64,000 nucleotides of DNA from Octopus vulgaris (taxonomy: Eukaryota): contig OX597823.1 in NCBI GenBank assembly GCA_951406725.2, positions 49,352,001 to 49,416,000 of the forward strand, read 5' to 3'. The translations under genes were made by a program, and so were the position numbers. The notes under the pieces were generated by a model. The model made no database searches. It saw only the letters and a list, made by a program, of their open reading frames with translations, and was not told where the DNA came from. Below, piece after piece: positions 1 to 64,000 of the stretch (position 1 is its first letter; each line of letters begins with the position of its first letter).

Positions 1-495
1 AACATATGCACAACATCATTTTATGCGGATGAAGATCTTGTTTCACATGCGGTGTCACTTGTTTATCGGGGCTAAGCCATTCCTTACACTGCTTCATGTT
101 GATGTACGGGCACCATTTTTCATCGCCAGCAACAATTTGGTAAAGAAATCGTTGCTTGTGTCCATGAGTTGAGCGGTGACGAGCAAGCAAACCAGCGGAG
201 ATTGTGGAACACTGATTTTTGTTGTTGTCACTTAAAGTATGCGGAACCCATGTTCCATACTTCTGAACCTTTCCCATCAAGTGAAGATGCTTCTCTATTG
301 CAGTGTGGGAGCATTCCATTTTCTCTGCCAGTTCCCCTGTCATTTGACGAGAATTTTCGTGCAAAAGTTGGTTTAATCACCCTTCATCGAACTCAACAGG
401 ACAGCCAGAACGAGGTGCATCTTTGAGGTCAAAATACCCATTTTTGAACTTGGCATACCAATCACGAGCAGTTGTTTCAGCTATGGCACCCTCTC
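1..495 (-). mobile_element. Decayed mariner transposase fragment (HTH to the start of the catalytic domain), running off the window edge
   Basis: Minus-strand translation gives AETTARDWYAKFKNGYFDLKDAPRSGCPVEFDE and, near position 1, QDLHPHKMMLCIC (mariner 'LHPKKVMLCVWW'-like). Reading frame is disrupted. Confidence 0.85.
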
Positions 496-499
496 CTTC

Positions 500-575
500 C
501 AGCTTGCCAGCCCTGGTCAAACCGTCCAACCCATGCCAGCATGGACAAAGGACGTTAAATGATGATGATGATAAT
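500..575 (+). mobile_element. RTE-type 3' tail fragment (SINE or LINE end) with (GAT)n tail
   Basis: 'ccatgccagcatgga...gacgttaaatgatgatgat' recurs at ~21915, ~45502 and in reverse at ~24250, ~42785, ~53045 and ~62520; the last copy is the 3' end of the RTE ORF fragment. Confidence 0.75.
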
Positions 576-580
576 AATAT

Positions 581-645
<65 letters not shown>

Positions 646-1135
646 CAGAAAGACAGACAGACAGACAGATAGATAGATCAATGTGTTTGTGTTTTTGTCT
701 GTCTTCTACCACCGCTTGACAACTGGTGTTAGTCTGCTTATGCCACCATAACTTAGCAGTTCAGCAAAAAGTGATTAATATAGTAAGCACCAGAGTTGAA
801 AATAAAATAAGTACTGGGGTTGATTTGCTTGATTAAAACCTTCAAGGTGGTGCCCCAGCATGGCTGCAATCAAATGGCTGAAGCAAGTTAAAAAATAAAA
901 GAATAAAGATATTTATGCTGTTTTATCGCCATCTGACAAATGTGTGGCCTTGAGCCAATGTAACAAGACACCATCTTCAATCTCCCCATCTTCTTAATAT
1001 CCCTCCTCCTCCTCCTCCTCCCCCTCAATATTATCATCATCATCATCATCATCATTGTCATTTTCCTCATTGTCATTAACGTCTTTGTTATCATCATCAT
1101 TATTGTCATCATCGACGTCATCGTTGTCATAGTTG

Positions 1136-1175
<40 letters not shown>

Positions 1176-2077
1176 CATCATCATCATCACCATCCTCATC
1201 ATTATCAGCATTGTTGTTACTATCCTCATTAACTTAACATCTGCTTTTTTTTCATTTTTTTTTTTTTCATGCTGATATGGTTTGAACAGCTTTGCACTGA
1301 AGCAACTTTCCATCAGTTTTTATTTCAACATTTTCACGTTTGTTCTATGTTTTTCTCCTTCAGATCCAATTGTGCACTTTATTAAATTTTCTTTCATTTA
1401 TCTCTGCTTTTCACTTTCAGCTTAATCACGCTTATCACTTTCTTCAAAATTCTTTCTCTCTCTTGTAATTTGCTAAATAAAATATGTTCCCATTGCAGCA
1501 TTTTAAAACTATTTCTGATCTTGACTTCAAATTATTTGTAGTTTCTATTAGGATATGGTGCTTTTCAGCTATACACTATAGGGCATTATTTGGTCCTATT
1601 CTTGTGTGGCATGCTGCACACCAGATCAATCAAACTTATGTAAGCATCAGAATCAGCCAGAGGTTAAAACCCAAGTAGACAGATAAGACCAGCCAGTAGT
1701 TTTCAATACTAGGTGCAGAAGAACAGCCAAAATTCTCTTCCATTTATACTTTATTTGATGATTGTCATCCCACATCAAATAAAGTGTTACATACATACTT
1801 TCATATATGCATGTATGTATGTATGTATGTATGTATGTATGTATGTATGTATGTATGTATGTATGAATGTATGTATGAATGTATGTACATATGTACGTAT
1901 GCATGACAAATTAAGAAATAATTAATATCCAGTTGAATTAGGTACTTAAGTTGAGGCACCAAGTCAGTCCGGTATTATCCAAACAGCTTACTTTGAGCTA
2001 TGTATGTATGTATGTATGTATGTATGCATGCATGAATGTATGTACGTACATATGTATGTATGTATGTATGAATGTAT

Positions 2078-2480
2078 GCATGGCTGTGTGGTAAGAAGCT
2101 TGCTTTCCAACCACATGGGTCCAGGTTCAGTCCCACAGCATGGGACTTTGAACAAGTGTCTTCTTCTATAGCTATAAGCTCACCAAAGCTTCGTGGGTCC
2201 ATTTGGTAGACGGAAACTGAAAAAAACCTCTCATGTGTGTGTGTGTGAGTGCGTGTGCACGTGTCCTTGTGTCTATTTGTCCCTCCACCACCACTTAATG
2301 ACGGGTGTCAATGTGTTTACATCCCCATAACTTACCAGTTTGGCTAAAGAGACTGATAGCATAAGTACCAGGCTTGTAGAACAATAAGTACTAGGGTTGA
2401 TTCATTCAACTAAAAGCTCTTCAAGGCAGTGCCCCAGCATGGGCGCAGTTTAATGACTGAGACAAGTGAAAGATACAGGA
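2078..2480 (+). mobile_element. tRNA-derived SINE, family A
   Basis: A/B-box-like head (tggctgtgtggtaag...ggttcagtccc), internal (TG)n, 3' '...ccagcatg...gcagt...tgactga'; matches the copy at 31357. Confidence 0.85.
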
Positions 2481-2534
2481 TAAATGAATTGTTAGGGATG
2501 CAGAGTACTACTACTACTAATAATAATATTAGCA

Positions 2535-3320
2535 ATCCCTTTTATTATAAGCACAAGGCCTGAAATTTGGGAGAGGAGACCAGTCAATTAGATTGACCCC
2601 AGAAATCAACTGGTACTTAATTTATCAACTCCAAAAGGATGAAAGGTAAAATCAACCTCAGCGAAATTTGAACTCAGAACATAGCGATGGGCAAAATACC
2701 ACTAAGCATTTCACCCAGTGTGCTAATAACTCTGCCAGCTTGCCACCTTCATTACTGCTAATAATAACAATAATAATTATTGTTGTTGGCAGAATTTGAA
2801 CTCAGAATGTAGTGACGGGCGAAATACTGCTAAGCATTTCATCCAGTGTGCTAATGATTCTGCCAGCTCACTGCCTTGACAACAACAATAGCAAAAATTA
2901 TTTTAAAGTTTGGCTCAAGGCCGGCCATTCTGGAGGAGGTGTTAAGTCGATTACATCAACCCCAGTACTTAACTGGTTCTTATTTTATCGACCCCAAAAA
3001 GATGAAAGGCAAAGTCAACCTCGGGGGAATTTGAACTCAGAACATGAAGATGGACGAAATGCCGCTAAGCATTTTGCCCAGCATGCTAATGACTCTGCCA
3101 GCTTGCCACCTTAATAATAATAATAATAATAATGATCCTTTTTACTTTAGGCACAAAGCCTGAAATTGTAGGGAAGGGGTCTAGTTGATACATCAACCCC
3201 AAAAGGATGAAAGGCAAAGTTAACCTCGGTGGAATTTGAACTCAGAACATAGCAATGAGTGAAATATCACTAAGAATTTCATTCAGCATACTAATGATTC
3301 TACCAGCTCATCACCTTAGC

Positions 3321-3381
<61 letters not shown>

Positions 3382-4030
3382 CTGATTGCTTCAAATTTTT
3401 AACGCCAGATCTGCAATTATGGGGGAGGCTTAGTTAATTACATTAACCTCAGTATTTATCAGGAACTTCATTTTATTGACATGCCCACTGAAGGAATGAA
3501 AGGCAAAGTTGACATCACTAGGATATGAACTCCAAATATAAAGGGTCAGAAAGAATGTTAAGTATTATATCTGATTCCATTAGGTCACTGTCTTGACAGC
3601 AATAATAATAATCATATCTACTATAGGCACAAGGCCTGAAATTTGAGGAAGAGGGATATTCAATTACATTGACCCCAGTGTTTCACTGGCACTTAATTTA
3701 TCGACCCTGAAAGGATGAAAGGCAAAGCTGACCTTGACAGAATTTGAACTGAGCACATAAAACCACTAAGCATTTCACCCAGCATGCTGCCACCCAAGAA
3801 TTTGAACCTGGAGATCTCCATTTCCAGCAACTTCGAGGGCCACCTCCCAGTGGTGTTGGGCATCAACGAAGAGCCCTCGACTACAACAAGACGACCAAAG
3901 ATTTTTTTTTTCCAAGGTCTGGGGGTCTCCTGCCCCTAAGCTCTAGACCATCACCTAATCACCCTTACCCGTCTTGTTGCTTAACAACAACACCCTGCAT
4001 GCTAAAAATTCTGCCAGCTCATCGCCTTAA
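2535..4030 (-). mobile_element. Cluster of about 6 same-orientation family B SINE copies separated by (AAT)n
   Basis: Repeated block 'aaggatgaaaggcaaagt...gaatttgaactcagaac...ctaagcattt...ctgccagct', the reverse complement of the copy at 12926. Confidence 0.85.
3789..3990 (+). mobile_element. ~200-bp retroposed 3' fragment with (AAC)n tail, inserted into a SINE
   Basis: Flanked by a 13-bp near-perfect direct repeat caccc(a/t)gcatgct (3776-3788 and 3991-4003); the SINE sequence resumes after it. Confidence 0.65.
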
Positions 4031-4427
4031 CAGCAATGAAAATAATACAAGCATATGTATGTATATTTGTATATCTGTGAGTGTGTGTGTATGTATAGTT
4101 ATCATATCTGTGTCTTGGCAGAATACGATATTTGTAAATGTGTATCACTGTCATACAAGCAGCATCATTCATTTGCAACATGCCATAAAAACATGGCTGG
4201 ACATGGAAAAAAATATTATCTTGCATATCTAGCTTGGAAATAGATGGTTGTCAAGAGAAACAACATGTAGCTACGGGAAAATTTGCTTCTATCAATAATT
4301 TTCATTTGATCCACACAAGCATGGAAACGTAAATATCGAAACAATGATGATATTGATAATGATGATGATGATGATAATGATATGCATATGTATGCATGTA
4401 TGTACATGTATGTTTGTATACATATGT

Positions 4428-4620
4428 ACTGGACCACTGAACACAACATGTTCTTTTCATTCTCTCTCTGTTTATTTCCTTTTATTCCTTTCTGTCAAAA
4501 AGTAAAGGCTCAAAACGTAAAAGACTTTTCCATTTTTCCCAAGCATCAAACTAATACACTTGTTTGTTGTCCCTACACCCGTCTTTATCTTTTTGTTTCT
4601 CTACAAATTTGCACTATCTA
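4428..4620 (+). mobile_element. Penelope-terminal-repeat-like remnant with a degenerate minimal hammerhead motif
   Basis: Homologous to 9240-9425 (minus); 'ggctcaaaacgtaaaagac' matches a decayed GCTC-GAAA-C-GTA-AAAGA. Confidence 0.5.
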
Positions 4621-5050
4621 TCACTCTCTCTCTCTCTCTCTCTGTCTCTGTTTGTATGTATGTATGTATATATGTATGTATGTATGTGTGTGTAACTGTA
4701 TGAATATATATTTATACAATGTAATTTAGTATCACTCACTTGTCACCTGTACCTTAGGCTTGCTATCAGTACAATTTGTCAGATGAACTTTCTCTTTGTA
4801 GGCTAACAGTTTGGCTGTAAGCCAGGATGAAGAAAATAAACAATGAAAGTTGACTAAAACACAACTCTAGTGTAGGACAAAATGTCAATTTATGATTTTG
4901 CTTCAAGTCACAATTATTAATATTATTAACTACATCCAAAAGAGGCTGCTTTGCATAAATGCTTCTTATCTTATTTGTCCCTCACTAACCTCATGTACAT
5001 GCACACACATATATATATGTAGATATATAAATATACATATAAACATATAT

Positions 5051-5086
<36 letters not shown>

Positions 5087-5152
5087 CTATCTATCTATCT
5101 ATATATATATATATATATGTATAGTGTGTTAGGTGTGATGTACAGAAATTGA

Positions 5153-5319
5153 ATATTGAGAAAAAAAAGTCGTCAGAATTTGGGGAATAAATCCTTTTAT
5201 TTTTTCATTATTATTAGCACTTTCGTTCCTAATTTCTAGAAAAGAATAAAAGTGCTAATAATAATGAAGAAATAAAAGGATTTTTTCCAGAATTATTCTG
5301 ACGGCTTTTTTCTCAATAT
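5153..5319. repeat. Inverted-repeat element, ~70-bp arms
   Basis: attgagaaaaaaaagtcgtcagaa...ttattattagcacttt pairs with aaagtgctaataataa...ttctgacggcttttttctcaat. Confidence 0.85.
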
Positions 5320-5338
5320 ATATATATGTGTATGTATG

Positions 5339-5394
<56 letters not shown>

Positions 5395-5439
5395 ACGAAA
5401 AAAACATCACATGCCAAGGAAAAAAACCAGGAGTATTTG

Positions 5440-6240
5440 ATAGCTTCCACTAACTAGGTGACCAAGTCTGTAGTGGGTGTGGATGCTCTGAAAATGTAGC
5501 TGCTGCTAGAATAAGAATAGCCAGGGCAAAGTTCAGAGAGCTCCAACCTCTGCTGGCAACTAAGGGCCTCTCGCTCAGGGTGAAAGGTAGACTGTATGAT
5601 GCAAGTGGGCGAACTGCCATGCTACGCAACAATGAAAGATAGGCATGACTGCTGTGTGGCTTGAAAGAAATGAAGCTAGTATGATTCGCTGGTTGTGTAA
5701 TGTCAGTGTCCATACAGGACAGAGTGTAAGTGCTCTGAGAGATATAAAAGGCATCAATTGTGATGTGCAAGAGAGACGACTGTACTAATATGGTCATGTG
5801 TTATGTATGGATGAGGACAGCTGTCAGAAGTGCCACACCCTAACAGTGGAAGGAACTTTTGGATAAGGTAGACCCAGGAAGACATAGGATGAGGTGGTGA
5901 AGCATAACCTTCGAGCATTGAACCTTATAGAGGCAATGTCAAGAGACCAAGACCTTTGAAGATATGCTGTGATTGAGAAGACCTGGCAAGTAAAGTGAGA
6001 TCACAGATATGGGCAATACCAGTGATGCATGACCAGCCCATTTAAAAGTACCCTTGAAGCATCAGGCAATATGATATACTTGAGAAGATCTGTTGAGTCA
6101 AGTAAAATTGAAATCATAGCTGTAGCCAGTACCACCTGACTGGGCTACCATGCCAGTGGCACGTAAAATGCACCATCCAACCGTGGTGGATGCCAGTGCC
6201 CCCTGACTGGCTCCCAGGCCAGTGGTACGCAAAATGTATA
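5440..6240 (+). mobile_element. Decayed RTE-clade LINE 3' fragment
   Basis: Translates to LGDQV...RIRIARAKFRELQPLLATKGLSLRVKGRLYDA with frameshifts; homologous to 62500-63637. Confidence 0.88.
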
Positions 6241-6393
6241 TATATAATATATATACTTACAAATTGAAGATATAATTATTAAAATGATTATATTAGTGGC
6301 TAGTGTATAAGAAATAACCACATTGATAAAATTAATTTTTAAGTATATAATTATATTTATAATTACAATTATATGCTATATATATATATATAC

Positions 6394-6466
<73 letters not shown>

Positions 6467-6705
6467 TATAGAAAAATAGATATATGTGCGTGTGGTGTGT
6501 GTGTGCTGAAAAGTTCCTTGCTTTGTGAAAGGCCAACCTGGAGACCTAATTTTCTGAGTTCCTGTACAGAGCTTAGAAAACCTGAAGGCAATAAGTGCAT
6601 GAATCTGAGAGGAGAATATGTTAGATAAAATCATAATTAACTGATCCTACTGTATTTCCTTTTACCCAAAGCTAGGAACTTTCCAGTACTCATATTGTAT
6701 ATATA

Positions 6706-7714
6706 CAGTAATACCATACTTTATGAGGACTCACTTTACGAGACTCCGGTTTATGATATTTATTTTCCAAGCACAAGATCCAAATTTTCAAGTGCAAAAG
6801 TTTCTACTACCATAACAAATGCTTCTGCATAGTTACCAAGAGATTTATAGAGAGCGATAAAAAGCTTCTTCTAAGCAATCAACTCTAAACTTGTTTTTAA
6901 AAAGAACTCTACAAGTCTGTTTATGAGTGCTTGTGAATCATGATCGTATCTACAAGTGATGGTGTGCGCAAGTCTAGAGCAAGTGAAAGTGATGCAGAAA
7001 AGGATTATTCTTTCTTTCTTTTATTCTTTTATTTGTTTCAGTCATTTGACTGCAGCCATGCTGGAGCACCACCTTTAGTCGAGCAAATCGACCCCAGGAC
7101 TTATTCTTTGTGAGCCTAGTACTTATTCTATCAGTCTCTTTTGCCAAATCACTAAGTTATGGGGACGTAAACACACTATCATCAGTTGTCAAACGATGTT
7201 GGGGGGGGGAGACAAACACAAACACACAAACATACACACACACATACACACACACACACATACACACACGTACACACACATACACACACACACACACATA
7301 TATACGATGGGCTTCTTTTCAGTTTCCATCTACCAAATCCACTCACAAGGCTTTGATGGGCCTGAGGCTATAGTAGAAGACGCTTGCCCAAAGTACTACA
7401 CAGTGGGACTGAACTATGTCATTGGTAAGCAAGCTACTTACCACACAGCCACTCCTGTGCCTATAATAATATTTTTTATTATAAATCATCTTGACATTCT
7501 TTTTACTTTGCATGAAATATTCTTTACATTCTACAGTTGTTTTATTGCCATTTATTTATTAGTATTAATAAATTTTATCAGTAAAATATTTTTTCTGGAA
7601 ATGAACTATGATTTATAACATTGCTGCAATGGAAAATTATTGCTCTGCTTTATGAGTTTTCACTTTACGAGTGGCCTCCGGGAACAAATTAACTCGCATG
7701 TGAAGGCATTATTG
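6706..7714. mobile_element. pogo/Tigger-like non-autonomous element interrupted by a SINE
   Basis: Imperfect TIRs cagtaataccatactttatgag / ctcgcatgtgaaggcattattg, both flanked by TA. Confidence 0.55.
7015..7460 (-). mobile_element. SINE family A, near full length
   Basis: Reverse complement of the family A sequence, with internal (CA)n. Confidence 0.88.
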
Positions 7715-8042
7715 TATATCTAAACATATGCCAACACACACACACACACACATACACATATATATGTACACGTACGTATGCACCCAGAAATGAAAGCTAT
7801 AATAGTGGAGATGTCATACAAGCATCTAGAAATGCCAAAGAAACTTGTTAAAATATGACTTCAAGGTGTCTGGTATCATTAAGAGATAATGTAGTAATGC
7901 AATGAGCAATGTTTAGTTGCAGGTGTTTCAAATAAGGTGTGGCATTACTGTCATGTGGTTCCTTGACATGCAGGTTTCACTTCAGGAAATTCAAATAAAT
8001 TATACATACACAAATGCACATGCATGCACACGCACGCACACA

Positions 8043-8359
<317 letters not shown>

Positions 8360-8368
8360 GTTTATATG

Positions 8369-8414
<46 letters not shown>

Positions 8415-8571
8415 AGGGGGTATCAAATAGAATGTTTTTACATTACCTACAACCTTCACAGTCAAAGTTTACAAATGAAAAATAAGATTTTATTCACATT
8501 ATACATGTTTCAGGTATTCTGATTTACAGGTATTTTTGTGTAAATTTAAAGTATGTGTGCATTTGTGTGTG

Positions 8572-8605
<34 letters not shown>

Positions 8606-8903
8606 CATGTGCGTGTGTGTATGTGTGTGCATGCATGTGGGAGGAGTGAGTGTTTGTGTATGCATGGTTGTGTGTGATTGTGTCTGTATGTGTGCATGTG
8701 TGTGTATGAGTGTTTGTGTGTGTGTGTGCATGTATGTGAGTGTTTGTGTGTTTTTGTGTGTGTATTTCTTTGCTTGTGTGTTTTTATCTGGTGTGCGTGA
8801 TGAGTGTTACTCTATTCATTACATATCATTCAATATAGATTAATTTTCTTTTCTGAGACAGCAGTAAGCTAATTAATTTAATTGTATAATTTTATTTTGT
8901 CAT

Positions 8904-8943
<40 letters not shown>

Positions 8944-9239
8944 CACCATCATTATTATTATCATCATTTAATGTCCATTCTCTATGCATAGTTGGACAAG
9001 CTGCACCAGTCTCCATTTGTCTGTTTTGGCATGGCTTCTATGACTGGATGCCCTTCCTAATACCAACCACTTTACAGAGTATATTGGGTGCTTTTTATAT
9101 GGCTCCAACACAGGTGCTTTTTATGTAGCACCAGCATCAATGGGGTTGCCAAGTAGCTTGCCAGACAAAGACCTCTCAACTGAAATAGAAAGTGGAACAG
9201 AGGAAAGTGGCTGTGAGCCAGGAGAGAGGTTAGAGTATA

Positions 9240-9425
9240 ATATTTGAAATCTATAAAAAAACAAAAGCAAAGACAGGTGTATGAACAACAAGCAGGTGTA
9301 TTAGTTTGATGCTCAGGAAAATGAAAAAGTCTTTTATGTTTCAAGCTTACGCTCTTCAAAAGAAAGGAATAAGAGAAAATAAACTGAGAGAGAATAAAAC
9401 AAAAACTTGTAGATTTGACAGTCAA
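9240..9425 (-). mobile_element. Penelope-terminal-repeat-like remnant with a degenerate minimal hammerhead (9330-9363)
   Basis: Minus strand TCTT-TTGAAGA-GCGTAAGCTT-GAAA-CATA-AAAGA; same family as 4428-4620. Confidence 0.55.
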
Positions 9426-9699
9426 GGCAGAGAGAATTAGTCTTAATACAGAATGGATACTTAGCTACCCCAGTAGAACAGGGAAGGCGAGGAAGAAGAA
9501 AGAGGGTAAGAGAAAAAGAGAGACAATCAGAGTGAGAGAGTGAGAGAGAAATATTTGGTGATGGAGGTGTACTGAGGTCTATCTACAGGGAACAGTGATG
9601 GGTGGGAGTCTACCAAATCCTTTGGTCAGCCCAGGGCTTTAGTAGAAGACTCTTGTCCAAGGTGTCACATAGTGGGCTGGAACTAAGTCTGGAACCAAG

Positions 9700-9955
9700 T
9701 AGGGTAAGTTTCCCTTCTGAAGTCATGTCGACTCATAAAGGCCAGTTTCCTGGTTTCCATGGCATATATATTCCCCACCTGGATGGGATGCTGGTCCATC
9801 GCAGGATTATTCATTTTTGCCAGCTGAGAGGATTGGAGCAATGTGAAATGAAGCGTTGAGCTCAAGAACACAACACGTCAACCGGTCCAGGGATTGAAAC
9901 CGCAATCTTATGATCATGAGTCCAACACCCTAAACATTAAGCTACATGCCTCCAC
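9700..9955 (-). mobile_element. tRNA-derived SINE, family D (V-domain-like)
   Basis: tRNA-like head, then 'tgctccaatcctctcagctggcaaaaatga...ctgcgatggaccagcatcccatccagg'; the head is shared with 38300 and 45090. Confidence 0.7.
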
Positions 9956-11182
9956 ACCAGAACCATGTGATTGGGAAGCAAGTTTTTTACCACACAACCA
10001 CAAACACAGGTGCGCGCGCACACATACACAAACACACACATGTTCTCCCATATACACATACATCGACAGACATACATATAGACATACATCGACTGACATA
10101 TATATACACATATATAAACACACATACATAGACACACATGCACACACACACGCACGCACACTCACACACACGCACGTGCGCACACACACATACACAATCT
10201 ATAACAAGAGGAAACGCAAGGATCATAATTACTACAAAGAAAACCTAGAAGGCTATGGAAATTTCAGGTTTCTAGACCTGATTATAAATTATGGCAATGT
10301 TATGAAAATTCAACTTATTTCAAATTTTGTACAGATATTTAATTTGAATTTTTTTCATTATTGATTGTTTATACATATCAGTTTTATTTGTAAATGAATT
10401 TAATTTACAAAATATGAGAGAAAAACTGGTGCAATTAATTATTTTCAAATGTAAGGCTGGGGATTATTTCAACTATCATGCTAATGAATTTGATCTCTAG
10501 ATTCATTTCCTTTTAGCCACAGTAACAGAAACAAAATAATTTTCAACTGTATTAATCTAGAGTAATTATACATTGTCTTTTGATGAAATGGTATATAATA
10601 TTCTCTGGCATATAAGTCAACATAGTAAACATGTAGTGTAAACACTGAATCATTGTTACTCTCTTCCCAAATCCTGCTCATTTCACATTGAATTTTCAAG
10701 CTTCCAAAGTCATTGAATTTTCAGGCTTCCAAAGTCATCTTGGTCTATACGTTAACATACCTGTTTTGGGCTGTAAATTTTGATCTGAAAAATTCAACTT
10801 GTTTGCTGGAAAATATAATATATAACAGTCAAACTTTAATTTTTAACATTAATCTTTTATCTTTTATCTTTTACTTGTTTTAATCATCAGACTGTGGCCA
10901 TGCTGGTGCACCACGTTGAGGAATTTTAGTCAAATGAATTGAGCTCTGTACTTATTTTTTTTTTAAGCGTGGTAATTATTCTATCAGCCTCTTATGCTGA
11001 ACACCTATTTACAGGGATGTAAACACACCAACACTGGTTGTCAAGCAGTGATGGGGGATAAACAGATACAAAGATTATATATATATGGATAAAACTTACT
11101 TGGAAGAGGATGCGTGGCATTCAGTCATATAATAATATAAACAATGTACATACTTACATCTAAATACGTGTGTGTGTGTGTA

Positions 11183-11411
11183 TGCATATGTGGGCACAGG
11201 GCATCATGAAACATGTACAACAAAAAAAGAAACAGGAAGTACAAGTACATAGAATATAAACTATTTTTTCTGAAGGGTCGTTTTTTGTGTTGTTTGTCTT
11301 GTTTTCCATTTGTGTCTTTCGTTGTTCGGAAAAATAGTTCATATTCCATGTACTCGTACTTCATATTTTTTTGTTGTACACATTTCATGACGTCCTGTGC
11401 CCACATATGCA
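11183..11411. repeat. Inverted-repeat element, ~85-90-bp diverged arms
   Basis: tgcatatgtgggcacagggcatcatgaaa... pairs with ...tttcatgacgtcctgtgcccacatatgca; related to 35656-35831. Confidence 0.85.
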
Positions 11412-11439
11412 CATATACGTAAGTATATATATGCATATA

Positions 11440-11499
<60 letters not shown>

Positions 11500-11519
11500 A
11501 TGTATATATATATACCTAA

Positions 11520-11550
<31 letters not shown>

Positions 11551-11614
11551 CATAAATATATATGTATATATATACATAAATATATATATATAATATATAT
11601 ATATATATACATAC

Positions 11615-11659
<45 letters not shown>

Positions 11660-12873
11660 GACAGGCTTTTTTCAGTTTCCATCTATCAAATCCACCCACA
11701 AGGCTTTGATTGGCTCAAGGCTATAATAGGAGACACTTGCCCAAGGTATAACAAAGTGGGACTGAACCCTGAACAATGTGGTTGGGAAACAATCTTCTTA
11801 CCCCAGAGCCACATACTTTTAAAATTTTTGCTGCAAATTTTTTTGCTTGCTTCCTGAATTTTCACACAGACCCTATGAAACTATGCAGAAGTAACTCTGT
11901 ACATATAATAGTGTAATTTAATAGGACTGAACCAGACCTGAAACTATGTGAATGGAAAGCAAACTTATTGACCAGATAACCATGACTTAACCTATATATA
12001 TATATAGAGAGAGAGAGAGAGGCAGAAGCTAAAGAGGAGGTGCATGGTTACTCTAACCTTTCATCATCTGACACTTGATCCCCTCCTCCACTACTGAGTG
12101 GATCTGGTAAATGGAAACTGAAAGAAGCCAACTGTGTGAGTGTGTGTGTGTATGTGTGTGTATGTGTGCATCTTTTGTGTCTTTCGTTGTTCGGAAAAAT
12201 AGTTCATATTTTTGTGTTTGTCTTCCAGCACTGCTTGATAACTGGTATTGGTTTGTCTATGTACTTGTAACTTAGTGGTTCAGCTAAAGACCCCAATAGA
12301 ATAAGTACCTGACTTGAAAAAAAAAGTACTGGAGTTGATTTGTTCAATGAAGTGCACCAGCATGGCCACAGTCCAATGACTGGAATAAGTAAGTGTCTGT
12401 GTGGTAAGAAGCTTGCTTGCCACACAGACACTAACAAAGAAATAAAAAACATTAACAAAAAATAGCCCCTTGTGGGCAATAAAGAAATATGAAGCTTGCT
12501 TGCCAACCACATGATTCTGAGTTCAATCCCACCACATGGCACCTTGGTGAAGTGTCTTCTACTATAGCCACAAGCTGATTACAGCCTTCTGAATGGATTT
12601 GGTAGACAGAAACTGAAAGAAACCCATCATATCTATATTTATACATATATGTATATCTATGTGTTTGTTCCCACTGCACCACTTGACAACCAATAGTGGT
12701 GTGTTTATGTCCCTGTAACTTAGTAGCTTGGCAAAAGAGATCGATAGAATAAGTACTAGGCTTACAAAGAATTAGTCCTGGGCTTGATTTCTTTGCATAA
12801 AACCCTTTAATGCAGTGCTCCAGCATGTCAAAAGATGGAAACAAATAAAATATATATATATACATATACATAC

Positions 12874-12925
<52 letters not shown>

Positions 12926-12926
<1 letters not shown>

Positions 12927-13154
12927 GTGGCGAGCTGGCAGAATCGTTTGCATGCCGGGCGAAATGTGTAGCTGTATTTCGTCTGCCATTACGTTCTGAG
13001 TTCAAATTCCGCCGAGGTCAACTTTGCCTTTCATCCTTTCGGGGTCGATTAAATAAATACCAGTTACGCACTGGGGTCGATGTAATCGACTTAATCCGTT
13101 TGTCTGTCTTTGTTTGTCCTCCCTGTGTTTAGCCCCTTGTGGGTAGTAAAGAAA
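12926..13154 (+). mobile_element. SINE family B, young full-length copy
   Basis: ggcgagctggcagaatcg...gagttcaaattcc (B box)...ctttcatcctttcggggtcga...; CpG-rich and embedded in (TA)n. Confidence 0.9.
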
Positions 13155-13170
13155 TATATATATATATATA

Positions 13171-13554
13171 TGAATGGAGTTAAATGCAGGTGTATTTCAA
13201 ATTCTTTTACTTCCGACATATGTTTCAAAGACAACATTTGTATTATTCCAAAGAAATAAACTGGTGTAAAATAATGTAATCTTCTCATCAGGGAAAGAGG
13301 AAAAGAAACCAAACTCATCAATAAGACATTTTAAGTGAATGTGATGGATGTGTATAATGAAGAATGGAACGCTCTTAAGTTCTTTTAAAAATCCGTTAGA
13401 AGATATAACATCAAAGGTAGCCTATAGAAAGAGAAGGGATAAAGGAAAGAAATATGCTTATTCCTTTGGAATAATACCAATCTTTGAAACATATGTTTGA
13501 AACATATGTTGGAAGGAAAAGAATTTGAATAACACCTGCGTTTAACTCCATTTA
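13171..13554. repeat. Inverted-repeat element, ~90-bp arms, carrying a hammerhead in the left arm
   Basis: aatggagttaaatgcaggtgtatttcaaattctttt... pairs with ...aaaagaatttgaataacacctgcgtttaactccatt. Confidence 0.85.
13211..13295 (-). ncRNA. Type I hammerhead ribozyme motif, canonical core
   Basis: TTCC-CTGATGA-GAAGA...TCTTT-GAAA-CATATG-TC-GGAA: stem I, CUGAUGA core, stem II with a long loop, palindromic stem III ACATATGT, GUC site. Confidence 0.75.
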
Positions 13555-13804
13555 TTTATTTATATATATTATGCAAAATATTTCACATCAACCTAGAGTT
13601 TCTACCTTTACATCCTTATTATTTGTGTAATTTTTTGCTGCCCTGGTAACTGTTTATTTATTTTTTCTGTGTTAATTGTTAACAAGGGCAAAATACACAC
13701 ATCCATTTATATATATATAAATAGTAGAAATATAAATATATAACAGGAGCAAATATACTGGAGTTTCAGTAGATACCACGTGGCATAATTATGAGTTGAA
13801 AATT

Positions 13805-14015
13805 TGTGGAAGACATATATATAAAAAGTGGAAGAGAAATGCCTTCATTTCACATAGTTTAATATCTTTTTATTAAGAAATTTTTTTATATATACATATT
13901 TTATGGATGTCGTGATATCCAACATTGTGAAGTAATCAATTCTTGTGACTAAAAAGATATTAAACTATGTGAATCAAAAGCATTTCTTGTCCACTTTTTA
14001 TATATATTTTCCACA
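13805..14015. repeat. Inverted-repeat element, ~65-bp arms
   Basis: tgtggaagacatatatataaaaagtgga...ttcacatagtttaatatctttt pairs with aaaagatattaaactatgtgaa...tccactttttatatatattttccaca. Confidence 0.85.
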
Positions 14016-14024
14016 TATATAAAC

Positions 14025-14612
14025 TGTCATGGTTTTACAAGATTGTCAGCAATGAAGGACATGTGATGCCTCCTTCTTTCCACAAAGCTTTAGAGTTAAC
14101 TCTGCCACATACATTGAGGTCCTGGAAATAATTGTTAAGCCTTGGAAAGACAGTGTATGCAATGAAAGGCTATATGTGCATGACTATGCATTATCACATA
14201 TGGCTCTAGTAACCCAGGAATGGATGATTGAAAATTTTCATGATCACATAACCCCTATCGTTTGGCCAGATCTCAATCCATTGAACTATTATATGTAGAG
14301 CGTTGAGAGAGAGATCAATGAACATGCCCATAACACCAAATATTCTTTGAAAGTTGCCATAGTCAGAGTAATGTTCAAAATGAACCAGGATCACTTGATT
14401 CGAGCATGTAAATGATTTAAATCCCATATAGAAGCAGTTGTTGAAGTTGAAGGTGGCTTTATTGAATAACATTATAGGAACGAAGGTTTATTTTTATCCT
14501 CATAACATTTTTTGATAAATAAAGTTATTATCTGTTATTATATATATGTTGTTTTATAAAAATAAATCATCATCATCATCATCTATCCACACAAATATCT
14601 TACGCACCCTAT
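14025..14612 (+). mobile_element. Decayed maT-like transposon, 3' part
   Basis: Broken translation VSNEGHVMPP..RVNSATYIEVLEIIVKPW..VTQEWMIENFHDHI..PDLNPLNYY; terminal 'cttacgcaccctata'; homologous to 35271-36322. Confidence 0.75.
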
Positions 14613-14977
14613 ATACACACATGTACACACACGTATACACTCACATACACACACACATACTTACACATTCTTGTGTATGTCTATTCTCCACTTCCTGTTA
14701 AAATCTTCTTATGTTTTCTCCATATTCTCTATGCTTTCAGCTGAAAGCAAATACATTGTTATGCAGCTCATATCAACACGTTAGCACAATCAAGTTACCT
14801 GCACAGTTTCTGATTTCACTTCAGTAACTGCAGAAGTTTCAAAACAATGCACAAATTAATCGATAAATAATACAGCCCTTACATGTATGTATGTATGTAT
14901 GTATGTATGTATGTATGTATGTATGTATGTATGTGTGTGTGTATGTGTAAACATATATGCATAAATTAATATATATA

Positions 14978-15290
14978 TCTTAATATATAAAACTTCGAAT
15001 GTGTCTGTATGTGTGTCTGTCTGTGTGAATCCCTAAAACTCAAGAACTACCCAACCAATTTCATTCAAATTTTACACATGCCTTATTTAGGGTCCATGCA
15101 GTGTCATGGGCCCCACAAAAATCTTCAACTTCTTGCCTAATGTGAGCCCAGAGCAATCTTTTATCTCTTACACTATTTCAGTATTACGTGTCAAAATTGA
15201 AATAATATCTCTTGTAATGTGAGATAATTTCAGTTCAAAAGTTTCACTATTAATACCAAAACTATTAAAGTGAAACTATTATCTCACATA
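14978..15290 (+). mobile_element. Helitron-like 5' fragment
   Basis: Starts A|TCTTAATATATAAAA, then (TGTC)-type repeats and 'ccaatttcattcaaattttacaca'; no 3' CTAG end seen. Confidence 0.55.
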
Positions 15291-15315
15291 TATACATGCA
15301 TACATATATGTATAC

Positions 15316-15353
<38 letters not shown>

Positions 15354-15522
15354 CCTTACAAAGGTAATAATTATTTAAAATTATAAATTAGGGTATCTGA
15401 GAGATACCACTACGCTGAAATAGCAGTCAAAACCAGACTCTAAAACCACATTAAATGTTCATATAGCAATAGGAGAGAAGACAAAGAGACAAAATAAACT
15501 AGCAAAAAAATTTTACTGGATA

Positions 15523-15581
15523 ATTCCAGATCCTGGATTTCTGGCTTTGCATAAGAGATGCTCTGCCTTCTTCAGTGGAAT
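15523..15581 (-). ncRNA. Type I hammerhead ribozyme motif
   Basis: ATTCCA-CTGAAGA-AGGC...GCCA-GAAA-TCCAGGA-TC-TGGAAT: 6-bp stem I, AUC site, near-palindromic stem III; the stem II closing pair is mismatched. Confidence 0.65.
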
Positions 15582-15992
15582 ATACTCAGATAGCACATAA
15601 ATACAAATATATATATAGACAACATATGATATACTTACATATACGAACGTCTATACATACATATATATGCACATATGTACACAGCCAGCTTAAATTGCGT
15701 GCCTAACAACTACTCATGCAATATGGTCAGAATAAACACCGCAGTGAATATAATGACGAAATATATAAATTCATATGAATAAGGATAAGATCGATATTTA
15801 AAGTGGTAATGTTTAAGGCTGAGTGGAGACATAAGCTACCTTGTTTGAGGTATAAGGATGCAGTTGTGCACCAGTAGCCAGCTGGAAAAGATGTTTTCCT
15901 AGGGCTAAAAAAGGTAGTAACATCGTTCTAATCAGGACTGCCACTTTACTTCGCACTCCAAGATTGAAAAATTTTAAACTAATTGTTTTCCT

Positions 15993-16029
<37 letters not shown>

Positions 16030-16182
16030 ATTTGCCAACACAACATGATAGTCTTCTGCAGGACGATGCTGCTACTTTTAGCCCAGGAAAACATTTTCTC
16101 CACCTGGCTACCAACACATGATCTGTGTCCATATACTGTGAGCAAGCGAGTCTACTACTCCCTTTCTAGCCACACTTACACG

Positions 16183-16232
<50 letters not shown>

Positions 16233-17091
16233 TATATACATATATATATACACATACACACAGTGTGGAGCAAAGAGAACAGACGTTTTTGAAAAATTCT
16301 CAAAATCATTAATTTTAGCTGCAAACAAATTTGAATGTGTTTGTATTGAATTAACATTTGTCATAAGCGAATGTGGAAAGCAACATCCATCATGTCGTGT
16401 CTGTTTTCATTGATGCATTTCTGAAGGTGTTCTTGGAAGTTAGCTTCTACTCTCCCCAGCATTGCTCTGTCGATATGGGTGACTTATACATGAATGCCTT
16501 CCTTCAAATCGTCCAGTGTACAGGGCTTATGCACATACACATGTGCCTTGAGGTTTTCCCACAAAAAATAATCACACATGTACAAATCAGGGTACCAAGG
16601 GCACCAAGGAATGTCAGCAAACCTGGGAATGAGGTGGTCACCGAAAAGAGGATGAAGAACGTCCATTGATGCTCTGGCTGTGTGGGCCACTGCCCCATCC
16701 TACTGAAACCACAGGTGTATGTTTTCATTGTTAGTCAAAGAAGTTGTTTATCATTTTGATATAACATTTGGAGTTCAAAGTAACAACATTTCCATTATTA
16801 TCTTCAAAAAATTAAGGGCTAATGACAGCAGCTTTTCTAACAGCAGACCATACCATCACTTTTGGGCTGTCCAGTGGTCTTTCATGCAGTTCTCTCAGAT
16901 TTTCAAGAGCCCAATAACGACAGTTCTGTTAATTCACCATACCATTCAGATGAAAATGAGCTTCATCATTCATTAACAAAATGAGGTTGTCGTTGCTTCA
17001 AAAATTGCTTCCATCTGACATGCAAAGTTAAGCCACTGTGCATAGTTCCATAGTTTCAACTGATGCCCAATGATCAATTTGTATGGATAGA

Positions 17092-17133
<42 letters not shown>

Positions 17134-17194
17134 TGTGTACAGTGCTCAGGTGCACTACAACTCATCTAAAGTGTATATATAATCAGGTGTAGTT

Positions 17195-19114
17195 TCAACG
17201 GATTTCGGGAAGCATGAGGGCCTTAAAGGATGCAGTGTCATGGCAGTCAACAACTGATGCAGGCAGTTTATTCCACGCTTCAGCAACCCTGAGCGTGAAA
17301 AAATGTTTCCGAAAGTCATGGGAGCTGTGCTGTTTTCTGACTTTGTAGGCATGTCCACGTGTGTTAGACACATGGAGATCAAAAAGGTGTTCAGTGTTGT
17401 TGTTGGTGAGGTGGTTGATAACCTTGTGGGTGTTTACCAAGTCCGTCGCCAGACGCCGGAGCTTCAGTGAATCCATGCCCAGGGAAACAAGGCGCTCAGA
17501 ATATGGTAGGTGTCTGATGGAGGGTATGCGTTTGGTTGCACGTCTCTGGACAGATTCCAGGAGGTCAATGTTCTGAGCAAGATAGGGATTCCAAACTGAT
17601 GATGCGAATTCCAAGTGTGGTCGTACCATAGCTGTATACAGTTTTAAATAGATGGCTGGAGAGCGGCTAACAAAAGTCTTGCTGAGTGATGCCAAGACAC
17701 CCTCGGCCTTCTTGACAATTTTAGAGATATGCTTTGTCCAACGCAAATCACTGCTGACAGTGATGCCTAGGTCATGCTCGCAAGAGGATTTCTTGATATC
17801 AGTGTTGTGGAGGGAGTATGTGGACGCAGGGTTTTTTCTCCCAAAATGCATGGTGGTACACTTGTCCACAGCCAGTTTCAGTTGCCAGTCTGTGATCCAT
17901 TGCTGCATTGTGTCTAGGTCTGATTGCAGGAAAGAGTTGTAGACATCAGGATCAGTCCTCTTGATTTCAAGGTACAGCTTGATGTCGTCTGCATATTTCA
18001 ATACTGTGGCATTCTTTAAATTGGCATCTATGTCATTAATGTATGCCACAAACAGGAGGGGACCAAGGACAGATCCCTGTGGTACACCCGATGACATCTC
18101 ATATGGTGTAGAGTGCTGTCCTAGAACTGTGACTACCTCCTTTCGGCTGAGGATGAAGGATTTCAACCAGTTAAAAAGGTCATCCCCCACACCCATTGCA
18201 GAGAGTTTCACCATAAGCCTTTTGTGTGGCACAGAGTTGAAAGCCTTAGCAAAGTCAAGGTAGACAACATCCACCCATGAGCCACTGTCAGTGATCTGAG
18301 TAATGTCCTCAAGGAACTCGACAAGCTGGTCACTGCAGCTGGAGTTAGGGACAAATCCATATTGTGAGGGTCGGATGAGACTGTGAGAGCTCCAGAAGTT
18401 CCAGAGTGTTTCTCTGACACACGATTCCATCAGTTTTGCAATACAGCTAGTGAGACTGACTGGGCGATAGTTGACAGGTGATGTGCGGTCACCCTTTTTG
18501 AACAGAGGAATGACACTGGCAGTTTTCCACTGCTCCGGAGTAGCACCATTGTTGAGACAGTACTGGAAGAAAATAGAAAGCTGGTGTAAAAGGAAGTGCC
18601 TGCCACGTTTGAGAAGCAGGTATGTAACTCCATCGAGACCAGGGGAGGCATAGTTGCGCTTATTTTGAAGGTGACGTCGCAGCATTGCAGGTGTAAATTC
18701 CATAGTTGTTATGGAGTTTGCTGTTAGTGATGGTGAAGATGGTACATTTTGACTTTCGACAGTGAATATGTTTGCATAGCACTCGGCAATGAGTTCTGCG
18801 CATTCCTTGGGGTCGTCAGTGATCTGGTTCGTGTGAGGGTTGCGAAGAGGGCCCACTGGAGAGTGAGGTCTCTGCTTTGAATGCACATATTTCCAGAAAA
18901 CCTTGCTGTCAGGATTGGCTGCTATGCACTGTTCAAATTCAAGCACTGCATTTTTTGTCACTTGCTTGAGATGGTTGGAGGATTTATTCCGCTTCTTCCT
19001 GTTGGTGTCTGATTTATGCAACTTGTATTCCTGTTCAGCAGTCCGACGTTCCTTCCTGGCAAGTCGGACCGCTGAAGTTTCCCAAATTGCCCTTTGGGGC
19101 GGTTCTTCTTTTTT
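17195..19114 (-). CDS. LINE ORF2 reverse transcriptase portion (-1 frame relative to the endonuclease portion)
   Basis: Motifs NYRPVSLTS, QYGF, YLDFAKAFNSV, GVPQGSVLGPLLF, YADD and a CR1-type C-terminus TRGH..FF..RV..WN.LP; frame stays open upstream of the track start to ~19117. Confidence 0.95.
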   Translation of the reverse strand, partial: KKEEPPQRAIWETSAVRLARKERRTAEQEYKLHKSDTNRKKRNKSSNHLKQVTKNAVLEFEQCIAANPDSKVFWKYVHSKQRPHSPVGPLRNPHTNQITDDPKECAELIAECYANIFTVESQNVPSSPSLTANSITTMEFTPAMLRRHLQNKRNYASPGLDGVTYLLLKRGRHFLLHQLSIFFQYCLNNGATPEQWKTASVIPLFKKGDRTSPVNYRPVSLTSCIAKLMESCVRETLWNFWSSHSLIRPSQYGFVPNSSCSDQLVEFLEDITQITDSGSWVDVVYLDFAKAFNSVPHKRLMVKLSAMGVGDDLFNWLKSFILSRKEVVTVLGQHSTPYEMSSGVPQGSVLGPLLFVAYINDIDANLKNATVLKYADDIKLYLEIKRTDPDVYNSFLQSDLDTMQQWITDWQLKLAVDKCTTMHFGRKNPASTYSLHNTDIKKSSCEHDLGITVSSDLRWTKHISKIVKKAEGVLASLSKTFVSRSPAIYLKLYTAMVRPHLEFASSVWNPYLAQNIDLLESVQRRATKRIPSIRHLPYSERLVSLGMDSLKLRRLATDLVNTHKVINHLTNNNTEHLFDLHVSNTRGHAYKVRKQHSSHDFRKHFFTLRVAEAWNKLPASVVDCHDTASFKALMLPEIR

Positions 19115-20052
19115 TGTTTACGTGGCACTGATGCTGCACATGCTGCCCATATTGAGTCCAGGATACTCTGGAGTATAGTATTCACATCTCCAGAGTTGTA
19201 GAATTCACGCCAGTTTGGGTGCTGTAGTTCAGTGTGGTACAGGTTCCAATCTGCTCTCTTCCAATCGAAGGAAGCAGATTGGAGATGGTTCAGGTGTTTG
19301 TTGCCCGCAAGAGCCAGATTGGCGATGATCATAGCATGATCAGAGTCACCTAGAGGTTCCTCCGTAGTGCAATTGATAACCGCTTCAGGAGTTGTGGTGA
19401 AGAGCAGGTCCAAGGTGTTGTCGCCTCTTGTTGGAGAGGTGACTACTTGGGACCAGTTTGAGTCCAGCACAAGCTCAACAAAATCGTTTGCACTCTGTGG
19501 CCAACGGAAGGTTTCCCAATCGATCTCAGGATGATTGAAATCGCCTGCAATAAACACATAAGTGGCTGTTTTCCTGGCTGCAGCTCGGAGGATGTTGCAA
19601 AGCTGTGTGTCCTGATGGTAATTTGGGGGACGATAAACAACGCCAAGCAGGAGTGTTGACATGGTCATACGTACGTCACAGAAAAAAACTTCTTGTGATT
19701 CGTTCAAATCGGCACAAGGAATTACCAAAAAATTTGAACGAACGTAGACCATCACACCACCACCACGGCGGTTAGTGCGGTCCTTACGGAAGAGGTTGTA
19801 CCCCGTGATGTTGAAAACCCCATCACAGAGTAAGGAATGCGCCCATGTTTCCGTGACAGTGATGAAGTCAGGGTCAACACTTCTGACGTAGGCGTTGAAC
19901 AAATGTATTTTGTTGCATAAACTGCGAGCATTTAAGGACAACAATTTGTACCCTGCTCGCAGTTTATAATGGTGTGTGGAGGATGGCAGATTGTCCTGGC
20001 TTAGTTTCCCTGAGTTGCTGTAATCTTTTTTATTATTGTGGGTAGAGAGCAC
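18958..20052 (-). CDS. LINE ORF2 apurinic-like endonuclease portion (no AUG before the domain)
   Basis: Motifs LNARSL.NK, VTETW, RKDR..RRGGGV, VYRPP, AGDFN, TRGDNTLDL, SDH. Confidence 0.93.
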   Translation of the reverse strand: MLSTHNNKKDYSNSGKLSQDNLPSSTHHYKLRAGYKLLSLNARSLCNKIHLFNAYVRSVDPDFITVTETWAHSLLCDGVFNITGYNLFRKDRTNRRGGGVMVYVRSNFLVIPCADLNESQEVFFCDVRMTMSTLLLGVVYRPPNYHQDTQLCNILRAAARKTATYVFIAGDFNHPEIDWETFRWPQSANDFVELVLDSNWSQVVTSPTRGDNTLDLLFTTTPEAVINCTTEEPLGDSDHAMIIANLALAGNKHLNHLQSASFDWKRADWNLYHTELQHPNWREFYNSGDVNTILQSILDSIWAACAASVPRKQKKKNRPKGQFGKLQRSDLPGRNVGLLNRNTSCINQTPTGRSGINPPTISSK

Positions 20053-21119
20053 TCAGACCAGCTGGTATCTCTCTTCCACGTTTCATCAGTCTTGACAAAT
20101 CTCCAGATTTGTCCATCTTCCCGAAGACTGAAGCTTTCCTGTAGAGCTGAGTTCCTATTCAGGGAAGCCGCTACACGTAGCTTCGGACGTAGATCGGACG
20201 GTAAGCCTGGGCGTGTTCGGAAGGTGGTCCGATTTTCACGCCCAGCTTTAACTGAGGCCAGATGGTAAGAGGTTGCCTCAGTGTGGTCCGAAAAAGACAG
20301 CTTGATGAGCCTAGGTTTTGGGCCAGGTCGTCCAAGGCGGATAGCACCCGTTGGGGGAACGCAGCCTAGGTCTTTGGCTGAGTTGGCAGCAAATGCCTGA
20401 AGATCAGCCATGTCTTCAGGCACCCCAATGGCAATGACTTCATGGGTAGCAGAATCCGCGGTCTTAGATGCGACAAGAGGTACAGGTACAGGGAGGTTCT
20501 TTAGCAGAGCATTCCGATAAGATCCCTCATTGTGGAGTCCAACCTGAATGGTTGCTTTTATTCCTGCTACTTCCCCTCTTAAAGCACAGATCGATTGTTG
20601 CAGTTCTGCAAGAACCGCACTGGTCAATTGGTGTTGTTGTTGTTGCTGCTGCTGCTCTGGTTGTGGTTGATTTTGTTGTTGCTGCTGTTGTTGTTGATGT
20701 TGTTGTTGCTGCTGCTCTGGTTGTGGTTGATTTTGTTGTTGCTGCTGTTGTTGTTGTTGCTGCTGCTCTGGTTGTGGTTGATTTTGTTGTTGCTGCTGTT
20801 GTTGTTGTTGCTGCTGCTGCTGCTCTAGTTGTGGTTGATTTTGTTGTTGCTGCTGTTGCTGTTCCGCCTCCTCCACGGGAGTGGCAGGGGGAGACACAAT
20901 CGTCGGTTGTGGAGGCACACAGGCCTGACACTGAAAAGTCCAAGATTTAAGCTGAACCATCTTACATAGTCTATCCATCATAGCATTATGATGGCTCTTT
21001 TTTTGGCCTGGGATCTTCTGAAAGTCCGTGGCACATTGGAGGCAGACAGAGATGAGGCATGTCCCACATTCGACCCAGCGATTACGGAACGTATTTTCGG
21101 GTTCCGTACAGGTCTTCAT
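20001..21119 (-). CDS. LINE ORF1, N-terminally truncated: partial Cys-rich finger, polyQ repeats, coiled coil, CR1-like C-terminal domain
   Basis: WVECGTC...CLQC...FQCQAC, (Qn-NQPQ[P/L]E)x4, IRLGRPGPKPRLIKLSF; the first ~4 codons come from the flanking transposon. Confidence 0.85.
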   Translation of the reverse strand: MKTCTEPENTFRNRWVECGTCLISVCLQCATDFQKIPGQKKSHHNAMMDRLCKMVQLKSWTFQCQACVPPQPTIVSPPATPVEEAEQQQQQQQNQPQLEQQQQQQQQQQQQQNQPQPEQQQQQQQQQQQNQPQPEQQQQQHQQQQQQQQNQPQPEQQQQQQQHQLTSAVLAELQQSICALRGEVAGIKATIQVGLHNEGSYRNALLKNLPVPVPLVASKTADSATHEVIAIGVPEDMADLQAFAANSAKDLGCVPPTGAIRLGRPGPKPRLIKLSFSDHTEATSYHLASVKAGRENRTTFRTRPGLPSDLRPKLRVAASLNRNSALQESFSLREDGQIWRFVKTDETWKRDTSWSECSLPTIIKKITATQGN

Positions 21120-21579
21120 GCAAAATACGCCTTACCAATCAATTACTGATGCCAAGTTCAGTGGAATGCCTCAGAGCAGAGCAATTCAGACTCGAAGCTT
21201 GTCTGATGTGTTCCACATTTTCCAGGGTTTGTACCATTCATGGTGCCCCCACCAGTCTCCTCTTCATTAGTGTACCTCATGTATGAAATGCATTCACCCA
21301 CTGTAAGTTTGTGTTACAGGTGAGAACAGCTTGATTTCGGTGAATGTGAAAGTGGCGCTGAAACTCACACCAAATTGCTGTGACAGATACATATTATTCT
21401 TCACGTAACTGAAATAGGCAAACACATAATGGTCTATTGTACACAGTGGCATGGCTTCACCTGAAAAGAAAAAAATTGCTAAGACACCATGGACCGAATG
21501 GTACATGTTGAACATTTGTCTCTCCCACTGGGGTTGAGTAATAGCCATTTCAAAAACGTCCATCTTCTCTGCTCTACTC

Positions 21580-21635
<56 letters not shown>

Positions 21636-22794
21636 GCACTTGTAGTAACTGACTAAAGGATAAAATTACCTGTGTTATCCCCGAGCAATGGTGTGCAAAG
21701 ACAACATATACGTCAAGCACAGGTGACAATAGGATAAACAAAAGTTTATCATGAACCAATACAAATAATTAGAAAATGGAGAAAAACATAGATTACTGGT
21801 ACATCGTTAGGACCACATTTAAAGCTTACACACATCTATATACACTAAAAACTATGCCAAAACATTCAATTGGAACCTGCTGGAGCTCTCTGGCTTGCCA
21901 GCACCTCTCAAACCCATGCCAGCATGGAAAACAGATGTTACATGATGATGATGATGATGATGATGATGAAAGTGATGTTGATGATGATAATGAGAGTACT
22001 GTTGCCACTTCTTAAGCCCATAACTATAATGTTGATATAACTCATTATCAAATATGTAAACTAATTATGTTTCTATTAGCAAGGTACCACCTTAATTAGC
22101 AAAAGACCAAAAAAAAAAAAAAAATGGTAAATGTTAAGTGATGGCTGTTATACATAACTTTAAAGAATTTTTTGAGATAATTTCCTGTTATCAAAATGTT
22201 GTATCTGTTACAGTTAATAATAAGTGATTAATAAGTTAAATTGTGTCACATGTTTTTCTTAAGCTGCTTTCGTTAAAGATTGGAGTTTCAAGTACCTTAC
22301 TTCTTTAAATGTTCCCTCATTAGAAATATTACCATTTAGTTAATTTCTAAAATGCAGTCACTCACTAAGAATGGAATCCAACTCTAATTATGAAATTCAT
22401 TTATTTTTAATTTTGTATTAATAAATATATACGGTATTTTTATGTAATCTTCAAGCTTATGGTGATCACCATGCAATGACTAAGGAAAATAGTTTAATAA
22501 CAGGGCATATAAGCCCTCGACAGAAAAAAGAAGGCTTTCCTATCCGTGTGGGATTCGAACCCACCTCCCTTTGTTAACGCAACTAATTGTGTTACCTTTA
22601 AGTGTGTAAAGGTAATACTAACTAATATAGTTCTTAAATTTGACAGAAAGCAGGAGGCTTTGGTCACCTCTCAGTGGAACTCCCCTCTATTGGGGAAGCA
22701 CATTTTTGGTTTAATATCCTTGTTAATTGTTGTTTTTTTTTGGGGGGGGGCACCAACCCTGACTTCATGACAATCACCAATAAAATTTTTAATT

Positions 22795-23240
22795 GATTTC
22801 AAATTTTGACTCAAGGCCAACAATTTCAGGGAATCATATAAGTTGATTGCATCAGTCTGAGTGTTCAACTGATACTTATTTTATCAACCCCAAAAGGACA
22901 AGAGACAAAGTTGACCTTGGCAGAATTTGAATTCAGAACATAAAGGTGGATGAAATGCCACTAAGCAGTTTGCCTAGTACGGTAACATTTCTGATACCTC
23001 ATTACCTTCACAAATATCTAATACTGATTTAAAATTTTGGCCTAAGGCCAGCAATTTCAGGAGCAGGGCTAAGTCAATTACATCCTCCCCAGTATTAAAC
23101 TGGTACTTATTTTATCAATCTTGAAAGGATCAAAGGCAAAGTTAACATCGGTGAAATTTGAACTCAACGTAAAGACGGATGAAATGCTGCTAAGCATTTT
23201 TCATGGCACACTAATGATTCTATCAGCTCATCACCTTCAT
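22795..23240 (-). mobile_element. Two tandem family B SINE copies
   Basis: Two consecutive copies of the family B block. Confidence 0.8.
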
Positions 23241-24784
23241 AAATATCTGATATTGAAGAATAGATATTCTCAAGAAGACCTTGATTTGGAGCATTGTAGT
23301 ATTTTAATTTGAATGCCTAAAGACATTTTCATTTTTTTTTTAAAAGATTACTAGGTATTTAGCTATGGCTTTGATATTTTGCATTCATATCCTGCTCAGG
23401 TTAACTTCATCTTTTATACTTTTGAGAATCCATAAAATAAAGTACTATTTAATAGCTTTATGATGCGAAGGAAATTACAATAGAAGAAGGCCTGCTTTCA
23501 TTTATTAATGTTTTATATACAATCTGAAAGCTTAGTATAGTTCCTGAAATATAGCATCCAACTTTAGCAAATTGTTGTAAATATAAAAACATTAAGTTCG
23601 TTTTTCATCTCACTTTCAAGAAAACATAACCAAAACTGTTGAAAATTTTTAAAGAATTATGTCTTAAAGATGATATTATTATGATGATGAAGACATAGTT
23701 GGAAAAATAATGTCATTTTGATAACAATACCATGTAAGAGAATGTCTCATAAAAGAAATTTTCTTTAATTTCAAAATTATTCAGCATGTAACAGAAATTT
23801 TATAAACAAGATCAAAATATTTAGATGTTATCAGCTGGATGCAATATATTTTCCATGTTAACTCATTTTAAAGAAAACAAAATAATATCTTACTGAAGTT
23901 TTGTGAGAACTATATAATTCTGATAAACATATTGCTTTGAAAGATTCTACAAACTTAAACATTTTTATGAATTATTGAAGTAGATGTTCACTATGAATTC
24001 TTAATAGTAATCTATATGGTTTGTATCTTCCACTGGAGTGAAATGCAGAGCATAGCTGAGTGATACATTGGTTGTCAAGAGGTTGTAAAACTTAGGAAAA
24101 TAATCCTCAGATATGAATTTACACATTAAATTAAATAACAAATAATCAACTATTGGGCGCAAAATACTTTGAATGTGGTGAAATTTCTGTAAAAACCTAC
24201 AATGTATGATAATCTTATTGTAACTTTCATCATCATCATCATCATCATCATTTAACATCTGTTTTCCATTCTGGCATGGTTTGGACACTTTGTCAAACTG
24301 GAGAGCTGCACCAGGCTCCAGTTGTCTGTTTTGGCATGGTTTCTATGACTGGATGCCCTTCCTAATGGCAACCAATATACAGAGTGTATTTGGTTGCCTC
24401 TTATGTGGTACCAGCACTGATGTTTTTTTATGTGGCATCCCTATATTTCATATTTTGTAAAATACATTTAATTTTGGCTACACACACGTGCCCAACACAC
24501 ACACACACACACACATACGTAGATATGACTCTGGTTAGGCGATCTCTTTGCAATTTTGTGGTTCCAGATTCATTCCTAATGCATGGCACTCAATAGCTTG
24601 AGAGTGAAATTGGAAAATAAAAATGGTACAGAAGCCAGTAATACATGTATATAGATGTATGTAGGTGAGTATGGTTGTGTGTATGTCTATGTTTTGGGGA
24701 AGAATCTCTGAGACTGTGGTTAAATTCCAGTAGGAATACAATGAGAATAAAAAAAAATTTACAGATAATGTTTGCATTGTCTTA

Positions 24785-24995
24785 AGACGGGAAGCTGGCA
24801 AAATCGTTAGCAAGCCAGACAAAATGTTAGCAGCATTTCGTCTGTCTTTACATTCGAGGTTCAAATTCCGCTGAGTTCAACTTTGCCTTTCATCCTTCTA
24901 GGGGTCAATAAAATAAGTACCTGCTGAGCACTGGGGACTGGTGTAATCAACTCAACCCCCCCCCAAACTTGCTAGCCTTGTGCCAAAATTTAGAA
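24785..24995 (+). mobile_element. SINE family B
   Basis: agctggcaaaatcgttagc...ggttcaaattcc...ctttcatcct...aagtacc...ccttgtgccaaaatttagaa. Confidence 0.85.
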
Positions 24996-25782
24996 CTGAT
25001 GCTTTCATTATCTCCCTTGTTTTATGCTTATACTTATCAAATTATTTATTATATATGGATGTTCTAAATGTTTTATTTGATATTGTATGTTTAATGCTAT
25101 ATGTTCAATGTTACATATTTAATGTAAAGTCTTTTAGATGTTTAATGTTTAATGTAATGACTAATTTCCACTTTTAAACAGCTTACCACACCTACTTATG
25201 ACAATAGCAAGAACAATGATGACAATATACTACATTGTTCCATGCTATAAAAACTGGTCACTAAACTCATCAATATTATAAAAGATTTCAAATGCTATTC
25301 ATTAGTAATGTATCATGTTTACTTCATGGGAGGTAATTGTTGAAATCCTTTGATAAAACCAATAGTGACTGTTTCAATTATGTAATACAATGGAGCAAAA
25401 TATGGTGAAATGTATGGTAACAATGTAAAATTACTTACATATGTTGAATATGTATATCCTTCGGTTTATATAAAATAAACAGGCTTTAATCACAAATCAC
25501 AACAATTGTTTCTGTGCAATGTTAACGGCTGTTAGTTGCTGAGTTTTCCATATCATATTATAACATAAAATTTCATTTAAATATTTACATAAATGAATAT
25601 GCTCCAGCAGCAACTGTGTACTGGCACTTCTTCAGGTGAGTGGGTATGATAGTATTTTGTTTTATGTATACATGTGTATGTGTGTGTATCCATGTCATTT
25701 GAGTATGTTACCTTGTATTTCTTTTGTTGACTTCCTGTGCAGCATTTTATTCTTGTATATATGTATATATATTTTTTATACA

Positions 25783-26155
25783 GTCCCACTGTGTGGCACC
25801 TTGGGCAACTGCCTTCTACTATAGCCTTGGGCTGACCAAAGCCTTGTGAGTGGATTTGGTAGACAGAAACTGAAAGAAGCCCATCATTTATATGTACATG
25901 TATATATGTGTGTGTGTGTGTGCTTGTGTGTTTGTATGTGTGTGTGCGTGTCTGTGTTTGTCCCCCCAACATCGCTTGACAACTGATGCTGGTGTGTTTA
26001 CGTACCCATCACTTAGCGGTTCGGCAAAAAGAGACCAATAGAATAAGTACTAAGCTTACAAAGTATAAGTCCTGGAGTCGATTTGCTCGACTAAAGGCGG
26101 TGCTCCAGCATGGCCACAGTCAAATGACTGAAACAAGTAGAAGAGTAAAAGAGTA
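25783..26155 (+). mobile_element. SINE family A, 5'-truncated
   Basis: Matches 31357-31728 from the B box onward; GAGTAAAA tail. Confidence 0.88.
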
Positions 26156-26263
26156 TATATATATTATTTAAAACAGTTTGCTTTGGTTCTGTGCGACTTC
26201 AGATTTTTCAGGCCCCTGATGGGAGCCTGACTCTTTCAGGATTCCTATTTTAGGAAGTTAAAA

Positions 26264-26412
26264 GTTATGACTGGTCATAGAGTGACCATTGGTTTTGCAC
26301 CTATAAAACACTTTGCAGATGTACCTTCAGTCATTTGAGTCTGAGGAGTCACCTATACTGCTAAACATTTTATAGATGTGAGACCAATGGTCACTCTATG
26401 ACTGACCATAAC
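26264..26412. repeat. Inverted-repeat element, ~55-bp arms
   Basis: gtcatagagtgaccattggt...ctataaaa pairs with ttttataga...accaatggtcactctatgac. Confidence 0.8.
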
Positions 26413-26838
26413 CTAAAAATGTATTACAGCTGTAATGCTTTACAGTGTGCTTCTTTTTCAGATATATAAACTACTGATGATATATATATATTTATATATA
26501 TATATATATATAGATAGATATATATATAGATATATATAAATGGGGAAGGTTGATTTGTGGGATTGCCTTAGGTTTCCCATCCATAAAGGATTTAGCTTTA
26601 TTGTATATCATCAGATCCCAAAAACCTGTTGGCCAATGACCTCTTAAAAATATGGAGGGGAAAATGCCTCACTACTTTAAGGTAACAACTGGAGATTATC
26701 TCCCTTTGCTATTGGTTATCAACTTCCAGCTGTGCCGCCATATTATGGGATCCCAAAAGCTAGCAGTAACCTCCTGAAATGTAAATATGACCTAAATGTT
26801 CCCTCACATGTCTTTGTGTATTGTTTTCTGTAAATTTG

Positions 26839-26880
<42 letters not shown>

Positions 26881-27035
26881 TGACGTATATTTGCCATTTG
26901 AATATGGCTAACCCCTAAGGGTGGATGCTACTGTAGTTTGTAGCCCCAGGAGGACACCTCCTCCAGCTGGCTATAGACACACTTTCTGTGCCCTATCAGT
27001 AGGGAAGCCATCCTTCCCGTCTTCAACTTATGATA

Positions 27036-27080
27036 CACACGGACTTGAGTTTCAGGGTATTGACCCGTCATCGGCGTGTG
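27036..27080 (-). ncRNA. Type I hammerhead motif, CCGAUGA core variant (left arm)
   Basis: Exact reverse complement of 27208-27252. Confidence 0.75.
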
Positions 27081-27207
27081 ACAATCATAGTTTGAAAAAG
27101 TGAAATCATTGTTTGATTTCACTTTTTCAATATCAGTGTCAATCGATACTGGAAAAAGTATATGTATTTGTGAAGGGAACCTACTTCTCATCGACAACTA
27201 TGATTGT

Positions 27208-27252
27208 CACACGCCGATGACGGGTCAATACCCTGAAACTCAAGTCCGTGTG
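27208..27252 (+). ncRNA. Type I hammerhead motif, CCGAUGA core variant (right arm)
   Basis: CACACG-CCGATGA-CGGGT-CAAT-ACCCT-GAAA-CTCAAG-TC-CGTGTG; stem I extends via aactatgat/atcataagtt; predicted cleavage after 27246. Confidence 0.75.
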
Positions 27253-27459
27253 TATCATAAGTTGAAGACGGGAAGGATGGCTTCCCTTTGCAAATACTGA
27301 TAGGGCACAGAAAGTGTGTCTATAGCCAGCTGGAAGAGGTGTCCTCCTGGGGCTACAAACTACAGTAGCATCCACCCTTAGGGGTTAGCCATATTCAAAT
27401 GGCAAATATACGTCACGATGTGTTGCTGCTACTGTTTATAACTCGCTCTGAGATTTATC

Positions 27460-27494
<35 letters not shown>

Positions 27495-27496
<2 letters not shown>

Positions 27497-27780
27497 GTGC
27501 AGGAGTGGCTGTGTGGTAAGTAGTTTGCTTACCAGCCACAAGGTTCCGGGTTCAGTCCCACTAAGTGGGACCTTGGACAAGTGTCTTCTACTATAGCCTT
27601 GGCCTGACCAAAACCTTGTGAGTGGATTTGGTAGACGGAAACTGAAAGAAGTCCAGCGTATATATATATATATGTATATATATGTGTGTGTGTTTGTGTG
27701 TCTGTGTTTGTCCCCTCACCAACATCGCTTGACAACCGATGCTGGTGTGTTTACATCCCCGTAACTTATCGGTTCGGCAT
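27495..27780 (+). mobile_element. SINE family A, 3'-truncated
   Basis: Intact tRNA-like head and body matching 31357. Confidence 0.88.
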
Positions 27781-28209
27781 CTTATCAAATATTAAACATT
27801 TGAAGTCGAAGATTAGGAAATAAGAAAAAATTGGAAATTAAAACAGTTTGTTCTCATATTCTGCATGTAGATAAGAACATGTTTTATATACATATAGTTG
27901 TCTAAGAAGCCATAAGTCAGGAAAATATATCTTCTTATATTTGTCAATAGAGTGAGTATATTGATCAACGTACACAGCATTATAGATCCATTTCAGCCAA
28001 ATGTACCAATCAATTTTGCACAAGGTATGAGATAATTAAATATTAGATAGGTTGGTTACATAACACCAGACTTTTTCTATATCTGCAACATGTGAAGAGT
28101 ATGTAGTGTTTGCTAAGTAACCTGTAATATAATATCTGGTTATCTGATACCAAGTGCAAAACTGATATAAGATCGACTGAAATGCATTTGTAATACTGTA
28201 TACTTTCAT

Positions 28210-28293
28210 TATACTAAAATTGGAATGATACAGAGATGATTAGTATGGCCCCCGCACATGCCTGACACACAAATTCATGAAGTGTTCCATATT
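28210..28293 (+). pseudogene. U6: U6 snRNA pseudogene lacking the 5' stem-loop
   Basis: tatactaaaattggaatgatacagagatgattagtatggcccc...tgacacacaaattcatgaagtgttccatatt aligns to U6 including ACAGAGA; many substitutions, including AGC to AGT. Confidence 0.92.
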
Positions 28294-28569
28294 CGTTTTC
28301 TTTTTAGGCACAAGCATGGCTGGGCCTTATGTATGGGTGGTTTTAGTTGATAAAAACTGAAAGAAGACTGTCATACATATTCTTAGATATCTATGTAGTC
28401 TGTGTGTCATTGTGTTTGTGTTTCGCCCTCACTTCAGCTTAACAACTGTTGTTGGTGTGTTTATGTACCTGTAACTTAGCAGTTTGGTAAAACATACTGA
28501 TAAAATCAGTACCAGACTTAAAAAAGAAAGAGAAAGTGCTGGGGTCAATTCATTTGATAATGATACTTA

Positions 28570-28780
28570 TTTCAAATTTGGCACAAGGCCAGCAATTTCA
28601 GGGGAGAGGATAAGTTGATAACATCGAGCCCAGTGTTGAACTGGTAGTTATTTTATCAACAGCAAAAGGATGAAAAACAAAGTTGCTCTCAGCAGAATTT
28701 GAACACAGAATATAAAGATAGGCAAAATACCACAAAGAATTTTACCCAGTGTGCTAACAATTCTGCCAGCTGCCACCCTA
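28570..28780 (-). mobile_element. SINE family B, diverged
   Basis: Family B block in reverse orientation. Confidence 0.8.
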
Positions 28781-29160
28781 CAGTTAGTTAGCTATGATAT
28801 TAAATGACAAAATGGTAATCTCAAAGAGCTATGATTTTTCAGGCAAAGAAAATGGCCAATTAATTTACACTTTGCAAATATAACTGCAGGAAGGGTATCA
28901 GGCTGCAGAAAATCTACCGAAACAAATTTCATCATACCTTTGCAAGCATGGAAAAGCAGATGTTAAAATGACAATGATGATGATGGTGGTGGTAGTGGTG
29001 GAGGTGGTGGTGATGGTGGCAGCAGCAGTGTTGGTGGTGTTTGTGGTTGTGGTGGTGGTGATGGTGGTGATTACAAATCAATGATGGAGCTTCTGTTCAA
29101 TCCCTTGTCCCAATAGAACTATCAGGTAAGTCACCCTCAAATCATTCATACACAATTGTT

Positions 29161-29338
29161 TTAACACCTTAGCATTCAGACCGGCTTTATCAAGTACAAT
29201 TATTCTACCTGTTTTAAGTTCAATCTAACTAGACCCAACCTCTCACACCTAACCTACAATAACATTCTAAAAATAAACAATCAGATCATTGAACTCTCAA
29301 AGAAACAAGACAGAGTAATCTAAAAGCTAAAAGGTTAA
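29161..29338. mobile_element. piggyBac-like MITE
   Basis: TTAA at both ends; TIRs caccttagcattcaga / tctaaaagctaaaagg; a second copy at ~38770-38974 ends tctgaatgctaaaggg|ttaa. Confidence 0.65.
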
Positions 29339-30818
29339 ATAAAGAGCACATAAGCTGATGTAGGCCTCGATACACAAAGACAGAGAATGGTCTTGAAACA
29401 CAAATGATCATAGTTTTGTTCACTCAAGATTATTCTGGGACTAAACAACAATAACAACTTAAAATGTAATTAAAGTCAAATTTTACCTGTCAGTTTTTTA
29501 TATTCAAATCACAAATGGTTTAGAAATCTTTGACTAACAAATGATATAAAAAAAGATCCATTCTTTTTATTACATATTCATATAAGTTGAAGGTATAACT
29601 AGATTTTTTGTTCACTTTTATTTCTAGTTTTTATGTCTTCATGTTGAAGAATTTTGTGGTAGTTGCTGCTACTGCTGTTGTAGTTGCTGTCTTTTCTACT
29701 GCTATAGCCATTCAACCATGAAGTACAAGAGAGCCTGTTATCCATCAAGCAAGTTGAGAAACAAAGTTTTTTTCGTTTTCTGTTTGTTTATGCCTTGTCA
29801 TCTCATGCAGTGAAGTTTGAATTCATTAAGATATGAGTTGAAATCCTGAACCTTAAGCTATTATATATGTCAGATTTTAAACATAAATAACATCCAAATG
29901 ATAGTTTTTTGATGGTATCTTTTTGAATAGGTTGAGTCTCAAAATGTCTTTAAAATAGGTTGAGTATACAAAACATTGAAAAAATTCCAAGCAAAGTAAA
30001 TATTAAATGTTATTAGTAAAAGTAGATATGAAAGAAAGAATAGCTACAAACATCAAAGAATTTTTTTTTTAAGAAAGAAAACAGATTTCTTCAATCATTT
30101 AGCTGACAATATGATATGAAATTAACAGGGACTGTTTGAATGGTGGATAGGTTATTGAACTATTATATTAGAAATAAATATTCTTTATTCAATGTGTGCC
30201 AAAAGCTATGTGAAGAAATATAGCTCCTTGTTTTATTCACAGAAAGTCATATCACAGAGTAGAAAGACAGACAAAATGAATACTATTATTTAAGTAAAAT
30301 TCTCTCACCTCTTTAGCATTATCAAATTTAATGTCCTACATCTTTACCACACCCCATTTAATGAATATGGTATTTATTTTGATAAATTCTAAAGGGTTAA
30401 AGATTATCTCACATCCTCATACACGGTTTTAACTGCAAAGTGGTCTAAACATTCAGTTACCAAAAATTTATTTCAATATAAACTGAGCATTCGAAGATTT
30501 AGTTTTAGCTACTATGATATATATATTAATCCACACATGGTACTTACATGTTATGGAAAAATCACTCAAAACTTTGATGAGCTGAGCATCAGTGCAAACT
30601 GGATCCTGGTCAGTCAAATATTATTTTACTTCTATTACAAACCTCTTTTGGCCACAGCACACACTCAAAAATGTTTTTGCTAAAGCCTTTTTCAATACAA
30701 AAGATTTCAATACATGTCATCCTTTGTTTCTTTCTCTTCATTTTATTTGTGTTATCTATCTCAAACTTACTTTGTGAATATAAACACAGGTATATTTTCA
30801 GTAAAACAATTTATTATG

Positions 30819-31229
30819 TAGAATAGTTGTATACTGTCAATCTAACACGAACGTGTATAGCCCTAGGAAGCATCGAACGCCTCCTGATGGCTTTGACACA
30901 TTTTTCCCTGTGTCCTTATATACATTTACGAAGGGGAGACAAACACCCCCAGCCACCGAAGCTGCATCTAGGGACACGTGTTTCAGGATCATTGTCCTTC
31001 ATCGGCCTAGAGTAGCAGACACCGGTCAGCTGGTGATATTTGTCTCGACTTCGCAATTGTATATATCTATAATTCAGTGAAGTCTATTCACTGATTATCA
31101 AAATAAGAAATACTGAATTTCTAAATCTCTCGTAGAGACATGTATGGTGGTGGGGTGATAGAATAGTTGTATACTGTCAATCTAACACGAACGTGACGGT
31201 AGGGGGGTACACCACCGGTGTATAGCCCT
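30819..31229 (-). mobile_element. Hammerhead-bearing non-coding element in partial head-to-tail arrangement (period 340 nt)
   Basis: Identical 37-bp repeat at 30819-30855 and 31159-31195, plus a shared gtgtatagccct; central hammerhead; colinear with 27092-27460. Confidence 0.85.
30967..31011 (-). ncRNA. Type I hammerhead motif, CCGAUGA core variant
   Basis: TCTAGG-CCGATGA-AGGA-CAATGA-TCCT-GAAA-CACGTG-TC-CCTAGA: perfect stems I and II, palindromic stem III ACACGTGT, GUC site. Confidence 0.82.
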
Positions 31230-31356
31230 GTGAAAAACCATTAGTTATGTGAAAATATTTTTATTTTAATATATACATAATTACTTAGAAAAAGCTACTC
31301 CTTATATTAAGAAGTTAAACTTATTTTAATTAAACAAAAAATATATACATATATAA

Positions 31357-31728
31357 GGCGCAGGAGTGGCTGTGTGGTAAGTAGCTTGCTAACCAACCAC
31401 ACGGTTGCGGGTTCAGTCCCACTGCGTGGCATCTTGGGCAAGTGTCTTCTGCTATAGCCCCGGGCCGACCAATGCCTTGTGAGTGGATTTGGTAGACGGA
31501 AACTGAAAGAAGCCTGTCGTATATATGTATATATATATATGTTTGCATGTGTGTGTTTGTGTGTCTGTGTTTGTCCCCCTAGCATTGCTTGACAACCGAT
31601 GCTGGTGTGTTTACGTCCCCGTCACTTAGCGGTTCGGCAAAAAGAGACCGATAGAATAAGTACTAAAAGGTGGTGCTCCAGCATGGCCGCAGTCAAATGA
31701 CTGAAACAAGTAAAAGAGTAAAAGAGTA
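31357..31728 (+). mobile_element. SINE family A, young near-full-length copy
   Basis: tRNA-like A/B boxes, CpG retained, internal microsatellite, (GTAAAAGA)n tail. Confidence 0.92.
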
Positions 31729-31779
31729 TATAAAAATTTAACACATTTTCAACCTTTTCTCAGTATATATGTAAGTGTT

Positions 31780-31926
<147 letters not shown>

Positions 31927-32047
31927 CTTCTAAAGTCCATCTTTCTTCCTTTTATATACATATCCATCCCCATAACTCAGTAGCCAACTTACTGCTAAAA
32001 CCATTTATATTGAAATATTTCCATCAATTCTTACATATGTTAAAATG

Positions 32048-32123
32048 TTTTACCTGAGGATGGTTTACATAATGAGTGCATTTCCTATTATATATTATGC
32101 AAACCTGAAACATACATATTAAA
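32048..32123 (+). ncRNA. Degenerate hammerhead motif
   Basis: CTGAGGA-TGGTTTACATAAT...ATTATGCAAACCT-GAAA-CATACATA: core and long stem II are recognisable; stems I and III are decayed. Confidence 0.45.
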
Positions 32124-35100
32124 TGATTTCAAAATAGGTTTGACTTCATTATTATCACACACATACACACACATACACACATAAAACGTGTTTCTTCTAA
32201 TTGAAATTTTGATGTTCTTCGCCAGCTTGATCAAAATGATAAATTGAGAAATACTGTTTCAGAAAATTTAACTTTACTGAATAATTTGAGAGGACTTTAT
32301 GATACACAATGCATTGTGAGAAATCTTTTTCACTCTTTCTTGTACCAGTGAAACCACATTCGATATATGATCCACTGCATAGCCATTTTCCACTTCCTCA
32401 GGTCACTAAAATTACCTAGATGAAAAATAAATATTTAAGTAATTAGCTGAATATCTCCAAAATGATCTAGATGTTAAAATAGCATTTAGATTTAATAAAC
32501 TTATAAAAAAGCACTTGCTTTCAATCAATTCAACACAGTTATCAATCAGATTATATATTTTACGTATTGATCAGACCATCAGATGCCGTTATACACCACT
32601 GGTCATGATGTACTCTCACTTCTGTCTTGATTACATTATCATTTTCCATCATGACCCAAATTGCTTAACTGAAGAGGTAATAAGAGACTTGCCCACCTAG
32701 CCAGCAAAGTGGCTTCGTCTTGAAAGAGAAAACAATGCAAGGAAATGAGCCTCAATATCCTGCAGGGCAGTTGGACTGCTCCATGGTGGCTGAATGAAAT
32801 CCAAGCAATCAGAGGCTGCTAAGAATCTGAGGTACCCATAGGCCACCAAAGAATCAGTTAACAGCCCTTGCCATACATACCTACAACTGCAGGTCTTTGG
32901 TAGGGAAAAACCAGAATGAATTTGCAAGTACTTATCAAAGATAAAAGAAAGAAGTTTTCTGGCGGTACAAAGTTTGTTAACTTCTGACATGGAAACAGTT
33001 TGGTGGAAGTAGCAATAAGCAAGGCAAATAAGAATAATCAAATTACATGTCTAGTGTTGGCTCTTGGAAGCTGAATACCTGGCTTACAAAACACAAGAGT
33101 GACATTTAGTTGGTTGTGGTTACTTCAAATTTGCAGTGATTTTTCTAAACTTCCCATAACCAAATTTGAGAGCCCCTACTCTAGACAACAAACAAACTCT
33201 CTGCCTTTTCCAGAAGCTGTAAATGAAAACAAGTAGTTTATTCCATGAAATCCTGTAGTGTAGTGCATCAGATTTGAAATACTTGAATGCTCCACTGTAA
33301 AAGAAATTCACAAAACTAATTTGCAAGTGCATCTGTTGCCAGATTGTGCACTAAATGCTTCTGAGATAGCGCAAGGAGGGAGTGCCAACAATGCAGTCAT
33401 TCATGAGAAATGATTTAATTAACTTCTTTATCTTCAAATTGTTGGATTTATTGGAAAGCAGCATAAGCCAAGCTTTAATATTGCATTCTATTTGAACAGT
33501 GAAGTCAGTAGGTACAAAACTTTGTCAGTGCACACTTAATTTTCTCATGGATTGATTTATAGCATATTGATAATGAGGTGAATTTGTGAGGATACATACA
33601 CAGATATATAGATGAAGGACTACTTGAAGACATATAGGGAATAAAGACAAGCATATAGAAATAGTCATCCCCTAAAAACTATTTATCAGATGACTAAATA
33701 AAGCAACAGAATTTAAATTTTTTTTTTTTTTTACATTTCTTACATTTTCACATCAAATTTTGATGCATCATCATCACTATTATTCTAATTGTCACAATTT
33801 TTCTTATTAATATGATAATTAGAACTGAGCAATTAGTAATGGGTAATGGTAGAAATAGTAGACTAGTAGACTAAATGTCTAACAGTATAAATTTGTCTTC
33901 TTTGTTTATAGTTCAAATGTGGTTATATATACTTGTTAAATGTTGCACTTTGCTGGAATTGATATGAGATTTGAAACTTCCGAGAACTTGCACTTGAGAG
34001 CTATGCTGCAGGCAAGTTTGATGAAGCAATTTGCATTCCATTTGCAATATGATTCAGAAACATTGTTCCATTGGGACCCAGTAAGTTCAAATCCCTATTA
34101 GGGTTCATTTTTCCCTTTAAGTCTTTCATTGGTTAGTAGAAAAAAAAAAACCTGTTTATGTACTGGAATTGATTCATGTGACTATATCCCTCCCCTATAA
34201 AGTTATAGTCTCATGACGAATCAATAACATTATCAGTATAACTTTCATCATCATCATCATCCATCATCATCATTATCAGCATCATCACCACAACCACTAT
34301 CACCACCACCAACATCATTAACATCATCATCATCATCATCGTTGTTATCCTCAATTATACTATCATTGATTGAGCACTCAACATAAATGCTATTCAAACT
34401 TGTGTTGACTTACTGGATACATTACTAAGTTTTTTTTTATATATTGAGTTTCATTGATGAGTATGATAATCAGCGTCAGCCACCACCACCACCACCACCA
34501 CCACTGGTTTAGGTTTAGCCTTATCTGCATATAATTTAATTTTTTTATTCTTTTGCTGGTTTCAATCATTGGATGGAAGCCATGGTGTAGCACCACCTGC
34601 ATCTTGATCATATTAACACCAGAGTTTATTTCAGTCAGGTATATACTTTATCGACATTACTGTTTGTTAATCTGTTAAGTTACAGGACATAAAGAAACAC
34701 AATATAAACAACAACATTTTCTAATACAGTGTGAGCACAAATGCACTCATACACACATTCACACATATTCACACACATTCACACATACACACATATATAT
34801 ATATACATACAAATATAAATGTGTGTGTCATAGCAGTGTAGTAAGAAATTTACTTCCCAACTTCTGGGTTCGGTCTCATTACATGGCACCTTTGGCAAGG
34901 GTCTTTTATTATAACCTTGGGCCAAACAAAGCCTTGTGAATGGATTTCATAGACAGAAACTGAAAGAAGCCCATCAAACATATATACATATATACATACA
35001 TGCATACATGCATACATCCATCCATCCATCCATCCATACATACATACATACATACATACATACATACATACATACATACATACATACATACAGAGTCCAC

Positions 35101-35270
35101 AGATGAAATCCAAAGGTTCTCTATATAGACATCACTTAGTAGTGCTCAAAAGATTCAAACTTAGACACCAATGTGTTTATAGGGGATTGATTCCACAAAG
35201 AAAAGAAAAACTATAAGAGGGATCAAGTTGAGGGATCAATTATGCAGAGAATTGCCTCTACATATATATA

Positions 35271-36319
35271 CAGGGTGCAGTGAATATATTGCTGTCTAAA
35301 TTATGCAAAAATGAAAATAACACTGACATCTCATTTTAACAGGTATATTTAACAAAATTATATATAAATATACTGAATTACTAAAGAGTAAATATATTCA
35401 ATAAAATTGCCATTGGCTTCAACCATGGCCTCCGGATGACTTTGGAATTTCCTGCAACTCTTTTGGCTGGTGTCTTTGCTTAAGTTGGTGAATGCTGCCA
35501 TAATCCTTGCCTTCATTTCATCCTTGATGTTACAAGGAGTTTTGTTGGTCTCAAGTGCACTCCACACATAATAATCAAGGGGGTTACAGTCTAGAGAGTT
35601 AAGTGGCCAGATTTTAGGGATGATGTGGTTGCAGAAATTGTCTGACAGCCATGACGAAATGAGGAGTAGATAGACAGTCAACAACTGATGAAGGGTCGTT
35701 CTTTATGTTACTTGTCCAGTTTTCCATTTGTTTCTCTCGTTGTTTGTGTATTGAACTTATTTGTTTTAGTATTTCATGTTGTTTACTGTTGGTGACATCC
35801 TGTACCCATATATTGATATGTATATATATATATGACTGGATTCTCCTGCTTGTATAGCATGGTGCAGAGTCCTGTTGCTAGACATAGGGTCTTCCAGCAG
35901 CCACCTTCTTGACCTAGGGCAGCACTAACTCCTCCAGGCACTTGATGTAGGCCTCCATGTTGAGTCTGAAGCCAGATGGGAAGATGGATGGAGGCATAAC
36001 GTCACCATCACTAGTGATCACTCCAAACACCATGATGTTGACTGGACGTTTGATTTTTATCTCTCCCGGTACATGTTTTAGGGACACAGCAAGCCAACAG
36101 TAGTTCTGTGTGTTCACCATCTGTTTGTATTGGAGCTTCTGTCGTGAATGCCAAGCAGCACAGCATGTCATTTCCAAATTTCTGATTGACTGAACTGCAT
36201 CATGGTGGTGTTTTTCTTACAGATAATGCCCAACTGACCCTACTATACTGTGTAGTCAACAAAATCAAAACAAACAATGCACATGCATGAAATTAAAAGT
36301 ATGAAATGGCGACAATTTC

Positions 36320-36322
<3 letters not shown>
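35271..36322 (-). mobile_element. Decayed, internally deleted maT (DD37D) transposon
   Basis: MVFGVITSDGDVMPP..QQDSAPCYTSRRIQS|WLSDNF..DCNPLDYYVW gives 37 residues between the aspartates once the insert is removed; terminal 'ta|cagggtgcagtgaa' has a partial inverted match at ~36310. Confidence 0.82.
35656..35831 (+). mobile_element. 176-bp insertion with (TA)n end and 5-bp target duplication
   Basis: ATGAC duplicated at 35651-35655 and 35832-35836; sequence related to the 11183-11411 element. Confidence 0.75.
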
Positions 36323-36353
<31 letters not shown>

Positions 36354-36354
36354 A

Positions 36355-36392
<38 letters not shown>

Positions 36393-36639
36393 TGTATATC
36401 AGCATGAATATACATAAATATATGAGTTACAGAAGTGTTGTCATTACACATGGCATTTTGGGGGTATTTTAAACCTGGTAGAGTCCATCTCTGTCAGGTC
36501 TGAACACAGCTGATATCTTTGAGAGAGTTAGAGTGGGGATGGAGAGAGAGAAAGTTGACCTGTGTACTCGACAAGTACTTTATTTATCAAGTTCATGAGG
36601 TTGAAGTGTAAAGGTGACCTCAGCAGTTTGACTAAAACT

Positions 36640-36995
36640 TGTAAGCTGTAGGGCTACACTTGATTCCAATCTGATTTGCCATGGTTTCTACATCTTGATG
36701 CTCTTCATAATGCCAACCACTCCAAGAGTGTAATGGGTTCTTTTTACATGCCAATAGCATGGGTGTTAGGTACGCAACACTGGCATCGGTGACAACTACA
36801 ATTTCTCTTGGCTTGATGGGTCTTCTCAAGTACATCATATAACCAAAGGTCCCGGTTACTTGTCATTGCCTTCGTGAGGCCCAACATTTAAAGATCATGA
36901 TTCACATTTTGTCCCATGACTTCCTGGGTCTACCCCTTCCACAAGTTCCCTCCACAATTAGAGATCAGCACTTCTTTACACAGCTGTCCTCATCT
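36640..36995 (-). mobile_element. RTE LINE 3' fragment
   Basis: Homologous to ~5815-6100 and 62950-63100. Confidence 0.7.
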
Positions 36996-37174
36996 GGCAA
37001 CAATGACAATGGAGGTAACAATTATGAAAGTGACAACTATAACAGGTTGATGGATACAGGTTTCAGATTTATCATTAAGCTATCGATTATATCATCATCA
37101 TCATCCATCAACCTATTTGTGTTGTTAACAAAAAAACACAAGAAAGTATGCAAACACTGCTGTATCAGAAATAT

Positions 37175-37580
37175 TGGTTTCAAATTTTGCCACAAGGCTA
37201 GTAGTTTTGAGGGAAGGGTTAAGTCAATTAAATCAATCCCAGTGTTCAATTAGTATTTATTTTGTTGACCCAAGAAGGATGAAAGATAAACTTTGACCTC
37301 AGCAGCATTTGAACACAGGATGTATAGATAGATGAAATATTGCTTAGAATTTTGCTCAGCATGCTAGCAATTTTGCCCCTTTGCTGCCTTCCTTGTATTA
37401 GAATTATTGATTTAAAAAATTTTGGCACAAGGCCAGCAATTTCGGGGGTGGGGGTAAATCGATTACATTGACCCCAGTATTCAACTGGTGCTTATTTCTT
37501 TAACCCTAAAAGGATGACATGCAAAATCAACCTAAGAGGAATTTGAACTCAGAACATGAAGACAGACGAAATGCTAAGCT
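37175..37580 (-). mobile_element. Two tandem family B SINE copies
   Basis: Repeated family B block. Confidence 0.8.
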
Positions 37581-37661
37581 TGTTAGCAGAATCATTAGCA
37601 CACTAGATCAGAAATTTTGCCAGAAAGAAATTATTAGTTAATACTTTTAAAAGTGGTAAAA

Positions 37662-38231
37662 TATTGGGTTGTCTGGAAAGTTTGTGACGATTTTTAAAGG
37701 AAAGAAAAAGGTCAATAAATACTTGCCATTACATTTTTAATCAACCAAATATGAACCATTTTGTTGCACAATGCGTCTCCATCTTTCCTCTAACTTGAAA
37801 ATACCCTCTTCCCAGAATTGAGGTTGTTTCATGGCAAAGAATTCATCAAGGTATCTTTTTACGTCATCCAAGGAATTGAAATTTTTACCATTAAGACTAT
37901 TCTGCAGAGACCTGAATAAGTAGAAATCTGAAGGAGCAATATCTCATGGATATGGAGGGTGGGGTAACACATCCCAGCCGAGCTGCAGCAATTTTTGTCT
38001 GGTTCCCAAAACATCAAGTGCCAAAAATGAACTTTCTTATCTTCCATTTTAAAAGGTTACATAATTAACACAGGTTATAGGAACATAAACCTTCTTCCAC
38101 GAAAAGATAGCTTAAACTGTACACTAAATGGAGGTGTAGTCAAATCCTATTTTATGGACTCAACCATGTTCTTAAATAAGTCGAAAGGTAAGCTACTATA
38201 AATCGGCATGAACTTTCCAGACAACCCACTA
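37662..38231 (-). mobile_element. Internally deleted mariner element
   Basis: TIRs tgggttgtctggaaagttt.tg.cgattt / aaatcggcatgaactttccagacaaccca; MEDKKVHFWHLM is joined directly to LLQLGWDVLPHPPYP..IAPSDFYLFRSLQNSL. Confidence 0.9.
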
Positions 38232-38299
38232 ACTTTGTTACTGAGTTTCAGTTATTTTGCCAAAACAATTAATATGAGCCCCATTTGTTTGATTGTGAC

Positions 38300-38575
38300 A
38301 GCACATGGCTTAGTAGTTAAGGTATTCAACTCAAGATCATATAGTTGTGAGTTTGATTCCTAGAGGTGCATTGGGCTCTTGAGCAAGACACTTTATTTCA
38401 TGTTGCTCCCGTCAACTCAGCTGACAAAAATGAGTAGCATATGTATTTCAAAGGACCAGCCTTGTCACATTCTGTGTCACACTGAATTTTCCTGAGAACA
38501 ACGTTAAGGATACACATGTCTGGGGACTGCTCATCACTTGCATGTTAATTTAACGAGTTAGCTGTTCCATTGATC
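38300..38575 (+). mobile_element. SINE family D
   Basis: tRNA-like head, 'cttgagcaagacactttatttcatgttgctcc'; second copy at 45090-45320. Confidence 0.8.
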
Positions 38576-40073
38576 AGAGTTTTCTTCATTTTTTTATAGA
38601 AATTGAGGCAAAGAAGTGTGGCAAGAATGGTAGGCAGTTGGACCAGCATTTCATTCTCTTCCACAATGTTCAATATTTTAATTTTGTAAATACTTCTCTC
38701 CAACATATTTTTGATTTTGTGCCAGTTATAGGAATCAATAGTGAATAGAAGAAAAAACTATCTCAACCAGCCATATTCGGCTAAAATAATTTACCTATTT
38801 TACCTTCAAACTGACCAGATCCATCCTCTCACACTTACCCTACAATATTATTCTAAAAATAAACAATCACATCATTGAAATCTCAGAGCTACAAGGTAAT
38901 GCATGACTAATTTTTATCAACGTGAATAAATAAGCATTTCATTTAACAGAGGAATCTGAATGCTAAAGGGTTAAACATCTGTATCCCAAATAAAATTGTA
39001 TGAATTATTTATATTCCACTGTTGAGAAAATTCAAAGAAAATGTTACATATTTAGTTTCTAAATTAAGGTTTTAAAAACATGGCTTTCTAGAAAAAGAAA
39101 ATAGGGTTAAAACTGAAGTCTCTAAATTCCACTTACCCTATTAGTATACCTTTAAAATTTTTAGTTATTTAATTATAACAAAGTTTTCAAACTGCTATAG
39201 AAGACCCTTTGTAGATAACTAAGGTTCACACAGAAATAACTGACGAACAGTGAAACTGCTCTCTAATTTGATGCTGCAAACTAGACAGAGTGTTAATTTA
39301 GCTCATAAATTCATGCTAATAGTAAGAAATATTGTCTAATTAAATAATTGAAAAGCACATACCATCTAAATCAACTAATTTGAGATTAGGATAAAACCAA
39401 ATTTTTTAACAAAGTCTAGTTAAAAGCAGGAATTCTCAATAATATCTTGGTATTTCTGTACACAAATTGGCATTCAAATTTTCATCAGTTGTAATTTTCA
39501 TTTTCATCTTGAACAGTTACAGGACTAAAACAAGGAAAGGATTTTATTTTCATTAAATCAAAGTATTTAAGACTACAAACTTTAAGTTGTTTCACTTCAG
39601 AAATCTATAATTATGGCACAATTTCTTAATTGAAAACTTCTGCATTGCAACAACGTTTAGATAAAACTATGTTTGAAGCATTAGATGCAAGTACAAGTTG
39701 CTCATATACTTCTCTTGCAAGTTTAGATTTGTTTTATAATGTGGAAATAAATTAAACACTAGAGCATACCACTCTTATATTACCATGATTTTGGATAATG
39801 GAACTGAAATATAGGCTTGTCACATCAATATATTTAAACTTGTCCGTATTTCAAGTCATTAAAATCTACTCTCAAAGATATGCCTTACTTTTCAATGAGC
39901 TACTCTCTCCTCTAATTGTCCTGATTTTTAAATTTCACAAAATTTGCTTCTACAAATTGTAAGGAACATAATTTTCTTCTTCCTTCATACAATAGTTTTA
40001 TATAAATAAGAGTTCATTACAAAGTAAGCTCTTAGACAATGGGAAAGAATTTTGAAAAATATAAAATTAATTA

Positions 40074-41462
40074 CACAGGGGAACAAAACAACATTTATTT
40101 TATTTTCACAAGAATGAAAATAGCTGATTCTTATAGTAATTTTTGTGCTGAGTCCAAATAAGTTTGTTATATTTCTGTATCAGGTCAGACTTTTATGTGG
40201 TGTTCAATTTAATTTTTAAAGACATCTAGTTACACATTTATTAAAATACAATGGAAAATACATAGCTGTATTTTAAAAAATAACTTGGCTTCATTTCCTG
40301 CTGTACTTTGCCTTAGGTATGCCTCTCTTGCTAGTAGTCAGCAAGTAAACTGGGTTCCAGCTGCCTTAGTAATGCTTTTTCATAATAGAAATATCTTGAA
40401 CCGTATTTGATGCTTATCACACCCAATTCTATCAGGTAAAATGTTCAAGTAAGAGTCTAATATAGAATACAGTATCTTTAATAAGATGCTGTGCTTCATT
40501 GCATTCTTTGGTTATTCTTAAGAAGGTTACCTATTTTTAGAGAATAATTTTCACCCTTGGAATTTCCCAAAATGTTTTGAAACATTACCACACAGATTTT
40601 TAAATTCTTTCAACTCACTTCCTGAATCTATTACTTAACAATTTTCTGATTTCAAGCTTACAAAAATTTTTGAAGAAAAGCGTTTTTTGATCCTGACCGC
40701 ACTGATCCCAAGAAACTTATTTCTCAGGTACTTGAATCCAATTTGCACATTATCTATCATTATAACAAGATTTTCATATCTCCAAGCTTGATGTGCAGAG
40801 TAAGAAGAGACACTTTTTAGGGCCAACATGTGAACTGCTCAAAACATTATTTTCTTATCTGGAACAAGTGAAGTAGGATTCATTTAGTTCTTCTGATCAT
40901 TGTAATTTTGATAGCCTTTGCTGTCCAACTCACATCAAAAGACACAAGAACACTTGGTGTAACCCAGTTATACTAATAGCAAAAATGCAATGACCTTCAA
41001 GTTTTCACAGATATTGAACTTCTAAAAGTAACATCAGGTGGTCATTTAACATTTTCATGTTTTCTTCATCATCATCATCATCTAAAAATGTTGCTGCTTG
41101 CCTAGTCTACTAATTTGGCCAAATTTATCTCATTAATATTATCAGAACTTACTTCCTAAATGAATTAACTGTCACCAGCCTTGCTGGTTAATGCAACATA
41201 TATCTTTTATCAGTTATTTTTTTCCTTGTTTCAATCACTAGACTGCAGCTATGTGGGGGTGCTGCCTTGAAGAATTTTTAGTCAAATGAACCGACCCTAG
41301 AACTCATATTTCTTTTATAAGCCTGGTATTTATTCTATTGGTCTCTTTTGCCAAACTGCTAAGTTACAGTGACATAAACACCCCAACACTAGTTGCCAAG
41401 CAGTGGTGGGGATAAACACAGATACAAAGGCACACAGACACAGACACAAAGGTGCACACACA

Positions 41463-41543
<81 letters not shown>

Positions 41544-41899
41544 GAACAGGCTGCAGTCAGTTTGTGTCTACTAAATCCACTATAGAGGAAGACACTTGCC
41601 CAAAGTGCCATGCAGTAGGACTGAACCTAGAACCATGTGGCTGAGATGCAAACTTCTTACCACACAGCTATGCTTGTGTCAATATATATTATTATTAAAG
41701 TTCTTAATTACAATTATATTAATTGATTTATTTTATTTTTATCCAGCAATTATCCTAGATGAGGGGGAAGTATGCATAGCATCACAAGAATGCTAAATCT
41801 GATTGTAAAAAAGTTTGATATCATATTTAGATTCAGCATACAAAAGTACTCCTGGAACACCCATCTAAAGCTCAATGACAAAATTATTGTTGTTCAGTG
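40074..41899 (-). mobile_element. Highly decayed DNA transposon, probably Chapaev3-like, interrupted by a SINE
   Basis: Ends tta|CAC...GTG|taa; residual peptides FKYLRNKFLGISAVRIK and QDISIMKKHY*GSWNP. Family assignment is from recalled motifs, not verified. Confidence 0.55.
41205..41675 (-). mobile_element. SINE family A
   Basis: Reverse family A sequence with an expanded (CA)n. Confidence 0.82.
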
Positions 41900-42467
41900 T
41901 AATTAAAATTTATTTAAGATAATATGTAGAGGTAACTATATAAACAATTGATGGTTTTAGTTTGCAGTGAATATTCATCCATCTATCTCTTTTCTCTACC
42001 TTCAGAGAGTCATGGGGTTACAGTCCTCAAGCACTTCCTTCATAGGGTCTTAGCAAAAACAACTCTCATAAGACATTCTCGCTGGATTTCCAAGCATGAC
42101 GAAATGTGACTGTGGATATTATCCAACCATCTCATCCTTAGTCTATCTCTAGGTCTCCAGCCAACTTGGCTTGACTCAGCTTGAAGAATTCATTTTTTGA
42201 TTCTTTCTTGCGACATTCTAAACATACATCTATAGTTCCAGAGCTGAGACCTCTCAATGCAGAGAAGTAGTGTCTTGAGCAGGAAAGACTCTCTGCTATC
42301 TGAGCTATTTAACTGGTCAAGTAAACATTATTCCAGGGACCCTTCACAGAGGCCTTATTTCAGCTGCTTGTTGTTTGTGTGCAGTGAACATCTGCCTCAG
42401 ATTCCATGATTTATAGAAAAACAAAACAGTGGGTTGACATAATTGTGTATTTAAATCATCATCATCC

Positions 42468-42680
42468 CTTTCTACTCTAGGCACAAAGCCCGAAATTTTT
42501 TGGGAGATGGCCAGTCGATTAGATCGACCCCATTACACAACTGGTACTTAATTTATCGACCTCGAAAGGATGAAAGGCAAAGTTGACCTTGATGAAATTT
42601 GAACACAGAACGTAAAGACAGACGAAATACTGATAGGCGTTTCGTCTGGCGTGCTAACGTTTGTGCCAGCTCGCTGCCTT
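42468..42680 (-). mobile_element. SINE family B
   Basis: Well-conserved reverse copy. Confidence 0.85.
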
Positions 42681-43824
42681 ATTAAATCATCATCATCAAC
42701 GCCATCCTCAACATCATCATCGTCATTGTCATCATCATGCTCATGATTATCCTCAACATTATTCTCATCATCATCATCATCATTTAATGTCCATTTTCCA
42801 TACTGGCAAGGGTTGGACAGTTTGACAGGAGCTGGCAAACCAGAGAACTGCACCAGACTTGAATTGTCTGTTTTGCCATGGTTTCTAACCACCTTACAGA
42901 ATGTATAAGGTGCTTTTTATGTGGCACCAGTGCTTCATACACAACACCAGCATGTGTACTTTCAATATTTAGTTTCTCCCTTGGCTGAGATTCATTCCGC
43001 TAAGAGTTATAAAATAAGAACTTATAATTAGCACTGTTTAATTTAATTGACTGAAGTCCTGCTCCCAAAATTTCTCAGAAATTATTATTTATAATAAGAC
43101 ATTTTGTATTTCAGATTATAACAAGTTATTAAATATCTCTAGATTTATGTATTCACCACGTATTTCCATTATTATCAACCCATTACTCAAATATAATTAA
43201 ACTCAGTTTATGTATAAATATTTAAGATATTGATCTTAATTATATGTATGATGACTTTAACATTATGACTAATATTATCTTCTCAAATGTCATCAACTGT
43301 TTAATGAGATCTTACACAAGATGGTCTCAGATTTATATTAGAGGACAAAAGAACCTAAAGCAATTATTTGGTGGAAGAGCTAATTTTAGTAGTCTAAAAA
43401 CATACAAAACCTGTTATATTTACTTTTTATTTATTTCCTGATGAGTCAATGTTTTTATAGTCTATATTAGTGACTATATTTGTGACTAAGTTGTAAAGGG
43501 ACAAAAAGAGAAAAAAAAGAAAATTTTGATGTCTCACAAAAATAAATGAAAAATGAATGTCTTCCTGTGACTTTAGATAGTTAAATGACCCTTTTTCAAT
43601 GTAAATATTCAAGTTTAAACATACACATGATGATGGAGGTGGTTGTGGATCTAGTGGAGCCAACAGCAGCAGCAATGGTCATAGTAATGGCAGCAATGGT
43701 AAGATTGGCAGAAGGAGTTGCAGTGGCCACAGTGGTAGCAATGGTAGCAATGGCTGCACTCATCACTATGTCCACTAATGATAATTCTTCCTCTAGAATT
43801 CCCTTCTGTTTTTCCTCCCACTTT

Positions 43825-44190
43825 ACTCTTTTACCCATTTCAGCCATTAGACTGTGTCCATGCTGGAGCACCACCTTGAAGAATTTTTAATCAAACGAAT
43901 CAACTCCAGTACTTATCTTTTTAAAGCCTGGTACTTATTCGATCAGTCTTTTTTTACTGAACCACTAAGTTACAGGGATGTAAACACACCAACACTGGTT
44001 ATCAAGCAGTGGTGGGATACTCACACACACACACACAAATATATATGTATGTTTATGACAGGCTTCTTTCTGTTTCCAACGAGGCTTTGGTTGGGCCAAG
44101 GCTATAGAAGAAGACACTTGCTTAGAGTACCATGTAGCGAGATTGAAACTGAAACTCTGTGGTTAGGAAGCAAGCTTCTTACCACACAAC
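43825..44190 (-). mobile_element. SINE family A
   Basis: Reverse family A sequence. Confidence 0.82.
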
Positions 44191-44670
44191 TACACACCTG
44201 CTTCCTACATTTTTTTCCAACATTTTTTTTGACACCTGCCTTAACTTGCAAACTATTCCAGAGTAATGTTAACCCCATCGATCTCACCAACCCTAGAAGG
44301 GCAGAGAAAGGACCATAAGTACATCCAAACTAAACCAATGTATAAAAGATAAAAATACAGTATTTTAATGATCCAATCCAATTGGGGAAATTGAAGTAAT
44401 GAATAAATAGTTTAGCAGATCATTTAACAAAAACTAAAATTAGCAAACATTATAAAACTTCCAAGAATGTCACAGAGCCTCTCTCTCCTCCTCTCTTATT
44501 TCTTTTCTTTCCTCTCCCTCTCTCTCACCTAGTCTCCTTCTCCTCCCCACATTCTTTTTCTCTCTCTTTTTCTTTCAATTTCTTCTTCATTATGTTAGCC
44601 TCTATTTTTTTCCCTTCCTTTCATCACCTGCTGATTTTTTACCCCTCTCTTTTGCATTCCTACAGGATTA

Positions 44671-44704
<34 letters not shown>

Positions 44705-44707
44705 TTC

Positions 44708-44787
<80 letters not shown>

Positions 44788-45089
44788 CCTACCTATCTAT
44801 CTTTCACTCACTCATTTCCTCTCTTTCACTTTCTTATTCACTGTCTCTTTCTCTCTCTTTCTCCCTCTCTTTTCTCACACTATCTTGTTCTCTCCATTCT
44901 TCTTTCTCTTTCTCTCTATCCCCTCTCTCTCTCACTCTATCTATCCTCCTCCTCTCTCTCTCCTCTCTCTCCTCTCTCTCTCCCCTCTCTCTCTCTCTTT
45001 ATTCCTACACATTCTCCTACACATGGAAAAGCCATCATTACTATTGCTGTCGTCATCAGCCTCCTCTACATTATTATACATGGATTGTG

Positions 45090-45320
45090 AAGGCATGTGG
45101 CTTAGTGGTTAGGGTATTTGGCTAACTACTTGTAAGCTCATGAGTTCAATTCCCAACAGCACATCGTATCCTTGAGCAAGACACTTTATTTCATGTTGCT
45201 CCAGTTTACTCAGCTGGCAAAAATAAGTAGTACCTGTATTTCAAAGGGTCAGCCTTGTCACATTCTGCGTCACACTGAATTTCCTTGAAAACTACATTAA
45301 AGGTACACATGTCTGCGGAG
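45090..45320 (+). mobile_element. SINE family D
   Basis: Matches 38300-38575. Confidence 0.8.
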
Positions 45321-45774
45321 TCTTGAGCACAAAACAGGTAAAATATTTGGGCTGGCTCACACTGGTGTTGCATAAAAAACACCCAGCACGCTCTGTAAAG
45401 TGGTTGGTGTTAGAAAGATCATCCAGCTGTAGAAACCATGCCAAAACAGACAGGGAGTCTGAACAGCCCTCCAGCTGGTCAGCTCCTATCAAATCATCTA
45501 ACCCATGCCAGCATGGAAAGCAGACTTTAAATGATGATGATGATGATGATGATGTGACTGGCTTAAATGCTAAAGGGTTATATGATATAAGAAGTCATTA
45601 GACTGTGACCATGCTGGAGCACTGCCTTCAAGACTTTTTAGTCAAATGAATCGACCGTACTACTTATTTTTTTCTTTTAAGTCTTGTACTAATTCCCTAC
45701 ATTTCTTGCCAAACCTTTAAGTTAAGGTGATGTAAACAGACCATCATGTATATATATATATATATATATATATA

Positions 45775-46171
45775 CTAGCAGTATCGCCCGGCATTGCTTG
45801 GGTTTGTAAGGGAAATAACTATATAAGCATTTTTAGAGATGTAAAGTATAATACCCATCTCAATATGGCTAACCACAAAGGGGGGGGTGTTACTGTAGCT
45901 TTTTACGTTCTGAGATTTAATAATAAATTTTTAGAGAGTTACTTCCCTTATATATGCCAAAAATGCCCTAAAAATGGGAAAAAATGATGGTAAATTTTTT
46001 TTTTAATCGTAGACTCATCGTAGACACGCACTAATACCCAGAAGGGCTCGATATGAATCACGACTATAAGATACCTGGTTTTGGTTAAACTGCACCGCAA
46101 AATGTGGGAGTAGTTAGGAATCTAAATCGTAGGAGACAGACAGCACACAACCTTACTTTTATATATAAAGA
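45775..46171 (-). mobile_element. Complete non-autonomous Helitron
   Basis: 5' A|TCTTTATATATAAAAG, subterminal hairpin cccaagcaatgccggg, 3' CTAG|T, no target duplication. Confidence 0.88.
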
Positions 46172-46186
46172 TATACATATATATCA

Positions 46187-47060
46187 TATAAAAATTAGTG
46201 TACATTTAAACACAAAGAGGTGAGCCCTTAAACAGGTTGGCTTACATACTAGAAAGAACAGTCAAAAAGTCCAAACCACAGTTAAGAGCAATTTCAAAGG
46301 GAATGAAAAATCAAAAACATTTACCATGCTTTACAGCCAGACCTCAGGTTTTGAATTTTAATTAGCAAATAAAATAATTTGCAAGGCGAAGTTCTTATCA
46401 GTAGATACGCCAAAACATTAGCATATAAATTAGAGACCAAATAGCACATGTCTCATCCTTATATATTATAATTTTTCAAATAAAAATTCCGATTAAATTT
46501 CAGAAATTGATATAATGGGCTTCTTTCAGGTTCCATTTATCAAATCCACTCACAAGGTTTTGGTCAGCCCAAGGCTATAGTTGAAGATACTTGCCCAAAT
46601 AGACAGTACAAGTCTCATCTTTATACATTATAATTTTTCACATCTGCCATGCAAGCGTAGTTATAGTCGGCAGCAAATAAAAATATGGGCCAACTTTCTT
46701 CAAAATTACAAAAATCATATTAAGAGAATATATATAGGGTAGAAAAATTAGAGAAATTTTCTACCAGTGGTTAGCATGCATAAAATAGTCAATAGACAAC
46801 ATATTATTCATATAAATTTGTCCCGTATTTATATGTTAATTGTAGTGCCCATGCTGATGAGAACGTGGATAGCAAATTATTTTATTTGTTCATTGATGTT
46901 CGAAACCTAGGTGCATGTGGTAACTATTGAAAATGTTTTTAATTTTCATCCCCTTCAAAATTACTCTTAACCGTGGTTTGGGTTTTTACTGCTCCTTTTA
47001 GCATGTAAGGTGTCCTGTTAGAGTCACCGCTTTTGTATTTAAATGTACACTAATTTTATA
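46187..47060. repeat. Two diverged ~210-bp hammerhead-bearing repeats in inverted orientation
   Basis: aaaattagtgtacatttaaa...ttcttatcag (46187-46401) versus ctgatgagaac...tttaaatgtacactaattttata (46854-47060). Confidence 0.8.
46850..46917 (+). ncRNA. Type I hammerhead motif with a mutated cleavage triplet
   Basis: CATG-CTGATGA-GAAC...GTTC-GAAA-CCTAGG-TG-CATG; palindromic stem III ACCTAGGT. GUG is not an NUH site; the sister copy has GTC but a decayed core. Confidence 0.68.
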
Positions 47061-47061
47061 A

Positions 47062-47100
<39 letters not shown>

Positions 47101-47164
47101 TGTATATGTGTATATATATATATATATATTATGTACATATATTAATTGAAATGTGTAGTATCAT

Positions 47165-47385
47165 ATCTCTATTATAGCCAATCTTGCCAATCAGTTTCAC
47201 ACAGACAGTTGAACAGAGTGTTAGGTAACAGTTCAGTTATGTAACCCTGCACACTTCAGGGATGGCACCATAACTTCCATCTTCGAAGAGCACTGAAGCA
47301 CAGGGTTGCATAATCTGACTGTTACCTAACACTCTGTTGAACCTCCAGTGTGAAACCAATTGGCAAGATCAACCATAATGGATAT
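47165..47385. repeat. Inverted-repeat element, ~90-bp arms
   Basis: aacagagtgttaggtaacagt...aaccctg pairs with cagggtt...actgttacctaacactctgtt. Confidence 0.85.
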
Positions 47386-47479
47386 ATAATATTAACATAT
47401 CCACTCTACTGACAAATATATGAGTGCATTTTTTTCTGATTTATGGATTCTTAGATGGCTATATATATATATATATATA

Positions 47480-47854
47480 CATATAATATAAAATCTGTTC
47501 TGTCTGTCTTGAGGATCTCAGGCATCCTCCATCTGATTGCGCTCAAATTTGATATGTAGATACCGACGGTATCAGGGCATATATAAGTTTTGAAAAAATT
47601 ACAAAAATCGATTCCAGGTGAGAATGCAATCGATAAAGCCGTGGGAACGTGCATTTGTACGTGCAAGTACATCAGCTGTTGCGATTGATATTACGCGTAC
47701 ATGAAAAAATGCATGTGCAGTTTGCGCAAAAAAAGCCAGCTGGCTTGAAATAATGCCGCAAAATGGGACAATCAGAGAAAGTTGTTTTGAGAAAATTTGG
47801 TTTAAATGTTTGACAACTCAGCACCGTCCATTGGACCTGGGGTGTTTTGCTTGT
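47480..47854 (+). mobile_element. Probable non-autonomous Helitron
   Basis: 5' tataataaaatctgttctgtctgtc...ctcaaatttg, 3' hairpin gtccattggac followed by a degenerate CTTG|T. Confidence 0.55.
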
Positions 47855-47879
47855 ACATATATATATATATATATATAAT

Positions 47880-47915
<36 letters not shown>

Positions 47916-48093
47916 GTTAGAAGGTTTGGAGATGATGTACAGGTATTTTATATTAGAAGAAATGAGGTACTCAGAAATTCGGATGGTTTTATATTTACAG
48001 ATATTTATTTGTATATTACATGTTTTTATACATCATATATCATATATCATATATTAGTGCTTTCGCCCTTTCTAGTGGAGTTTTCAAATTGAA

Positions 48094-48133
<40 letters not shown>

Positions 48134-49919
48134 TTATTAATGTTTGTTCTTATATTTAGTTATGATAAAAGCAATTATGCTGCTTAGCAAAATAGACTGA
48201 TAGAACAAGTATCAGGTTTAAAAGGAATGAGAAGTACAGGGGTCAAGTCATTCGACTAAAAATTCTTCGAAGTGGTGCCCCAGCTAGACTGCAATCTAGT
48301 GACTGAAACAAGTAAAAAACAAAAGATGCAATTCAAAGAAGCTGTGACTGCTATTTCTAGCCGGTTGAGAAACCATCTCATAGCTCCATCTGTTGGTTCC
48401 TAAGATTTTTAGGTAAATGAGACTGTTGTTGTTATTGTTGTTGTGGTTGTTGTTGTGATTGTTGTTGTTGCTGTTGCTGTTGTTGTTTTACTGCAGGTCA
48501 ACCTTGATTGATCAAAAGCATTCCGATAGTGAGCAAACCATCTTTTTATGAGTATCTCAGAGTATATTATTTTCATGTGTTCTTCATTCAAAACAGTGGA
48601 GTTTGATTTGAGGAAGATTTGGTTTCTATTTCTAGTTTGTTTTGAACAACCACATGAAGGCTCTGTCATGTGTTGGTATTGTTAATGTTTTTAACCCCAG
48701 GTCAGCCCAGATCAAAGAAACCTATGATCAAAGAGATTCCAGCCATGACCATCCCATCTTTTTTGATAAATAGGAAATGTGTTCTTTTGCTTAAGGTAGA
48801 AGTGTGTAATTTGAAAAATATTTGGGTACTCTTTCTAGCAGGTCTAGCACCCACATAGCAACTCCTACTTTGGCTCACATTTATTGTTATTGATGGTGGT
48901 AGTGTTGGGTGGTGGTGGTGGTGGTGGTGGTGGCTGTGGTGGTGGCTGTGGTGGCGGTGGTGCTGCCACTGCTAGTAGTTGTGGTTGTGGATGATGGTGG
49001 TGGTGGTAGTAATGACAGCAGTCTTAGTGATGTTAGCATTGGTGTTGGAACTGATGGCAGTGGCAGTGGCAGCGGTAGCAGCAATGATGGTAGTGGAGAA
49101 GGGGTGAAGTGGTAGTGGTGGTGGTGGTGGTGTTGAAGTGGTGGTGAAGTGGTGGTGTGCAGACTATTAAAGTTCTTACCAAGATTATGACCTAATGGAA
49201 TATTTATGAAGCCAAACAAACTACTAAAGGTATTATCCACAGAGTGGTATAAGAGGAAAACTTCAAGGGCAGCGGCGGCAATGAAGCGTGGAGGAAAGGT
49301 GGGAGCAGGGGGTTAGGTGGTAGGCTTGGTTGGTTGGCTGGTTGGATGGTTGGTTGGTTGGTTGGTTGGGTGGAAGGTGAGGGCAAGAGTATAGAAGAAA
49401 GAAGAGGAGGGGAGGAGGCGGAGGTGGAGGAGGAGGAGGAGAAAAAAGTGTTGTTTGTATTGAGAGAGGCTTTTATTATGTCTGTCCCAAAGTTCATACA
49501 GCAAATAATAGTGTTACAAACTCAAAACTAACATGAAATGATAAGAACAAAGGGAAGTTGAGAAAGGGAAAGCGAGAGAGGGTGAGAGAGAGACAAAGAG
49601 AGAGAGAGAGAGAGAAAGAGAGAAACTGAGGTAGGGAGTGGGAGGAAGGAGAAGAGAAGGAGAGAGAAGAGGGTGGAGAGAAAGAGGTATGTGTATGTGA
49701 GCTTGTCTTTGTGCTTGTGCATGTGTGCATGCGTATGTATGCATGTGTGCGTGCATGTGTGCGTGCATGTGTGCATGCATGTGTGTGTGTATGTGTGTGA
49801 GGGGTGCTGAATGTGAAAGTAAGGGGGTCAGCCAGGAGAAAGTGGAAAAGAAGAGAAAAGGAGTAGGGAGTGGGTGAGAGAATTAAATTGAATACAAAGA
49901 GGTTAGACATAAGATCCAT

Positions 49920-50113
49920 ACATATATTAATATACACACACACATGCATATATATGCATTATACATGCATACACACACATATATGTATGTATGTATGTAT
50001 ATACATATATATATATATATATATGTGTATGTATATATATATATGTGTGTGTGTGTATATATATATGTATGTGTGTATATATATATATATACACATACAT
50101 ACATACATAGATT

Positions 50114-50148
<35 letters not shown>

Positions 50149-50227
50149 GGATAGATGTATACACATATTTATATATAAGTCTATACATATGTGTACATGC
50201 ATGTATATATGAATATATGTATATATA

Positions 50228-50258
<31 letters not shown>

Positions 50259-50570
50259 TGAGAGAGAGAGAGGGAGAGAAGGGTGTAGTTATAGACATAT
50301 ATGTGTGTGTATATATACATGGATGTGGATATATATATATATATATATATGTATGTTTGTATGTATGTATGTATGTATGTATATGCTTATATAAATGCCT
50401 ATGTATGTATATATATATAAATAGATGAGTATGCATTCATCAGCACACATATATTTCATATATACATATAAGCATATAAATAGGGGAGGAACTTAGCTGT
50501 ATATAGTATGTTTGTACAGAAATATATATACATACACATACAAACACACACAAACACATATTCATATATA

Positions 50571-50604
<34 letters not shown>

Positions 50605-51010
50605 CATATATATATAAAGGATGATGATATATTTACATACATACACATAGAGGCATATATACATACATGCATATATATATGCATTGGTGTGTATATATAT
50701 GTACATATATACATGTATATATATATATCTATATATGTATGTGTATATATATGTATATGTATATATACATATAAATATATATATATATACACATACACAC
50801 GAACACACATATACATGTGTGTTTGCATGTACATATTTATGCACACACACACATACACATGCACATGAATATAAAGTTACGTACCGACTTAACAACCTAC
50901 ATATTCTGCATACAAATGCATACTCATGTACACACGCACACATTCACACACACGCACACACACACATACATACACACAATCCCACAAACACTCAAACACA
51001 CCAACACGCA
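49920..51010. repeat. Long compound (TA/CA/TG/GATA)n microsatellite tract
   Basis: Directly visible low-complexity sequence. Confidence 0.95.
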
Positions 51011-51651
51011 GACATAGACACATCCGCCTAACTTAAATACAGAAAGTATGTTTTGAAAGAAGAAAATAAAAAAGGCAGGGAAAAGGGTTAGATAAGACAA
51101 GAATAGAGAATATCAGTAGCAAAGGCAGGATATTAGTGATGCTGATAAACTATATTGTTTACAAAAAGCAACAATCAAATCAGATTATGATAGAGTAGCT
51201 AGGTCATGCTTCAAAGAGAAAGCTACAAATGGCTAAAGTTGATGATAAATAAACTTTGATATCATTTGAAACCTGATCCAGTATTTAAGTATATATTAGT
51301 TTGATCTTCTTGTCATCATCATCTTAACGAAACTTTTCACAGAACTTTAATAGGTAATTTTTAAGCGAAAGGTGTTGATTTTGTTGCCGTTGTTGTTGTT
51401 GTTGTTATTTTTGCTGCAGTTGATGCAGTAGTTCTTGTTGTTGCTTTATGGTGGTGGTGGTGGTGGTGGTGGTGGCGGCAGCAGCAGCAGCAGGAGCAGC
51501 AGCAGCAGCAGGAGCAGCAGCAGTGGAGGTGGTAGCAGCAATGGCAGTAGTAGTGGTGGTGGTGGTGGCAGTTGTAGTGGTGGTGGCGGTGTTGGTGTTG
51601 GTGGTGGTGCTTATGACGATGATGATGATGATGATGATGTTGATGATGGTT

Positions 51652-51683
<32 letters not shown>

Positions 51684-51992
51684 GTTTAGGAGGATGAGAT
51701 CTACATTTTTGTTTTTTATTCTATCTTATTCTCACTAACCAATGGTCAGGTTTGAGATCAAGCGAACTTTTTATAGCGTAAAAGTAACTGATTCAATTAC
51801 TCAGGGGCTATCCAAAGGTCCAGCAATCATCAATGCAGACAAACATCTACTGTTGGATCATATTTACCTAATATTTATATAATTGCATGCATAATATGGA
51901 AAACTCAGCAATTACCAGCACTTACTAATGCACAGAAACAATTGTAGTAGTTTGGATCAAAGCCTGTTCATTCCATCTTTGTGTATTAAAAA

Positions 51993-52047
<55 letters not shown>

Positions 52048-52249
52048 GTAAGTATGTACATATATATATCACCGTGACCGACCAGGCTATCAAATGTTGT
52101 TACATATCGCTGGTCACAATGCGCTTCGCATTGTTTTAGCCTTCAAACGACGCCACCCCGCTGGCTAAGCAAGCAGGCCAACAGTAGAAAGAGTGAGAGA
52201 AAGTTGTGGTGAAAGAGTACAGCAGGGATTGCCACCACCACCCTGCTGG

Positions 52250-52290
<41 letters not shown>

Positions 52291-52931
52291 TCTACATTAC
52301 ATATGTACATATATACACATATACATATGTATGTGTGTGTGCACGCATGTGTATACTTGCTTTGAAATGGTGAATCTCGAAGCAGAGAAAACTATAGATT
52401 GCAGCATATAAGTGTTGGGTTGAAAAATCGTTTTCAGACAACAAAACCCCAAGGCAACCCATGGGAGTCAAACCCACAGCATCTCTGTCAAATGAATAGA
52501 GGCATTCAAAGGATTGCTCTGTTCCAATGTTAGAACATCTGTCCTGGAAGCAGGAAACATGGGTTTCAGTTGCACCATCAGCCTTCAACTTTTTCTATCC
52601 AAAGGTATTTTTAAGTTGAATATTTACATATTATTTACAGCTTTATTTTTCCACTGAGGTCAACTTTGCTCTTCGTGGTTTCAGGGGTCAATAAAATAAG
52701 TACCAGTTGAATACTGGGGTTAATGTAATCAACTCTCCCTCTCTCCCAAAAACGGATGGCGTTGTGCCAAAATTTGAAACCATTATTAATAGCTTTATTT
52801 GTTCTGAGATACACTGCTCCACAAGCAAATTATTTTTCATTCTCAAAGTTTTTAAATTCTTACTACATCAGAAGTGTGTGTGTGTGCATGAGTGTGTGTA
52901 TACACATATGTATATACATGTGTGTGTGTGT

Positions 52932-52962
<31 letters not shown>

Positions 52963-53241
52963 CACATGTATATATATATAAATATATATGTACATGTGAG
53001 TGTATATATATGTATATCATCATCATCATCATCATCATCATCGTTTAACGTCCGCTTTCCATGCTAGCATGAGTTGGACGATTTGACTGAGAACTAAATA
53101 TATACATATATAAATATGTGTGTGTGTGTGTGTGCCTGTGTGTGTATATATATATATATATATGCACACATATATTTATATATATATTTATATATATACA
53201 CACACACACACACATATATATACATATATATACACACACAT

Positions 53242-53300
<59 letters not shown>

Positions 53301-53303
53301 TAA

Positions 53304-56300
53304 CTTTCTTTATTAGTCTCACAGGGCCAAACACAGTGGGGACAAAATACAATGTAGAGCTTTTCTTTTTGAAAGAAAAAGAAAAGGAGAAAATAGATTT
53401 CCGATCAAAGGGGGTCATGTTAAAAAAGAGAAAAAGCAATCAAAATGGATCGTGTATCACAGAAAAGAGTAAAAATGTAAAAAAAAAAAACCCAGATTAG
53501 GTTTATCTGTGGAAAGAAAAGCCTACAAAAAAGACCACTGTAACTTCAGGCAGGGAGGGAAAAACCACACGAGAGCAAAGTGCTCTCTCTTTTTTTGATT
53601 TACAGGATCATGCTCAAAGTGGTTTCCTCATTCGCACATACCATCTTTGCTACGTTCACCCACTATTTATTGAATCTTTCATGAGACAAAACTTGCCTTT
53701 CTATTCTCACCTTCCTTTTCAAGTGGTACTTGAAAAAGTTGATGAGTGATTGGCCAGAGAGGAAAGTGCTTGTTTCTAGGCCTTTCACTCGAGTCCACCA
53801 CACACATTCTTCCACCATGGCCACCAGTTCGATGAAGACTGCCTTGCCTTCCCAGTTAAGGGAAGGTGGCCGAGCAATTTTCAGGATAGACTCAGCAGAC
53901 AACTGAATTTGTCCCATGTATGACAGCAGCTGTTTGGCATAAGCCCACAGGTCTGAAATGGTTGGACACTGCACAAGTGCATGCAGAATGGTTTCGTCAC
54001 TCTGACCGCATCTCGAGCAAATCGGTCCGGTGCATCTCAAACTGTGCCTGTAGAGCTTATCCTGAATAGGCAATGCTTCTCAATAGCACTGCCAGGCCAG
54101 GGATCTCTGGTGATTCTCTATAGGTCCCAGCCCGAAAGTTGTCCTGAACAGGTGGGTCAAGTGTTCTCTGTCAATGCCCAGATTCTCCCTGAGAATGGTA
54201 TCGCACCTCCCCTCCAGTAATCCTCTATAGAATGCCTTTGTGCAATTGAAGTCGCACAAGTTTGGGCCCAGACAGTAGAGTTGCTTGAGAGCAAGGTGGC
54301 ACCTGCCTCGGTCTCTGTCTGATCCATGACTGCAGTTCAGCCAAAGAGACGAGCTGCAGGAAAGCACACCTCACAAGCGGCAACTGCACACCTGTTCACC
54401 ATCGTCTATGATGCACCAGAGATGTCACAGTCTCAGCGTATGTCTACGTATCATCAACCACAGCATGCGGGTAGAGAAATTTCAGTGTGTTCTGTGTGTT
54501 TTGTGTCATGTATATGATTTTAAAGTGTTGTGGTGGTGTTGTGCATGTGTGATTATTTGTTTTGGTATCGTTTTCTACTATGTTGGTGTTGACTAAATGT
54601 ATTCCATTAGGCCTGGATTGTTAGTGTTTATAGCTGTTAACATTGTTGGGGCATTTGGTGTTAGTGTGTTTGTATTAATACTTTTGTTTTCTGCAGGTGT
54701 TTTGGTTTCGGTGGGGGGGGGGGGGTGAACCTTCCTGCTTTGTTTGTCTGCTTCTCTATTCTTTTTTTCCCCTTTTTCTCCTTCCTCCTGTGACCACTTG
54801 CCAATTCTCTGTGTTGTTTTCATCTGACAACATGTCAGAGGAATCAGAAGGTTGGAGGGGAAGGGTATTGAGGTCTATTTCTGAGTGTGTTGATTTTGTT
54901 GTTGGTGTTGGTGCTGTTTGGTAACAGTTGGGATGTGGTGTATGGGTTTTTTGGGGTGGGGTATGAGTCCTTTTGGTTTTCTCTTCTTCTTCTGGAATTG
55001 TTGTTGTTGTTGGTGGTGATGGTGTTGTTTCTGTTCTTGGTGGTGTTGATGGTAGTGTCGTTTGGTTGGGCTGGCTTGTTGGTTGCTGATGTTCCTTCAT
55101 TTGCTTGTAGAGCTGTTTTATCAGTTGTGCATATAGCGGGGTGGGTAGCAGTGCAGGTTTTTTCCCTGGTTTTTGGTTTTCTTGTTGTTGTTGTTCTTCT
55201 TCTTCTTCTTGATCTTGTTGTTATCATTGTTGCTGCTGTTGCTGCTGCTGTTGTTTCTGTGTTAGTGGGCAATTGATTTTCAGGTGTGATTTGCTCCCAC
55301 AAACATAGCAACATGGTTTTCTGCCTTCAATGGCCACATGCATATTCGAACCATCTGCCAGTTTGATTAGATGTGGAATCCTTTCAGTGTTGATTGGATC
55401 AATTTGAGCAAGGATTTCTACTCCTTGACCAATCCAATTTTGCTGGTCTAGGACAGCGATTTCCAAGATATAGATTGCCTCCTTGATATCATAACAAATG
55501 GTAGACACAAGCCATTTTATTTCTATCTCAGGGAGCACATCTTTGATTTTTATTTTTGTGACCCTACGATTAAGGTATGTAGGGATCATCATTAAGCTTT
55601 CGTATTCAAAAGACTTTGTGGAGCGATCCTTGGCTTGTTCTTCACTGTGAAACTAACTTTGATCGTAACTATTTTTTTCCCTTTGGTGATGTAGTCTTTA
55701 AAGGCCCATATGGCCTTGAACATTTTTCAGCTGTTCCTTGGGTGGCAGATTCATAAAGATTTGTTTTTAGGTTGAGTGTCTTGTAAATAATTGTTTCTTT
55801 TTTTAAGTTTCTTCTGTGACTTTTTGTGATGTTTGCAGATGTATGATGTGCTCGTCTTTTTTAAACATTGCCTTACAAGCAAGCAGTTCTTCCATTGAAA
55901 AGGACATAATTCTTTTCTTCAGTTTTAGAGCTGTGGCAAACTTGCTTTGAGTGTTCATGCTGGTTGTGGTGGTGATGGCGGTAGTGGTGGTGGAGGCAAT
56001 GTTTATAGTACTAAACGTCTTAACTTCTTTGTTTGTATTTTCTAAGGCCAAACTGGTGATTTTCTGCGTGTGTTCAAGCGGAATGACTTTCTTTTCTGGT
56101 AGAGGTGAGAAGTTGATGGCTTCCTGGTTTGATTTAGCCATTTTTGTTTAGAAGATGGCAAAGGAAACTGAAGAAAATTTTTTTTAATTTTGAAAATTCA
56201 ACCACAGTGGAGGAATTTCCTATTAAAAAGTTACTGAGGCTGAAGAAGATGTTAAACATCTATTTCACCAAAAGTATTCAACAACGAAACATTTTTCTAC

Positions 56301-56350
56301 ACAAAAAAAGCCAACTTACTTGGAGCTGATCTGTCTACAGTCCATTCATA
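53304..56350 (-). mobile_element. Decayed Tx1/L1-like LINE with most of ORF2 missing
   Basis: ORF1 pieces (55803-56141, 55224-55592) with a CX2CX4HX4C knuckle (CYVCGSKSHLKINC); ORF2 C-terminus CSRCGQSDETILHALVQC..W (53663-54073); U-rich 3' UTR ending AATAAA; no EN or RT core seen. Confidence 0.85.
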
Positions 56351-56386
56351 TCAGAGATAGATAGATAGATAGATAGATATCGATAT

Positions 56387-56632
56387 AGTTAGTTAGTTAG
56401 TTAATTTGGCTCAAAAGCAAATAGCAAGGCCATGTAGGGGGACATGGAGTTAAGTACAGGGTGGTGTTCATGTAAAGAGTTCAGGCCACTTGAGGTCCAG
56501 GGAGGCTTTGAACAAAGCGGTCGTCGGCATCTTCACCATCTCGTCTGGCAGCTTGTTCCACGGATCCACAACCCGGACGGAGAAAGCTCCTCTCCTTCGA
56601 TTGAGATGAAATCGTCGCAGGTAGAGCTTTAT
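56387..56632 (-). mobile_element. CR1 LINE 3' fragment with (TAAC)n tail
   Basis: KLYLRRFHLNRRRGAFSVRVVDPWNKLPDEMV...FKASLD; a different family from the 17-21 kb LINE. Confidence 0.88.
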
Positions 56633-56671
<39 letters not shown>

Positions 56672-56974
56672 TATTTTTTTTTTCTTTTAGACATGATATA
56701 TTGAAAATCCCAGCATGTTCTAATTTAATTTTTTTTTTGTTTTTTATTTTCATATTTGTATATCAGACCCTTTAGTTTCATCTGAAGCTATGAAGTTCCC
56801 AAATTCATTTCTGACATTTCCAGGTTACTTCAGCCTCTTCTTTAGGATGTTGAGTGATGTTGATTTTCGCGCAGCTCTTTTGACAATAGTCAGATAAGCT
56901 TTTTGTTGTGTGCCATTTAGTATTGGGCTCAAAATGCAATATGACTGTTCCCTGAGAAAAATCAAATAATGAAT

Positions 56975-58400
56975 GAAGGGAGGGGGAGGATGGAAAAGTG
57001 ATGGAGGAGGAGGAAAAGGTGGAAAAGGAGAGGAAGAGAGGGAAAGATTGGAGCAGGGTGGAGCAGAGGAAGGAGCAAAAGAGGAAGTGGAGGAGAAGGG
57101 GGAGGAGGAAGTAGGGGAGGAGAGGGAGGAAGTAGAGGAGGAGTAAGAGGGGAAGGGGAAGAAGTGGAGAGGAGTGGGAGGAGTAGAGGAGGAAGTAGAG
57201 GAGGAGGAGGTGGAAAGGGGAGGAGAGAAGGAGGAGTAGGAGGTTGAGAGGAGAGGAGGAGGAGGTTGTGGAGGAGAAGGAGGAGGAGGTGGAGGAGGTG
57301 GAGGAGGAGGAGGGGGTGGAGGAGGAGGGAGGAGAAGGAGGTGGGGAGGAGGAGGGGAGGAGAGGAGAGGAGGAGGTGGAGAGGAGGAGGAGGCGGGGAG
57401 GAGGAGGTGGAGAGGAGAGGATAGGAGGAGGAGGAGGTGTAGAGTAGAGGAGGAGGAGGTGGATAGGAGAGTAGGAGGATGTGGAGAGGAGAGAAGGAGG
57501 TGGAGAGGAGAGGAGAGGTGGGGAGGAGGGAGGAGGAGAAGGAGGAGAGGAGAGGAGGGGAGGAGGAGGAGGTGGAGGAGAGGAGAGGAGGAGGAGGAGG
57601 AGGTGGAGAGGAGAGGAGAGGAGGAGGAGGAGGTGGGGAGGATGAGGTGGAGAGGAGAGGATAGGAAGGGAGGAGGAGGAGGTGGAGAGGAGAGGAGAGG
57701 AGGGAGGAGGAGGGGAGGAGGAGGAGGTGGAGAGGACAGGAGGGGAGGAGGAGGTGGAGAGGAGAGGAGAGGAGAGGAGGAGGAAGCGAGGAGGAGGAGG
57801 TGGAGAGGAGAGGAGAGGAGGAGGTGGTGGATGAGGAAGAGGAGGAGGAGGAGGGAGGAGAGGTGGGGAGGAGGAGGAGGAGGTGGAGAGGAGAGGATAG
57901 GAGGGGAGGAGGAGGAGGTGGAGAGGACAGGAGGGGAGGAGGAGGAGGAGAGGAGAGGAGGAGGAGGAGGAGGTGGAGAGGAGAGGAGGAGGAGGAGGTG
58001 GAGAGGACAGGAGGAGGAGGTGGAGGATTAGAGGAGGAGGAGGTGGAGAAGAGAGGAGGAGGAGGTGGAGGATTAGAGGAGGAGGAGGTGGAGAAGAGAG
58101 GAGGAGGAGGTGGAGAAGAGAGGAGGAGGAGGTGGAGAGGAGAGGAGGAGGAGGTGGAGAGGAGAGGAGGAGGAGGTGGAGAGGAGAGGAGAGGAGGAGG
58201 TTGTGAATGAGGAAGAGGAGGAGGTGGAGGTGGAGGTGGAGGTGGAGAGGAGAGGAGAGGAGGAGGTGGAGGCGGAGGAGGTGGAGGCGGTGGAGGAGGT
58301 GGAGGCGGAGGAGGAGGAGGAGAGGAGGAGGAGGAGGTGGTGGTGGTGGAGGAGCAGGGAAAAAGGGAGCAGGGTGGAGCAGAGGAGGAGGAGGGTGGAG
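56975..58400. repeat. ~1.4-kb polypurine (GGA/GGAGA/GGT) low-complexity tract
   Basis: Almost exclusively G/A on the plus strand. Confidence 0.95.
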
Positions 58401-60791
58401 GCACTTAGTGTGAAATTATTTGTATTTGAACTGAAGACCCCTTAGCTGATATGCCAATTGCTTAACTTCATAAATGCTGAAAGACTCTGTGTTGTTTAAA
58501 ACTAGTCTTACAGAATGCTTCTTGAAAACAGACAGCATACAATCTATAGTAAAAGACCCCCCGTTCAAATGAAGTTTATCCAAAAATAACCAATTATCTC
58601 CATTTCTTCTTATCACCATATCAGATATTCCATACCCTAACACTGTTTTTAATTGAATTACAAAGAAATGAATTAAAGAATTCAACATAGCACAGCAGAA
58701 ATTTTTTTTCTCCATGAAAATGTCCTTATATGGTATTGTAAATATTTACTAGGAAACTACACCTAATAATATTTTGTAAAATTAAGATTTAATAGCATTC
58801 TTGTTGCTAGCTCAGTTACTAGATGCGAGGACAATTTGCTTTTTCTTCGTGAATTCAAATAACAGTGAAATAAGATCACAGATTCCTTTTTATTAGATCA
58901 AGAGAAAATAAAATTTAGTAAATTAGACAAAAAAATTCAAAAATTCAAACCAATATGAATAATGGTATTGTTACTAGCTCACACTCTCTTTCTTCATTGA
59001 GCTCCTGGCTTTCTAGATTGTCAACATAAAAGCAGAAACAAAAATTAAAATCATATCATAATGAATAATTTTCTTTTTAATTGAGAATTTGATTTGTGTA
59101 AGAGTGTGAGCAGAAAGAAATAGAGGAAGGTGAAAAATATGTTGTAAAGCAGATCTCCCTCGAAATCTTTCTCTGAAGCAAGTATTTTCAATCAATGAAA
59201 GAGAAAGAAAGAATAAAGAAATTCATTCATAATAAAAATTAAAAAAAACAATCACAACAACAAAGGGAAAAAACATTAAGTAAGATAGAGAGTAGTGTGT
59301 AAGATAGAGAATAAGAGAATAATAGTTAAAAAATTATTTCAATATTTCAGTCTGAGGGTGGTGAAAATGGGGTGAATAATGGTAAACTGTCTGACTAAAC
59401 ATTCTTGCAGTGTTTGGATTTGTCTCTCTCATTTCAGAGTTCAACCAACTGATGATGTTGATAAAATGGGCATCAATATTTTACTGAGTCACAGTAAATT
59501 GACCATACAGTCCTCCCACCCAAACACCATTCCCTTCCTCTCCTCCTCTAACTACTTTCAAAAGGGGTTTTCTATGGCAAATTGCAAAAAAGAAAAGAAG
59601 AAAAAGAAACGAGAAAAAAAAAAAAGAGACGAGAGAAAAAAAAAACAAAAGAAAAAAATCAATATTTAATAGGAAATCAGCAAAACCAATTTATGGAACA
59701 ATTTCCTATTAAATAACAAATAACCTTAGAATTTTAGCTGCCAAAATTTTAACCATTTTAATTTGATATCATGTTGCAGTCACTAGAATATTGGTAATAG
59801 GTTCTTGTTAAGTTCAGCTCTTGACCCAGTTACAAACATCAGCATTTTGTTTTTTCTTTCCATCCATGTACTTATTTGACCAGCAATGATGGGGGAAAGA
59901 ATGAGTGTTTCTCAACCATCCATTTAGAGACACCCTTCAAAGAATATATAAATTCAGTGAAAACCCATTGAAAAATATCTTTGATTCTAAAAAATGAAAA
60001 GCAATTAACTTTAATTATCACACCAGTGTCAGATAAATAATTATTCATTGATTGATTTATTGACTAATTGAAAAAGATTAGAGAGGTTGTGGCTTGGAAC
60101 TAATGCTCCAATTCAGACTGGGTTACTGAAAAAAACCTTTATTTTCATTATAAGTTATACAGGGAAGAGGAGGAAGGAAAGTTATATAGGGAGGAGGAAG
60201 AGGAAAAGTTATATAAGGTAGAGGAGGAGGAGGAGACACAGTGTCTGTAAACTTTGCCTGACCTTTCATGCTGATGAGACCAAAGGAGCCTATGTCTTGT
60301 CTGAACATCTGAAGGTCAATACCTGCAGTAAAATGATGGCAATGGCGGATGTGAGGAAGGAATGAAGAGTCCAGTTCAAATGCATGCCACTGAAAACACT
60401 CAATGACTAAATAGTGGAGTTAAAATAGTGAGTGATGTGTTTAACATACTCCCCAGACCCCGAGTTAACCTAGAGATGGAAGATCAAATATAACTTGGAT
60501 GTTTCATCATATTAATTTGAATTCAAAAGCAACAATGGCAAGATTGTGTTTTTTTCTTTTATAGAAAACCTAAGTCTTATTAGTAATGTTACATATCTAG
60601 TCAGCTATAGACAGAACTATACAGGAAGGATTTAGGCAGTCCAAATGGCATGGGCTGATGGTTCTGTGGAAATTTCTCTAACCAGTCAGGGACTAGATAA
60701 AGAAATACACTTTTTATATGCTGTACATTGTTTGAGTTCTTTTTCATTCTATTCTGTAATTTGTAAGGATATCATGTACATTCCATGGCAT

Positions 60792-60823
<32 letters not shown>

Positions 60824-61267
60824 TAAACATACTTTCTTGTTCTCAAAATGAAAGGGTCAGCATACATTCCACGTCTTGGTATTTTCTGAATCAAATTTCC
60901 AATTTTAGATCTTAAAATTTTATTTCACCTGAAGAAAGCATTTTCTTTTTCTTGATATAATCAGTTTATTCATCAAAAAAAAAACCCACACATCTGTGAC
61001 AGTTGTAATGAACCTTATAACTTCATTAGAGCCTCGCATATGAAATGCAAGCTAATGAAGTTCATAAAATAATTGTTTGTTCCTTTGTCATCTTATTTTC
61101 TTATTACCACTCTGTACTCAATTAACAAACATACATTGAAGCAAACATATATTGAGTTCTACACTCAGTTATTAGTCTTGCAAGGACTGGTCACATTCAT
61201 CAGTCCTCCCACTCAGTCTCTTAAGACTTTCCATTTATCCTTTGCATCAGCCTACTATGTTCATCTG

Positions 61268-61545
61268 ATAGTTGAAAGACCCTTTCTGTTATTTATTTAT
61301 GTTGTAATTGTACAATTATTTTCATTTTGATGTATAGCTGAAAGGGATTTGACAATTGTATATGTATAATTCTATTTTCTGTTGCACTTGTATTATTATT
61401 ATTTCATCACTTCATGTTTGTCGAATAGTCAGAAGACCCTTTCTGTTATTTATTTATTTGTAAATGTACAATAATTTTCATTTTGTTGTATAGCTGAAAG
61501 GTTTTCATCTGTCGTATGTGCATCATTCTAGCTTTCTTGTTCTTG
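61268..61545 (+). repeat. Diverged direct duplication, period ~157 bp
   Basis: aagaccctttctgttatttatttat...tgtatagctgaaagg occurs twice. Confidence 0.8.
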
Positions 61546-61939
61546 CTTTCATTCTTGTCTTCATTCTGGTATACATTCATTTGTTTTTTCCAGAAGCTTA
61601 ATGCTTTTAGCTTAGTGCCCTGGCACTTACCAGATTTGAGTGGTCTCAGGGATAAAAAAGTGTGAAACTGCTAGGACTTTCCAAACTCTGACCGATGAGA
61701 AAATTTGCTGCAAATGGTCCATGTATCGTGTTTTTGTCCAGTTTCCTGTTATGTTATTGTCTATTTTTCTGTATGTTGTTTTCGTCATTTTCTTTCTGTT
61801 CTACTCTTAATTTATATACATATACATATACATATGCATATATTTATATATTTTGCTTAGTCATTGCAAGACTAATAACCTAGTGTATATTATGTGTATA
61901 TACATGTATATGTATGTATATATATATATATATATATGA

Positions 61940-62278
61940 TGGCACCTTGAGCAAGTGTCTTCTCCTACAGCCTCGATCTGACCAAAGCCTTGTGAGTGGA
62001 TTTGGTAAACAGAAACTGAAAGAAGACCATCGTATATATGTATATATCTATGTATGTGTGTGTATATGTTTGTGTGTCTGTATTTGTCCCCCACCCCTCA
62101 ACATCGCTTGATAACCGATGCTGGTGTGTTTACGTCCCTGTAACTTAGCAGTTCGGCAAAAAAGACCGATAGAATAAGTACTAGGCTTACAAAGAATATG
62201 TTCTTGGGTCAATTTGCTTGACTAAAGGCGGTGCTCTAGCATGGCCACAGTCACATGACTGAAACAAGTAAAAGAGTA
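61940..62278 (+). mobile_element. SINE family A, 5'-truncated
   Basis: Matches the body and tail of 31357. Confidence 0.88.
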
Positions 62279-62291
62279 TATATATATATAT

Positions 62292-62493
62292 TAGGTTGGT
62301 GCATAATTATTGCGGCTTTTTTTCAATAAATTTTATTCAACAAGAAATTTAAAGCACCAATTTAAACAAAATGCCAAGCAGAAATTGAAGATGGTGAATA
62401 TCCTCCAGAATAATCATTTAAAGATGTTTTTGTTAAATGTTGTTATTGTTTTTGTTGAATAAAAGAAGCCACAATAATTATACACCAACCTAA
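62292..62493. mobile_element. Mariner-type MITE
   Basis: TIRs ttaggttggtgcataattattgcggctt / aagccacaataattatacaccaacctaa in TA context. Confidence 0.85.
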
Positions 62494-62498
62494 TATAT

Positions 62499-63635
62499 CA
62501 TCATCATCATCATCATCATCGTTTAACGTCCGCTTTCCGCGCTAGCACGGGTTGGACGGTTTGACCGGGTCTGGGAAGCCAGGGGCCGCTCCAGGCTCCA
62601 GTCTGAATCTGGCAGAGTTTCTACGGCTGGATGCCCTTCCTAACGCCAACCACTCCGTGAGTGGATTGGGTGCTTTTTACGTGCCACCTGCACAGGGGCC
62701 GGAGGGTCCGGCATCGTCACGATCGGATTCGAGCATTTTAACGTGTCAGCGGCACGGGGGCAACGAGGTCCGGGGTACTTTGGGGATCGGGGTATTTTGG
62801 GGATCCAGGGTACTTTGGGGATCCGGGGTACTTTGGGGATCCGGGGTACTTAGAATGGGTAGGGGGTACTTAGAATGGGTAGGGGGGTACTTAGAATGGG
62901 TAGGGGGTATGTGGAATTGCTGCAGAAAGCAGCCCGGGTCTTTGTAGTCACAGCATATCTCCAGAGATCTCGGTCCTTCGCCATTGCCTCAGTGAGGCCC
63001 AATGCTCTGAGGTCATGCTTGACCACCTCATCCCATGTCTTCCTGGGTCTACCTCTCCCCTGATACCTTCAACTGTTTGGGAGTGGCACTTCTTCACACA
63101 TCTCTCTTCATCCATCCGCAGCACATGACCATACCATCGCAAGCGTCGCTCTTGCACACCACATCTGATGCTTCTTATATCCAGCATTTCTCTCAGGATA
63201 CTTACACTCTGTTTTGCGTGCACACTGACACTACACATCCAGCGGATCATGCTAGCTTCATTTCTTTCAAGTCTACGCATGTCTTCTGCAGTCACAGCCC
63301 ATGTTTCATTACCGTGAAGCATGGCAGTTCGCACACATGCATCATATAATCTACCTTTTGCTCTGAGGAGAGGCCTTTTGTTGCCAGTAGGGGTAGGAGC
63401 TTTCTGAACTTTGCCCAGGCTATTCGTATTCTAGTGGTGATACTCTCTGTGCATCCACCTCCGCTACTAACTTGGTCTCCCAGGTAGCGGAAACTATCAA
63501 CTACTTCTAGTTTCTCTCCCTGGAGTGTGATGGAATCTGTTTTCTGAGTGTCTGTTGTGTCTATTGTCCCTGTGCATCTGCCGCACATGAAAGCTATCTT
63601 ATCTGTTAATTTCCCTTTAATGTTGCTACACCTCT

Positions 63636-63637
<2 letters not shown>
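62499..63637 (-). mobile_element. RTE-clade LINE 3' fragment with (GAT)n tail
   Basis: GEKLEVVDSFRYLGDQVSSGGG..RIRIAWAKFRKLLPLL and RTAMLHGNETW..RRLRWYGHVLRM, with frameshifts. Confidence 0.92.
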
Positions 63638-63695
<58 letters not shown>

Positions 63696-63742
63696 TATAT
63701 ACATACACACACATATATATACACACATATATACACATGCAC

Positions 63743-63775
<33 letters not shown>

Positions 63776-63835
63776 CACACACACACACCAGTAGCCCTTT
63801 GTCATCATCAGCATCATGGTCATTATAATTATCAT

Positions 63836-63887
<52 letters not shown>

Positions 63888-64000
63888 TCATTGTCATTGT
63901 CTTCATAAATATTACTCATACTTTTTTTTTCACATAAATTTGATCATAACTGGATGAGTTTAAGAGAATTATCACTTCTTGACTTTATTCTTTCTGTCAA

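What the first reader, a model, noticed from the sequence alone, without database searches (positions are those of the whole stretch)
26877..31229. Candidate retrozyme-like RNA family with a shared non-canonical CCGAUGA hammerhead
Seen: 27092-27460 (+) and 30819-31229 (-) are diverged but colinear. Both run: upstream AGTGAA/TTCACT hairpin; type I hammerhead; GGG../..CCC hairpin; G(G/A)CACA/TGTGTC hairpin; AGCC...GGCT stem; CGTCACG.TGTT tail. Stems differ in sequence yet still pair (stem I CACACG/CGTGTG vs TCTAGG/CCTAGA; stem II GGGT/ACCC vs AGGA/TCCT; stem III ACT/AGT vs ACAC/GTGT). Both carry CCGATGA instead of CUGANGA (U4C), and neither has a credible ORF. Established: type I hammerheads with tiny palindromic stem III occur in Penelope-like element terminal repeats and in metazoan non-LTR retrozymes, which can form circular RNAs. 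Inference: a ~340-370-nt self-cleaving mobile RNA under structural selection, with a fixed core variant that canonical motif searches would miss. I cannot verify novelty. The 27 kb copy has a C-U mismatch closing stem II.
Basis: partly seen in the sequence, partly recalled or inferred. Interest (0 to 1): 0.88.

Follow-up and report, generated by a model that had tools for sequence, protein, structure and literature searches.

The report
Retrozyme family toggling hammerhead core letter
These are two copies of a many-copy, protein-less jumping repeat of a known kind, predicted to carry a self-cutting RNA and likely pasted in by Penelope-type transposon enzymes; its odd core letter is not fixed but was gained and later lost again in spreading lineages, which offers natural pairs for testing whether cutting speed matters.

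Summary
The two hammerheads are real and both carry C4. They belong to two homologous families of non-coding units, A (352 nt) and B (363 nt), 62% identical. The families have at least 1,099 and 483 genomic matches. Stems covary. Copies end at two fixed 3' sites, mostly at (TA)n, and 53 of 53 classifiable head-to-head pairs use one site each. That is the Penelope two-start-site footprint. A young Neptune-type element with open frames shares this footprint but has a different hammerhead. So these are animal non-LTR retrozymes, a known kind.

U4C is not fixed. It holds in B (37 of 39 loci). In A it was gained from U4 ancestors and later reverted in a young lineage. Two structural core patterns give 828 C4 and 767 U4 matches genome-wide. 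U4C is already known from a viroid (PMC3088659). Cleavage and circles are untested. This scan noted similar retrozymes and U4C before, in this genome and others.

The parts
26877..27092 (-). Family A inverted arm: unit position +302 round to +173 (counted from the cleavage site), ends at RT start site 1 against (TA)n; holds a C4 hammerhead (core 27074-27042); 8-nt deletion
27092..27108 (-). 17-nt fold-back piece at the inversion junction (reverse complement of 27114-27130); it creates the AGTGAA/TTCACT hairpin and is not part of the unit
27105..27462 (+). Family A direct arm: one full 352-nt unit plus about 6 nt, ends at RT start site 2 (+216) against (TA)n
27196..27264 (+). Type I hammerhead of family A with extended stem I (UGU/U internal loop); core 27214-27246, C4 at 27215, predicted cut between 27246 and 27247
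26840..26876 (.). (TA)n target, left flank
27463..27491 (.). (TA)n target, right flank
30819..31229 (-). Family B partial tandem: unit +109 through one full round to +178 (site 1), about 23 nt deleted near 30855; no (TA)n at this copy's 3' end
30955..31023 (-). Type I hammerhead of family B; core 31005-30973, C4 at 31004, predicted cut between 30973 and 30972
31159..31195 (-). 37-nt direct repeat with 30819-30855: the overlap of the partial tandem

Best explanation
The two elements are copies of two homologous, ORF-less retrozyme families that are likely reverse-transcribed in trans by an endonuclease-bearing Penelope-like element, and whose hammerhead likely still cuts, more slowly, when position 4 is C. 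Shown: units of 352 and 363 nt occur as dispersed partial tandems and head-to-head inversions. Their 3' ends sit at two fixed internal sites 170-240 nt downstream of the hammerhead cut, mostly at (TA)n, and paired arms use one site each. Position 4 changed U to C to U along family A's master lineage and is C in all B masters sampled. Inferred steps: (1) a read-through transcript folds so that the long extended stem I brings the two ends of a unit together; (2) the hammerheads cut, probably as dimers through the palindromic stem III, and the monomer may be ligated into a circle; (3) a Neptune-type protein, probably acting as a dimer, nicks both strands of (TA)n DNA and primes cDNA at the two internal sites; (4) cDNA usually runs across the cut site and often past one unit length, and the two cDNAs join by microhomology to give the inverted structure. 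C4 would be a tolerated, near-neutral, reversible state rather than a new catalytic design.
For: Two 3' sites: 94 of 100 A segments and 69 of 74 B segments; 30 of 30 and 23 of 23 classifiable inverted pairs are site 1 plus site 2. This matches the two RT start sites and 'tail' shown in vitro for a Penelope element (PMC11167929, parts 1-2 of 4 read). Helper candidate: 150 scored matches at 94-100% identity, many with an 811-aa open frame, RT domain PF00078, two ends about 40 nt apart at (TA)n. One chimeric insertion joins a B-related unit head-to-head to that element with no TA spacer. Covariation over 35 hammerheads: 87.9% of cells paired against 69.4+-1.0, 148 double changes against 41.6, 0 of 500 shuffles. 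Whole unit: 32 of 57 pairs with a compensatory change; circular fold z about -8 for both units. U4 in A is lineage state, not CpG decay: C4 158, U4 107, G5A control 6. Tree with position 4 masked: C4 clade 100/93, nested U4 reversion 100/96. C4 lineages make up 38 of 63 loci in a core-independent A sample. Rare variants are shared between units of one insertion, with an A>G excess (12 of 53 against 48 of 554, p=0.003), which fits one RNA template and editing. U4C lowers activity in vitro but supports viroid infectivity (PMC3088659, passage).
Against: No cleavage or circle was observed. 39 of 47 A and 18 of 21 B cDNAs that reach the cut site run through it. The excess of 5' ends within 7 nt is modest in A (8 of 47; p about 0.02 against mean hazard, window chosen after the fact) and absent in B (3 of 21); few ends fall exactly at +1. 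Core invariance within the young lineages is not significant by itself (0 of 13 against 43 of 339 columns, p=0.18; 0 of 13 against 21 of 350, p=0.45). Most of the 35 rows in the covariation set were picked by a core pattern and are related, and the stem II closing pair holds in only 20% of them. Shared-variant counts include the same variant counted in several comparisons. In the chimera both arms end at site 1, unlike the rule, and the unit is only 72% like B. No sequence likeness between the Neptune-type element and A or B was found.
Confidence: 0.72

Rival explanations
1. C4 hammerheads are effectively silent. These lineages spread as uncut read-through RNAs, and the fold is kept because the Penelope protein binds it. 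Mobilisation is as in the best explanation, but without cutting or circles.
For: Hammerhead-dead mutants did not affect insertion in vitro for the anole element, and unprocessed RNA was the main substrate (PMC11167929). Most cDNAs cross the cut site. Family A reverted to U4. 8 of 9 Xenopus retrozyme dimers showed no cleavage (bioRxiv 10.64898/2026.07.22.740005).
Against: The other 13 core positions are the same in A and B masters at 62% overall identity, with no lineage-level change in either (weak statistically). Stem III stays palindromic through many different sequences. Some C4 copies have 5' ends within 4 nt of the cut. Units of one insertion share rare variants.
Confidence: 0.17
2. The units are solo terminal repeats (pLTRs) of an autonomous Penelope-like family not yet found, and have no life cycle of their own.
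For: Vertebrate retrozymes are related to pLTRs (bioRxiv 10.64898/2026.07.22.740005). The insertion footprint is Penelope-like. Only one Penelope clade was searched by protein.
Against: Units run head-to-tail with no ORF between them, up to 9 in a row. In the 319 loci fetched, A or B was never joined to a Penelope ORF in pLTR position; the nearby ORFs I inspected were separated by microsatellite or other DNA. The Neptune-type element carries a different, minimal U3-A8 hammerhead. A pLTR origin long ago is not excluded.
Confidence: 0.06
3. Position 4 is under selection as a rate control: slower C4 ribozymes give more uncut or stable template and were favoured for a time.
For: C4 arose in several lineages (A, a D sub-lineage, B, and apparently the basal C/G families), while no other core letter changed at lineage level. 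C4 lineages made most recent copies in the samples.
Against: A young A lineage reverted to U4 and spread well (25 of 63 loci). C4 and U4 lineages do not differ in 5' ends at the cut (3 of 25 against 5 of 22, p=0.45). U/C is a transition and C4 sits in a CpG, so drift between two tolerated states is enough.
Confidence: 0.15
4. Satellite or MITE-like DNA spread by DNA-level mechanisms, with a chance or relic hammerhead.
For: Some copies are tandem arrays or palindromes.
Against: Fixed 3' ends with variable 5' truncation, the strict site 1/site 2 pairing, and the A>G excess.
Confidence: 0.02

Closest known systems
Metazoan non-LTR retrozymes (Cervera and de la Pena 2020, PMC7229834; passages and parts 2-3 of 6 read)
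   Same: Short non-coding repeats with a type I hammerhead, GC under 50%, highly self-paired predicted circle; mussel units are 350-390 bp; axolotl HHR_Amex2 also has a mismatch closing stem II.
   Different: Position 4 is C in many lineages; mostly dispersed partial tandems and inversions; expression, cleavage and circles not shown here.
Non-LTR retrozymes as non-autonomous Penelope derivatives (Li, Clavereau, Pollet, bioRxiv 10.64898/2026.07.22.740005; parts 1-3 of 5 read, supplements closed)
   Same: Co-occurrence with autonomous Penelope-like elements; monomers, dimers and multimers.
   Different: That work rests on pLTR homology in vertebrates. Here the link is the insertion footprint, and no pLTR homologue was found.
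Penelope-like element insertions, Neptune clade and anole Poseidon PAc (PMC8557442, passages; PMC11167929, parts 1-2 of 4)
   Same: Partial tandems, inverted 5'-truncated arm, optional tail between two RT start sites, (TA)n or AT-rich targets, hammerhead upstream of the start sites.
   Different: No ORF; tail 43-55 nt against 30-40 reported; canonical-size hammerhead rather than the minimal form.
U4C hammerhead of a viroid (Ambros and Flores 1998, cited in PMC3088659; the paper itself was not held; the viroid's name PLMVd and an about 8-fold rate drop are recalled)
   Same: Same core change, reported as lower activity in vitro yet sufficient in vivo.
   Different: Here it is carried by genomic master lineages with hundreds of copies, and is gained and reverted.
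Penelope-associated hammerhead variants (Cervera and de la Pena 2014, PMC4209133, parts 1-2 of 4 read; Lunse et al. 2017 not held)
   Same: Palindromic stem III predicted to act as dimers; U3-A8 core variant, which the helper candidate carries.
   Different: U4C is not mentioned in the parts of PMC4209133 read; Lunse et al. could not be checked and may list it.

Membership tests
Metazoan non-LTR retrozyme | Type I hammerhead inside a short (150-450 bp) repeat unit | tested here: met
   352 and 363 nt units with one hammerhead each; covariation; core differs at position 4 in part of the family
Metazoan non-LTR retrozyme | Occurs as tandem copies, dimers to multimers | tested here: met
   9-unit array and many partial tandems
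Metazoan non-LTR retrozyme | No protein-coding capacity, no LTR arrangement, GC under 50% | tested here: met
   Longest ATG frames 57 and 38 aa sense; GC 43% and 45%; PBS and PPT were not searched
Metazoan non-LTR retrozyme | Highly self-paired monomer | tested here: met
   Predicted only: circular MFE -127 and -131 kcal/mol, z about -8 against 100 shuffles
Metazoan non-LTR retrozyme | Self-cleavage in vitro | not testable with these tools
   Needs transcription assays
Metazoan non-LTR retrozyme | Expressed as linear and circular RNA | not testable with these tools
   Only assembled contigs of runs not on record as RNA were available
Penelope-type insertion (works like) | Two 3' ends separated by an optional tail; inverted 5'-truncated arm; microsatellite target | tested here: met
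   163 of 174 segments at two sites; 53 of 53 classifiable pairs; 101 of 174 followed by (TA)n
Autonomous Penelope-like element | RT plus GIY-YIG ORF between pLTRs | tested here: not met
   No ORF in the units; no Penelope protein match in the window; no ORF-linked copy among 319 loci
Canonical hammerhead core | CUGANGA with U4, and a G10.1-C11.1 pair | tested here: not met
   C4 in all three window copies; 10.1/11.1 is C.U, C.A, U.U or A-U
Neptune clade (helper candidate) | C-terminal GIY-YIG with a CX2-5CxxC linker | tested here: inconclusive
   Motifs read by eye in the 811-aa frame; RT passes the Pfam cut-off, GIY-YIG is below it (E=0.067); no phylogeny was built

The most novel reading that the evidence does not exclude
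Hammerhead position 4 is an evolvable rate switch in animal retrozymes. Master lineages flip between a fast U4 and a slow C4 ribozyme, alongside changes at the stem II closing pair, to balance cutting against keeping an intact template for the Penelope enzyme. Family A's ladder (U4, then C4 with C.A, C.U and U.U closings, then U4 again) would be a natural series that tests what the hammerhead is for in Penelope-type transposition.
Probability: 0.18. Interest if true: 0.72.

Novelty: new variant of a known kind. Interest (0 to 1): 0.42.

Why it matters
The role of the hammerhead in Penelope and retrozyme transposition is open: it was dispensable in the one in vitro system (PMC11167929). This superfamily supplies matched natural C4/U4 pairs from one lineage, a candidate helper with open frames, and mapped RT start sites, so rate against spread can be tested directly. 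About half of the pattern matches for this superfamily carry C4, so CUGANGA string searches undercount such elements. The element class and the U4C change are each already known.

Tried and rejected
Rfam at gathering threshold found only U6 in the window. At E-value thresholds no hammerhead family was listed for the C4 window copies or for 6 loci holding U4 copies. CpG decay as the source of U4 in family A was rejected (G5A control 6 against 107). It does explain U4 in B (2 U4 and 2 G5A in 39 loci). Coupling of C4 to one stem II closing pair or to position 7 was not seen. A difference between C4 and U4 lineages in 5' ends at the cut was not found. Widely spaced hammerhead pairs (2-8 kb) were fetched as possible pLTR-ORF-pLTR elements; none was. 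Sequencing runs: no RNA holder listed; laid contigs of guessed-RNA runs show neither ends nor circles and are not used as evidence. Searches used a 6-nt spacer by my miscount; they revealed 6-nt stem III subfamilies and are reported as such. Literature: searches for hammerhead with U4C, CUGANGA/CCGANGA, CCGAUGA and octopus found no report of U4C in animal retrozymes. Two key papers were not held and bioRxiv supplements are closed, so absence from print is not established. Editing of an antisense strand as the origin of C4 was considered and not tested.
Full report
Observation. The window holds three type I hammerhead cores with CCGATGA: 27214-27246 (+), 27074-27042 (-) and 31005-30973 (-). The 27 kb element is an inverted arm (26877-27092), a 17-nt fold-back piece and a direct arm (27105-27462), between two (TA)n runs. 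The 31 kb element is a partial tandem with a small deletion. The two units are homologous end to end (210 of 338 aligned bases). The AGTGAA/TTCACT hairpin of the 27 kb copy is made by the inversion junction, and the CGTCACG match is not positional homology.

Family. The genome is 2.8 Gb in 227 contigs. DNA searches scored 40 of 3,148 (A) and 40 of 2,496 (B) candidates. Exact 3' words give 1,099 and 483 matches with zero in controls. The unit is 352 nt (A; a 9-unit array) or 363 nt (B). Degenerate core patterns show a wider superfamily with many subfamilies.

Structure. Across 35 hammerheads chosen for diversity, 87.9% of pair cells hold (shuffles 69.4+-1.0) with 148 double changes (41.6), 0 of 500 shuffles. 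All 10 stem I pairs show changes on both sides, and stem III stays palindromic. Most rows were found through a core pattern and are related, so this is not a probability. The 10.1/11.1 pair holds in only 20%. Twenty whole units give 57 consensus pairs, 32 with a compensatory change. Circular folds have z about -8 and close a long rod across the cut site.

Position 4. With A-specific flanks: C4 158, U4 107, G5A control 6, so U4 is inherited, not CpG decay. Structural patterns: C4 526 and U4 745 with a 5-nt spacer, C4 302 and U4 22 with a 6-nt spacer. These patterns miss the A lineages whose stem II starts TAGG or AAGG. A tree of 91 A copies was built with position 4 masked (104 usable loci, 13 of the largest C4 group dropped at random). 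It needs at least 5 changes: old subfamilies are U4, a C4 clade (100/93) follows, and a U4 reversion clade (100/96) is nested inside it. A small C4 clade lies in subfamily D, and two changes are single copies. The root is a midpoint. The old subfamilies' U4 is not an artefact of how they were picked: by hand count on contigs C1 and C2, D-type rows are about 20 U4 to 1 C4. In a sample picked by a 3' word, 38 of 63 A loci belong to C4 lineages and 25 to the reverted ones. B is C4 in 37 of 39 loci, with U4 as frequent as G5A; by hand count on C1 and C2 it is 31 C4 to 3 U4. No other core position changes at lineage level, though this alone is not significant.

Mobilisation. In core-independent samples (70 A and 50 B regions fetched; duplicates and matches under 80% dropped), 94 of 100 A segments end near +173 or +216 and 69 of 74 B segments near +179 or +234/241. 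(TA)n follows in 61 and 40 of them. All 53 head-to-head pairs with both arms classifiable have one arm at each site; 9 more had one unclassifiable arm. This is the two-start-site footprint shown for a Penelope protein in vitro (PMC11167929) and the architecture described for these elements (PMC8557442). The genome holds a young Penelope-like family: 150 scored matches at 94-100%, many with 811-aa open frames, and 97.4% mean DNA identity among top hits. It has the same two-end, (TA)n footprint and its own U3-A8 hammerhead; I call it Neptune-type from motifs only. It shows no likeness to A or B. One locus (L293) joins a B-related unit to it head-to-head without a TA spacer, though both arms there end at site 1. 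Helper identity is therefore likely, not shown.

Does the C4 ribozyme cut? Not shown. Most cDNAs cross the cut site (39 of 47, 18 of 21). A has a modest excess of 5' ends within 7 nt (8 of 47) and B has none; C4 and U4 lineages do not differ. Rare variants shared by units of one insertion (32 in A, 21 in B, some counted more than once) and their A>G excess fit a single, edited RNA template. They do not separate circles from template jumping or multimers. From the literature, U4C lowers activity in vitro yet permits viroid infection (PMC3088659, passages and section 8). I rate tolerated, still-cutting C4 as most likely.

Comparison and verdict. It meets every testable feature of metazoan non-LTR retrozymes (PMC7229834), now proposed to be non-autonomous Penelope derivatives (bioRxiv 10.64898/2026.07.22.740005). 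It is not an autonomous Penelope element. My searches found no paper on U4C in animal retrozymes, but Lunse et al. 2017 and Ambros and Flores 1998 were not held. Earlier notes of this scan describe similar retrozymes and U4C in this and other genomes; a look-up by sequence found none for this unit. What this study adds is the gain-and-reversion history of position 4. New variant of a known kind; interest 0.42.

Noticed in passing
window:28189-28296 (+): U6 snRNA-like copy, 72.3 bits, with several substitutions; probably a pseudogene.
   Followed up: no
window:15867-15948 (+) and 16021-16185 (-): Two older 5'-truncated members of the same superfamily, tail-to-tail around one (TA)n.
   Followed up: partly
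window:45841-45903 (-); also L176:428-487: A 60-nt piece of the unit inside another repeat whose end (hairpin then CTAGT) resembles a Helitron 3' end (label recalled); the same piece with the same flanks recurs in L176.
   Followed up: no
window:15575 (-): A single canonical-core hammerhead-like motif with a long stem II, not part of this family; may be chance.
   Followed up: no
window:17198-21131 (-): LINE-like element with frames resembling an endonuclease and an RT region, read by eye.
   Followed up: no
L293:616-865: B-related retrozyme arm joined to a Neptune-type arm through a 44-nt inverted Neptune piece, with no TA spacer; a possible template switch in one insertion event.
   Followed up: partly
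L312-L319: Young Neptune-type family with an 811-aa open frame and a minimal U3-A8 hammerhead; older relatives at about 58% amino acid identity.
   Followed up: partly
L022, L029, L164, L267 junctions: Several 5' ends stop 3-4 nt past the predicted cut, keeping GUC, rather than at +1; an RT stall just beyond a ligation junction is one untested reading.
   Followed up: partly
L155-L160 and L142-L149: Subfamilies with a 1-nt insertion at the centre of the stem III palindrome (ACAC-G-GTGT, ACCA-T-TGGT), which fits dimer pairing better than a monomer hairpin; about 300 matches, mostly B-type.
   Followed up: partly
L103:3654-3760: A retrozyme copy ends directly inside a Neptune-type terminal repeat of opposite orientation.
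   Followed up: no
L006:111-863, L069:1355-1951: Remnants that look like the endonuclease region of another Penelope clade; no Pfam match.
   Followed up: no
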